A stretch of 64,000 nt of DNA from Eledone cirrhosa. Lineage: Eukaryota. Shown here piece by piece: positions 1-64,000 of this stretch; position 1 is the first letter of the stretch; the number at the start of each line of letters is the position of its first letter. The DNA lies in contig OZ024740.1 in assembly GCA_964016885.1 (NCBI GenBank), forward strand, positions 311,736,001 to 311,800,000, written 5' to 3'. The position numbers and the translations under genes were made by a program. Below the pieces are notes generated by a model. The model saw only the letters and a list, made by a program, of their open reading frames with translations, made no database searches and was not told the DNA's origin.

Positions 1-94
<94 letters not shown>
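1..94. repeat. (GT)n microsatellite; one of dozens of (CA)n, (TA)n, (CATA)n, (GA)n, (GAA)n and (CCTA)n tracts in the window
   Basis: Pure dinucleotide run. Similar runs at ~846-1100, 1313-1390, 9600-9760, 27880-27993, 31430-31507, 41401-41482, 49935-50105 (CCTA), 53312-53390 (GAA) and 55120-55460. Confidence 0.99.
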
Positions 95-95
<1 letters not shown>

Positions 96-220
96 GTCTT
101 TTTATGTCTCTACGGTTTAGCAAGCAGCCAAAATTCTGCTTGCTTCAACCGACGCAATTGATCAACTCAAGATTCTATAACGCATGCACTGCATGCGTTG
201 CATCCACGCACCCTTCGCCC

Positions 221-272
<52 letters not shown>

Positions 273-435
273 CATATATAACTGCTTGTCGGTCACCAAA
301 TAACAGCAGCAGTGGCAGACTGGCTGGGCTTGGCGGTAATGCTTAATATATCAGTATGACGTCAGCAATATGCAGCACTCGGCCATAATTAAACAAAACA
401 TTTTGGGAGTTAATTATGATAATAAGGGTTTAGAT

Positions 436-760
436 CAGTGTTTCCCAACCTTTTGTACACTATGCCCCACCTCAACATCTAAATAATTGTTATGCCCCCC
501 CCCCCTCTTTGACACGAAAACAGCAATGATCAACTGCAAAGTGTAAACAAATTGGTGTATAAGTGGTGCCAAATGCACAATAACACATGGAGGGGGTGAG
601 ACAGGAGTTTCTGACAGTAATGTGCACCAAAGTTGCCTTGATGTAAAAGTTATAATATAAAACCTGAAGTTTGTTCTCATTAACATCATTTTCAAATGGC
701 CCTCTTAAATATTCAAATTCACCTCCCTGTAGGGGCTGCCACCCAAGTTGGGAATCACCA
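436..760. mobile_element. hAT (Charlie/Buster-like) MITE
   Basis: Left end CAGTGTTTCCCAACCT and imperfect inverted right end AAGTTGGGAATCACCA. Left flank GTTTAGAT fits the NNNTANNN target; the right TSD is not preserved. Confidence 0.5.
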
Positions 761-852
761 GTGACTTTAATCTCATTGTTTACAATTTGCTCAACAAATT
801 TATTTGGAGCACACGCATATGATTAATTGTAAGACAACACACACACGTGTGT

Positions 853-979
<127 letters not shown>

Positions 980-1009
980 GAGTGTGTGTGTGTGAGTGTG
1001 TGTGTGTGT

Positions 1010-1048
<39 letters not shown>

Positions 1049-1330
1049 TGTGTGTGTGTGTGTGTGTGTCTGTGTGTGTGTGTCTGTGTGTGTGTGTCTG
1101 TTCCTTGTTTAAAAGTTAATCCAGATGGGAGTTGTTTGTACCATAGAATGAATTAATCCGTGTGTAAACCACACCTGGCATTCAGCATAACTAGACTTAG
1201 TCCATAATAGTGTGAACCATTTGATGGATTGCGTTGGCCATTTCATTAAACTATGGTTACATTATCATTTCTTTTCATGCTCGCTTTGTGCACACCACTT
1301 CAATATTTTAATACACATACGCACACACAT

Positions 1331-1393
<63 letters not shown>

Positions 1394-2365
1394 GGCACAC
1401 TCAACAAGCATGCAAACGTGTGTGCGTATGACAGGCGTTCTGTTATTGAAATTGTAGTCTCTCTTTCTCTTGCGCATCTAGATTTGAACATAATGAAGTG
1501 ATGTTTAATTCTCGACTTTAAAATCTCTTGTGATTAAAGTGCATATAGCTTTATTTTACCCAATTTACCCAATTGTATACGATATCAATATCCTATTTAA
1601 CTTTATAAAGCTGAATGTTAGTGATTATTGAGGAGAAAACAAATTTGAAAGCTTTAGTCAATCTCTGGGGATTCTTGAAGTTTACGCATCTATCATATCT
1701 GAATACTTCTTGATAATTGAATAATTTTTACACATTCTTTTAGTCTTTTAGTCCATGTTGGGGCACATGCCTTTAATCGATCGATACTATCGATCCCAAC
1801 ATTTATTTCAATCTAGTACTTATTTTATCCGTCTACATTTTATCAAATTACAAATTTACGAATTTGATGTAAAATGCAGAATTAACACACCAGTTTACAC
1901 AAATAAGCACGATCATACATGCATACATACAAACATTCACATGCATATATGCACATGCATACATAAATACATGCACATACATACATACATACATGATGGT
2001 TGCAAACTTTGCTAATAGTACTGCAATCGCTAGTCAGATTATAGAGTTTTGGTGCCCTTTTAGACTACGGTCAGCCACACAAACCTGTAACATATCCTGA
2101 ACAAGTAATGCCTGTGCTTTGAAGATTTTTTAAGTGGGGAAAAGCCTTGCACTCGACCAATCCCACTCTCTGAGCATCGAAAACACTAACCGAAAAGGAG
2201 AACCGGTCAACGTCATCGGATGCTTCCAAAACCGCGGGTTTTTTTTCAGAGTTTCCCTCTCCTAGACAACAACTGGGGGCCTTCCACTCCCATATACATA
2301 CATACATACATACATACATACATACATACATACATACATACATACATACATACATACATACATAC

Positions 2366-2772
2366 ATGGTGGCTGCCAACTCGTTTTCGCGTACGGCCAC
2401 TACTTTATATCCATGTAGGAGAACCCCTACCGATGCGCTAAACGAGTGTGACTTTTTAGTCCAGCCAGCGACTTGAAAACTCTGGTACAAACACTACACT
2501 TGCGACAATTATTGACGCATAGTGCTGGGCCCATGGTACCATGTGACGATAAGTGCAGAGAGATCTCCAGATATAAAGCAATGCCTGTGCCGTGAAGCTT
2601 TTATAGTGAGCAAAGGCACTGCACAAAGCCAGTCCCACTCTCTTAACCAAGATGATATTTACCAAAAAGAACAAGTCAACATCATTGGATACCATCAGGG
2701 TTGCAGGTGTTATATCAGAGTTTTCCTTCTCCTAGAATTCTGCCTTGACAAAGGCTAAGGGGTCATCTCTCC
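2366..2772 (-). mobile_element. Short non-autonomous RTE-derived retroposon with (TATG)n tail
   Basis: Near-identical to 6865-7245, 10516-11185 and 26587-27190. Encodes a C2H2 finger remnant ([14 protein letters not shown]) and ends in the stem-loop GCCGTAC..GAAAACGAGTTGGCAGCC followed by (TATG)n. Confidence 0.8.
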
Positions 2773-2942
2773 CGGATACATAAATACATACATACATACA
2801 TGATGGCTGCCCCATCGTTATCGAGTATGGCCATTGCACGAGAAGAAAAAAAAAGAAAAATAAATAAATAAAATAAAAAAAATGAAAAAAAAAATAAATA
2901 AAATAAAAAAAAAAATAATAATAATGATAATAATAAATAAAT

Positions 2943-2973
<31 letters not shown>

Positions 2974-3086
2974 GTTGTAATAAAATGAAAACGAAATTTC
3001 ATTTCTCACTCTTAGTACGGCACTTACTTAAATGTAAGTATGTATGTATACGTACATACATATATGTATACAGACGTACAGTAGCA

Positions 3087-3134
<48 letters not shown>

Positions 3135-3138
<4 letters not shown>

Positions 3139-3571
3139 CATACAGGTACACATACATATATGTACGCATCAGTTTAGCGGACGCTTATTATAGCGCCCGC
3201 TTTGTTCGTTTGTAAACAAACTGAACAGCCTGAATTTATGCCGCACGGTGTTAAGGCAACCACGTCACCTTTTTGTTCAACACTGACACAGGAACGATGT
3301 ACTAGTTTCAAGCTTGTTAGCTATCATCAGCACCGTATATCCATCTGCCAGATAGTTGAACGTTCGAAAGTATATACTTTCCTTATGAAAATTAACGGCT
3401 GAGCAGCCTAATTTGCATATCGAGTGAGTTAAATCGGTCAGGCGCACCGAAAACGATGAGTTGTAATAAAATGAAAACGAAATTTCATTTCTCACTCTTA
3501 TACGGCACTTACTTAAATGTAAGTATGTATGTATACATACATACATATATGTATACAGACGTACAGTAGCA

Positions 3572-3575
<4 letters not shown>
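3135..3575 (-). mobile_element. ORF-less hammerhead-containing element (unit ABC), PLE/retrozyme-like
   Basis: Flanked by (TA)n. Partial tandem copy at 2972-3090, partial direct copy at 4173-4246, inverted copy at 4244-4578. Contains an HHR. Confidence 0.75.
3295..3335 (-). ncRNA. Minimal type I hammerhead ribozyme
   Basis: Minus strand: cggtg CTGATGA t-agct aaca agct-t GAAA ctag TA catcg. Stems I and II pair; stem III is the palindrome CTAG. Confidence 0.8.
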
Positions 3576-3650
<75 letters not shown>

Positions 3651-3655
<5 letters not shown>

Positions 3656-4153
3656 TAAGTTAAAAATGTACATCTACATATGCATACTGAAATACTAGTA
3701 TGCATATGAATACACACACGTATACATATGTAGATGTAACAAGTCTTTCACTGGTTACTTTACTGTGAGTAACCCAGCTATTCTGTATGTAAACACACAG
3801 ACAAACCGGTTTTTAGAGTCATACTGGTTTTCGAGGAAACACCTTTCCTCTATTCTCCAGAAAGCCAGACAAGGAATATTGAACTAGTTTCGTTGTTGTT
3901 ACAACTCATCAGCAATATTTACCTATCTACCGGCCTTTCTGGAGAATCGTAAAAGCACATATCGTTATATGCTTTTTCTATGAAAATTAGTAGTGGGCAG
4001 ACTAATTTGCATAGAGTGTGAGTACGCACCGGTTCAGCGGAGACGATAAAAACAAATAACGAAACGAAATTAAATTTCGTTTCGTTTGTAACTCACTTTT
4101 GTATGACTGACGCTTAAACAATTAAGTTAAAAATGTACATCTACATATGCATA
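3651..4153 (-). mobile_element. ORF-less HHR unit D with ~36-bp terminal direct repeat
   Basis: ACAATTAAGTTAAAAATGTACATCTACATATGCATA at both ends, with (TA)n flanks. Related to unit ABC around CTAATTTGCATA. Confidence 0.7.
3875..3919 (-). ncRNA. Minimal type I hammerhead ribozyme
   Basis: Minus strand: aatattg CTGATGA gttgt aaca acaac GAAA ctag TT caatatt. Perfect 7-bp stem I and 5-bp stem II. Confidence 0.85.
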
Positions 4154-4379
4154 TATATATATATATATATATACATACAGGTACACATACATATATGTAC
4201 GCATCAGTTTAGCGGACGCTTATTATAGCGCCCGCTTTGTTCGTTTTATTACAACTCATCGTTTTCGGTGCGCCTGACCGATTTAACTCACTCGATATGC
4301 AAATTAGGCTGCTCAGCCGTTAATTTTCATAAGGAAAGTATATACTTTCGAACGTTCAACTATCTGGCAGATGGGTATA

Positions 4380-4420
4380 CGGTGCTGATGATAGCTAACA
4401 AGCTTGAAACTAGTACATCG
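4380..4420 (+). ncRNA. Minimal type I hammerhead ribozyme (inverted copy of 3295-3335)
   Basis: cggtgCTGATGAtagctaacaagcttGAAActagTAcatcg. Confidence 0.8.
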
Positions 4421-4596
4421 TTCCTGTGTCAGTGTTGAACAAAAAGGTGACGTGGTTGCCTTAACACCGTGCGGCATAAATTCAGGCTGTTCAGTTTGTT
4501 TACAAACGAACAAAGCGGGCGCTATAATAAGCGTCCGCTAAACTGATGCGTACATATATGTATGTGTACCTGTATGTATATATATATATATATATA

Positions 4597-5352
4597 TAAT
4601 GTATTTTTAACTCTGATACTGGTTCAGTCTAATTCAACCGGATTGGTCTGTCCCAGTCATTCATTGAGCAACATCGGTGAGGTTGGCACCATTAACTCAC
4701 GGTTGGATGTGGATGCATTCATGTATATGTGTGTGTCCGCATGTATCTGTGTGTTTCTAAATATATTGTTCATAACTCCCTCTGGTCGAGTAATCTTTGA
4801 AGTGTGGTGACTGCTGGAAAGCTGCCATTACTCATACTTATCGCCTCCCTCACCACCTCTTCTACGGCTTCGATATAAATACCCCCTCCGCCTCCGTGGT
4901 ATTTTCTTCGGGGTTATAAGAGGCTTAGCTCTGTTTCTCGACCGTTATATCGCGTGACTATCTCCCCCTCCGCCTTTTGGGATTCTTTCTCACGTCATGT
5001 AGACGCGTTCTAGAAGCTAGAAAACGAGGTATCCTCTTGATAAGTCGGCAGACCTCGCAAGGGCTGTATATCTTTATGATGTATTGTTTTTGTTTATGCC
5101 ACGAAACTACGTAGTCGAGGAATCTAGGAGCAGTTTAGGTATGATACATTTTATTACTAATTATATCTAAATGTTTCTTCTCTCTTCATAATGTATTTTT
5201 AACTCTGATACTGGTTCAGTCTAATTCAACCGGATTGGTCTGTCCCAGTCATTCATTGAGCAACATCGGTGAGGTTGGCACCATTAACTCACGGTTGGAT
5301 GTGGATGCATTCATGTATATGTGTGTGTCCGCATGTATCTGTGTGTTTCTAA

Positions 5353-5358
<6 letters not shown>
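4597..5358 (+). mobile_element. ORF-less HHR unit E with ~170-bp terminal direct repeat (period ~591 bp)
   Basis: 4597-4767 is repeated at 5188-5358, with (TA)n on both sides. TATAAATA near 4873 lies upstream of an HHR. Confidence 0.75.
5032..5121 (+). ncRNA. Hammerhead ribozyme variant (U3-A8 core, long stem II)
   Basis: tcctc TTGATAA gtcggca...tgccac GAAA ctacgtag TC gagga. 5-bp stem I, palindromic stem III, GUC site. Confidence 0.65.
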
Positions 5359-5392
<34 letters not shown>

Positions 5393-5440
5393 TGCTACTG
5401 TACGTCTGTATACATATATGTATGTACGTATACATACATA

Positions 5441-5478
<38 letters not shown>

Positions 5479-5633
5479 CATACATACACATACACTCACA
5501 CATATACACACACATACATTAATAACAATAATAATAATAATAATAATAATAATAGCAATAATAATAATAACGACAACAACAATAATAATATACATATTCA
5601 TATATATACACACACACACGCACGCACATAAGC

Positions 5634-5667
<34 letters not shown>

Positions 5668-5699
5668 GCGATAGCAACTAACAGTGCTGCGATCGAATG

Positions 5700-6275
5700 T
5701 GGCTTTTTAGCCCAGCCAATGATCTAAAATGTCTTGCACAGAGTCGGCAACCAAAACATTCACTGGGAATAGTCGGCTGTGGTTGGAGTTCGTGTACTTT
5801 TGCATGTCGCTTGAGCCCTCCTGCTGATTTACATTCTCTTGGCAAGCATGATGAGTAGCATCTCCAACAGCAGCCTGGTAGTCAACCACTGGTCTTACTT
5901 TATGACTGCGAAGATGACTTTCGAGTCCAGCTTTGCTTAGGCAGAGTCTCGCACAGACGCTGCATGTCAGCACCATAGGAGGACCCTCGCCGTCTGGAAG
6001 TGCAACAGCAATGCCCTTCCTCACGTCCCGCTTTACTTTCTCGTGTGCGATTCGAGATGCCTCAAAGGCAACTTTTCCCTCATATACAGTCTTTCTCCAT
6101 TTATTACGATCAGCAGCAATATTTTCCCATGTATCAGCAGAGATGTTAGCGTCTTTCAGAGAGGCTTTCAAGGAATCCTTATACCTTTTTTTGGTTTATG
6201 TGGCAGTCGTTTTCCTTTAACCAACTCTCCATAGAAGAGTTGTTTTGGTATTCTAGAATCCTTCATCCTGGCAAT
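5700..6275 (-). mobile_element. RTE LINE 3' fragment (post-RT region plus C2H2 zinc finger), frameshifted
   Basis: RMKDSRIPKQLFYGEL..GKR.....K.(RY)KDSLKASLK...I....WE..A.DR..WR and CSVCARLCLSKAGLESHLRSH are typical RTE/BovB-like C-terminal motifs. Confidence 0.85.
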
Positions 6276-6864
6276 ACATACATACATACATACATACATA
6301 CATACATACATACATACATACATACATACATACATACATACATACATACATACATACATACATACATTTTTAACTGTTGGTCAATCAATGATAAACATTG
6401 ATTGCCAGCTAAATTGGTCGTGGAAATATAAAGAAAAATATACTGAAACTGAAGCTAAGACCAAACCAAACAGTGAGTGTGTTTTACTATTTTGGGGAAT
6501 ATTAGGACAACATTAAGTTTCCCGAATATAACAATAGAATTATAGTACATTTCTTCATAAATTTGTCAAAAATGATTTCATTGTTTTCTCAGAAACTCTT
6601 ATATAAATTGTATTGTATTACTGTATTAGTAATACTAATAGTAATACACACTAAATATTTGAAACCATGATTGTCCTCACCCTCCGTTTGGCCTCCCATC
6701 GGTGATATGGGTGTATTGGACGCAAGGAAGATTTTTATGTTGTTTTTGGAATAAAATAGTGCGTCCAATATACCAGCAAATACCGTACATACATACATAC
6801 TTACATACATACATACATACATGCACACATACATGCATACATACATACATACATACATACATAC

Positions 6865-7245
6865 ATGGTGGCTGCCAACTCGTTTTCGAGTACGGCCACT
6901 ACTTTATATCCATGTAGGAGAACTCCTACCAATGCGCTGAACGAGTGACATTTTAGTCCAGCCAGCGACTTGAAAACTCTGGTACAAACACTACACTTGT
7001 GACAATTATTGACACATAGTGCTGGGCCCATGGTACCATGTGACGACAAGTGCAGAGAGATCTCCAGATATAAAGCAATGCCTGTGCCGTGAAGCTTTTA
7101 TAGTGAGCAAAGGCACTGCACAAAGCCAGTCCCACTCTCTTCACCAAGATGATATTTACCAAAAAGAAGAACAAGTCAACATCATTGGATACCATCAGGG
7201 TTGCAGGTGTTATATCAGAGTTTTCCTTCTCCTAGAATTCTGCCT
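6865..7245 (-). mobile_element. Short RTE-derived retroposon, 5'-truncated
   Basis: Same family as 2366-2772; (CATA)n on both sides. Confidence 0.8.
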
Positions 7246-7632
7246 ACATACATACATACATACATACATACATACATACATACATACATACATACATAGG
7301 AAGTATTACGAAGCGCCTGTGGAACTGAATTTGAAAGGAAGCTTTTGCTATAATGGAAAGGACACGAGTTGTAACTGTACACATAGTTGTGAATAAATCG
7401 GGTGTATATTTGTTTTTATACCAGAAATTTGTGCTTCCATTACACCAAAGCGACTAGCAACGAATTTTCGTTTCAATTAAAGCTGATATAGCAAATGTGA
7501 GTTCGATCCTCACGGGTGATTGTCCACTTTTTTCCATCAAGAGGTATCTCCCGATTTATGCACAAATATGTTTTTAGTAAGAATTCCTGTGTCGTGGTTC
7601 TTGACAGTCCTATATATTACACACACACACAC

Positions 7633-7699
<67 letters not shown>

Positions 7700-7700
7700 C

Positions 7701-7789
<89 letters not shown>

Positions 7790-8544
7790 CGACATGATTT
7801 CGCACAGTTTCCCTCTTCGAAAATAGCCCTAACAAAGCATTGGTAAATCTGAAGGTACACGAGTAAGATATTTGATTAAGGTACCATGGATTCACGTCGA
7901 ACCAGGAACCACATAGCTGCAAAGTGAATTTCTAAATAGCCAGGTGTGAGTCTATATATAATAAAATTAAATTGTTTTCTTCAAGTATACACCTTACTCT
8001 CAAAAGGAGCCTACCATTATATCAGAGCAAGGAAACTACATTTCCACGAGTGTTTCCATCATTGATATAGTTACCAGTTACAACTCCTGGCCGAAGGAGG
8101 CAGGATTTGAACAAAGAACCCATAGAGCCGAATCAGATAACACAAAGAATCTAGCCAGACCAATTAACACTTCCACCAATACCCAGGCCCTCGACTGGTA
8201 CTTTATCTATAGATTCCGAAAGAATTAAAGACGAAGTTCACCATGGCGGGATTTGAACTCAGAGCGCAGAGTAAATACTGGCGTTTAATCCTACGCTTTA
8301 ATGGTTTTTCCAATTCGACGCCAGTAAGATGAAAAGGATCAATAGATAATTCAATTTCTGGATATTGATAATTTGGGATTTATAAGGTAAATAGTATCAT
8401 GAGTGACTTGGTAATCTATATTGATATCATTCATACCTAGCTAACTAGATCAGTTCACCTTGATACTGCAGGAGTTATTTGGCTGTATTGGTATAGTATT
8501 GATAAAATTGCATTAAGGCTGAAAAGCAAAGTTAACCTCAAATC

Positions 8545-9200
8545 TCGCCGTGGCCCTTTACGGTCTGAGTTCAAATCCCGCCGAAGTTAACTTTGCCTTT
8601 TATCGATAAAATAAAGTACCAGTAATACACTGGGGTAATGCTGGCCTTGTGCCAAAAGTAGAAACAATTATAGTTTTTAATTACATTCCTTTACGACCTG
8701 AGATCAAATTCTATCTCTGTAGACTTTGTCTTTCTTCTGTCCATGTTCGATAAAAAAAAATACTAGAGAAGAACTCTCTAGTATTTTTTTTGGTAATCGT
8801 TTATACCTAGTAATCGTTTATACCTCTCCAACAAAATGTGCGCCCCTTGATTATGTTCGAAATCATTATTAGCCGCAGCAATCCTAGGACTGATCATTGA
8901 AGCACTTTAATTGTGGGTGGTTAATATTTAAAGCAGTATGCTATGAGTTGAAACTGTTTCATTCTAGTTCTTTAGAGAGGGTCGTAGATTGGCAGAATCG
9001 TTAGAGCATCAGATCAAATGCTTTACAACATTTGTTCCTGCACTTTACATTCCGAGTTCAGATCCCGCTAAGGTCAACTTTGTCTTTCATCTTTCCGGGG
9101 TCGATGGAATAAAATACCTGTCAAATATTTGGATCGATATACTTGACCCCTCCTCCCAACAAATTGCAGGCCTAGTGCCTAAATTAAAAACCATTCAAGT
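8545..9200 (+). mobile_element. Cluster of about three tRNA-derived Meta/MESC-type SINEs (degenerate)
   Basis: B box GAGTTCAAATCC, core CTTTGCCTTTCATC..GGGGTCGATAAAATAAAGTACCAG, tail GGCCTTGTGCCAAAAGTAGAAACAATT. Confidence 0.75.
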
Positions 9201-9641
9201 TGTTTAGAAAATCAATTCATCATACTTAAAATTTTGAAGCAATGTAAAAATCACATTATCAATGACATATTAATTCAATATGGTCTGTGTAATGTCTTCT
9301 AGAGATACCAAGACTACATGCCACTGAATTGGAGAAGATACATATTCGCATCGTTTCAACATGTGAATTGGCTTCTTTCTGATTATTTCCTTTTTATGTA
9401 ATATCCACTTTGGATCAATATATAGAAATGTGTTAATTGATTAATGGTCCGATAAATAGGTGGAATAGATAGAAATAGCATTGCGAATTTTTCAGAAATT
9501 CATCACTCTGCGTTATGTACAGAATTAAGATGGAATATAGCTTTAATGGTATAATTTGTTGCGTAATCTTTGTGCATACATAAATACATGCATACATGCG
9601 CGCACACACGCGCACACACACACACGCACACGCACACACAC

Positions 9642-9768
<127 letters not shown>

Positions 9769-10159
9769 AACGTTCATGCAATCATACATGCATGCATACA
9801 TATATTCATATATGCATATGTTATGTATATATGTATGTATGTATGTATGCATGCATGTATGTATGTATGTACGTTCTTCTGGTTTTATGATTTCACAAAT
9901 GTTTGCCAATAGAGAGAGAGTCGGTTTCTAACATAGACACAAGACTCTCTCATTGGAATTTACACAACACCAACTAGGTAGATATGTATGCATGTCTGCA
10001 ATCATGCATGTGTAGGTATGGATGTTATTGTATGTGTGGATGTGGATGTTTTGAGTTGTATGAGTGCATGTGTATACGCTTTGTATCTGTACATGTGTAT
10101 ATGCAGTTATTAGATACAAAATGCTTGGAATGTTTTACATATTTTTACTGGATTGTACT

Positions 10160-10495
10160 TGTAATTTCATAACTAGTTGTGTTCTTTCTGTTCCTATGAA
10201 GCCTAGCTTCTCAAGATTTGTATTGAGTCAGTTACTAACATACCCCAGTGCCCCAATAATCACAGGCATAAATCTGAAGGTATAATCAGGGTGGAGTATC
10301 TGCAGATTTCTCATCAGTTCTACATGAATATTCTCCTTTTCGCTAATTTTTGATATTATATTGGCATCTTCTGGGCAACTAACTTCCACTACTGTGCATG
10401 CCTTCTTTTCCCTGTCCCATATAATATCTGGTCTGTTATGCCTGCATTTTATTGGGTTTTATACTGGAACATTCCACCAGTACTCTTTCATATTA
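10160..10495 (-). mobile_element. R4/Dong-like non-LTR element, 3' restriction-like endonuclease fragment
   Basis: Minus-strand translation ...CRHNRPDYIWDREKKACTVVEVSCPEDAN...EKE...PVIIGALG carries the RPD motif and downstream acidic residues of an RLE domain. Confidence 0.7.
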
Positions 10496-10515
10496 TGTAT
10501 ATGTATGTATGTATG

Positions 10516-11185
10516 GGAGAGATGACCCCTTAGCCTTTGTCAAGGCAGAATTCTAGGAGAAGGAAAACTCTGATATAACACCTGCAACCCTGATGGTATA
10601 CAATGATGTTGACTTGTTCTTCTTTTTGGTAAATATCATCTTGGTTAAGAGAGTGGGACTGGCTTTGTGCAGTGCCTTTGCTCACTATAAAAGCTTCACG
10701 GCACAGGCATTGCTTTATATCTGGAGATCTCTCTGCACTTGTCGTCACATGGTACCATGGGCCCAGCACTATGTGTCAATAATTGTCACAAGTGTAGTGT
10801 TTGTACCAGAGTTTTCAAGTCGCTGGCTGGGCTAAAAAGTGACACTCTAGGGGTTCTCCTACATGGATATAAAGTAGTGGCCGTACTCGAAAACGAGTTG
10901 GCAGCCACCATGTATGTATGTATGTATGTATGTATGTATGTATGTATGTATGTATGTATGTATGTATGTATGTATGTATCTGGAGATCTCTCTGCACTTG
11001 TCGTCACATGGTACCATGGGCCCAGCACTATGTGTCAATAATTGTCACAAGTGTAGTGTTTGTACCAGAGTTTTCAAGTCGCCGGCTGGACTAAAAAGTC
11101 ACAGTCGTTCAGCGCATTGGTAGGGGTTCTCCTACATGGATATAAAGTAGTGGCCGTACTCGAAAACGAGTTGGCAGCCACCATG
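10516..11185 (+). mobile_element. Two tandem short RTE-derived retroposons separated by (TATG)n
   Basis: 10516-10910, then a 5'-truncated copy at 10977-11185 inserted into or after the first copy's tail. Confidence 0.8.
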
Positions 11186-11847
11186 TATGTATGTGTGTGT
11201 TTGCGTGTATGTATATATTTATGTATATATACATGTATCTATGTGCATGTGCGTTCGAACACTGCAATAAACCTGAGTTTGAGTGACTTTATTTCTGGTG
11301 TTGTGCAATTAAGACATTATCATCTTATTCTCCATCATCATCACACCACTTAAACAATAGCAACAACAACAACAACAACAACAATAATAATGATATACTC
11401 CTCTTAAATTACTTTAATGACGCGGTTCAGGTTATTTATTGAAGTTGGTAGCCATAATGTGTTCATGTTAATTCATAGACATCATTAATTTTATGGTAAG
11501 AGCATCTACAAGTTCTCTTAAATTAGTCACATTCCATGAATTAAAGGTCATTTGTAGGAGTTTTATTAATGAATATATATATATAGTTATTACACGCGAT
11601 ATTGGATCATCACCTACCAATGGTTTCATGAACAAACGAAGCTGGCTGAAGTGCAAGCAATAACCGTTAGTTAAATCCTCAAACTAATGTATTTAAACAT
11701 GTATTTAAACATTACTCTTCTCTTTAATTCTAAGATCCATTTATATACTTATCCAAAGGAGATGACTAAGAGTTATCGCTTACATTTTGGCGAGTCACGC
11801 GAGCTCAGGAAATAAATGGCAGCTGGCGATATACATAAAACCATTAA

Positions 11848-12145
11848 GCCATGCTTAGTGCTTAGAACGTTGGACTTTCAATCGTGAGGTTGTGACTTCC
11901 ATTCCCAGTACGGGTGATGCGTTGAGCAAGACACTTTATTTCACGTTGCTCCTGTTCATTCAACTGTAGAAATGAGTTGTGACGTAACTGGTGCCAAGCT
12001 ATATAGGTCATTGCCTTTCCCTTGGACAACATCGGTGGCATGGAGAGGGGAGACTGGTATATATGGGCGACTGCTGGTCTTCCACAAAAAATCCATCCCG
12101 GACTAGTGCCTCGGAGGAGAACTTTCTATGTGCAAACCCCTCGCC
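11848..12145 (+). mobile_element. CORE-type tRNA-derived SINE (degenerate)
   Basis: tRNA-like head followed by the CORE-like segment TTGAGCAAGACACTTTATTTCAC. Confidence 0.55.
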
Positions 12146-12148
12146 CCC

Positions 12149-12183
<35 letters not shown>

Positions 12184-12512
12184 CACACACATGTATGTAT
12201 ACACACACATGTATATATACATATATACATATATACATATATATATATATACATAAATATATATATACATATACATATATATATACATATATATGGGATA
12301 ACAAATTATCGTTATAGGTAATCCAGTTAGAGGTTGTGAATACTCCGTATTGTGGATAGTTTTAGCGTACGGCGTTGTTTGACTCAACAAGAGGTTTCCT
12401 TAGGTAGCGAGTTTTTGAGTTCTCAGGAGTTCCTATGCAAGTTAATCTTGGAGTAATAATAGTGAAAGAGTGAAGAATAACATGGTCAACAGTACAAAAA
12501 GGGTTTTAATTT

Positions 12513-12627
12513 ACAGTATTAACAATTGTTTCATTGATTAAGTTGTTTAAAAATTGTTAATCACTTGAAGTTGTGTCACTCAATTTTAAATACAATGCAT
12601 GCTTAACCAAATCATCAGAAAAACTGT
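12513..12627 (-). ncRNA. Hammerhead ribozyme motif in a PLE-like 3' remnant
   Basis: Minus strand: acagttttt CTGATGA tttggttaag...cttaatcaat GAAA caattg TT aatactgt. Confidence 0.6.
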
Positions 12628-12715
12628 TTAAAATTATACACGGCGTTTGTAATATACTAGAGAAATTCAAATTACAACATCAATAAAAAAGAAAGAAAAA
12701 GAAACACACACACAG

Positions 12716-12771
<56 letters not shown>

Positions 12772-12820
12772 GCACACACACACACAGATACACACACAGA
12801 GATACACACACACACACACG

Positions 12821-12851
<31 letters not shown>

Positions 12852-13009
12852 GAGTCCATTAGGGTGTTTCCTAATTGGTAGCCGGGGCTGTGATTATGTT
12901 GTCCAATCAGGAAAATCATGGTGCTATAAAGAAAGAACACTCCACGCCATGTGTATTCTACCAATCTTGATATGGTATCGTATGAGTAGCGAAGGACGGA
13001 AAAACATCA

Positions 13010-13704
13010 ACAATACAACACGAATGCTAGATTTCATAATTTTTTTAATTACGCAATAACCATGAAAAGCATTTCTGTGGTGAAATTGTGTTGTCATGAT
13101 ACCATAACGCATTCCATGACACACCGTCTTCAAATGGCACATTAGGAAATCCAAATATAATCCATATGTAAGGCACCGTAGTGTATTGGTATGGAGATAG
13201 ATCCACATATCTAATGCCTAAAATTCAAACTCATATTGTAGTCTGTTTGGCGCCCCACTAAAGATAAGAATGTGGATCGAAACAGCAAACTTGATGGCTC
13301 CTGTAGCCACATCAAACTGGGGCTATAAACATTGGGTTGTGGCAAGGGAAGTGCTCGTCAGTAACAGCATCAATCAATTTTAAAATGAGGGATAAAAAGA
13401 CATGGCGATAATCAACAGTCAAAGAAAGCTCCTTCTCTTAACCGCGCCTATCAAAACACACTGTAAGATTAACGTGAATCATAAATTCATATGACGACAG
13501 GCCTTTAGAATAACAAAATCAAACGCAGATCTGTCTCCATACGGATACATTACTGTGCCTTACATATGGGTTACCTAATGGGCTATCTGATGAGGACGTG
13601 TCATGGATTGCCTCATGATATCATGATGCAACCATTTCACCACAGAAATACGTGTTATGACTATTGCGTAATTAAAGAGAGTATGAAATTTAGTCTAGTT
13701 GTTG

Positions 13705-13710
<6 letters not shown>
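13010..13710. mobile_element. Old fold-back PLE remnant (diverged inverted arms, each with a degenerate HHR)
   Basis: 13010-13260 is a diverged reverse complement of 13480-13710. HHR cores at ~13058-13140 (-) and ~13582-13662 (+). GIY-YIG-like end KKAPSLNR near 13420-13445. Confidence 0.55.
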
Positions 13711-13775
<65 letters not shown>

Positions 13776-14284
13776 AAACACGACTCTGTTGAAGTTTCAT
13801 CTTTTTTATTAAGGAGTTTTTCATATTTCCATATTTCCTTGTTAGTTCTTTATGTTCCTTATGTTAGGTTTGAAATAATAGCGTTCCTACATTATTAAGT
13901 CCATTAATGTTTTCAAGACCTTTACGACCTCATTTTCAGAATAAGAATGGTAATATTAGAAGCGTATTCATCACGTGGTTAGCAGTGTTCGTAAAAGATT
14001 ATGAGAGCGGTAACACCATTGTGGACGCCTGATTCAAAAATGATTAGACGGTTGAAACATGGAAGTTTTTATAACTGATTTCATGTGTGCCGTAACTATG
14101 TGTTAATTTTTGTTATATAATTTGATACTAGTAAAGCTGCCACAATTCCTCTCCTTGATTTGTGTGGGATTTTATATATCTAGAATTATATTGCCAACCT
14201 TGAGAACTGTCGTGTTTCAATATATCATATTCAGAAGAAATGTTGTTCTTTACTTATATGAATATATGTACACAATATATAGAC

Positions 14285-15338
14285 ATTATTACAACACTCT
14301 CTCAGTTACCCTCTCTATATCTACCACGACACAGTCTCTTTCATCTCCCTCTCTATATTTATCTGCATTTATCTCTCCCGATTCCCTTCTCTATACAAAT
14401 AATCACCAAACACACCCCTCTCTATATTTATCTTACTACGTTCTCATTATCCCCTTCTCTATATCAATTAACACCCCCCCCCCCCTTTCAATATATACTA
14501 CACGGAACTCTCTTCTAATCCCTCTCTCTATATCAATAAACACATATCTCCCCCCCTCACTATATCTACTACACGGAACTCTCTTCAATCCCTCTCTCTA
14601 TATCAATTGCCACCAAACTCTCCTCCTCTCTATATCTACCATACAGCACTCTGTCTCAATTCATCTCACTCTATCCATCACCAGTTAACTCTATATCTCT
14701 TATACAACACTCTCTTCCAATCCCCCTCACTCAATCTTTTACCACCACTTCTCCCCCTCTCTCTATATCTATATCTATCTCTCCCAATCCCCCTCTCTAT
14801 ATAAATCCCCACTTCTCTCTCCCACTCTCTATGTCTACCATACTCTCTCTCTCTCATTCCCTCTCACACTTTCCATCACTACCAAACCCCCCCCTCTATA
14901 TATCTACCATACAACACTCTCGCTCATTCGCTCTCACGCTTTCCATCACTACCAAACACTCTCCCTTTCTATATCTACTACACGGAACTCTCTTCCAATC
15001 CCTCTCTGTATATCAATAAACATCAATATCTCCCCCTCTCTATATCTAATATACAACACACTCTCCCACCCCCTTCTCTATATCAATTACTACCAAACTC
15101 TCCCCCTTTCTATATCTACCATTCGACACTCTCTCTCAATGCATCTCAACCTAACCATCACCAGTCAACTCTCTTCCTCTCTATATCTAATATACAACAC
15201 ACTCTCCCAACCTTCCTCTCTATATCAATTGCCACCAAACTATTCCCCTCTCTATATCTAATATACAACACACTCTCCCACCCTTCCTCTCTATATCAAT
15301 TGCCACCAAACTATCCCCCTCTCTATATCAATTACCAC
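14285..15338. repeat. Degenerate CT-rich minisatellite (~60-65 bp unit)
   Basis: Recurring CCCTCTCTATATCTACCATACAACACTCTC...CCCTCTCTATATCAATTACCACCAAACT; it resumes at 20247-20590 after the LINE. Confidence 0.85.
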
Positions 15339-15534
15339 TTGATATAGACGTGATTTACTTTGCTCCGGATTTTTACGGATTATTGTCAAAAAAACTGCGA
15401 GTTCATTGCTCAATTTAATAACATTGTTTAGTTTAACCCCTTGCCTGGGCCGTCAGACGTTGAGTCAACAAATTTTCGCCCCTTTCTGGGGCGAAATTTT
15501 CAATTTTCATCTCAAAACTGTAGACTTGGTGGCA

Positions 15535-16695
15535 ATGGATGCCATTTCCACCTCGCACACTGTCGTGAGTGCCACGCCCACTAAGAAAAGTGGTGGAGGG
15601 AAGGTAGGAGTACAAAGCTTGCAGCCTTCCCCCCTCGCATCATCGAAAAACGTGAAAAATATCGAAACCGCGAAACCAAACCCGGTAAATAATACCAGCA
15701 CCAACAACAACAACAATGACAATAACACCACAACCAACAACAAGAACAATGACAATAACACCACAACCAACAACTGCAACAATAGCAACACCAAGGAAAA
15801 CATGAACAATATTACCAACAGTGACAGTAACAAAAAAGACAACAACACCAAAACAACATTCGCACAGACTGTAAAAAAAAACGAACTATACACGCCAATA
15901 GACATAACAAATGCTAAACAACTATTACAAGACGCAAAACAATTCGTGACTTTTGGCGAAAACGGTGCTTTTAGCGTCAATTCTCCACAGGAATTACGTA
16001 GAGAGGCTGTCTTGAAAACTGTGGTTTTCAGGACAATATCGAACGAAACAAGAAAACCAGCTCAATTATCACAAAATGAAATTGCGCTGGTTCTAAAAGA
16101 TGCAATGAAGGACTTAACCTTCATACAAAAAGGTAAACTGTTTGGTAGCATTTCGGTGCTAATGAACAACCAGTCAACAGCTCAAAAGTACTCGGTATCA
16201 CCGATTGTGTCCCCCCGCTTCACCTTTTTCCCCACATACAGGGGAAAAAGGACACAAAGAATAAAAATAATGAGTATCACACCAAATGTAAATATTTGGT
16301 GGATACTATGTGGAATCATTGACTTTGACGAAGACAAGATAATTTCAATAGGAAAGTCCTCCGGAGGTGTATTTGGTGGGACCACCGTAGAAGTTCTGGT
16401 GCAAATGAGCCCAGAACGAATAGCCAATATCCCACAACGCGTGCCTCTGGACGGGCCAACTTATATAAACATTTCAGTGGAGGGAAGGCGGCCGTCATGT
16501 TACCACTGCTTAAGCAGGGGTCACCTGAGGGCTGCCTGTCCTCAATTAACGAGTAAAAAAAAAGGCTCTTCTGCCAACCCCGAACACAACAACACAACCA
16601 CCACCACCACCACCACAACAACAACAACAACAACCACAACAACACGGAAAAATAACAACACAAAACACTGTTCCACCCAACCCCTCCCCACCTAA
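15535..16695 (+). CDS. Tx1 ORF1 (gag-like nucleic-acid-binding protein); C-terminus probably continues frameshifted to ~17368
   Basis: First ATG at 15535. Zinc knuckle CYHCLSRGHLRAACP; Asn/Thr low-complexity tracts. Confidence 0.75.
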   Translation: MDAISTSHTVVSATPTKKSGGGKVGVQSLQPSPLASSKNVKNIETAKPNPVNNTSTNNNNNDNNTTTNNKNNDNNTTTNNCNNSNTKENMNNITNSDSNKKDNNTKTTFAQTVKKNELYTPIDITNAKQLLQDAKQFVTFGENGAFSVNSPQELRREAVLKTVVFRTISNETRKPAQLSQNEIALVLKDAMKDLTFIQKGKLFGSISVLMNNQSTAQKYSVSPIVSPRFTFFPTYRGKRTQRIKIMSITPNVNIWWILCGIIDFDEDKIISIGKSSGGVFGGTTVEVLVQMSPERIANIPQRVPLDGPTYINISVEGRRPSCYHCLSRGHLRAACPQLTSKKKGSSANPEHNNTTTTTTTTTTTTTTTTTRKNNNTKHCSTQPLPT

Positions 16696-17410
16696 AACAA
16701 ATACAAAAGCAACCACAACAAAACCCCAAAATATGCCCCTCCCCAACAACACGGAAGAGGACTCTGTATCAACGTCACCCAGTGACGACGTGGGAGAACC
16801 CTTTCAACAGGTGAAAAGGAAAAAAAAGGCACCACATTAACAAAAATGCCACAAACACACAGCCACCAGCACAAACAGAACAAACATCACAAATAAAAAA
16901 CCCCACCCCTCCCCAAAACATAACACGTACTATAAAACGCAAACACGCACAAGAACAACAAACAAAAACAAACACAACACAACAAAACTCTATACATACA
17001 TTAACAAGAACAATAAAACGTTGATGAAAGCGATAGAAAATGACCCTTCGGTGGAAACCGAAGGGATCACTTTCACCTACGCAGCGAACACACCGCACCT
17101 AATGATGATTAGGGTCCCAACGGAAACCTATGTAACTTTGAAAAAGAACCATCCAATGCATGTGGGGACCAACTGCACCAAACCACATAACAGCGTCCTA
17201 TTGAGATGTTTCCCCACCCCCACACCAGACACCCACACCCCACCAAACACCCTAATCCCACCACACACTGATGTCCTCACCCCACCACAAACCACCATCC
17301 CACCAAACAACCCTTCCAACACCCCCATGGAAATTGTGCAGCCTGGTCCCCAGGAGACGAAGAGGTAAGTAATTTCCTTTCCTCTTCCTTTTTACCTCTT
17401 CAGCACCAAC

Positions 17411-18676
17411 ATGGCCAATATAAGAGTTGGATGTGTGAATGCACGCGGCTTGGGGATGTCCTGGAAACAGGGCAAACTCTTAAATGACCTCAGGTCGCAC
17501 AGAGTGGATGTAATGGTTATTTGCGAGTCCAGGATCAGCAGCGAGCGCCAACTGGCCCCCATCTTCGACGACTTTGAGATCTACGCATCTCTCTGTCAGC
17601 CGAGGGGTGGGAGTGGGGTTGTCGTTCTGCTGCGAAAATACCTGGGTCTTGCCACACAGAAGGTACACCTGGACCCGGAGGGTCGACTGGTGGTTTTAGA
17701 CGTCGGCAGTGGTGAAGGTGGAGCTTTCAGGCTGGTGGCAGCGTATACCCCATCTGGGACACCGCGACCGGACTTCTTCCGACGCCTGGAGAATTTCCTG
17801 GGTACGTCTCGCTCCTTGCTTTTAGTGGGGGACTGGAATGGTATCCTGGATGCACGTTGGGACTATGTAGGGGCATGTCCCGATAGAGGGGGGTGTAACA
17901 GCCTCAAACGATTAATCGGCCGATTTGATCTGGCCGATAGATATCGACTAGATTTTCCGACTGTGCCACGGTGGACGTGGAGTAATCGCAGCGGAACATC
18001 TAGGTCGTACCTAGATAGGTTCCTAGTTAGAAATAAGGATAGGGACATATTAAGCTGTCCACGAATGTTCATGGTTGACTATTCGGATCACAAGTTGGTG
18101 ACCGGAGTGGTCAACCTTGATAGAACTCATAGACAGGGACCCGGTTACTGGAAGCTAAACTTGTCTTTACCGACAAACAAAGCTTACAGTAAGCGGATTA
18201 GCACACTAGTTAAGCAGCGTTTGACGGGGGCAATTGTCAACAACAGGTGGTGGGGCTCTCTCAAGAGAGAAATTAGAATAGAATCGATAGGTTTTAGTCG
18301 GGAATTAGCATCAGATAGGAATAGAACTGAAAGGGAATTAACAAATAGAGTAGAAGAGGCGATTAGGAGTGGCAACGTGGCCGGCGTGCTGGCGTCAAGA
18401 ACGGCCCTAGACCAGTTCTTTGATGCGAAGCACGAGGGCTGCGTTGTCAGGAGTAAAATACGTGCTCTGGGTAACGAGGGAGCCAAAGCTGTTAGCTGGG
18501 CCCGAGTGACAGAGGCAAAAAGTGGAAACAAGTCCACGATTCGGTCTTTGAAGGACCAGGATGGACGCGTGATCCTTGAACCTGAGCGGATGAGCGCGGC
18601 CTTTCAACGGCGCTTTGCACGACTGTTCGGGGGGGGGGGGGGCATGGATTTCGGCGGTGTCGGCCTACGCCGATGA
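17411..18676 (+). CDS. Tx1 ORF2 N-terminal part: AP-like endonuclease plus linker
   Basis: Motifs NARGL, CES, GSGVVVL, GDWN, WTW, SYLDRF, SDH, GPGYWKLN. Confidence 0.9.
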   Translation: MANIRVGCVNARGLGMSWKQGKLLNDLRSHRVDVMVICESRISSERQLAPIFDDFEIYASLCQPRGGSGVVVLLRKYLGLATQKVHLDPEGRLVVLDVGSGEGGAFRLVAAYTPSGTPRPDFFRRLENFLGTSRSLLLVGDWNGILDARWDYVGACPDRGGCNSLKRLIGRFDLADRYRLDFPTVPRWTWSNRSGTSRSYLDRFLVRNKDRDILSCPRMFMVDYSDHKLVTGVVNLDRTHRQGPGYWKLNLSLPTNKAYSKRISTLVKQRLTGAIVNNRWWGSLKREIRIESIGFSRELASDRNRTERELTNRVEEAIRSGNVAGVLASRTALDQFFDAKHEGCVVRSKIRALGNEGAKAVSWARVTEAKSGNKSTIRSLKDQDGRVILEPERMSAAFQRRFARLFGGGGGMDFGGVGLRR

Positions 18677-20006
18677 CGTGACAGTAATGGTGTCGTGCGC
18701 CTCGGAAATCGGGCAGATCGGCACCTTACTGGAGGAATATGAAAGGTTCACAGGAGCCAAGCTGAACCGGGACAAGTCCGTCGGTTTGCAACTCGGGACG
18801 TGGAAGGGCAAAACGATACCCTCCGACGGCATCGTCGGACGCTGGACGGAGGGACCGGTGAAGCTGCTCGGGGTCTGGTTCGGACCGGACCTCCAGGTGG
18901 AGAAAAACTGGGACGAGGTAACGGGCAAGGTGTTTGCACTCGCCCAGAAGTGGGCCGAGTGCAAACTATCCCTGAAAGGTCGAGCGGAGGTGGCGAACGC
19001 TTATATAGCGTCCGTCATCTACTACCGCTTGACCGTCGTGCCTTGCCCAGAGAAAACACTCGCCAAAATGGAGCGGGCGCTCTTCCGATTTCTTTGGAAG
19101 AAGCGGGCTCCTTTGGTGAGAAGATCCATCTGCTGTCAACACCCTTCGAACGGAGGGCTGGGGCTGCCGTGGCTGACGATGCGTAGACACGCATTAAGGC
19201 TACGGCACCTCCAGGTATTCCTCACCGGTCAGCCGGTGTGGGCCCTGTTTGTGAGGCGAGCCTTTCCGAGACTCGTCTCACTCACCGAGCTGCAATCATG
19301 GGTCAAGCAAAGACCGAGAAAAGTGGGCGACTGGCACATTGAATGTGCCCAGGCGCTCACGGCCCTCTGGCAAGCGGATCCGGCAATCAGTGGAGACTCA
19401 ACCTCAACATTCTATAGAGGGTTGGTGCGCAGTAAGTGCGACGACGGTCTCGGAGAAGCTCTGGGCATGGAGGAAGACGAGCTGGCCAGTCTGTTCGGTA
19501 GGACGTTTGGCCCGGGACCGATGGACAACTTCCAAAAGTCCCTGGCTTGGCAATGTTACCGAGGAGCTCTACCCGTTCGGGACAAGCTCTACAGACACGG
19601 GCGCCCGGGTAGGGACCTCTCGAAGAAGATCTGTGCGTGACGAGGAAACCGTCGCACACGCATTCGTACACTGCCCGGGCGTTGCTGACCTGTGGGGCTA
19701 TGTAGAACGACTACTGTCGCGGGTGGGACCAATCCGGTTGACCACCGAGAACATTGTCACAATCAAACCGCCTCCCCCTTTCAAAAACGAAGGAGAGGCG
19801 GAGTTGTATGGTGGACAAGGTTAAAAGGGCTGAGGTCAGACACCTATCTCTCCGGCCAACAACTGGTCTTTTTTTTCAAGTACCACTTTAGAAGAAGGAT
19901 CAGAATGGAGAGAGAGGTGCTCTACCCCAGCAAGTTTTATGAAAGATGGGTGAAAGTAGCGAGAATGGCCCGAGTGAATGGGCCTTCTCTCTATATCAGC
20001 CTGTAG
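18644..20006 (+). pseudogene. Tx1 ORF2 C-terminal RT remnant (frameshifted)
   Basis: AYADDVTV, GAKLNRDKS, LLGVWFG, LSLKGR, GGLGLP, EETVAHAFVHCP. RT domains upstream of YADD are missing. Confidence 0.85.
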
Positions 20007-20584
20007 GTGAGAGAGGAGAAGAATGAGAAGAGGAAGGAAGCACCCGCTCTTTGTGCTCCTGAAGAGGAGGGTTGCACATTTTTTCGGGGGTGTGTGCGAA
20101 CCATGTCAACGCCCCTCCCTATTGAGGACATCGATTATTAAATTTAATTTGTTATATGTTTTTTACACGTCTTTTTAAATGTATGTAAACTCCCCCCTTT
20201 GTAGTTGTCCCAATCTTTGATGCCCTGGTGGCAAATAAATAGAAATATATATCTACCATACAAAACACTCTCTGAATCATCTCTCTATATATATACATTA
20301 CCAACAAACTCTCCTTTCTCTATATATATATACCATACAGCACTCTCTTTTAATACCCCTCTCTATATCAATGACCCCAATACTCTCCCCCTCTCTATAT
20401 CTACTACACAGTACTCTCTTCCAATTCCCCTCGCTATATCAATTAACACTAAACTCTCCCCCTGTTTAAATCTATCACGACACCGTCTCTTTCAATCCTT
20501 CTCTCTATACCAATCACCACTACATTCTTCCCGCTCTTTATATCTACCAGTCAACAATCTCTCCCAATCCCCATCTTTATCAAT

Positions 20585-20881
20585 TACTCTCAGGTCTTGA
20601 ATAATAGTTTCCCTCCCCGCTTATTAAATTATTCCGGCGAAATGTTATTGTAAGAGATTCATATTGATATAGCAGCTGCAGAATCTAATAATAATTGTAT
20701 TCTACATAAAAAACAACAAAACCTATTATATATGAGAAAATAAGAACATTACAAGAAATCCCATATTTACGAACATACACTATACAATTAGCGACCCCCC
20801 CCCCCTAGTTTATAAGAATTTAAGCAAATGTCCACCACCCCCGCTTATTCAAACCCCCATTATTATTTGGACCCGATAGTA
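20585..20881. mobile_element. Possible Tc1/mariner/pogo-type MITE
   Basis: Imperfect TIRs TACTCTCAGGTCTTGAATAAT / ATTATTTGGACCCGATAGTA with TA ends. Confidence 0.4.
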
Positions 20882-22104
20882 TATATAAATACAGTGGCGG
20901 TGGAAGCATTTCTGAATTGGTGGGTGTGTGCAAATTTGGTCAATTTAATTGTAGTAATTAGTTCTCTTAATTTGAACCCAAGCAGGTCATATTACATTTA
21001 CAACTTTCAATAATTATAAAGTGATTATAGCAAAATGACCTCTGAAATCTGTCTTTGAATACACATCTAGCAAATTAGCAAATAGTGATATGTGGAGATA
21101 AATTGTAGTGCTTATATAAATCGATGTGTGTTTTGGTAGTTTAGGGAGAAAATATATATAATTATTATGGTGGGTGGAGGGGAATGGACCTCCTTCCCCC
21201 TCCCCCAGTTGCCCTGTACATGCATCTAGCGTAACATATCTAAATTCTAACTTGTGACGTTTTAACATAAAAATGCTCAACAAATACAATAACTAAATAT
21301 AGGGATAAAGAGATATTAAAATGTATTAATGTCAATAAATTACAGACGAATTAAATTAAGTATGAATCTGTATGTCAAGTTTTGTGAAAATCGGTTGCGA
21401 ACTCCAGAAGTTATGACGTTTTGTTGCATTGCACTGCAGTGCTTCAGTCGACTCCAAGGAAGTTGTTAAAGGGGGTTATCTGCCGCTGCCGGGAGGCCCT
21501 ATAATCAATATCTGGAAAAATGAAAGTGCCCATGACCATCCGGAGTACATAAGTAACCTATGTCTTACGTTTGGTGAAAATAATGTAGAAATGCACAAGG
21601 TTTATACATACGCGCGCGCGCGCGCGTGTGTGTGTGTTTGTGAGTGTGTATGTATGTGTATGTCCGTCGGGGCATACGTATGTACTGGCCTAAATCTTCA
21701 CTATTTACTTTTACTATTTTAATAACCTCTGTCATTTTCGTTTTCAATTTTATTTACATCATTCTTAAACTCCGGGACTGAAAATCATTCTGTTATTTTA
21801 AATAGAATATTAGTCTAACGACTCCATTTATACCATAAACTTGGTCTTGTCTTTGCATGAAATTGTTCTTCTCGGTCCACATAACGATGTATTCTCCTCG
21901 CTTTTTTCCGTTCATTACCAGGGAACGTCTTCACGAACCAAAATATCGTCTTCCTGTTTTCCTTCGGTTGCAACGTTTCTCGAAATATTTACTTCTACGT
22001 TCACAGATTAAATTTTTTAGTTTCAGAAGATCCCGTTAATGTTGAAAGCAGCGATTCTTTGCTTAAACTTTAATCTGTTCTTATAACACACACACACACA
22101 CACA

Positions 22105-22241
<137 letters not shown>

Positions 22242-22465
22242 TTTGTACGGCTTTTGGAGGAAGGAGTGACCAGCAGTGCGTTGTTCGGTATTATTACGAA
22301 AAGATGTAGCAGAGAATCCCGCGTCAACTAACAGCTCGTGAGGAAACTGCTTACCCCGAAGATTCATTTGCCATCGTTCTTGTCAACGCTCCGTTTACTT
22401 GGTATTTGTTAGTCTACTTTTAATAATAAAAGACGGGTTAAAGCGACCTACAATGTATTTGTGTG

Positions 22466-22511
<46 letters not shown>

Positions 22512-22681
22512 TATAGATAGGTAAATATACACGGGTGTGTATGATTGTGTATAGAAGATTATATTAATAAGAGGAATTCCAACTTTGTCTGATTTACTCG
22601 TTTTATTTACAATCCTTTAAAATATATATAATGGTATTATAATGAAATAGTATGATAGAATATTAAATTCTAAGTGTTAAT

Positions 22682-22720
22682 TGAACAAGTACTTTCATGC
22701 TTTCGCAATCTTCAGGTTCA
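22682..22720 (-). ncRNA. Minimal hammerhead ribozyme in the inverted pLTR
   Basis: Reverse complement of 26290-26328. Confidence 0.8.
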
Positions 22721-23599
22721 TGATATGTGGTGACAGTCGAGTTTGCAATTTTCAACTGTAATGAGATGGGTAAATTTCCTACCTTTTATACATTTTATAC
22801 AGAGAAAAGTGGCTCCAGAATGCAAAGCCCTGTAAACTGTATTTCGACCAATCAGTGTGTAGTTTCACTTAATTACTACAGCTGATTGGTTTAAGCGTCA
22901 CGGCTGGTTGAGCATGCTAACGACCAATAGTCATATCCAACGTATCAATTGTTTTGCTTTTTTTGAAATGATGAAAATAGCATTTTCTATTAATCATCAC
23001 CATCAACATCACTTTTATTATTATTATTATTGTTGTTGTTGTTGTTGTTAGTGGTCGTGGTCATAGTGGTAGTAGAAGTAATACCCCTAGGCGTTATTAT
23101 TGTTCATTTAGCTTGGGTTTGAATTTATCAATAAAATTCTTTTCTTTGATTTTTCTCTTGATTTCATTTGGGCTGTGTAATTTGTAGAATGGGAATATTA
23201 TAAATATTCCCTGACCACATGTTGCCAGGTGGCCGCTTAGGGGTATCTGACGGACATTTGGGTCTCTGATTTGTTGACGGTGTACCCGTGCACGTTCCGA
23301 TAGTGCATTTCCAGTTTGACCGACATATAGTTCTTCACAATTCGGGCATTTAATGCAGTAAATTAGATTTCTGCTTTTGCAGTTCATATTTGCATTTGTG
23401 AATATTTTTCCAGTTTTTGTTTTCATATATTGACCGGCGTGTATGTTAAAAATAATGCTAACAGGAAGAAAAATAATATACAGAATACCAAAAATAGGAC
23501 AAAATACATAACGAAACCAAATATAATATCACGACCAAAAGTTCATCAAGCGAACACCAACAGGAATATAAATCCTGAACAGAGAAAAATTCATTTTTT

Positions 23600-25906
23600 A
23601 ACGTCAGGACAACAAAAACCGGAAAAAGAAAAACTCCAGGAGGAAACATACCCAAAACAGCTGTACACGTAGATCCTAAAATAATTAATTTATCTAAAAG
23701 AGATCTTGACAATGATGAAATGCAAATTCTGTCAAAAGGACTGAAATTCACACCGACTCCAACAGTCAACCACCAAGAACTGAAGGAGGATACCCAAGAA
23801 TTCTGTCGAAAATTACGTCTTGTAGAATTCTTCGCTGATAAAAATAATGAGAGTGATGAATCACTAGTAAAGAATAAATCAAATTTCACTCCGCCAAAAG
23901 GAAGAAATATCTATCTCGACCAATACATTGACATCCTGTCTAAATTTCCTCTTAGACATAATACTAATGTTAGGCCAAACATTAACAAATCAGAAATGTC
24001 TGCACTTAAACGTATACAAAATGATAAAACAATAATAATTAAACAAGCAGATAAAGGGGGTGCAGTTGTTATAATGGATACTGAATACTACAAGGATTTG
24101 GTTGAGGAACAACTGAAAGACACAACATTCTATCATGAAATACCGTCAAATATAGACCACAACATCATGAAGAAGATCAACAACCTGGCTTCAAAATACC
24201 ACAACTCATTTACTGATAAGGAAAGAGACTACATCACCAATTTTGAGCCGAAACCCAGCAACCTGTATGGCCTACCGAAAGTTCACAAGTCAAAAGAAAT
24301 ACAACTGGCAGTAAGAGAACAAAACAGTGAGTACATTAAATTATTACACCCAAAAGACTTAAAACTTAGACCTATTATAGCTGGTCCAACATGCCCCACT
24401 CACCGTCTAAGCAATTTTGTTGACATTATTTTGAAACCACTATGTATTCACATACCCAGTTTCATCCGGGATGATATCGACTTCCTGTCCCATCTTCCCA
24501 AAACCACGGAAACGAATTCACTTCTACTCAGTTTTGATGTGGTAAGCCTTTACACCAACATTACACATGATTTAGGAATAAAGGCGGTTAAATACTGGGT
24601 GGAAAAACATAGAGAAGTGATTCCCATTAGATTCACAGCGCCATTTATATTAGACGCAGTTAAACTTATTCTGGAAAACAACACTTTCTTCTTCAATGGA
24701 AAGAATTACATCCAAATTAGAGGCACAGCGATGGGAACGAAGTTTGCTCCCGTTTACGCGAACTCTGTAATGGGATACTTAGAACAACAACTCTACCAAG
24801 AAATAGAGGAAAAATATAGTACTGACTTTAGAAAGTACATTGAAAAATCTTGGAAGAGATACCTTGACGACTGTTTCATCATCTGGACAGAATCTCTAGA
24901 TACTCTGGATGAGTTCAATATCCTCCTGAATAACCTACACCCATCTCTCCAATTCACAAAAGAGATGAGTAGGACCAAATTACCATTCCTAGATATAATG
25001 ATAATCAAAAACGACACCACCATTACCACGGATATATATTATAAACACACAGACACCCATCAATATCTGAATTTTAAGTCGTGCCATCCACCTCATACAT
25101 AACGCAACATCCCATACTGCCTAGCCAGAAGAATTTGTACCATTGTAGAAGATACGAATACCAGGTACAAACGCCTAACAGAACTAAGAGAATTTTTGCT
25201 CAAACAAAAATACCCATCTCTACTTATAGAAAATGGCATACAGCGGGCTATAAAAATACCTATACAACAACTTAGAACAACCCAAAGAAGAAGAAACCAA
25301 GAACTGGTCATACCATTTATAATGACACACAACCCATGTCACCAGAATATCTTCAACACTGCCAAAGCAAACCTACCGATCATTGCTCAAAGTAATGAAT
25401 TAAAAGGCTTAATCACAGATCGATCTTTGACTCTTAGTAAAAGACAGCCAAAAAATTTGAAGCAATTGCTAACAAAAGCAAAGTTTGACCTTAACAACAA
25501 AGACCAATCATTCACTGTATCTAAATGCAATGATAATCGATGCGGCACATGTCAATCCATACACGCCGGTCAATATATGAAAACAAAAACTGGAAAAATA
25601 TTCACAAATGCAAATATGAACTGCAAAAGCAGAAATCTAATTTACTGCATTAAATGCCCGAATTGTGAAGAACTATATGTCGGTCAAACTGGAAATGCAC
25701 TATCGGAACGTGCACGGGTACACCGTCAACAAATCAGAGACCCAAATGTCCGTCAGATACCCCTAAGCGGCCACCTGGCAACATGTGGTCAGGGAATATT
25801 TATAATATTCCCATTCTACAAATTACACAGCCCAAATGAAATCAAGAGAAAAATCAAAGAAAAGAATTTTATTGATAAATTCAAACCCAAGCTAAATGAA
25901 CAATAA
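23600..25906 (+). pseudogene. PLE reverse transcriptase-GIY-YIG polyprotein with one premature stop (TAA 25100-25102)
   Basis: IINLS..L...E..IL.KGLKFTP, KQADKGG, YGLPKVHK, RPII, FDVVSLYTNI, GTAMG, RYLDD, FLD, HPPHT*RNIP, CNDNRCGTC, LIYCIKC..C...YVGQT. Both ORF-track pieces are in the same frame. Confidence 0.92.
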
Positions 25907-26069
25907 TAACGCCTAGGGGTATTACTTCTACTACCACTATGACCACGACCACTAACAACAACAACAACAACAATAATAATAATAATAAAAGTGATGTTGA
26001 TGGTGATGTTTAATAGAAAATGCTATTTTCATCATTTCAAAAAAGCAAAACAATTGATACGTTGGATAT

Positions 26070-26230
26070 GACTATTGGTCGTTAGCATGCTCAACCAGCC
26101 GTGACGCTTAAACCAATCAGCTGTAGTAATTAAGTGAAACTACACACTGATTGGTCGAAATACAGTTTACAGGGCTTTGCATTCTGGAGCCACTTTTCTC
26201 TGTATAAAATGTAAAAATGTATAAAAGGTA
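26070..26230 (+). promoter_or_regulatory. Putative pLTR Pol II promoter (CCAAT boxes plus TATA)
   Basis: ATTGG near 26074, CCAAT near 26113, ATTGG near 26150, and TATAAAAG near 26220, about 70 nt upstream of the HHR. Confidence 0.5.
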
Positions 26231-26289
26231 GGAAATTTACCCATCTCATTACAGTTGAAAATTGCAAACTCGACTGTCACCACATATCA

Positions 26290-26328
26290 TGAACCTGAAG
26301 ATTGCGAAAGCATGAAAGTACTTGTTCA
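26290..26328 (+). ncRNA. Minimal hammerhead ribozyme in the PLE 3' pLTR
   Basis: tgaac CTGAAGA t-tgc gaaa gca-t GAAA gtac TT gttca. Confidence 0.8.
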
Positions 26329-26442
26329 ATTAACACTTAGAATTTAATATTCTATCATACTATTTCATTATAATACCATTATATATATTTTAAAGGATTG
26401 TAAATAAAACGAGTAAATCAGACAAAGTTGGAATTCCTCTTA

Positions 26443-26512
<70 letters not shown>

Positions 26513-26586
26513 GATACATTTATATATATATATGTGTGTGTGTGTATGTATCCATATATATATATGTGTGTGTATGTATGTATGTA

Positions 26587-27190
26587 GGCCGCCGCTTCTA
26601 TGGTCAGGTCACCAGTTGGTGCTACTAGTAACATGTATCCCAGTACAACCTCTTTCATGGTCGGGTCTTGGCGACTAAACTGGCAACCCCACCAAGGTTT
26701 CTTGGTGAGGAGGTGACTTTGGACATCCTGCAGTAGTAAAAACAAAACCTGTCAAAGGGCAAAGGAGCTCTTAAGAGTCAATGGCCATCCAAAATCACCG
26801 GAGAGATGACCCCTTAGCCTTTGTCAAGGCAGAATTCTAGGAAAAGGAAAACTCTGATATGACACCTGCAACCCTGATGGTATCCAATGATGTTGACTTG
26901 TTATTCTTTTTGGTAAATATCATCTTAGTTAAGAGAGTGGGACTGGCTTTGTGCAGTGCCTTTGCTAACTATAAAAGCTTCACGGCACAGGCATTGCTTT
27001 ATATCTGGAGATCTCTCTGCACTTGTCGTCACATGGTACCATGGGCCCAGCACTATGTGTCAATAATTGTCACAAGTGTAGTGTTTGTACCAGAGTTTTC
27101 AAGTCGCTGGCTGGACTAAAAAGTCACACTCGTTCCTACATTGATATAAAGTAGTGGCCGTACTCGAAAACGAGTTTTCAGCCACCATAT
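26587..27190 (+). mobile_element. Apparently complete ~600-bp bipartite RTE derivative (5' leader plus 3' end)
   Basis: 5' leader shared with diverged copies at 49160-49685 and 50190-50725; 3' part shared with the 2366, 6865 and 10516 copies. Confidence 0.75.
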
Positions 27191-27349
27191 ATGTATATAT
27201 ATATAAATATATGTGTGTGTGTATATATACATATATTTTTATGTGTATATTTATATATGTGTATATGTGTATATCTATATATGTGTATATGTGTATATCT
27301 ATATATGTGTATATATATATATGTGTATATGTGTTTGTATATGTATATA

Positions 27350-27416
<67 letters not shown>

Positions 27417-27907
27417 GTGTATATATGTGTGTGTATATGTATATATTTGTATATATATATATATGTATATATAAGTATATATGTATATATATATGTGCGC
27501 GCGCGCGTGTCTGTGTGAATGTAGCGGAGATAATACGTCAGAATGACGTTATGCAGGCAGGCAGGCAGGCATACAGACAGATATTATAAGAGCGCGACGG
27601 AGATGGATAACCGGCGCCTAACACCTTTTAACAACAGAAAATTGAAGAAAAAAAACGCGACAGTTAATATCTTTATACCGCAAGGAATATATAAATGCAA
27701 GTTTGAAGTAAATCGGAGTAGAAATGTGGATTTGTACAGACTTTGCAAAAATGAGGACACACAGACAACATCAGTTATATATATAGAGATTCTTTATCTG
27801 TAGCGCCTGTGAGCGCCTGGCAACATTGTATGCATTTAAGTTGCTTAATAACTCGCACGCAGAGATACATATGCACGCACGCACACACACTCACGCACGC
27901 ACACACA

Positions 27908-27996
<89 letters not shown>

Positions 27997-28204
27997 TCTC
28001 TCTTTCTTTCTTGCTCTTTTTCTCTCTATTCTTTTACTTGACAATACATGCCTGTAAAATATTGTCAAGAACAGTTTCATTTGAAAACAAATGAAACTAA
28101 ACATTTTATACCAGCATCAGGATTTTCTAAGAAATTTATTGTCACTTTTAATTTTGTCAACAAATCCTGAATAACTTAGTGGGGTGCTTATTTGTTCAAT
28201 CGGT

Positions 28205-28445
28205 GCAGAACTACCGGGTAATTAAAGAATAGTCCCCGGCTCGAAAGTTGTCCGCACTTGCTCACCATTAATCCTCTATAGAAATCCAGAGGGGAATTTC
28301 CACTGACCGCTCACTGGCAGTGAGCGCCTGACAACATTCCAGATGCCAGGTGCCCAGTTTCGTTCTCTCCTTGACCCAGAACTGTAGCTGAAACAAAGAA
28401 ACGATCTGCTGAAAGGCTCGTCTCACAAACGGCAAACACACCTGT
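28205..28445 (-). mobile_element. Diverged Tx1 ORF2 fragment
   Basis: LQFWVKERTKLGTWHLECCQALTA aligns by eye with LQSWVKQRPRKVGDWHIECAQALTA of the 15-20 kb element. Confidence 0.75.
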
Positions 28446-28509
28446 TACATAAACTGTATATATGCGAAAATATTAAAAAATATTTCCAATAAGGGCTTCG
28501 ATATCAATT

Positions 28510-28880
28510 AATAATTGTTTGTACTTTTGGTACAAGGCCAACAATTACCCCAGTGCATTACTGGTACTTTATTTTATAGACTCCGTAAGGATGAAAGGCA
28601 AAGTTAACCTCGGCGGGACTTGAACTCAGAACGTAAAGGGCCGTAACTCTATGCTGCAAAGCATGGTACCTGACGCTCTACCGATACTTCCAATCCACCA
28701 CTCTTAATAATTGTTTCTACTTTTGGCACAAGACCAGTGTATTACTGGTACTTTATTTTATCGACCCCGTAAGGATGAACGGCAAAGTTAACCTCGGCGG
28801 GATTTGAACTCAGACAATAAAGGGGCGTAACTCTTTTCTGCAAAGCATGGCGTCAGATCCTCTACCGATACTACCAACAC
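28510..28880 (-). mobile_element. Two tandem Meta/MESC-type SINEs
   Basis: Two copies of AAGGATGAAAGGCAAAGTTAACCTCGGCGGGA(T/C)TTGAACTCAG. Confidence 0.85.
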
Positions 28881-29417
28881 CATCAGTCTACAGACAGTTG
28901 TGCACAGTGTATGCAACTCAGTCAATGCCAACAAGGTCCCTATAAAGTTTGGTTTATAATCGGTTATATATGTTGTTCTTGCCTTTTCGTTTTACCCCAC
29001 TAAAACTTGTGTTGCACAAAATCCAACAACTTTTTCTGTCAACCAATAATTGTCATCTCACCTGGAACAGTGTGCATATAAGGAAATTTGACTTGTGCAT
29101 CCCACTGACCAGGAATGTAATATAAAATAATTGGTTTCTGATTTAGGCAATCTCCACATACACACACATATGCGCGCGCATTCTAAATCACTGCTCACGC
29201 AATAATTTATTTGGTTGTTGGAAACTTATTTACAGAAACGGTTGATCGAACTGCTAGAAATAACAGTTAAATTTGTCTCAAATCAAACCAATATACTCAT
29301 AGTATAGAAACCTAAGTATCTGCGTAATGCCACTGGTGTAACTGATTATACATAATTCGTCCGACGGAGTGAGTGCTCTAAAACCTCGGATATTCATACC
29401 AAGTTTGTACTACAATA

Positions 29418-29516
<99 letters not shown>

Positions 29517-29529
29517 ATATATATATATA

Positions 29530-30850
29530 TATATTGTTATACTTTGGGAGGGTCATGTTGCCAATAAGAAACACACGCACCAGTTGCTTTCACTTCAATT
29601 TATTATATATTTATATATTTATAAATTTATAAATTTACAAATCTACAAATCTATAAATTTCTGGTTGGTTGGTTCCACAACCAGATAGTTGTTTATATAA
29701 ATAGTCATAGTCCTTTCGTCACACACTCTGTGACCTCTTCAGTGACTGGGGATTCCTTTCTTTGTTTCTGTGCCTTTCCTTTCTTCTGTCCTACGCCATT
29801 TTGTTTCTGTGTGTGTGTGTTGTGTGCTCAGTTTGCGCATGCGCCACATCCGGGTGTCTGTGTGTGTTTGTGTTCATTTATCTATTTGTTTATTTATTTA
29901 CATGTTGTTGGTTGGTTGTTTGTTCTATGTGTGTGTGTGTTTTCATTTTGTCCTTAATTGTAAGTTGTGATGTTGCTGTTCCACTCATGTTTTCTATTTA
30001 ATTTTGGTTGTAATTCTTTTATGCTTACTGCCTCTGTAATTTGTCTAAACATTGCATCTTTTCTGTGTGTAGATTCTATTTTTATTTCTATGTTCTCTAA
30101 TTTACCCTTGTGTTCTATCTTAGCATGTTGGTAGAGTACAGATGATTCTTTATTATCTTGAAGGTCTCGCCAGTGTTCATTTATCCGTTCCCCTATACTA
30201 CGAGCTGTCTCACCTATGTACACTATATTTTTGTTTCTACATTGTCCTTCAGTACATCTTATGCTATACACTACATTTCTAGTTTTACAGTTAATATGGG
30301 GGCTTATTTTACAGGTTATACATTTCTTATCTATACATGAGGGTCTTTGGAACGGGTATGTCTTGCTAATAAGTGTTTTTACGGAGGTACCTGGTCTTTC
30401 TACTATCTTAATATTGAGTTTATGTTTATTTAGGGCCCTTCTAAATCTGTAGGCTAGTTCGCCTCTAGGGGTTGTATTGATGAACATTACACTCTGGTAT
30501 TTATTGCTATCATACCATGAGTTTATTCTATTGGTTTTGTTCCTAGTTCTTTCTATTCTATTCCAAAATTTGCTCCTATACAAGGGGCAGGTCCCATTTA
30601 TGTCATTATTTACCATTTTTTCCCATTTGGTTCTGGCTCCTCTATACACTCTGATTCTATCTCTCTGATTGTAGCCAGAGAACTGCATACGGTGGATGAA
30701 GTGTTGTATGTGTCTCTCTAGTTCTTCGGGGTTGCACATGCGGGACACATTTCTCATCACCCGTACCAAATCCGCAATCAGTATGTTGATTTTGGTATGG
30801 TCCGAAATGGCCGAGTTTCGGTGGATCAGATGTTTGGAAGTCATGGGTTT
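29530..30850 (-). mobile_element. 5'-truncated PLE of a second lineage (RT thumb, Zn linker, GIY-YIG; ORF 29954-30844 open)
   Basis: FSGY, CIDKKCITC, NVVYSIRC, YIGETARSIGERINEH, RQITEAVSI...PKLN; HHR in the 3' UTR. Confidence 0.9.
29703..29747 (-). ncRNA. Minimal hammerhead ribozyme
   Basis: Minus strand: agtca CTGAAGA g-gtcac agagtgt gtgac GAAA ggac TA tgact. Confidence 0.75.
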
Positions 30851-30994
30851 TTGGCGGGTAAATTCAACGTGTTAACAAGGGAAATATTATACTTTCCGCT
30901 CAAACATTCCGAATAAAAGCTCTCGACCAGATGTTATTAAACAAACACAAATAATTAACCAATCAACAGAATTGTCTAATTGTCTAATTGAGTA

Positions 30995-31170
30995 ATAATT
31001 GATTCTACTTTAGGCACAACGCCAGCAATTACTCAGTGCATTACTGGTACTTTATTTTATCGACCCCGTAAGGATGAAAAGCAAAGTCAACCTCGGCGGG
31101 ATTTGAACTCAGACCGTAAAAGGATGTAACTATGCTGGAAAGCATGGCGTCCGACCCTCTACCGATTTTG
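30995..31170 (-). mobile_element. Meta/MESC-type SINE
   Basis: Same core and B box as the other copies. Confidence 0.85.
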
Positions 31171-31383
31171 AAGTAATAATGATTCAAAGTAATAATTAAT
31201 AATTACTGGGAGTTTCGTTTTCTAAATTTCTCGGTCGTTTATAGTAGTATTCATTACATATCTCAATACAACATTGAGTACCACGCCATTTTACTATAAG
31301 CAGAACTTATAATAAAAACACAACCCATACAAATATACAAAATTAAATATATTTATGAGATTTTTGTGTTCGGACCAGGTACA

Positions 31384-31510
<127 letters not shown>

Positions 31511-31587
31511 ATATATATATAAATATATAATATTAATATATAAAGGAACAGAGAATCAGTGTTGCATCATATACATATTTATTACAT

Positions 31588-32010
31588 ATGAGAAAAGGAG
31601 AGCAAGGAGAGCAAGGAGAAAAGGAGAGCAAGGAAAGCAATGAGAAATGGAGAGTAAGTAGAGCAATGAGAAAAGGAGCGCAGGGAGAGCAAGGAGAGCA
31701 AGGATAAAAGGAGAGCAATGAGAAAAGGAGAGCAAGGAGAGCAATGAGAAAAGGAGGGCAAGGAGAACAAGGAGAGTAATGAGAAAAGTAGAGCAAGGAT
31801 AAAAGGAGAGTAATGAGAAAAGGAGAGCAAGGAGAGCAATGAGAAAAGGAGAGCAAGGAGAACAAAGATAAAAAGGAGAGCAAAGTGAGTAATCATAAAA
31901 GGAAAGCAAGGAGAGCAATGAGAAAAGGAGAGCAAGAAGAGCAATGAGAAAAGGAGGGCAAGGAGAAGAAGGAGAGTTATGAAAAAAGGGGAACAATGAG
32001 AGCAAGGAGA
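31588..32010. repeat. Purine-rich degenerate minisatellite (~26 bp, GAGAAAAGGAGAGCAAGGAGAGCAAT)
   Basis: Direct reading of the recurring unit. Confidence 0.9.
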
Positions 32011-32094
32011 GGTTAGGGCAAATATTGCTCAAGTTATACTGGAAGCAGACAAAGGTGAAGAAGAGGAAGAAGAAAAAATTCTGCACCAAAATGA

Positions 32095-32810
32095 CTTTTT
32101 TTCCTTTACAAACATCGAGTTTTCGTCTTTTGTAACTCCTGGTACAAACACTTTCTGCACGAGATTTTCTATCAGCACCGATTTCCTCGTCAAAGACGCG
32201 TCAAGGAAGGATGATCCTGGTTACAAAAGTGGACCTGAAAAACTTGAGAAGACAGTTGTTGTGAATGATGTTGCAGAAAGAGGTGTCAAACTCATTCAGG
32301 ATTACAATTACATTCTCACAAAAGATGAAACTGAGAAACAATTTGTTTTACAGATCGTTACCGAAAACGGTAAAACATACTGAACTGCCACTAAATCCTC
32401 CATTATGCAAAAATAATGTTCAATATTCAGTGTTCAGTGTTCTATAGAAATTATTGTTGTAAATAAAAATGTGTTTCTCTTATAGAAGTTAAGAAAACCT
32501 AATATTTCTTAAGTTTTTCATGTTATTTCAGGAATTTTTCAAATTAACTATTGGTAAATTTAATTCAGAACCTTTATAAACATTTCCTGGATGTGTCCAC
32601 ATAAATTTCTCTAAGAAGAAAAAAGAAAATGGTCAATATAGGGAACAGTATACCGCTTTTGAACAGAATTAATCGTTGCGTAACTTCCAGGCGTTTGAGG
32701 GTCGCCTAACAGTTGTTCAATTGAGCTAAACCTTTACACACCCAGTGTTTTTGTGAATTGAAACAGGATTAAGGGGTGGGAACATGAAAATTTAACTTTC
32801 GGAAAATTAT
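32095..32810 (+). mobile_element. DNA transposon 3' remnant (tentatively Sola2-like transposase C-terminus)
   Basis: VVNDVAERGVKLIQDYNYILTKDETEKQFVLQIV at ~32256-32365. The superfamily assignment rests on my recollection of the motif. Confidence 0.5.
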
Positions 32811-32817
32811 CTATTGC

Positions 32818-32853
<36 letters not shown>

Positions 32854-33329
32854 GTTTGTATGAAACAAATTAACTCAGCTGTATGGATGTCTTCATTGAA
32901 ATTATAACTAAATCCATAATTAACAGATTATTCAATGAAGGAAATATTTCAGATGTTAATGAGTTTTTCAAACCTGTTTATACATTTTACCCAAATACTG
33001 TAACAAAATCCCTTTCATTGCCATACTTCTAATTGAAGATATTGCCTATCATTTTCAAATAACTTTGAAAAATCATAAAATGATTAAACGTCTACAACAC
33101 GCAAATTTTAAAACTATATTTTACAAAAAGAAGTTATTCAATGAGGAAAATATAAAAAAAAAGTAACGAAAAGAGGGAAGGGGTAAAGAAGGGCAGATCT
33201 GGCTGTATAGGAAAGGACTATAAATGCCATGAATGCGAGAAAAGGAGGGAAAAGCAAGGACTATTTGTTTACGGAAGAAAGGGCGGGGAAGGGGAGAGCG
33301 TGATAGGCTCTATGCCTAGGGCAGAGTGG

Positions 33330-33640
33330 TATTTCGGCTGCGCCTCGTGGACAAAACTGCAATGGCATTTCTGCAGACAATTGCCTGTGACACCTGCTGC
33401 AACAGTCACCCCACCTCACGGGACTCCTTCCTTAGACGGGCTGCTGACGTTCCGATTTTACGGAGGAGCTCGGTTACACGGGGTCCTAGGTCGCCTGAGG
33501 TCTTGACGGCAACCGGTGCGGAGAGGATGCGGCCGGACAAGCCCCGGTATTTGCTTGTCTTCCTGTACTCTGCATTACGGACCGCAATACCGGATTTTGT
33601 GGCCGAAGCGACTAAGTTAGAGGCGGAGAACGTCAAGAAT
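33330..33640 (-). mobile_element. CRE-clade non-LTR retrotransposon C-terminal fragment
   Basis: RNAEYRKTSKYRGLS...PVAVKTSG.LG....LL..IG......LLQQVSQAIVCRNA. Confidence 0.65.
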
Positions 33641-33654
33641 TTGAAGCGGCAACC

Positions 33655-33910
33655 TGGTGCAGCTTGCGATTAACCCAGGCTCTGCTGCACTTCGGGCTGG
33701 GGAGGGTAAACTCTTCAAGCATCGGTTGCTCTCCGACAGGTTTGCAGTCGAGCCCCTAGCAGTGGAGACTTCTGGTGTCCTTGACCCTACCTCCCTACTT
33801 ACCACCATAGGCGCTGAGCTGGCTAGCCGCAGGTGTGAGCCTCGCGAGATGGAATGGCTCTTCTAGCGCATCTCCATCACCATCCTCCGTGGAAACGCCT
33901 TCTCTCCTTA
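33655..33910 (+). mobile_element. CRE-clade non-LTR retrotransposon C-terminal fragment
   Basis: GSAA.RAGE.K..K...L..RF..EPLAVETSG.L.....IG..LA........WLF*RISITILRGNA. Confidence 0.75.
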
Positions 33911-35305
33911 ACAAAGGTTTTTACATAAAATTATGATGGGTGGTTTTTACATACATATAAACACTTAAAGACAAACAGTTTTTTATATCATAGAACCAGG
34001 AGGCAGTTTCAGGTAGGCTGGTATCAAAGGATTGAATTCCTAAGGAATGTACTCTGTTTTACAGAATAAATGAAAGCTCAGTTTTTGCAGATTGTTTTTA
34101 TGCAGTATTTTTTTCTTGTTTTAGTTCAGCAAGTGTAATTGAAAAACTTCGCGTTAAATTTCTATTCCCCACCACCCTCGTTCCTCCACCTCCACACCAT
34201 ACACCCACCACCACCACTCCAACAGTAAAACATTCCCTATTAATTCCACCACCATATTTCTATCTCCACCATCTTTATCACTCCAGCACTACATCCAGCA
34301 CCTCCTCCAGTCTAATACTACATCCACACTTCCACCATCTCCGTCACATATCACCTCTGCCATCGTTCCACCACTATATCTTTTCCTCCACTACCTACAC
34401 CTTTTCGCCATTTCATCCATTACACTACTATATCCGTCATGCCATGACTGACATTTGCAACCATTCTATATCAGATGTATTGTATATTGTCACCTTCGAT
34501 GTTCGTGCCCATGACAAAGACAGGAGTAATTCTTTTCGACAATTAGGTGAACTGAAGCACGTACAAATTAATTATCTAACTTAATGATACGAGGGAATAC
34601 TTGCAGCAGATTTAAAATCGCATAACATGGGTCTGTTGTCCATTATTTGGAAAATTTCTGTTTTGGTGAAAGCACAATATTCTGATTTCAGGGGATAGGG
34701 AGTAAAGAAATGTGTACATAACATCGTCCACATAATTGAATATATAGCAGACATTTACCATGAATTTTATTAACCACCATTGTTGAAATTAGATTTGGTT
34801 TCTTCATCCTATTTAAGTTCTGACAGGTAACATCAGCCTCGAAAGCATTTGCATTAAACGTATTCATGACCCAATCATATCTTTTCAGTTTAAAATGTTG
34901 CTAAACCATTTTTTCCATATCTCAATTAAGTTGATTGAAGTAACTTCTGAACGTTTCAATCTCCTTTGAAGTTAAACATTTTTTTACTGATGACAATTCC
35001 TCAAACTGAAACAAATATTTTCGAACAAGATGTTGTTCATGTATCATACAATGAATGTATAAAACGTTTGAGACTTCTTTCAACTAGGCAACAAAGCCAT
35101 GATAGCGACTTGTCATTGATGGTACTCTACCAGCAGCGCATGTAACAATATTGTTTAAAAGTATAGTGTTTTTTTGCAAAGTATGATTTTACATCCCTAA
35201 ATATTGATAATATGTTAGTATCTGTAATAAGTTTTAAAATGAATAGTATTTCGTCTTGCAATGCAGTTTTCATCAATGTACCATACATAAACCATTAATA
35301 AAGCA

Positions 35306-35488
35306 TTGGCAGTGTCGGTAGAGGGTCGAACGCCATGCTTTGCAGCATAGAGTTACGCCCCTTTATGATCTGAGTTCAAATCCCGCCGAGGTTAACTTTG
35401 CCTTTCATCCTTACAGGGTTGATAAAATAAAGTACCAGTAATACACTGGGATAATTGCTGGCCTTGTGCCAAAAGTAGAAACAATTAT
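35306..35488 (+). mobile_element. Meta/MESC-type SINE nested in the hAT fossil
   Basis: A box TGGCAGTGTCGG, B box GAGTTCAAATCC, core and tail all present. Confidence 0.9.
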
Positions 35489-35961
35489 CATCAGCTATAG
35501 TACTTTCATCCAACAGCATAGAAAATGGTGAATTTTGGAGTATAGCTATAAGTCTATTTTCAACATTAACAACCATTCGTCAATGTATCGTTTTATTTTG
35601 TTAATGTTAAGAGTCAAAGGTTTTTATAATACCTTATATTTGATCTTGATGCGTTACTGATGAGATAAATTCTGAAAGTTTCTCCAACGTTATGGCTTTT
35701 ACCACAGTCTGCAATTAATTGTGATATATGATAAGTTGCTGTTAATCGAACTTCATCACATTTTACAATTAATTCTGATATACGATATGTTGGAGTTAAT
35801 CCATCTCTGTTCTATGAATTTTGTTTCTTGAATGATACAGTTATTGTAGAACGATATTTAAACCTTACATACCATCCTTGAAAATATTCAATGAATTTCT
35901 TTTTCTGTTTTGGATGTTTTGTAAAGCAGACGTTCTTGCAATTGACAAGGTTTAATAGCTT

Positions 35962-38114
35962 TGTGGCGGTTGTCTCCCTTGTTTTGATTGGGATCTAGAC
36001 GGGAGGTGGAACCCTTTCTCAAACTTCCGGTCAGAGCCCTATAAAACTAACAACTTTAAGCTTCCTCCCTCTCTTTGCCTTTTCGGCACCAGGTCGAAGA
36101 GTCTTCTCATTTGGCTCTGCCATTAATTTGGCCAACAGGCGCCTGGCCTTAGCCAGGCGCCCTCTGCCAGCCGCGTTTGCCTGGCATTCAAAACGGTAAC
36201 TACTAACTTTGTTTCATTCTAACATCTATCTTTGACATGTCAAGTATTCTATCTACCGTTAATTAAATATTATTTACACAAACATTGTCTCGTTTTGTTA
36301 CATTCATACAACCTCAGTAATCTCGCTAAATTGGTAACCCTGACGTGATACGAACACGCAGCCGTTCATCGCTATAAGTGGTCACCCCCAAAAAAAGAAA
36401 AAAATAGCACATCTGGTTTTGTGAGTAACATTACGAATACACAGCAAATTTAGCGACAAACTATGAAAATACTCAAGGTCACGCACACACGCACATGTGG
36501 AATTCGCACAGACATACTTTTTCTCTCACGCATCAATTAACTGTCGCATTTCACCAATATATATATATATATGTTTCTCGTTTCTTACAACGAACACTTT
36601 CAAAACAAAAAAAAACATTTCACGATATATATATATGTTTCTCGTTTCTTACAACGAACACTTTCAAAACAAAAAAAAAACATTTCACGATATATATATA
36701 TGTTTCTCGTTTCTTACAACGAACTCTTTCAGAACACAAAAAAAAAAAGAAATTTGATATTCTTTAAAAAACATTTCAACAGGAACATTTATTTTCGATG
36801 AACCATTGCCTTTTGTTCATCGTTCAAGTTTTTTGTTTTTTTCAAAAGTTCACACCAATGATTATGCTGATTGAAGCCTTTCTTTTTCATCATTGTCACT
36901 TTCAAAATTGCACTATCATTTTCTCGCGCGTTAGAAATATTTTTTTTCAACCTTGTATTGGCACGTGTAGGCAGCATAAATTCTCGATTCACTGAGATGT
37001 CTCTTACTCACAGACAGCCGCACGCCAGAGATAGCATTTCTCCCCCAAGGATTCTTCAGCCTTAAGCTATATTCTTCTATTTGCCGGTTTATAAGTTTAC
37101 AATGTAAATTTACCGTTGATAACCGCGCATTTATTAAGAATGCTTATTTCTCTGGTCGCTGGCCTCTTGACCCTTCCAGGTCAACGCATTCTCAACATCG
37201 ACCATCAACTTCGGCTGCTATTTCTAGCACTTTGCGCAACTCATTTTTTTCTAAAAAAAAAAATTTTTTTACTGTGAATTTAAACACCGAATACGCTCAC
37301 TCAGCGAGACAACAGCAGCAGCAACAGCAACAGCAATACATCAATACAGCTTCACCAAAGCCAGAGAATTCATTTTTGCAGCACTCTTCCTGTGAGAAAA
37401 TCCATTCGGAGGTTGGAAATTTCACGATATACCACAGAACAGAAACCACCTGCATTCATTCTCTGGAACACATTCTTTCCTGCTGTCATGTGATTGCACA
37501 CCTGTGAACTATATTTTGAACTTTGAGCTCTTCTATTACTTTTACTTTATTACATTGTATCTTTGGGTGATGGATAGATGGATGTCCAGTCGTTCTCTGG
37601 CCAAGAGCGGTTGGCTACCTTGATATCTATCATTGATTTTTCCAGACATTCTTTTGTCGTAATTTTCATGCCTGTTACAACATTCTCGCCAACTTGCTAC
37701 ATATTTTCATTTCGATTTTTATACACTAAAATTCTGGCGGGAGGTTATGTGGCGGTTGTCTCCCTTGTTTTGATTGGGATCTAGACGGGAGGTGGAACCC
37801 TTTCTCAAACTTCCGGTCAGAGCCCTATAAAACTAACAACTTTAAGCTTCCTCCCTCTCTTTGCCTTTTCGGCACCAGGTCGAAGAGTCTTCTCATTTGG
37901 CTCTGCCATTAATTTGGCCAACAGGCGCCTGGCCTTAGCCAGGCGCCCTCTGCCAGCCGCGTTTGCCTGGCATTCAAAACGGTAACTACTAACTTTGTTT
38001 CATTCTAACATCTATCTTTGACATGTCAAGTATTCTATCTACCGTTAATTAAATATTATTTACACAAACATTGTCTCGTTTTGTTACATTCATACAGCCA
38101 GTATTCTCGCTATA
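35962..38114 (+). mobile_element. Non-autonomous Gypsy LTR retrotransposon (CsRn1-like)
   Basis: LTRs 35962-36330 and 37748-38114 begin with TG. 4-bp TSD GCTT. PBS TGGTAACCCTGACGTGAT (tRNA-Trp-like) at 36332-36349. PPT-like GGCGGGAGG. No pol; internal ~61-bp tandem repeat at 36560-36750. Confidence 0.9.
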
Positions 38115-41100
38115 GCTTCATTAAAAATGTCTTGTGACACAGTAAAAACATTATAAGTTGTTTGTATAAATCTGATGAAAACCACCTTCAAATACTCTGG
38201 TAAATAGTCACCAAGATATTTCCAATTTGAGACATGGTTTTAATATTTACTGCACACATTATTTGAAAGTCCCAATACATTAACACCCCAACCCAGAAAT
38301 CTCCCCAAGAGCAATATCACGCACCACCATTACGCTCTTGGTACAAACTTTGGTCTCTATTTCGTGGTATTACAAATCGTAAGAGTCTATTATTATTTAA
38401 ATTACAGTACCAGTAATGCACTGGGTAATTGCTGGCCTTCTGCCTAAAGTAGAAACAATTATTTAAATTACATCAAATTTAGATCTATGTCTAGAGATAC
38501 AAGAACAAACTGTAACCATTGGAAAACTTAACCCAAAGCCAACCAAAGAATAGTTATATATGTAGATGTAAATCTGTATTTGGATCTCGCTATCTAGACC
38601 TAGAGCTGGAATTCTAAATCTAAATTTACTAAACTACTAAACTTAGCAAATTAAATTTACTAAACTACTAAAATTAGCAAATTAAAACACAATCACTAAA
38701 AAGTAAAGATCAAACAACAATGATATCTCGTTACTATCATGATATTATTGGTTGAAGCCCAACATGGTAAAAAAAAACAATTTCAAAGAAAAATCTATCT
38801 AATACAACTTAAATAAAGATCCAAGTCAACTAAAGACACGACTTTTATTTAATACAACCCATTAGAAAACATTGAAAACAGTGCGCTAATGATCCGTGCT
38901 AAGGTTCTGAAAATCTATTAGACATAAAAGTAATTCTAAACTAGAATTCTCAATCTTCCCTGAAGAGAGCTGAGGTTCAAATTGGGTTTCGAACAACGCT
39001 TGCCATTATCAAGTATTGACAAGTCAATAACACATGGCTAAATAAACACCATTAGCCTGTATTGTCGATGACTATGTATAGCCTTCTCTCTTCTGGTAGG
39101 TTTTGACTGCCCTCCTGATATTTCAAATTAACCACTAGTGAGTGCTTGCGCTGACGATACTATGCTTATTACCACTGATTCTTACAATCTAGGTGATTGA
39201 GAGAGATGGGAGGGGGGGGGGGGGGAAATACTATTTTATTCTAGTGTAAATCAGGTGGAATACCATCAAACACAAACATTTTACTGCCAAATCAGATTTG
39301 TCATATATGCAAAATGGGTTTACCTAGCCTGTTTTTAGTACCCTGACTATCTTATTACTAGCTTGATAAAGCTGTGTTTCTACAAATATACAAAAGCTAC
39401 ACTCTCTCTCACTCTGAATAGCCTCACCAACCCGGGAGGCAGTAAATATATCCCAGGAAGATCGTCGTGAGAAAATTCAAAGGTAAACTATATCCTCCCT
39501 GTCAACTTTTGCTGGTTGTATCAACTACATTTACCTACTCTTCATGTTCGAAAGAATTTTCCTTTAACTCGCTGTTTTTTTTCTTTCTTTGGATGTTGCA
39601 TCAATTCTGCTCCTTTGTCTCAGCTAGAACTTGAGCTACTTGCCACCAAAAACTGTTCATCTCTTGCATACCTTATTCCACTCCACAGATGATGAATAGG
39701 TAGCCGTTGCTTTTTGTCACTGAACTGCATCCCTACTCTGCCGAATATAATAACATTGAGCAATTTTAAAGATAATTTATAGCAAACTGCAGGCGCAACA
39801 ATTTTTACACTAAATGCTAATTTTCTAGTGCCATTTCAAGTACTATTGTATGCATTACCTAAGAAAAAAAAACATTTATCAAGCATAAAAGGAACAGTCG
39901 GTAGCAGAAATTCCGGACGCTTTGCAATATCTAGTTGCATCTCTTTTACGTTCAAATTCCCCCGGGGCTTAACTTTGACTTTTACACTTTCCCGATGACG
40001 ATCAAATAAGTGCCAGAGGATTGATTAAACGTGTGGCCTTGCCTCTATATTAGAAATCATTTATCAGATATAAAAATGTTAAACAAACTTATTTATTTTA
40101 TGGTATAAGAATGAAGATAACGTAAAAGCCCGTATTTTTCTCTATTTTTTTCTTAAAGATTTTGTAGAATTTTTTTTTTTTACCCCAATAAAACGATTCT
40201 GTTATATATTGTTATTATTTATCCCTGGTCAACTTTGATTGAACACTATTTTTATCAAATATATCCTGTCATGTACATCGCCTCTTTTTTGGGCGTGTCT
40301 TTCTTTCTTTAAGACAGTGGGATTTGGTTTGCGGAAAATTTAGTTGTCATTTCTATCAGGTTGAGCGACGACGTAGACACGTGTTGTCTCGTTTCTGATT
40401 AATTTGATATGGATTTGAATATTTTCATTTTATTCACCAATAGCACCCGATGCGTTATTATTTATTCCAGTTTCCATGGCACCGACACAGTAAGATACAT
40501 ATCTCCTCGCCATTGATAGGATCTTAAGTTATCGATGATGTCTTAGTGGTTAATGGGAAGGGACTTCAAGTCCAGCACTTTAAACATTTTTACAGCTTAG
40601 TGAAGTGGGCCAACAAGAGACAATTGTCTTTGCAAGAGAACAGAATAAGAATCGTCAATCCTTCATAACAAGGAAACGCAATCAATTCAAAACAGTTGTA
40701 ATTATAACTTCGCATCATACTACACAGTTATTCTGCTGAACTAATACATAACAGTTCATAGGATTACTAATGTAACAGCATGCAAGTGAAGAAGAAATTT
40801 CATTTCCATCTCAATTAATTATTGAAACGAATGAAAACTTGCAAATGACTCGAAAGTGTTAATCTTAAGTTATGTGTTATCAAATGTTTGATAACACATT
40901 GATTTGGTTTTCATTCACCTTCGTATATATATCTCATGCTGTGCTATATGCATTGGTTGGTTTGTAGCAGAGAGAGAGGAACAAAATGAACGTAGAATAA
41001 TCTATCGTTATTTCTTATTCCCTGGCTGCTCTACTTTGTAATCGAGCTCTGAAGCCAATTAGGTGACTCAAGCAGAGTACAACTTTACTTCAAGCCAACA

Positions 41101-41398
41101 AAGGAACCCCTAAAGATTAATTCGACCTGCTAGAAATGGCAGTCATTACCTTTCCACAAATAATACCTTACCATTATATAAAAAGATAGGCTTCATTAAA
41201 TAATATAGTCTTACACAACCCTAAAAACACAGGGACAATCATGGTGGGAATACCTTTGATTATAGGTCTGTTTTATCAGGATTCACCTGTGGTTAAACAA
41301 GAACAGTACCTTCGCTGCAAAGATAATTATTTATACTGACAGAAACACTACTCTCTAGCGGGTTTTCTATTAGTATATACATGTGTATGCGCGCCCGC

Positions 41399-41483
<85 letters not shown>

Positions 41484-41792
41484 TTCGTAACGTATATATC
41501 AACTAACAATGGTACCAGGTGTTGCTCGATTACGGATTATATAGAAAAAAGATTTTCTTTAAACATAATTAATAGCAATTTTTTATATAGTTGTTTTTAC
41601 AGACACACCTACTAACATACTCTTGGGTAGTGGTGATACACACAAACACATATACAGTCATATCCACATATCCACACACATCGACATCCATATAGAAAGA
41701 GAAACGCGTTATGTGTATTATATATATATATGAATGTATGTATAGCATACACACATTCATGTATACATCGCTATTTCAGAGCACCAATACTA

Positions 41793-41860
<68 letters not shown>

Positions 41861-41977
41861 GAGAGTAATAGTAACAATATTTATACTTATATATGTTTAA
41901 TATACAATTATAAATATGGAGGGTAGTACTAAGTATTGAATGACTAGGAGTTTAATCACCTGTTTAGACATTCCCTG

Positions 41978-42024
41978 TGCTCCGATGATCCCAGACACCC
42001 CTCTCGAAGAAACAATTGTCAGCA
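41978..42024 (+). ncRNA. Degenerate hammerhead motif in a short PLE-like 3' end
   Basis: tgct CCGATGA ... GAAA caattg TC agca, followed by AATAAA and (TA)n. Stem II is weak. Confidence 0.5.
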
Positions 42025-42064
42025 AATAAATGTATTAAACTAATATTTGATTGTTTTAACACTT

Positions 42065-42133
<69 letters not shown>

Positions 42134-42137
<4 letters not shown>

Positions 42138-43702
42138 AGGAGGTTATAGTTCACTTGAAGCATTGTGTAATGAGGTATAAACGTTTGAATATGTGTAATA
42201 AGGCCAAGACAATGCAGGTATGGACATAGAAAAAAGAATGCAATAGTGAAAGATATTGATGTGAATTCGTCTTTCACCTTGAATTTATTTAAATGTCCTT
42301 AATTTTCGAGATAATATCTCTTCTTCGGAGGGAAGTAAAGGTCTCAAACCAGCGTCTTTAAATTTCTAGCCAAGCTATGCTGACCGGAAATAGTATAGAG
42401 TATCTGTTCTAACTCTAATATCAAAGAATTAAAATTAGGTGGATAAAGAGTAGTCTCCCTTTAAGAGGGGTTTGTTTAGGTTTTATTTTTTTTTATTTAT
42501 TTTTTATTTTATTTTATATACGTGCCTGTATATGTGTGTGGGAGAATGCATGAAGGTGTAGGTATGTGGGTGTGTGTGTGTGAGTGTGGGAAGATAGGTC
42601 TAATCGTAAAAGTGGGGGGTAGGTGTTACCTGGTGTTAGAACTGGTTTTGTGTGTGTATGTGTGAGAGAGACTTCTTTTATTCTTATGTGGAGTGGTCTG
42701 GTGGTGCTACCTACGTAGAAGTTGTTGCATTTGTCACACTCTAGTCTGTATACTACGTAAGCCTGGTGGCATAGGTCTGTGTCGTTGATGGTGTCTGTGT
42801 CGTTGATAGGTCTGTGTCGTTGCTGCAGACTAGCCAACTGCCCCATCAACGACACAGACCTATGCCACCAGGCTTACGTAGTATACAGACTAGAGTGTGA
42901 CAAATGCAACAACTTCTACGTAGGTAGCACCACCAGACCACTCCACATAAGAATAAAAGAACACCTCAATACTAACGCTTCCTCATTTAAGAAACACCTA
43001 GTTAAATGCAAAAACACCGATAAAAACATAACAGTTAGGATAGAAACTAAGGAAAGAATCCTCGGCAATCTTAGAATTAAGGAAGCACTTATTATAGATA
43101 GAACACATCCACCAATCAATAATAGACTAGAGCTCAACACCCAATTTATAACCTGATAGGGCCTCTAGCCCCATTTTTACACACCCCACACACACGCACG
43201 CGCACACCTCCACTTATTCTCTCTCACACATACACACACAAAACCAGTTCTAACACCAGATAACACCTACCCCCCACTTTTACGATTAGACCTATCTTCC
43301 CACACTCACACACACACACATACCTACACCTTCATGCATTCTCCCACACACATATACAGGCACGTATATAAAATTAAAAAAAAAATAATAATAAAAAAAA
43401 AAACCTAAACAAACCCCTCTTAAAGGGAGACTACTCTTTATCCACCTAATTTTAATTCTTTGATATTAGAGTTAGAACAGATACTCTATACTATTTCCGG
43501 TCAGCATGGCTTGGCTAGAAATTTAAAGACGCTGGTTTGAGACCTTTACTTCCCTCCGAAGAAGAGATATTATCTCGAAAATTAAGGACATTTAAATAAA
43601 TTCAAGGTGAAAGACGAATTCACATCAATATCTTTCACTATTGCATTCTTTTTTCTATGTCCATACCTGCATTGTCTTGGCCTTATTACACATATTCAAA
43701 CA
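42134..43702 (+). mobile_element. Truncated PLE (GIY-YIG only) with inverted 5' copy
   Basis: VVYRLECDKCNNFYVGSTTRPLHIRIKEH...KEALII....PPINNRLE. Left arm is a reverse complement with an internal deletion. HHR-like cct CCGAAGA agagat att atctc GAAA at TA agg at 43553-43587 and 42297-42331. Confidence 0.9.
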
Positions 43703-44256
43703 TATATATATATATATGAATCTTGTTACTTTAGAGTTTTGGTGACTTCATAGAAGCCTCATACAAGATTCTTGTCTGAACGACCCTGTGAGTACACAGG
43801 AGAAACTCTAGTGTAACAAGATTCATGCTTAGCCTTAATAACTTCGTTATGAATATAAATAAACTTTCTGTTCCAATATTTTTTATTTTGTTAACAATAA
43901 ATAAATAAATAAATAAATAAAATACAGAATTATAGAACAATTACATTTTATTTCCAAATATTTTTTATAAATAATTGAGAGATAAACAAAAAATAACTTA
44001 CAGAATTGGTTCAATGACTTGGCAGTAATCTTTTCACAGAGTGGATTTATGATGATCGATCGACCAATCAAATTGACGCTTTCTGAAATATGAAAATTTC
44101 AATACTCAGCTCTGTCTACCCATCACTTTTTGCTAGGTCAATGAATGGTTGACATGCTGAAATTTTGTAATTATGGCTAAAATAATAGCGCTAGGTCTTC
44201 AAAATGCGCGCGCGCGCGGGCGCGGGCGCGTGTGTGTGTGTGTGTGTGTGTGTGTT

Positions 44257-44450
44257 TTAGAAAGTAAGGCGGCACAAACAAGAGATTGACAGTTTCCCTT
44301 CGTCAGTTGTCAACTATGGGTCACAGATGTTTCAGCGCATTATAGACAATACATGTATTGTCTATAATGCGCTGAAACGTCTGTGACTCGTAGTTGACAA
44401 CTGACGAAGGGAAACTGTCAATCTCTTGTTTGTGCCGCCTTACTTTCTAA
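44257..44450. repeat. ~194-bp spacerless near-perfect palindrome
   Basis: Centre ACAATACA|TGTATTGT at 44353/44354; only about 3 mismatches. Confidence 0.95.
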
Positions 44451-44478
44451 CACTATACACACACACCCACACACACAG

Positions 44479-44519
<41 letters not shown>

Positions 44520-44609
44520 GTAATGATAAATAATGTGAAGACTAAAATCCGAAGAGGGCTCGATAAGGATAATATATTTAAAATATATAAAAAACCGTAG
44601 AGCAAATAT

Positions 44610-44735
44610 TTATTAAAATAACAGATTAAAGTTTAAGCAAAGAATCGCTGCTTTCACCCTTAACGGGATCCTTTGAAACCGGTTAACGGTAAAAGCAGCG
44701 ATTCTTTGCTTAAAATTTAATCTGTTATTTTAATA
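44610..44735. repeat. Short fold-back of a PLE-like 3' terminus (same family as 22020-22085)
   Basis: AAAATAACAGATTAAA..AAGCAAAGAATCGCTGCTTT and its reverse complement. Confidence 0.8.
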
Positions 44736-44740
44736 TATAT

Positions 44741-45364
44741 TGGTTGGCAAATCAATGACGAGGGACTAATTTTATAATATGTAACCCATGTGCAACCACG
44801 CAGTATTCCCCTTCTTCTCATGTTTTTTATACATATTTACCTCGGCTGCGTTTGTCTGTTTCTCTCTTTCTCTCTTACTGCTCCCCCGTTCTCTCTGTTT
44901 CTCTCACCTTCTTTTGCCCCCTCTGTCAGTTACACTTTCTCTCGACTGACCTCTTCCTCGCACTTCCACTCACTCACTCTCTGTTTCTCCCCTTCTCACT
45001 TCCTCCCGTTTCGTTGGTAGTGGGGTTCTTTCTTTCTTTCTCACATCTCACTCACATCGGACGGTATGTATTCTGAACGCTCATGAAATTCACCCAGCTT
45101 ATGCTGACCGGAAAACCATGTTGCTTGTTTTTTTCCTATCTTCGGTTTGCTTTTATCCTTCTATGTTGTTTACTTGTCTCACTCGCTTTACGCGACTCAC
45201 TTGTCCCAATAGCTCTTTTTAGTTATTGCTCGCACCAACCGGAGGTATATGATTTTTAATGCGATGAAATACCAATGATGGTTGGCAAATCAGTGACGAG
45301 GGACTAATTTTATAATATGTAACCCATGTGCAACCACGCAGTATTCCCCTTCTTCTCATGTTTT
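44741..45364 (+). mobile_element. ORF-less unit F with ~85-bp terminal direct repeat (period ~538 bp)
   Basis: 44741-44826 is repeated at 45279-45364; TA-rich flanks; pyrimidine-rich body. Confidence 0.6.
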
Positions 45365-46185
45365 ATATATATATATATATATAAAATGGAGTTAAAAACT
45401 CACATTAATCCCCTATAATTTAATATATTTTTTTATTGATTTGAATTCATCATTCCTTCCGTAGGTAATATGTTTGTCACTCTGTTGGTTTTTGATCCCC
45501 TTTGATTAAACACATATCTCTATGTGTACTTCTCTCTCTCTCTATATATATATGTGTGTGTATATATAAAGTGGTCTTCCGTAAAAGAACGAAAAGAGAC
45601 CACAGTTGAAGTAAGGAACGTAATACATCAATTGAAGAGGGTACTTCTACAAGACTAGTACTGTGCCAGTTGGAGATGAAATCATCATAAGACCAATTAA
45701 TCGTGGTCAGTACACCCCTTGTAGAAAGTTCCAGAAAGGAACCAGGGTAGAGTGGATACAATGGGGGATGAAGAGGGTTGGTGTGAAAAGAATGACGGTG
45801 GTGGTGGTGTAAATGATTATGATGATGATGATGATGAAGGTGGGATGATGATATCGGTGGGATGGATGATGATAATGAGGGAACTATTGGTGGTGGTGGT
45901 GGTTGTAAGGATTAAGTGTGATGGTAGTCATGATAAACAGTTTAGGGATATTGTTGAAGGTTGGTGGTGATAATGATTGAGTGTGAGGGTAATAATTCTG
46001 AAGGGTTATGGAGCTCATAACAAACAGCATAGTGGTACTTTGAAGGGTTGGTGATTTGGAATTCACAAGCACCATTTGTAAACTGAAGCAACAGAAGAAA
46101 AATCTTGTGAAAGAGATAATTAAACAGATTTTTACACCAGGATTGCGCTCTATGGACTTTAAAATGGCTTAGAATATTATAAATT

Positions 46186-47010
46186 AGTGGCAGTATGGGT
46201 AGAGGGTCGGACGCCATGCTTTGACACATAGAGTTACGGCCCTTGCCATTCTCAGTTCAAATCCCGCCGAGGTTAACTTTGCCTTTCATCCTTACGGGGT
46301 CGATAAAATAAAGTACCAGTAATGCACTGGGTAATTACTGGCCTTGTACCAAAAAGTAGAAACAATTATTAATAGCATCACTAGTAGGACGGTGCATTGG
46401 TAGAATCGGCAGAGCGTCGGACAACATGATTTGTGGCCTAGAGTTACGCTCCATTACGTTCTGAGTTCAAATCCCGCCGAAGTTAGCTTTGCCTTTCATA
46501 CTTACTGGATCGATAAAATAAAGTACCAGTAATGCACTGGGGTCGATTTAATCGACTTTCTCCTCCCATGAAATTGCTGGCCTTATACTTAAAGTAGAGA
46601 CAATTATTAACAACATAACTGCATCCTGAAACATACTTCGCTAAACTGAACATGTATCGACGAGGAACAGTTTTACGTTAGTAAAAATAATTGTTTCTAC
46701 TTTTGGCTCAAGGCCAGCAATTATCCCAGTGCATTACTGGTACTTTATTTTATTAACCCCGTAAGGATGAAAAGCAAAGTTAACTTCGGCGGGATTTTAA
46801 CGTATGCATATTATTGTTACGTTATTAACAATAATTGTTTCTACTTTTGGCACAAGGCCAGCAATTACCCACTGCATTACTGGTACTTTATTTTATCGAC
46901 CCCGTAAGGATGAAAGGCAAAGTTAACCTCGGCGGGATTTGAACTGAGAATGGCAAGGGCCGTAGCTCTATGCGTCAAAGCATGGTGTCCGACCCTCTAC
47001 CCATACTGCT
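46186..47010. mobile_element. Four Meta/MESC-type SINEs, two on + (46186-46370, 46386-46610) and two on - (46688-46800, 46830-47010)
   Basis: A/B boxes and core visible; the outer pair shares diagnostic variants. Confidence 0.9.
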
Positions 47011-49159
47011 ATGCATACGTTAGCAACAATAACAGCGAAGATATGTATTTATCAACTGTAATAATTGTAGTTGAAGACCGTACGAAGGAAGTATCCAAAG
47101 TTCAAATTAAATCCTTCTGATAAATATTTCCGGTTAGTATCTGTTTACAACACCAATGAAGCTTCACGATGAACAGAATACTTTCATACTGAAATAACAA
47201 CGATATAAATCTTGATAATATTAAAGATAGCTACTGCAATTTTTTTTCTTTTCATCACATTTTAATCAAAGTATCCACAATTTTCAGTTTTATTTAAGAA
47301 AACCTAATAAAATACAAATCTACCGACAATATAGATAGCTGGAAATTATACACACAAATGCCATAGATGTCAAAAATCAATACATACGCAGATATAACTT
47401 TATTACTTAATTACATAAATATTTCATATGGAAATATAAAATCAAAACCAAAGAAAATATTAAGTCCCCCTCTAATACTTTTTGAGACAAGCCAACACAC
47501 TGGGAGCGTTATCGCGAGTAATAGCGAGGATAAGTCGCTAGAACAACCATGCACCCTCACGGGTATCACCTGATACCTAGGCAAGGCGAGCCGCCAACGA
47601 CGACTGTAAATTGAATGATGTTCTAATTCGAATGAAAATATATAATGGCATACCTTGTTCAACAATTCCGTATTGGCAAGATCTACTTAACATTATTTCA
47701 TCAATCAAAAACATTAAAAGTGAAGGAAACTGTAATTATTGATTTTTCATACAATGAATTATATTATGAAGCAAGAGTTTGTAATCGTAGATTCTTCATG
47801 ACCTGGAAGGGACATTTTATATCAAACTGTTTTGTTTTAACGTTAACAATTATCTATCTATTCTGAAAGGTTATTGCTTCTATAGAACTTTCTGAAAGGC
47901 TATTGCTTCTATAGTACTTTCCCATTTACAAGCATAAATTATCTCGAAAGTACTTGTATAACATCATCATATACTTGGAATGATGTCAGTGTACCTTATC
48001 TGTGGTGTTAATAGCACAGATAGAATAAATATCGCAAAAATAAAAATACTACTAATAGAAATTTATTTTTCTTGTAAAACGCTTCTTCAAAGACATTACA
48101 TATATATCTGTATGAACAAACACACCCGTGTGTTCTGTGCTTGTGTGATATCACAAATGTATTTTGCAATAGCAAACAAATTTCCACAACTTTCTCAGAT
48201 TAAAGATAAGACAAATACATGCCTTGTATAACATGTTTTACGTTTCTAAGTATCTATTTGTCAAAAGAAAAAACAACTATCTTTTATAAAAGCATATACC
48301 ACATTTATGCATTTCCATTGGATTAAAGATAAGACAAATGCATTTCCATTTTATCAACTTTCCTTAATCACCATTCTAAAATTTGATTCCTGAATACAAC
48401 AGAAAACAGAATGAAATAATTATTAAAAGCTTCAAAAAACTTAAAAGTTCCTTCATTCATACTTTTTTTTATTTTTTATTATACCCTTGAACTGACTCCT
48501 GGAAATAAATTCCAAACTCAAGATACCGAAGTTTCATATTTCGATGAAATAAATATTTTTTTAATCAGTCTAATAATTTGAATTAGTTACAATATTCTAA
48601 TTAACGCAATACAATTACATATTCGATTTGAAATATTTATATATAGTAAGCATGATTAAAAGGTCTTCCTATTTTTTGTTTCCTTTATTACTATGTTGTC
48701 TTTATTACTATGTCGTCTTTATTACTATGTTGATTTTTATTTTCCTTCAATTCCCAATTACTTAAATAACACACCACGAACATTTTTCTTTGAATTTCTG
48801 TAAAAGAGAAGGACATTTTGTTTTTCATTCACTGATGCATTTTCTAATTAGTGGTATTTTTGAAAAAGCTTTTCACAGAAAAATAATTAACTTCTATTTG
48901 TAGTTTCTTATCCATTTTGATATCGGTCGGACGTCTATTCGAAACATTTTGATACGAAGCCTGAAATTATAAATGACGATATGTTTAGTTAATAATCAGG
49001 TTTCACCAATGTTTCTGTTTCTTCTAACAGCACATTATATCGTTGTCGTCCTAGTTGTTAACATCTTCTCTCATAATTTAAACAGTGTGTCTAGGAAGAC
49101 CATATTATCAAATTTGTCCTTTTTAAAGGAAGATATCTTCTCCGTTTACATACATAATG

Positions 49160-50725
49160 ATGGTTGCAACTCGATTTCGAGTAATGTCATCGCATAATAC
49201 TCAAGCATGAGCATCACGGACGTGGCTTTTTAGTCCTGCTTGGGACTTGTCTATGGCCAGCAATACCATGGATCGCAAAAAATGTCACATATCAAGCGAT
49301 GCTTGAAGATTTTTTTAAGTGAGGAAAGGCTTTGCACGGAGCCAATCCCACTCTCTGAACATCGAATGCATTTGCCCCAAAAGAACAAGTCTACATCATT
49401 GGATGCAAATGAAGTCGCAGGTTTTATATCATAATGACCTTCTCCTAGAGAGATGTCTTAATGGGGTCTCTCGCTCCAGAAAAAAAAAACTTTATTGGAT
49501 GGTCCTTGACTCTCTTGAGTTCTTCTGCCCTTTGACAGGTTTTGTTTTTCATTTCGCAGGATGTCCAAAATCACCCGCCTCACCAAGCAAGCCTGGTGGG
49601 GTTGCCGGTTTAGTCACCGACGACCCAACCATGCACAGGTTGTACTGGGTTACATGTTACCAGTAGCACTGAAGAGCGACCTAGCATACATACATACATG
49701 CATGATGTTCCTGTCGTTGATGCCGCATTAGATGGCTCATCAAACTTACATCCACTACTAAACAGTGTGCCGAGAAGTTCCCCACCTACTTCAGTTTGAT
49801 TGGCGTGGCATGCTTTGTGGTGCCGTGTTAGCACACTTGCAGAGTGACACACTTTGGCACAGATGCAAAAGTGTGTCATTTCGCAGGTAGTTTGCACTGC
49901 AGCTGTTTGCCTTGCAACAGCTCTCTATACAATACTTACCTACTTACCTACCTAGCTACATACCAACCTACCTAGCGACCTACCTACCAACCTAGCTAGC
50001 TAGCTAGCTACTTAAATACCTACCTACCTACCTACCTACCTACCTACCTACCTACCTACCTACCTACCTACCTACCTACCTACCTACCTACCTACCTACC
50101 TACCTGCCTGCATGCATGCATACATACATACATACATACATACATACATACATACATACATACATACATACATACATACATACATACATGATGGCTGCCC
50201 CCTCGTTATCGAGTATGACCATTGCACGTTATGCCATTATTGATAATTATTAATTAATTCTATCGTGCAATGCCTGCGCGTGAAGATATTTTTTAAAGTG
50301 AGGAGAGACTGTGCACTGAGCCAATCCCACTCTTTGAGTGACAGTAGCTATAACCTGAAAAGAAGAAAATATCAACATCATCGTTAACTACTGAGCCGCA
50401 GGTTTTATATCGGAGTTATCCTAGTTTCCTGAGTTGCCTTCTCCTAGAAGAATGCCCTGACAAAGGCTAGGGGTCCTTCACTCCCAGTGGTTTAACCACG
50501 CGGTACATGTGTATATACATATTTACACACTTTTGGATGGCCGTTGACTCTTATGAGTTCTTCCGCCCTTTGTCAGGTTTTCTTTTTTGTCCTGCAGGGT
50601 GTCCAAATATCACCCTCCTCACCAAGTAAACTTGGTGGGGTTGTCGGTTTAGTCGCCGACGACCCGACCATGTGACAGGTTGTACTGGGTTACATGTTAC
50701 CAGTAGCACTCAAGAGTGACCCGAC
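49160..50725 (-). mobile_element. Cluster of diverged RTE derivatives (49160-49685, 49700-49920, 50190-50725) separated by (CATA)n/(CCTA)n
   Basis: Shared 5' leader GGTAACATGTAACCCAGTACAACC, 3' stem-loop plus (TATG)n, and C2H2 remnant CICAKVCHSASVLTRHHKAC. Confidence 0.7.
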
Positions 50726-50786
50726 ATGCATACATACATACATGCATACATGCATACATACATACATACATACATACATACATACA

Positions 50787-50820
<34 letters not shown>

Positions 50821-50980
50821 CGTACACACATGATGCATATATATATATATATATATCAGAGAAGGTGTGGTAAGATACCAGATGGACCATAACGCACCAG
50901 AGTTCGGATCTAGTTGTCGAAACGGCCGAAGCTCAGCCGTCGGGGTCCTGAATATTTGCATATATATATATATATATATA

Positions 50981-51895
50981 CGAGGTGTGTCGAAAAGTTC
51001 CAGGACTGATGTCACAAAAGATTTATTTCAAACCCAAACTTCACACTAAGAGTTTTCTCCTTCAAAGTAATCCACCTGGAGTCCAATGCACTTTTCCACC
51101 CTTTTCTGCCACGCTTGCATGCACTCCTAGAAGGATTCTTCCGGGATCCTCCGCAGTTCCGTCGTCACGGCCTTTTTGATGTCGTCGACGTCTTCAAAAC
51201 GGGTCCCCTCCGGGTTGTACTCGAAGATCCATGACTCATCACCGGTGATGACTGTCCCTAGCAAGTCTGGTTCGGTTTCAAGACGCTCGAGGATGTCCTG
51301 GCACACTTGCATGAGTCGACCCTTCTGGTCATAGTTCAGCAGTTTTGGCACCATCTTCGCGCAGACTTTCCGCATGTCCAAATCTTCAGTGAGAATCATC
51401 CAGACGCTGTCCCGATTCATGCCCAGCTCATTTGCCACCAGTCGAACAGTCAGCCGACGATCGCTACGCACCATCTGCCTGACGCGCTCAACGTTGACAT
51501 CAGTCCTGGTTGTTGAGGGCCTTCCGCTCCTGGGGTCATCTTCCACGTCCTCGCGTCCTTCTTTAAACCTCTTGCACCACTCAAAAACACGTGAACGTGA
51601 CATCGTCTCATCTCCATACACTTGCTGCAGCAATCCTAGTACTTCTGACAGAGTTTTCCCCAACCGTACCAGAAACTTAAAGTTTGTTCGTTGCTCTGTG
51701 CTCATTGCTTGACGACCTGAAACAGAGGACATGTATATAAAATTATGAAGAAAAAAGTTTGATCGCTGCAGAAGCTAAGATTACAGTTACATACTCCAGG
51801 GGGATTACTTTGAAGGAGAAAATTCTTAGTGTGAAGTTTGGGTTTGAAATAAATCTTTTGTGACATCAGTCCTGGAACTTTTCTGACACACCTCG
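50981..51895 (-). mobile_element. Internally deleted mariner transposon with ~100-bp TIRs in (TA)n
   Basis: TIR CGAGGTGTGTC(A)GAAAAGTTCC... at both ends. ORF 51127-51732 has HTH, RSGRP, KMVPKLL and TGDESW, then jumps to G.RF.....IK, so two catalytic Asp are lost. Confidence 0.95.
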
Positions 51896-51908
51896 TATAT
51901 ATATATAA

Positions 51909-52008
<100 letters not shown>

Positions 52009-53270
52009 GGAGAGAGAGAAGGAGAGAGGGAGAGAAAGAGAGTTAGGCAGTGTCACGAGACTATTCAAATAGAATAATAATTCACTTTCTAGAAGATATA
52101 TATTGACGTCTTAATGTTATTTTATAAATGAAGGCAGATATACTCAATCGCAAGACAACGTTTAGCTGTCTGTTTATTTCTCTTTTTTTCTATACATGAA
52201 AATTACAACAAATGTCAATATTTAATGCATTCATTTAAGTTTCGCAATAATACTATATCCTTCTTACATAGGATTACTATATCCTTCTTACAGAGTCTGT
52301 ATTTAGCTTTAAAAATCAATATTGCTTTTGTTTTTTTAGATCAACAATGTGTTTAATATTATACAGTTTTCATAATTAATCAAATAATAAAATATTCTTC
52401 CTGTTCACTATATTGTTTACAAAGCCACCCGCTCTACCTCCATGGGGAAAAATCTGTTTACGTTTCTTTTGGCAAAATGGGGGATCTGTTAAAGTGTTTT
52501 AGGAGCATTTCCATACGTTTTATCGTAGTTTCTGATTCTATAATATTCTTCGGTTCGTTTACCTTTTTGGTTTCCAGCTAAATTGGTTTTTCAATCTAAA
52601 ACTATCCCTAGCAGGATCAAACAGCAAATAATCAAGCTTAATTAATTTGTAGTGATATCTCATTTTTAAAGTCAGTTATTCTCAAGAAAATACAGTAGAT
52701 TGGCTAAATTGTTAGAGACGTCGGACAAAATACCTTTCGATTTTTGTTCTTGATCTTTACGTTTTGTGATAAAATGCCATAGAGGTCAACTTTACCTTTC
52801 ATCCTTCTGTGGGCGATTAAACAAAAACCCCACACGATACCGGGGAGATCGTCAAGATTGATGTTTATTTTGAACTTGTCGGTTAACGTTTACAGGAAAA
52901 GCGTGGGTGAGAAGTAAATTCCGCCGGACCACTGCCTGTAAAAGAAGGATTGGGAAAAGTGTTTAGTGCCGCGCCTGAGAAGTAGGACATAGTCGGGTGG
53001 ACGAGAGAAAGAAAGCGACATGTAGGCTGTGTTGGTCGATCATGCATTCATATACCTTAGAACTGTGATAAATTGCCAAATAGGCGCCATACTGCATTTA
53101 GTTTGTTATCAGTTTTTGCGGGTTTTTTTAAAGTCTGAAACGTACGTACAATTTGTTTATTTTCTCTGTGCCTGCAACATAAATACCATTTGGCGTATAT
53201 ATACTCTAATATGATAACTCTAAATATGGCATTCTATATCTTCATGTTTATATATGTGAATATGGAAATA

Positions 53271-53306
<36 letters not shown>

Positions 53307-54382
53307 ACAGGAAGAAGAAGAAGAAGAAGAAGAAGAAGAAGAAGAAGAAGAAGAAGAAGAAGAAGAAGAAGAAGAAGAAGAAGAAGAAGAAATGCGGTAG
53401 ATCTTAATTTGGTCTTTGGACAACACTATCATTTTGGTTTTTGATACCTATAGCGGAACCCACTCTGTTCCGAGCAATTGGATCAGATCTCCCGGTTTCC
53501 TCTCTAAAAAATTGAACTTCAAATGTTCAGACAGAGCACCAGATAAATCAATTTCACATGAAGACATCATGAGCATTGTCTCTTCTTCCATGGTTAACGT
53601 ATTGTATCGGACTCTGACTCGCGCTGGCGGAGAGAACAGAAACTTATTTTCTCCTTACAAACGTTTCTTCCCCCTAACCTTAATGGGCCACCCATCTTCC
53701 TTTAGTCTGCTCTATCATATACTCTCTACCACACACTAAACATACTTCCTTATCCTATGACACATACTCGTTAATACTTACACGCTTACATACAAATCAC
53801 AGTTAGATACTTTACGCGTTCACAATATAAACTTCAACATACACACGTTAAAATTTAATCATGCACTCACACATATAAAACTACACTTCATACGGACATA
53901 CGCTAACGCTGCCAGATACTTTACACACACACAAAATAAAATAATTTCAACACACATATACAGTTCACATATTCAAATTTACATTCACGCACACATACAA
54001 GTTCACTACGACTATCACACAGATATACGTATACACTCACTATCTTTGATACTTTACACAATATACCTCAAAACCAAACACGTATAAACATACACTTACA
54101 CTCACACATAATATCGACACTAATACACACATACACCCCACTTTGCGTTCCACCTCGTTACCAAGACTACCTAACGGTTTGTCTTTTTTACACGCTTCAT
54201 TTTCGTTTTTTATTCTTTCTTCGATCTCCTTTATTTGTGTTTCTCCTTTGTGATCCTGTCTTTATTTTGTAATCCTCAAGGAGTTAAGCCCAACACGTCA
54301 ACCTTTCCCTCCTCTTTTCTACTTTTCTATATAAAGTGTGAAGCTAATAAAACCCTTTGTACCTCTGTTTCTGGTCTCCTTG

Positions 54383-54460
<78 letters not shown>

Positions 54461-55120
54461 ATGTATATGTGTGTATGTGTGTGTGTGTATACAATACTGA
54501 AACGAAACCATCGGATATAACTGAAAAATCTTCGATCGCCTTGCTACCCATTCGATGTTTTAATTAAGCTAGCATCGTTAAGATTCCAAACCAAAAGAAA
54601 ACCGAGTGCACACTAAAATGTTAAATAGTGAGAAGGACGATTTCGTGTGGGTAGAGAATTAGATTCCCTCATCCCAGACTAATTAATTAGTTTCCACTGC
54701 ACCATCTGCTGGCGACAGTCCATATGAGGTTCATATGGCGTTCACAGAACATTAGGTAATGCTATTAAGACTTACATAATTCTGGCTAAGACCAGCTTAA
54801 TCAGCGAGGAAAATTAGCCTCCCTCGGAACAAATTGGTTCCTGCCTGACTTAGTATAAGATCGCCATTACAGTAGTAATCATCACTCTTAGAGTCATGTG
54901 ACAGTGATGCGAAGGTATCATGCAGCCCCCGCTGCAACCTATTTGTTGTGGTATAAGTATCGCCACGGCCTTCGGTCGTTTTACTCGGTGTCACACTTTT
55001 GTGTTTACTCTGGACCATAATGTATTAACTTCTCGCTCCATTGAGTGGTTTGTGATTGCCTCAAACAATTCGATTACTGCCTGCTATATTGCGGCTACAA
55101 CTTTGATTCTTACCGAATAT

Positions 55121-55440
<320 letters not shown>

Positions 55441-55461
55441 CATATATGTATATATATATAT

Positions 55462-55721
55462 ACTATTTCCAGTCAGCATGGCTTCATTAGAGATTTAAAG
55501 ACGCTGGTCTGAGACCTTTACTTCCCTCCGAAGAAGAGATATTATCTCGAAAATTAAGGACATTTAAATAAATTCAAGGTGAAAGACGAATTCACATCAA
55601 TATCTTTCACTATTGCATTCTTTTTTCTATGTCCATACCTGCATTGTCTTGGCCTTATTACACATATTCTAACGTTTATACCTCATTACACAATGCTTCA
55701 AGTGAACTATAACCTCCTCCC

Positions 55722-55722
<1 letters not shown>
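55462..55722 (+). mobile_element. Solo 3' end of the PLE family seen at 42134-43702
   Basis: Near-identical to 43490-43702 plus the tail seen at 42134; same HHR-like motif at ~55525-55559; (TA)n flanks. Confidence 0.85.
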
Positions 55723-55756
<34 letters not shown>

Positions 55757-56991
55757 TAAGAGAGTATTGAAGTTTGCTTGAAGCATTGTGGAATAATAAA
55801 TAAATATCTTTAAGTCGTTTGGAAGCCTCGACAATGCAAATGGGTAAATCTCCGGGTAACAAGATCCGGTGGTGGAGAGAGAGATGTAAGTGGGTGTACG
55901 TTGAGATGCGTGGTGTGTAAAGATGTGTAAATGTGTAGAAGAAAGAAGGGAAGAGTATAAAGGATAAAATAAAAATAACAACACAAGAGAGAGTTACCTT
56001 GGGAGAGATTTAATAGTCCCTATATATTTCGGATTCACATCCATCAACTGGGCTTTTTTTCCGGGGTAAAGATTGTCTGTCGGACAGGTGCGAAACGCGT
56101 CCTCCGCTGTTTGTTGTTTTGAATATCTGAGGTATTCAGCAGAGCGCGCGTGCGCGTGAAATGGGGTCGGTCGGGCAGAGGTCAGCGGCCGAGTGAGGGA
56201 GTGGGGTGGCGCTAGCTGTCAGTCCATTCTCTGCCTGTTTGTTAAATGTTACTGTGTGTGTGTGCGTGTGTTGTTGTCTCGCTTGAGTGTGTGTGTGTGT
56301 GTGCGTGTGTAGTGGCCTTGTTCCTCTGTATTGGCAGTGTAGTATGTTCGTATGGTGGAAAGCTACTGTGTGTGTGTGTGTGTAGTTGTCTCGTTTGTGT
56401 GTGCGTGTGTTGTGTGTTGCTACAAACGAGACAACTACACACACACACACAGTAGCATTCCACCATACGAACATACTACACTGCCAATACAGAGGAACAA
56501 GGCCACTACACACGCACACTCAAGCGAGACAACAACACACGCACACACACACACAGTAACATTTAACAAACAGGCAGAGAATGGACTGACAGCTAGCGCC
56601 ACCCCACTCCCTCATTCGGCCGCTGACCTCTGCCCGACCGACCCCATTTCACGTGCACGCGCGCTCTGCCGAATACCTCAGATATTCAAAACAACAAACA
56701 GCGGAGGACGCGTTTCGCACCTGTCCGACAGACAACCTTTACCCCGGAAAAAAACACCCAGTTGATGGATGTGAATCCGAAATATATAGGGACTATTAAA
56801 TCTCTCCCAAGGTTGTGTTGTTATTTTTATTTTATCCTTTATACTCTTCCCTTCTTTCTTCTACACATTTACACATCTTTACACACCACGCATCTCAACG
56901 TACACCCACTTACATCTCTCTCTCCACCACCGGATCTTGTTACCCGGAGATTTACCCATTTGTATTGTCGAGGCTTCCAAACGACTTAAAG

Positions 56992-56995
<4 letters not shown>
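55757..56995. mobile_element. ORF-less fold-back element (~590-bp arms, ~23-nt loop)
   Basis: 55804-56398 is a reverse complement of 56422-56995. Tail motif CACAATGCTTCAAG is shared with the 42-kb PLE. Degenerate HHR cc CAGTTGA tggat gtga atcc GAAA tata TA gg. Confidence 0.85.
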
Positions 56996-57022
<27 letters not shown>

Positions 57023-57057
57023 TATATATACACACACACACACACACACGCACACAC

Positions 57058-57094
<37 letters not shown>

Positions 57095-57122
57095 TATGTG
57101 TATATATATATATATATGAATG

Positions 57123-57162
<40 letters not shown>

Positions 57163-57579
57163 TATTATTAAGTGTAATGAATTCTTTTACAATGGAATTA
57201 GCTCGAAGGAATAAATATTTCTGAGCCGTGTATAAATTAATATATATGATGAAACACAAATACCGACACATCTGTATTTATATTGCAAAAGAAAATTTAA
57301 CCAGAATGAAGTATACTAATTATAATATTACAGTTTGTCCATATCGATTTAAAATAATAAATCAACAAAGACGAACTGCATTGCCAAATGGCAATGCAGT
57401 TCGTCTTTGTTTGTATATATATACAAATTTGAGTATGGGTTGGTTGCTTACCGGCACTTCAGTACGCAGGTTAGCACACTCTACGAAGTGCGCAGGTGAG
57501 TGTGTTTACTCTGGAGTAATTTAAAAACAAGAAGTGTAAGTCAATAGGTTAAAATTAACTTCATTTATTCATATTCGCT

Positions 57580-57637
57580 GCTATATATATATTTCGGTGA
57601 TAACCATTATTCAACAGCTATGATCTCATCAGGTAGC
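57580..57637 (-). ncRNA. Hammerhead-like motif
   Basis: Minus strand: gctac CTGATGA gatcat...atcacc GAAA tatatata tagc. Stems are imperfect. Confidence 0.5.
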
Positions 57638-58231
57638 TAAAACTTGAACAGAAAAAATAGGAAAACATAATGATGGAACAAAGTTTACCTTGTTAATTCG
57701 TTGATATGCCCAGATCCGAAGAGTGATGTTGTTTTCCCAATGAACTGGTGGCATATATAAGGATAACATTAAGAAAAATGCTGATGTTACATAAATCGTT
57801 TATTCATTATAATTATTTCAACGGTTCCCTTATGTAATCCATGATGTAACATGCATTTGTTGTTGTTATGGGAACGGAATTTTCAGATAAAAATCTGATT
57901 TTGTGATATGCCGTAGGCAAAAAAAAACGCGTCGTTCTTCTCGTGTGCCTGGCCATATGGACTGCTTACTCCTGTTTTTACACCACCTTCAGCCCTCCCC
58001 GCTCAGACCCCCCGTCTCCCTCTCCCCTCCCCTCTCCACTCCCTCCACCCACCACTACCCCTACACGCCTCACACCCTTTCACCACTTGTTTCTTTTTAT
58101 TTAAAAAAAATTTTTTACTCTCTAAAAAAATGTTTCCTCCCCTTTCTCCCTCCTCCAATTTTAAAAATCATTTTTTAAATGTCTTTCCACCACTCCCCCA
58201 CACACCCTCGAAACTCTCTTCCTACCCACTT

Positions 58232-58264
58232 TTCTCCTGATGAAGGGTTTATGCCCGAAACGTC
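58232..58264 (+). ncRNA. Truncated hammerhead motif
   Basis: CTGATGA agggt ttat gccc GAAA cg TC; the 3' strand of stem I is missing. Confidence 0.5.
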
Positions 58265-58424
58265 TCCGCACCCCCACTCTCAAGCGTGAAACTAATAATA
58301 ATTGTTTCTACTTTCGGCACAAGACCAGCAATTACCCAGTGTATTACTGGTACTTTATTTTATCGACCCCGTAAGGAAGAAAGGATTTGAACTCAGATCG
58401 TAAAGGGACGTAACTATGCTGGAA

Positions 58425-59040
58425 AGCATGGCGTCCGACCCTCTACCGATACTGCCACTCCACGTCCTAGCATGGCGTCCGACCCTCTACCGATACTGCC
58501 ACTCCACGCCCTAGCATGGCGTACGACCCTCTACCGATACTGCCACTCCACGTCCTAGCATGGCGTCCGACCCTCTACCGATACTGCCACTCCACACCCT
58601 AGCATGGCGTCCGATCCTCTACCGATACTGCCACTCCACGTCCTAGCATGGCGTCCGACCCTCTACCGATACTGCCACTCCACGTCCTAGCATGGCGTAC
58701 GACCCTCTACCGATACTGCCACTCCACGCCCTAGCATGGCGTCCGACCCTCTACCGATACTGCCACTCCACGCCCTAGCATGGCGTCCGACCCTCTACCG
58801 ATACTGCCACTCCACGCCCTAGCATGGCGTACGACCCTCTACCGATACTGCCACTCCACGCCCTAGCATGGCGTCCGACCCTCTACCGATACTGCCACTC
58901 CACGCCCTAGCATGGCGTCCGACCCTCTACCGATACTGCCACTCCACGCCCTAGCATGGCGTCCGACCCTCTACCGATACTGCCACTCCACGCCCTAGCA
59001 TGGCGTACGACCCTCTTCCGATACTGCCAATCCACCGCCC
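58425..59040 (-). repeat. 44-bp tandem array (~14 units) formed from the SINE 5' head
   Basis: Unit AGCATGGCGTCCGACCCTCTACCGATACTGCCACTCCACGCCCT, contiguous with the SINE body at 58297-58424. Confidence 0.95.
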
Positions 59041-59327
59041 AATCCAATAATAATAACATTCGTACTGCCTCTTCGTTTTTCTGTTTTTTCTGTTTACTTT
59101 AAAAAAAGAAAAAATATATATATATATGTATGTGTGTGTGTGTGAGTGTATGTGAGAGTGTGTGTGAGTGTATGTGAGAGTGTATGCGTGTGTGAGTGTA
59201 TGTGTGGGTGAGTGTATGTGAGAGTGTATGTGAGTGTGAGTGTATGTGTGTGTGAGTGTATGTGAGAGTGTATGTGTGTGTGAGTGGTTGTGTGATAATT
59301 TTTATTTCCATTTGGATTAAAACAATA

Positions 59328-60171
59328 GATCGTAAAGGGACGTAACTATGCTGGAAAGCCTGGCGTCCGACCCTCTACCGATACTGCCACTCCACGTCCT
59401 AGCATGGCGTACGACCCTCTACCGATACTGCCACTCCACGCCCTAGCATGGCGTCCGATCCTCTACCGATACTGCCACTCCACGTCCTAGCATGGCGTCC
59501 GACCCTCTACCGATACTGCCACTCCACGTCCTAGCATGGCGTACGACCCTCTACCGATACTGCCACTCCACGCCCTAGCATGGCGTCCGACCCTCTACCG
59601 ATATTGCCACTCCACGCCCTAGCATGGCGTCCGACCCTCTACCGATACTGCCACTCCACGCCCTAGCATGGCGTACGACCCTCTACCGATACTGCCACTC
59701 CACGCCCTAGCATGGCGTCCGACCCTCTACCGATACTGCCACTCCACGCCCTAGCATGGCGTCCGACCCTCTACCGATACTGCCACTCCACGCCCTAGCA
59801 TGGCGTCCGACCCTCTACCGATACTGCCACTCCACGCCCTAGCATGGCGTACGACCCTCTTCCGATACTGCCAATCCACCGCCCAATCCAATAATAATAA
59901 CATTCGTACTGCCTCTTCGTTTTTCTATTTTTTCTGTTTACTTTAAAAAAAGAAAAAATATATATATATATGTATGTGTGTGTGTGTGAGTGTATGTGAG
60001 AGTGTGTGTGAGTGTATGTGAGAGTGTATGCGTGTGTGAGTGTATGTGTGGGTGAGTGTATGTGAGAGTGTATGTGAGTGTGAGTGTATGTGTGTGTGAG
60101 TGTATGTGAGAGTGTATGTGTGTGTGAGTGGTTGTGTGATAATTTTTATTTCCATTTGGATTAAAACAATA
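59328..60171. repeat. Tandem duplicate of 58396-59327, with ~12 units of the 44-mer
   Basis: 932 vs 844 bp; the difference is exactly two units; AG microhomology at the junction. Confidence 0.9.
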
Positions 60172-60376
60172 GGACGTCACATTTTGTATATGAATATGTA
60201 TGTCTGTTAGTGTGTGTTTGCGCGTTCATTAGGTACGTTATTAAATATACATACACACATCTACACATACATGAATTACACAATGAATATTGTTTACCCT
60301 AAGGTGCTTCAAGATTGACAGATTTTCATTTTTAAATTATTTTATCATTATAATTTTGATATGTTATTTATAAAAT

Positions 60377-60548
60377 CCTCTGCAAAATCCTACTTCAGTG
60401 CCTCAAAAGTGGCGCAGCAGTGCCCTGGCTGTCTGATAGCTATGGTAGCGGGACTCAATGTCCTGTCAGGTTTTACCATGCTACACAGGTATCAGACTAT
60501 TGGTCCTAGAGTTGATCTTCTAGAGTTCAAAAGCTAGCCAAACTGAAG
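60377..60548 (+). ncRNA. HDV-like self-cleaving ribozyme at the RTE 5' end
   Basis: P1 cctctgc/gcagcagt (imperfect), P2 cttcagt/actgaag, P3 gcc/ggc, 8-nt L3 tcaaaagt, P4 ctggct/agctag plus gtctgata/tatcagac, J4/2 ccaa. Confidence 0.65.
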
Positions 60549-62631
60549 AGGTACCGGCCTGCCTGCCCAGCCAGTGGGATGGCGTCATCTTATGGCTAAA
60601 ACAGCACGAAGAAAGGGCCTCAGTACCCTGCGCGTCAATCGGGCCACTCCACGACGGCGGACTGCAGCCCGAGCGACGAGAGGCTGCTAAGAATCACAGG
60701 TTCCCAAAGGCCGCCATGGAACAGGACTAACCTTGCCATATGCACCTACAACTGCAGGTCTTTGGCAGGGGGTGCAAGGACTGAACCACCTAATGGACGA
60801 GAAGAAGATCAGGTGCGACGTGTTAGGGCTGTGCGAGACCCGCCAGTAGAAGGAGGCGAGTTCGCGATGGCAAGATGGATGCGCCGTGAGACTCGGGAAA
60901 GCAGAGGGTGCCAGATAGGTCGGAGGTATAGGGTTCATCGTAAACAAGTAATTGGCTTCGAAGGTCGCTTCTTGCCAGTTCATATTGTCACAGATTGGTG
61001 TACTGAACGTGAACCTCTCAGGGAAGGCCACCCTCAAGATCGTCTAGACCTACGCTCCCACAAGTGCCAGCGACGACGATGAAGTGGAAGAATTCTATCG
61101 CCAGCTAGACAAAGTGCTAGCTGTGAAGTCCACTTACACCGTCGTGATGGGAGACTTCAACGCAAAGGTCGGACAGGGACGGCAAGGGGAAGAGTATGTC
61201 GGAAGACTCAGCGTAGGAGAGCGAAATGAGAGAGGTGAGACGGCTCTACATCGGAAACAGCCTATGCAGGAAGAAGGAGTAGAAGAGATGGACCTGGGTA
61301 TCGCCAAATTCTGAGCACCGAAACGAGATCGACTACATCCTGGTCGACAAGCGACGCATACTACAGGACGTCTCCGTCATAACGCCATTCAACACTGGCA
61401 GTGATCATCGTCTGGTGAGGGTGAGGGTCGTCATCGACCGGACCAGGGAGAAGAAGGCGCTGCATTTGGCATCGAAGGGAGAACGCGTCTGGGTCTTCAA
61501 CGCGGCGCAGCTGCAGGAAGCCATCATACAGGAAAACTGGCGCCAAGGAGACGGCATAGACGCTGACTACGACTCACTGATAAGGAAACTGAAGGAGTGC
61601 TTGAGGAAGGCTAAGGGTGTGTCTCCGAGGGAGCGGAAGGGAAGAGTCTCGGAGGAAACTATGAAGTTGCTTGAGAAGAGGAAGAATATGAAGTGGACAC
61701 CTGAAGATCACCTCGAATATTCCCTTCTCAACAGAGTGATACGTCACCAACTGAAGAGAGACTTCGAGGCATACCAGATGGAGAAGCTCCTGAAGGCCGC
61801 AGAGGAAAAGAAGAACCTCAAGAAATGCGAGAGGGACATGGCAATGTACAGATCGGAGGTGACGACCCTGAAGAACACAGCTGGAGTACCGGTCAGCGAC
61901 AAGAGAGATTTGAAAAGGTTTGCGAAGACTTCTGTACCAAGCTCTTCAAGTCTGCCGGGAATGTGCAGCCGTTGCCGTCACTCCAACAGGAAGAAAATGT
62001 GCCACCCATCCTTGTCAGTGAGGTCGAAAGAACTACGATCCCTATGCCTGCTGTCTCACGTGTACAAGCTGTTCACGAAGATAATCCTGAACAGGTTATC
62101 ACGTCATCTGGACGAACAGCAACCGAGAGGGCAAGCCGGCTTCCGGAAGAACTACAGCACAATGGACCACATCTTTACTCTGACACAACTGCTTGAACGA
62201 GCGAAAGAGTACAAGATGCCTCTTTGCGTCGCGTTCGTAGACTACGAGAAGACCTTCGACAGCGTCGAAATCAACGCAGAGGCAAGGAGTCGAGGCGCAA
62301 TACGTTCAACTGCTCAAGGAGGCGAATTCCGGATGCAGAAGTCCGGCGTGAGGGACGTTATCACAGAATATATGCGCAGCAAGTTCAGATGGGCTGGACA
62401 CGTCGCCCGGTTCACCGATAATCGGTGGACCCGCGCAGTTGCCGAGTGGTACCCGCGCGAGCGGAAACGACCACTCGGAAGGCATCCACGAAGGTGGAGT
62501 TACGATTTTAGGAATATGATTGGGATTACATGGATGAGGAAAGCACGATCCAGAGAGGAATGGGCGGCGTGCTGTGACGAGCGGCGCCAAATGGACGCCC
62601 GACAGACTGGTCGGTCAAGGTGATCAAGGTG
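60377..62631 (+). mobile_element. RTE-clade LINE with both ends, internally deleted and frameshifted
   Basis: TSD ATTTATAAAAT (60366-60376 / 62632-62642). APE motifs GDFNAKVG, EIDYIL, SDHRLV. RT QAGFRKNYSTMDH, FVDYEKTFDS. C-terminal WAGHVAR..DNRW...W.PR..KR..GR..RW. Tail (TCAAGGTGA)2. Confidence 0.92.
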
Positions 62632-62644
62632 ATTTATAAAATAT

Positions 62645-62885
<241 letters not shown>

Positions 62886-62959
62886 TATATACATATATAT
62901 ATATATATTATAAAATAAAACAAGGACGAGTGGTTTCTCCTTCATTACGTTTATTGGTT

Positions 62960-63034
62960 GGTGACACACGATTCGCCACCGATCAGCTCAAGGTTCGATC
63001 TAGCCCGACTCTGTAATCAACGGCTCGTCAGACC
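62960..63034 (-). ncRNA. Hammerhead-like motif between (TA)n tracts
   Basis: Minus strand: ggt CTGACGA gcc...ggc GAAT cgtgtg TC acc, then AATAAA. Confidence 0.55.
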
Positions 63035-63114
63035 CTTTTTGGTGGTAATGACAGAATGAATATACATGGATATATATGTATATATATATATATATATATA
63101 TGTAAATACGTATA

Positions 63115-63156
<42 letters not shown>

Positions 63157-63161
63157 AATAC

Positions 63162-63216
<55 letters not shown>

Positions 63217-63255
63217 AATACGTATATATATATATATATATATATATGTAAATAC

Positions 63256-63290
<35 letters not shown>

Positions 63291-63332
63291 TTCAAAATAT
63301 TTAAAAAATAGATATTCTTGTGATCAATTATG

Positions 63333-63395
63333 TTTTATTATACACATTTCAGAGGTACTGAGTCAAGTTTAACAGTACGTCCTCATCAGATAAAA
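63333..63395 (-). ncRNA. Hammerhead ribozyme motif (probable inverted pLTR of the PLE at the window end)
   Basis: Minus strand: ttttat CTGATGA ggacgtactg...cagtacctct GAAA tgtgta TA ataaaa. Confidence 0.65.
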
Positions 63396-63769
63396 TAAAA
63401 TCATACATGGCATACCCTGACATGGTAGATGGTTAAGATTCAATCAAGGTAGTGATTAACTTATGACAAAACTCAATATTTATACCCTAATATTGAGAAC
63501 ATGAGATAACGTAATACAAACAATAGAGAGGGCGCGTATAATAGATTTTAAGAAATACATGGCATCAATATAACAGTTATAACATTTTTAATTTTTAAAA
63601 ACTACTAGAGAAAGAGGAGGGAAAAGAAAGCATAGAGGAAGAAACAGCTGATGTGATAATATATTTAGTATGTGGCTTTAGGAGACAGATGAGAGATGAT
63701 TAAAGAGAGAGAGAGACAAAGGGGAGTAATTTATGTTCAAGTTTCTATACACACAGATTTCTATATAAT

Positions 63770-64000
63770 ATAGATGTTACCCTTAACTTAAACTCTGGTT
63801 TTTATTACCCTTTCCATAAGTCCAATGAAAACTTAAATTACGTTAGTTAATACTCTAATCACCCTAAATCAGTGATAAAAGCAATTGTAAATAGCGTACA
63901 AAAACGCATAAATAGAATATCTACCAATAAATCAATATTTGATGAAAATGCAGGATGTTACAATGATGCGGTAAAAAAGGCAGGTTATAAAAATAATATA
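63770..64000 (+). pseudogene. PLE reverse transcriptase thumb fragment, running off the window
   Basis: IDVTLNLNSGFYYPFHKSNENLNYVS*YSNHPKSVIKAIVNSVQKRINRIS...YNDAVKKAGY; missed by the ORF track. Confidence 0.75.

Follow-up and report, generated by a model that had tools for sequence, protein, structure and literature searches.

Three hammerhead retrozyme families nested at a (TA)n locus of Eledone cirrhosa, likely moved in trans by PLE enzymes

A nested (TA)n locus and its hammerheads

Between positions 2973 and 5444 of the window, by which we mean the whole 64,000-nt stretch of Eledone cirrhosa DNA that was analysed (contig OZ024740.1), lie three kinds of non-coding repeat unit, ABC, D and E, bearing four predicted hammerheads in total (Table 1), all at the places given by the original prediction. 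The D and E monomers are 467 and 592 nt long, and that of ABC has ~442 nt and an internal (TA)n besides, which brings it to 486 in the window. Mapping of the monomers onto the window identifies ABC as one head-to-head insertion spanning 2973-5444, with a left arm running from 4246 down to 2973 (a partial, a full monomer, then 118 nt), a right arm running from 4240 up to 5444 (a partial, then 56 nt), and a 7-nt overlap of the two at 4240-4246. D and E were inserted later, each with its own 3′ end, and as both lie inside ABC's own internal (TA)n the locus comprises three events, two of them nested. The predicted presence of three units in a single (TA)n locus therefore holds, but they are nested, not stacked. 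Their terminal repeats, anticipated as ~36, ~115 and ~170 bp, were found as 36 bp in D (3648-3683 = 4115-4150, 97%), ~118 bp in ABC (about 2973-3090 = 3460-3575) and 169 bp in E (4599-4767 = 5191-5359, 100%), and the inverted copy, likewise foreseen, is confirmed at 3117-3475 / 4240-4598 with 99% identity. Open frames in the 2972-5445 region are all of low complexity, and none of the units carries the RT + GIY-YIG ORF of an autonomous PLE.

Table 1. Features of the nested locus in window coordinates; all hammerheads are predicted
Feature	Position	Strand	Basis or remark
(TA)n target, left flank	2957-2972	.	sequence
ABC left arm, terminal partial monomer (positions 1-118), end = fixed site 2	2973-3090	-	
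(TA)n internal to ABC monomer	3091-3133	.	between monomers in ABC arrays examined
ABC left arm, full monomer; 3 private variants relative to right arm	3134-3575	-	
Hammerhead 1 (ABC): core CUGAUGA, stem III palindromic, predicted to be cut after GUA (3300/3299)	3296-3334	-	sequence
ABC internal (TA)n, split by D insertion; remainder 4151-4170	3576-3651	.	
Nested D insertion: 467-nt monomer + ~33 nt, 3′ end = D site 1	3652-4150	-	
Hammerhead 2 (D): stem I of 7 bp, G10.1-C11.1, predicted to be cut after GUU (3882/3881)	3875-3919	-	
ABC left arm, 5′-truncated start (monomer 365-440)	4171-4246	-	
Head-to-head junction, 7-nt overlap common to both arms	4240-4246	.	
ABC right arm (monomer 101-440)	4240-4579	+	
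Octamer ATGCAAAT in block common to ABC and D	4297-4304; also 3411-3418 (-), 4005-4012 (-)	+	possible promoter element, doubted
Hammerhead 3 (ABC), predicted cut 4415/4416	4381-4419	+	sequence
Nested E insertion in right arm's (TA)n: 592-nt monomer + 169 nt, 3′ end = E site 2	4599-5359	+	
Hammerhead 4 (E): U3-A8 in the core, stem III a 10-nt palindrome, predicted to be cut after GUC (5116/5117)	5032-5121	+	
ABC right arm, terminal partial monomer (1-56), end = fixed site 1, then (TA)n	5389-5444	+	

Each repeat unit of these short tandems has one type I hammerhead. ABC and D share the CUGAUGA core and the stem III palindrome ACUAGU, ABC having a GUA site and a U.U mismatch that closes stem II; E has the core UUGAUAA (U3-A8, a covariant known from a Schistosoma PLE, PMC4209133) and a bulged stem II with a long loop. 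A strict hammerhead descriptor matched D and E in the region and nothing in 2,000 shuffles, missing ABC because of the U.U pair, and in Rfam at E<=1 the D hammerhead alone appears among the matches listed (best 150 of 175), as HH9 with 38.6 bits and E 3e-6, below the 52-bit cut-off. A D variant has one stem II pair swapped compensatorily. To judge from sequence, the U.U closing pair of ABC and the GUU site of D may make the predicted cleavage poor. The GC content of the monomers is low (0.36-0.43), and their modelled circular folds are predicted to be far more stable than those of shuffles (z -8.2, -12.3 and -4.7, 25 shuffles each). Another widespread hammerhead type, with AU-rich stem I and an AUA site, lies at window 63331-63397 (-); similar motifs are present at loci L034, L047, L062, L063, L086, L153, L154 and L201, and probably mark another element family.

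By sequence comparison E is unrelated to ABC and D, whereas these two share homology over 59 nt surrounding an octamer (78%, E 2e-8) and over 60 nt at the hammerhead (68%). Positions 98-121 of the ABC monomer (window 3455-3478, around site 2) also resemble the reverse complement of the D hammerhead core (79% over 24 nt, E 0.09). Both ABC and D carry TATGCAAATTAG plus a TATA-like box, a weak lead towards a putative snRNA-type promoter, since the exact octamer stands at -76/-77 in 2/15 U6 loci fetched and a one-base variant in 5 more. Against such a promoter, the octamer-TATA spacing is about 5 nt shorter in ABC and D than in U6, the octamer is absent from the 5 U2 loci examined and mutated in an active D sublineage, and the T5 runs of D would terminate Pol III transcription. 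In the promoters of the U6 genes L091, L092, L093-L096 and L099 a TATA box near -30 is preceded, near -77, by the octamer or a version of it that differs in one base; a repeat stands in place of this upstream element in several U6 copies of the C19 array.

Elsewhere the window contains three PLE families. An ORF of PLE-1 (23579-25906) with RT and GIY-YIG domains by Pfam belongs to an insertion at 22510-26447 that has an inverted arm and a 54-nt tail on its left end only; the ORF is interrupted by a stop at 25100-25102, and there are minimal hammerheads close to 26290-26335 and within the mirror arm. A CX4CxxC motif before the GIY-YIG domain suggests a PLE of Neptune/Nematis type, going by the motif as given in PMC8557442. 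PLE-1 is very active in the genome, with 4.2-kb tandem and inverted multimers and many intact copies whose 775-aa ORFs are identical over the queried domain. A truncated PLE-2 at 29512-30871 (-) has its own hammerhead and ends in (TA)n/(GA)n; open frames of this family elsewhere in the genome reach ~1,260 aa, and its 60-nt tail is family-wide. A PLE-3 fragment at 42176-43708 is an inverted insertion with GIY-YIG at 42761-43156. Other repeats of the window are the putative remains of a non-LTR retrotransposon at 15343-19640 (to judge by a zinc-knuckle gag-like ORF, an endonuclease-like ORF and an RT ORF of which the C-terminal part is present), what we take to be a mariner-like transposase fragment at 51127-51774 (-), and presumably an RTE-like LINE fragment at 61283-62623 (+).

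Insertion anatomy across the genome

ABC, D and E are young genome-wide families with thousands of copies. DNA searches of the genome with the three units returned 1,378, 494 and 1,306 first-look candidates, and the top full-length matches are mostly 97-100% identical. Exact core patterns occur 16,882 times for ABC and D together and 6,051 times for E, and a third pattern gave 1,373 matches, mostly from an older ABC subfamily in which the internal (TA) run is only about (TA)4-5 in most copies shown; the reversed-pattern controls gave 0.

We scored 71 insertions (ABC 20, D 23, E 28) from 90 loci merged into 69 regions with 1.5-kb flanks, a sample of best matches to the unit queries and not a random one. 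Within it 101/113 of the 3′ ends coincide with one of two sites that are fixed for each family, the sites being about 62, 71 and 165 nt apart in the three families, and (TA)4+ adjoins 103/113 of the 3′ ends. Some of the 12/113 ends that lie off-site resemble alignment breaks, though not all are accounted for. The 5′ ends scatter, with 1/113 within 3 nt of the predicted cut. As to the start and end permutation raised with the original prediction, the terminal repeats do not permute at random: variation is confined to the 5′ ends, and two sites fix the 3′ ends. More than half of the insertions (42/71) are inverted; in 31/42 both outer ends are on defined sites, site 1 being paired with site 2 in 31/31, and the other 11/42 have at least one end off-site or ambiguous. 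Arms are longer than one monomer in 68/113 cases and range from 0.05 to 17.6 monomers, so that the "slightly more than one monomer" seen in the window and predicted for each unit is one point within this spread. The families therefore combine a one-end tail with two fixed 3′ ends, an inverted 5′-truncated copy, partial tandems and a (TA)n target.

The same anatomy is evident in the PLEs of this genome. PLE-1 ends at two sites 54 nt apart, followed by a TA run, in 29/30 loci, with paired arms discordant in 5/5 and in the window copy, 24/25 PLE-2 loci have their ends at two sites separated by ~60 nt, and the window copy of PLE-3 has a tail of ~48 nt on one arm only. A tail and an inverted 5′ copy have been described for PLEs (PMC8557442), and according to PMC11167929 the anole Poseidon PLE protein cuts both strands of AT-rich DNA in vitro, the tail being defined by two internal start sites with no need for hammerhead cleavage. 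As ABC, D and E leave the same insertion scars in (TA)n as the genome's PLEs, they likely borrow PLE enzymes. Our main reading, to which we give a probability of about 0.8, is that all three are non-LTR retrozymes with thousands of young copies, likely moved in trans by a PLE RT and GIY-YIG endonuclease.

In this mechanism the PLE endonuclease would nick both strands of a (TA)n, and each nick would prime reverse transcription at one of two internal sites of an RNA that is longer than one unit and uncut (or circular). The cDNAs would run back through one or more hammerheads and be joined head-to-head, often via short microhomology. In the window the ABC insertion would have come first, with D and E then entering the (TA)n within the ABC monomer. 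Classical twin priming was considered for the window's ABC junction and rejected; the two-site model fits better because the junction recurs by microhomology and the outer ends are fixed.

Which PLE would supply the enzymes is a separate matter. The original prediction described ORF-less hammerhead retroelements copied from longer-than-unit RNA and likely mobilised by PLEs, and in this it is upheld; it also named the window's PLEs as partners, and here it falls short, as the units have no homology to the 3′ regions of these three families beyond microsatellite-like stretches. Nor did comparison with 55 PLE loci reveal any beyond such stretches, apart from one real match, a 78-nt E piece at L162 well downstream of the PLE. 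Neither PLE protein searches nor a hammerhead pattern search, with three PLE families compared, found an autonomous partner, the pattern search returning an older ABC subfamily. It is improbable that an ORF-bearing PLE outside those three families accounts for the units as its truncated 3′ ends (pLTRs), despite their PLE-type hammerheads (palindromic stem III, and the U3-A8 pair of the Schistosoma element), the homology of Xenopus retrozymes to pLTRs (preprint 10.64898/2026.07.22.740005) and the small number of families compared. Monomer follows monomer, without an ORF, through as many as 31 full units, and PLE protein pieces match only 8/120 unit loci, in each case a separate neighbour that is downstream, on the opposite strand, or set apart by its own end or a (TA)n. 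Units that were always 3′ ends of ORF-bearing PLEs, the finding that the original prediction held to be incompatible with it, are not what we see: in 0/120 loci is a unit the end of a PLE ORF. A pLTR ancestry of the units is possible; present-day dependence in cis on an ORF, for the copies examined, is not.

Recurring variants in an array of 31 monomers and another of 11 indicate array expansion at the DNA level, as would be expected of a satellite or a DNA rolling-circle (Helitron-like) repeat in which the hammerhead is incidental. As an account of the families this is very improbable, since it leaves unexplained why 3′ ends are fixed and paired, why 5′ truncation varies, why arms are inverted and why the tails match those of PLEs, as well as the conserved cores with compensatory change. 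The 31-monomer D arm, at C1:5.738-5.753 Mb (L205-L206), is a retrozyme insertion becoming a satellite by DNA-level expansion.

The RNA template

Retrozyme insertion by PLE enzymes, as we propose it, is compatible with two templates. We lean towards a tandem transcript left uncleaved as the commoner one, with the template now and then switched in register. The published retrozyme model would have the same PLE-driven insertion fed mainly by an RNA circle of one monomer, which the hammerhead would cut and ligate and around which reverse transcription would roll; as the main template this circle seems to us rather doubtful, but for some events, notably those that left very long identical arms, it is an almost equally plausible source.

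Indications of rolling come from a very young D sublineage of 69 copies at 7 loci, whose arms reach 17.6 monomers nearly without substitutions. At C18:30.95 Mb 24/24 full monomers are free of substitutions, with a single 3-nt deletion among them; at C1:30.83 Mb no difference separates the 18 full monomers or the partial ones; and the assembly contains no longer arm with the marker of this sublineage that could be the source. The avoidance of the predicted cut site by 5′ ends also fits a circle, and mussel, coral and axolotl retrozymes do make circles (PMC7229834). Against a monomer circle, the inverted arms at L047 and at L051-053 contain the same ordered monomer variants, which one such circle could not yield unless the arms converted each other later, a caveat that applies to these loci. 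In the chimeric D array L216 (C744) one haplotype gives way to another, in register, at about position 320 of the first full monomer, through a template switch or recombination. Long arms are concentrated in one haplotype, which would be expected of a length inherited from a tandem source. In vitro, moreover, uncleaved RNA was the dominant template used by a PLE (PMC11167929). Identical arms of 13-18 monomers thus favour rolling and mirrored heterogeneous arms favour linear RNA, the inference being blurred because arrays also lengthen at the DNA level.

Relatives of the units are present in four sequence runs, with pieces stepping back 588 nt in organisms B and C, although circles are indistinguishable from tandem DNA in those runs. 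A-to-I editing of the template, considered because of three clustered A>G changes, was rejected, as the changes form a haplotype common to 7 loci and A>G and T>C are about equally frequent among private variants (25 vs 24, p 0.23). The two sites of E are predicted to pair across the 165-nt tail. A unified picture, which we regard as speculative and on balance unlikely, would place these retrozymes in rolling-circle retrotransposition, where a PLE primes both nicked strands at two RNA sites, up to 18 rounds of one hammerhead-made circle are copied, and the RNA would be recruited by its shape and not by pLTR homology.

Relation to known elements and implications

Cervera & de la Pena (2020, PMC7229834) described non-LTR retrozymes, among them a circle-making mussel family, and named PLEs as their candidate mobilisers, and a recent preprint (Li, Clavereau & Pollet 2026, 10.64898/2026.07.22.740005) argues for PLE derivation from co-occurrence and Xenopus pLTR homology. 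ABC, D and E resemble these animal retrozymes as ORF-less tandem monomers with one type I hammerhead each, a GC content of 36-43%, strong self-pairing, thousands of copies and co-occurring PLEs. They differ in monomer length (450-590 nt, against 150-450 in PMC7229834 and 51-972 in the preprint), in the PLE-style minimal cores of ABC and D and the U3-A8 core of E, and in the two-site tail, inverted arms and (TA)n target, which do not figure in the available text of either account. No pLTR homology was found for our units among the three PLE families compared, and circles, which mussel, coral and axolotl retrozymes make, are for ABC, D and E a prediction. Of the Xenopus retrozyme dimers in the same preprint, 1/9 was active and 8/9 inactive.

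With EN+ PLEs the families share the one-end tail, the inverted 5′-truncated arm and the partial tandems (PMC8557442), as well as AT-rich or (TA)n targets and a hammerhead with palindromic stem III (PMC11167929, PMC4209133), but they are without an RT or GIY-YIG ORF and their tails are longer, 62-165 nt against 30-40 reported for PLEs and 48-60 for those of this genome. Chlamys PLEs such as MRC1 are likewise non-coding, head-to-tail multicopy insertions moved by a PLE (PMC8557442); however, MRC1-type elements come from algae and as a rule have a 3′ end similar to that of their autonomous partner, and no such partner was found for ABC, D or E. In accord with the original prediction, which knew of no such families in cephalopods, our literature search, with Repbase, Dfam, subscription journals and the preprint's supplements, which may list comparable families, outside its scope, found no published description of any of the three. 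The retrozyme class and its PLE link are already published; what the present analysis adds is direct evidence from insertion anatomy and a system open to test.

Arguments on how animal retrozymes integrate have so far drawn on co-occurrence and, of late, on homology to pLTRs. In this genome the insertions of three young, abundant families themselves bear the PLE signature, beside intact and recently active PLEs; this lends support to a route that has been proposed for animal retrozymes but little tested. With short RNAs, mapped start sites and candidate enzymes they also offer a ready in vitro system, which could test trans-mobilisation, the rule of one site per strand, and circle against tandem template. 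With more than 24,000 exact hammerhead cores targeting (TA)n, and ABC carrying its own target, the nested repeat clusters of this genome are explained.
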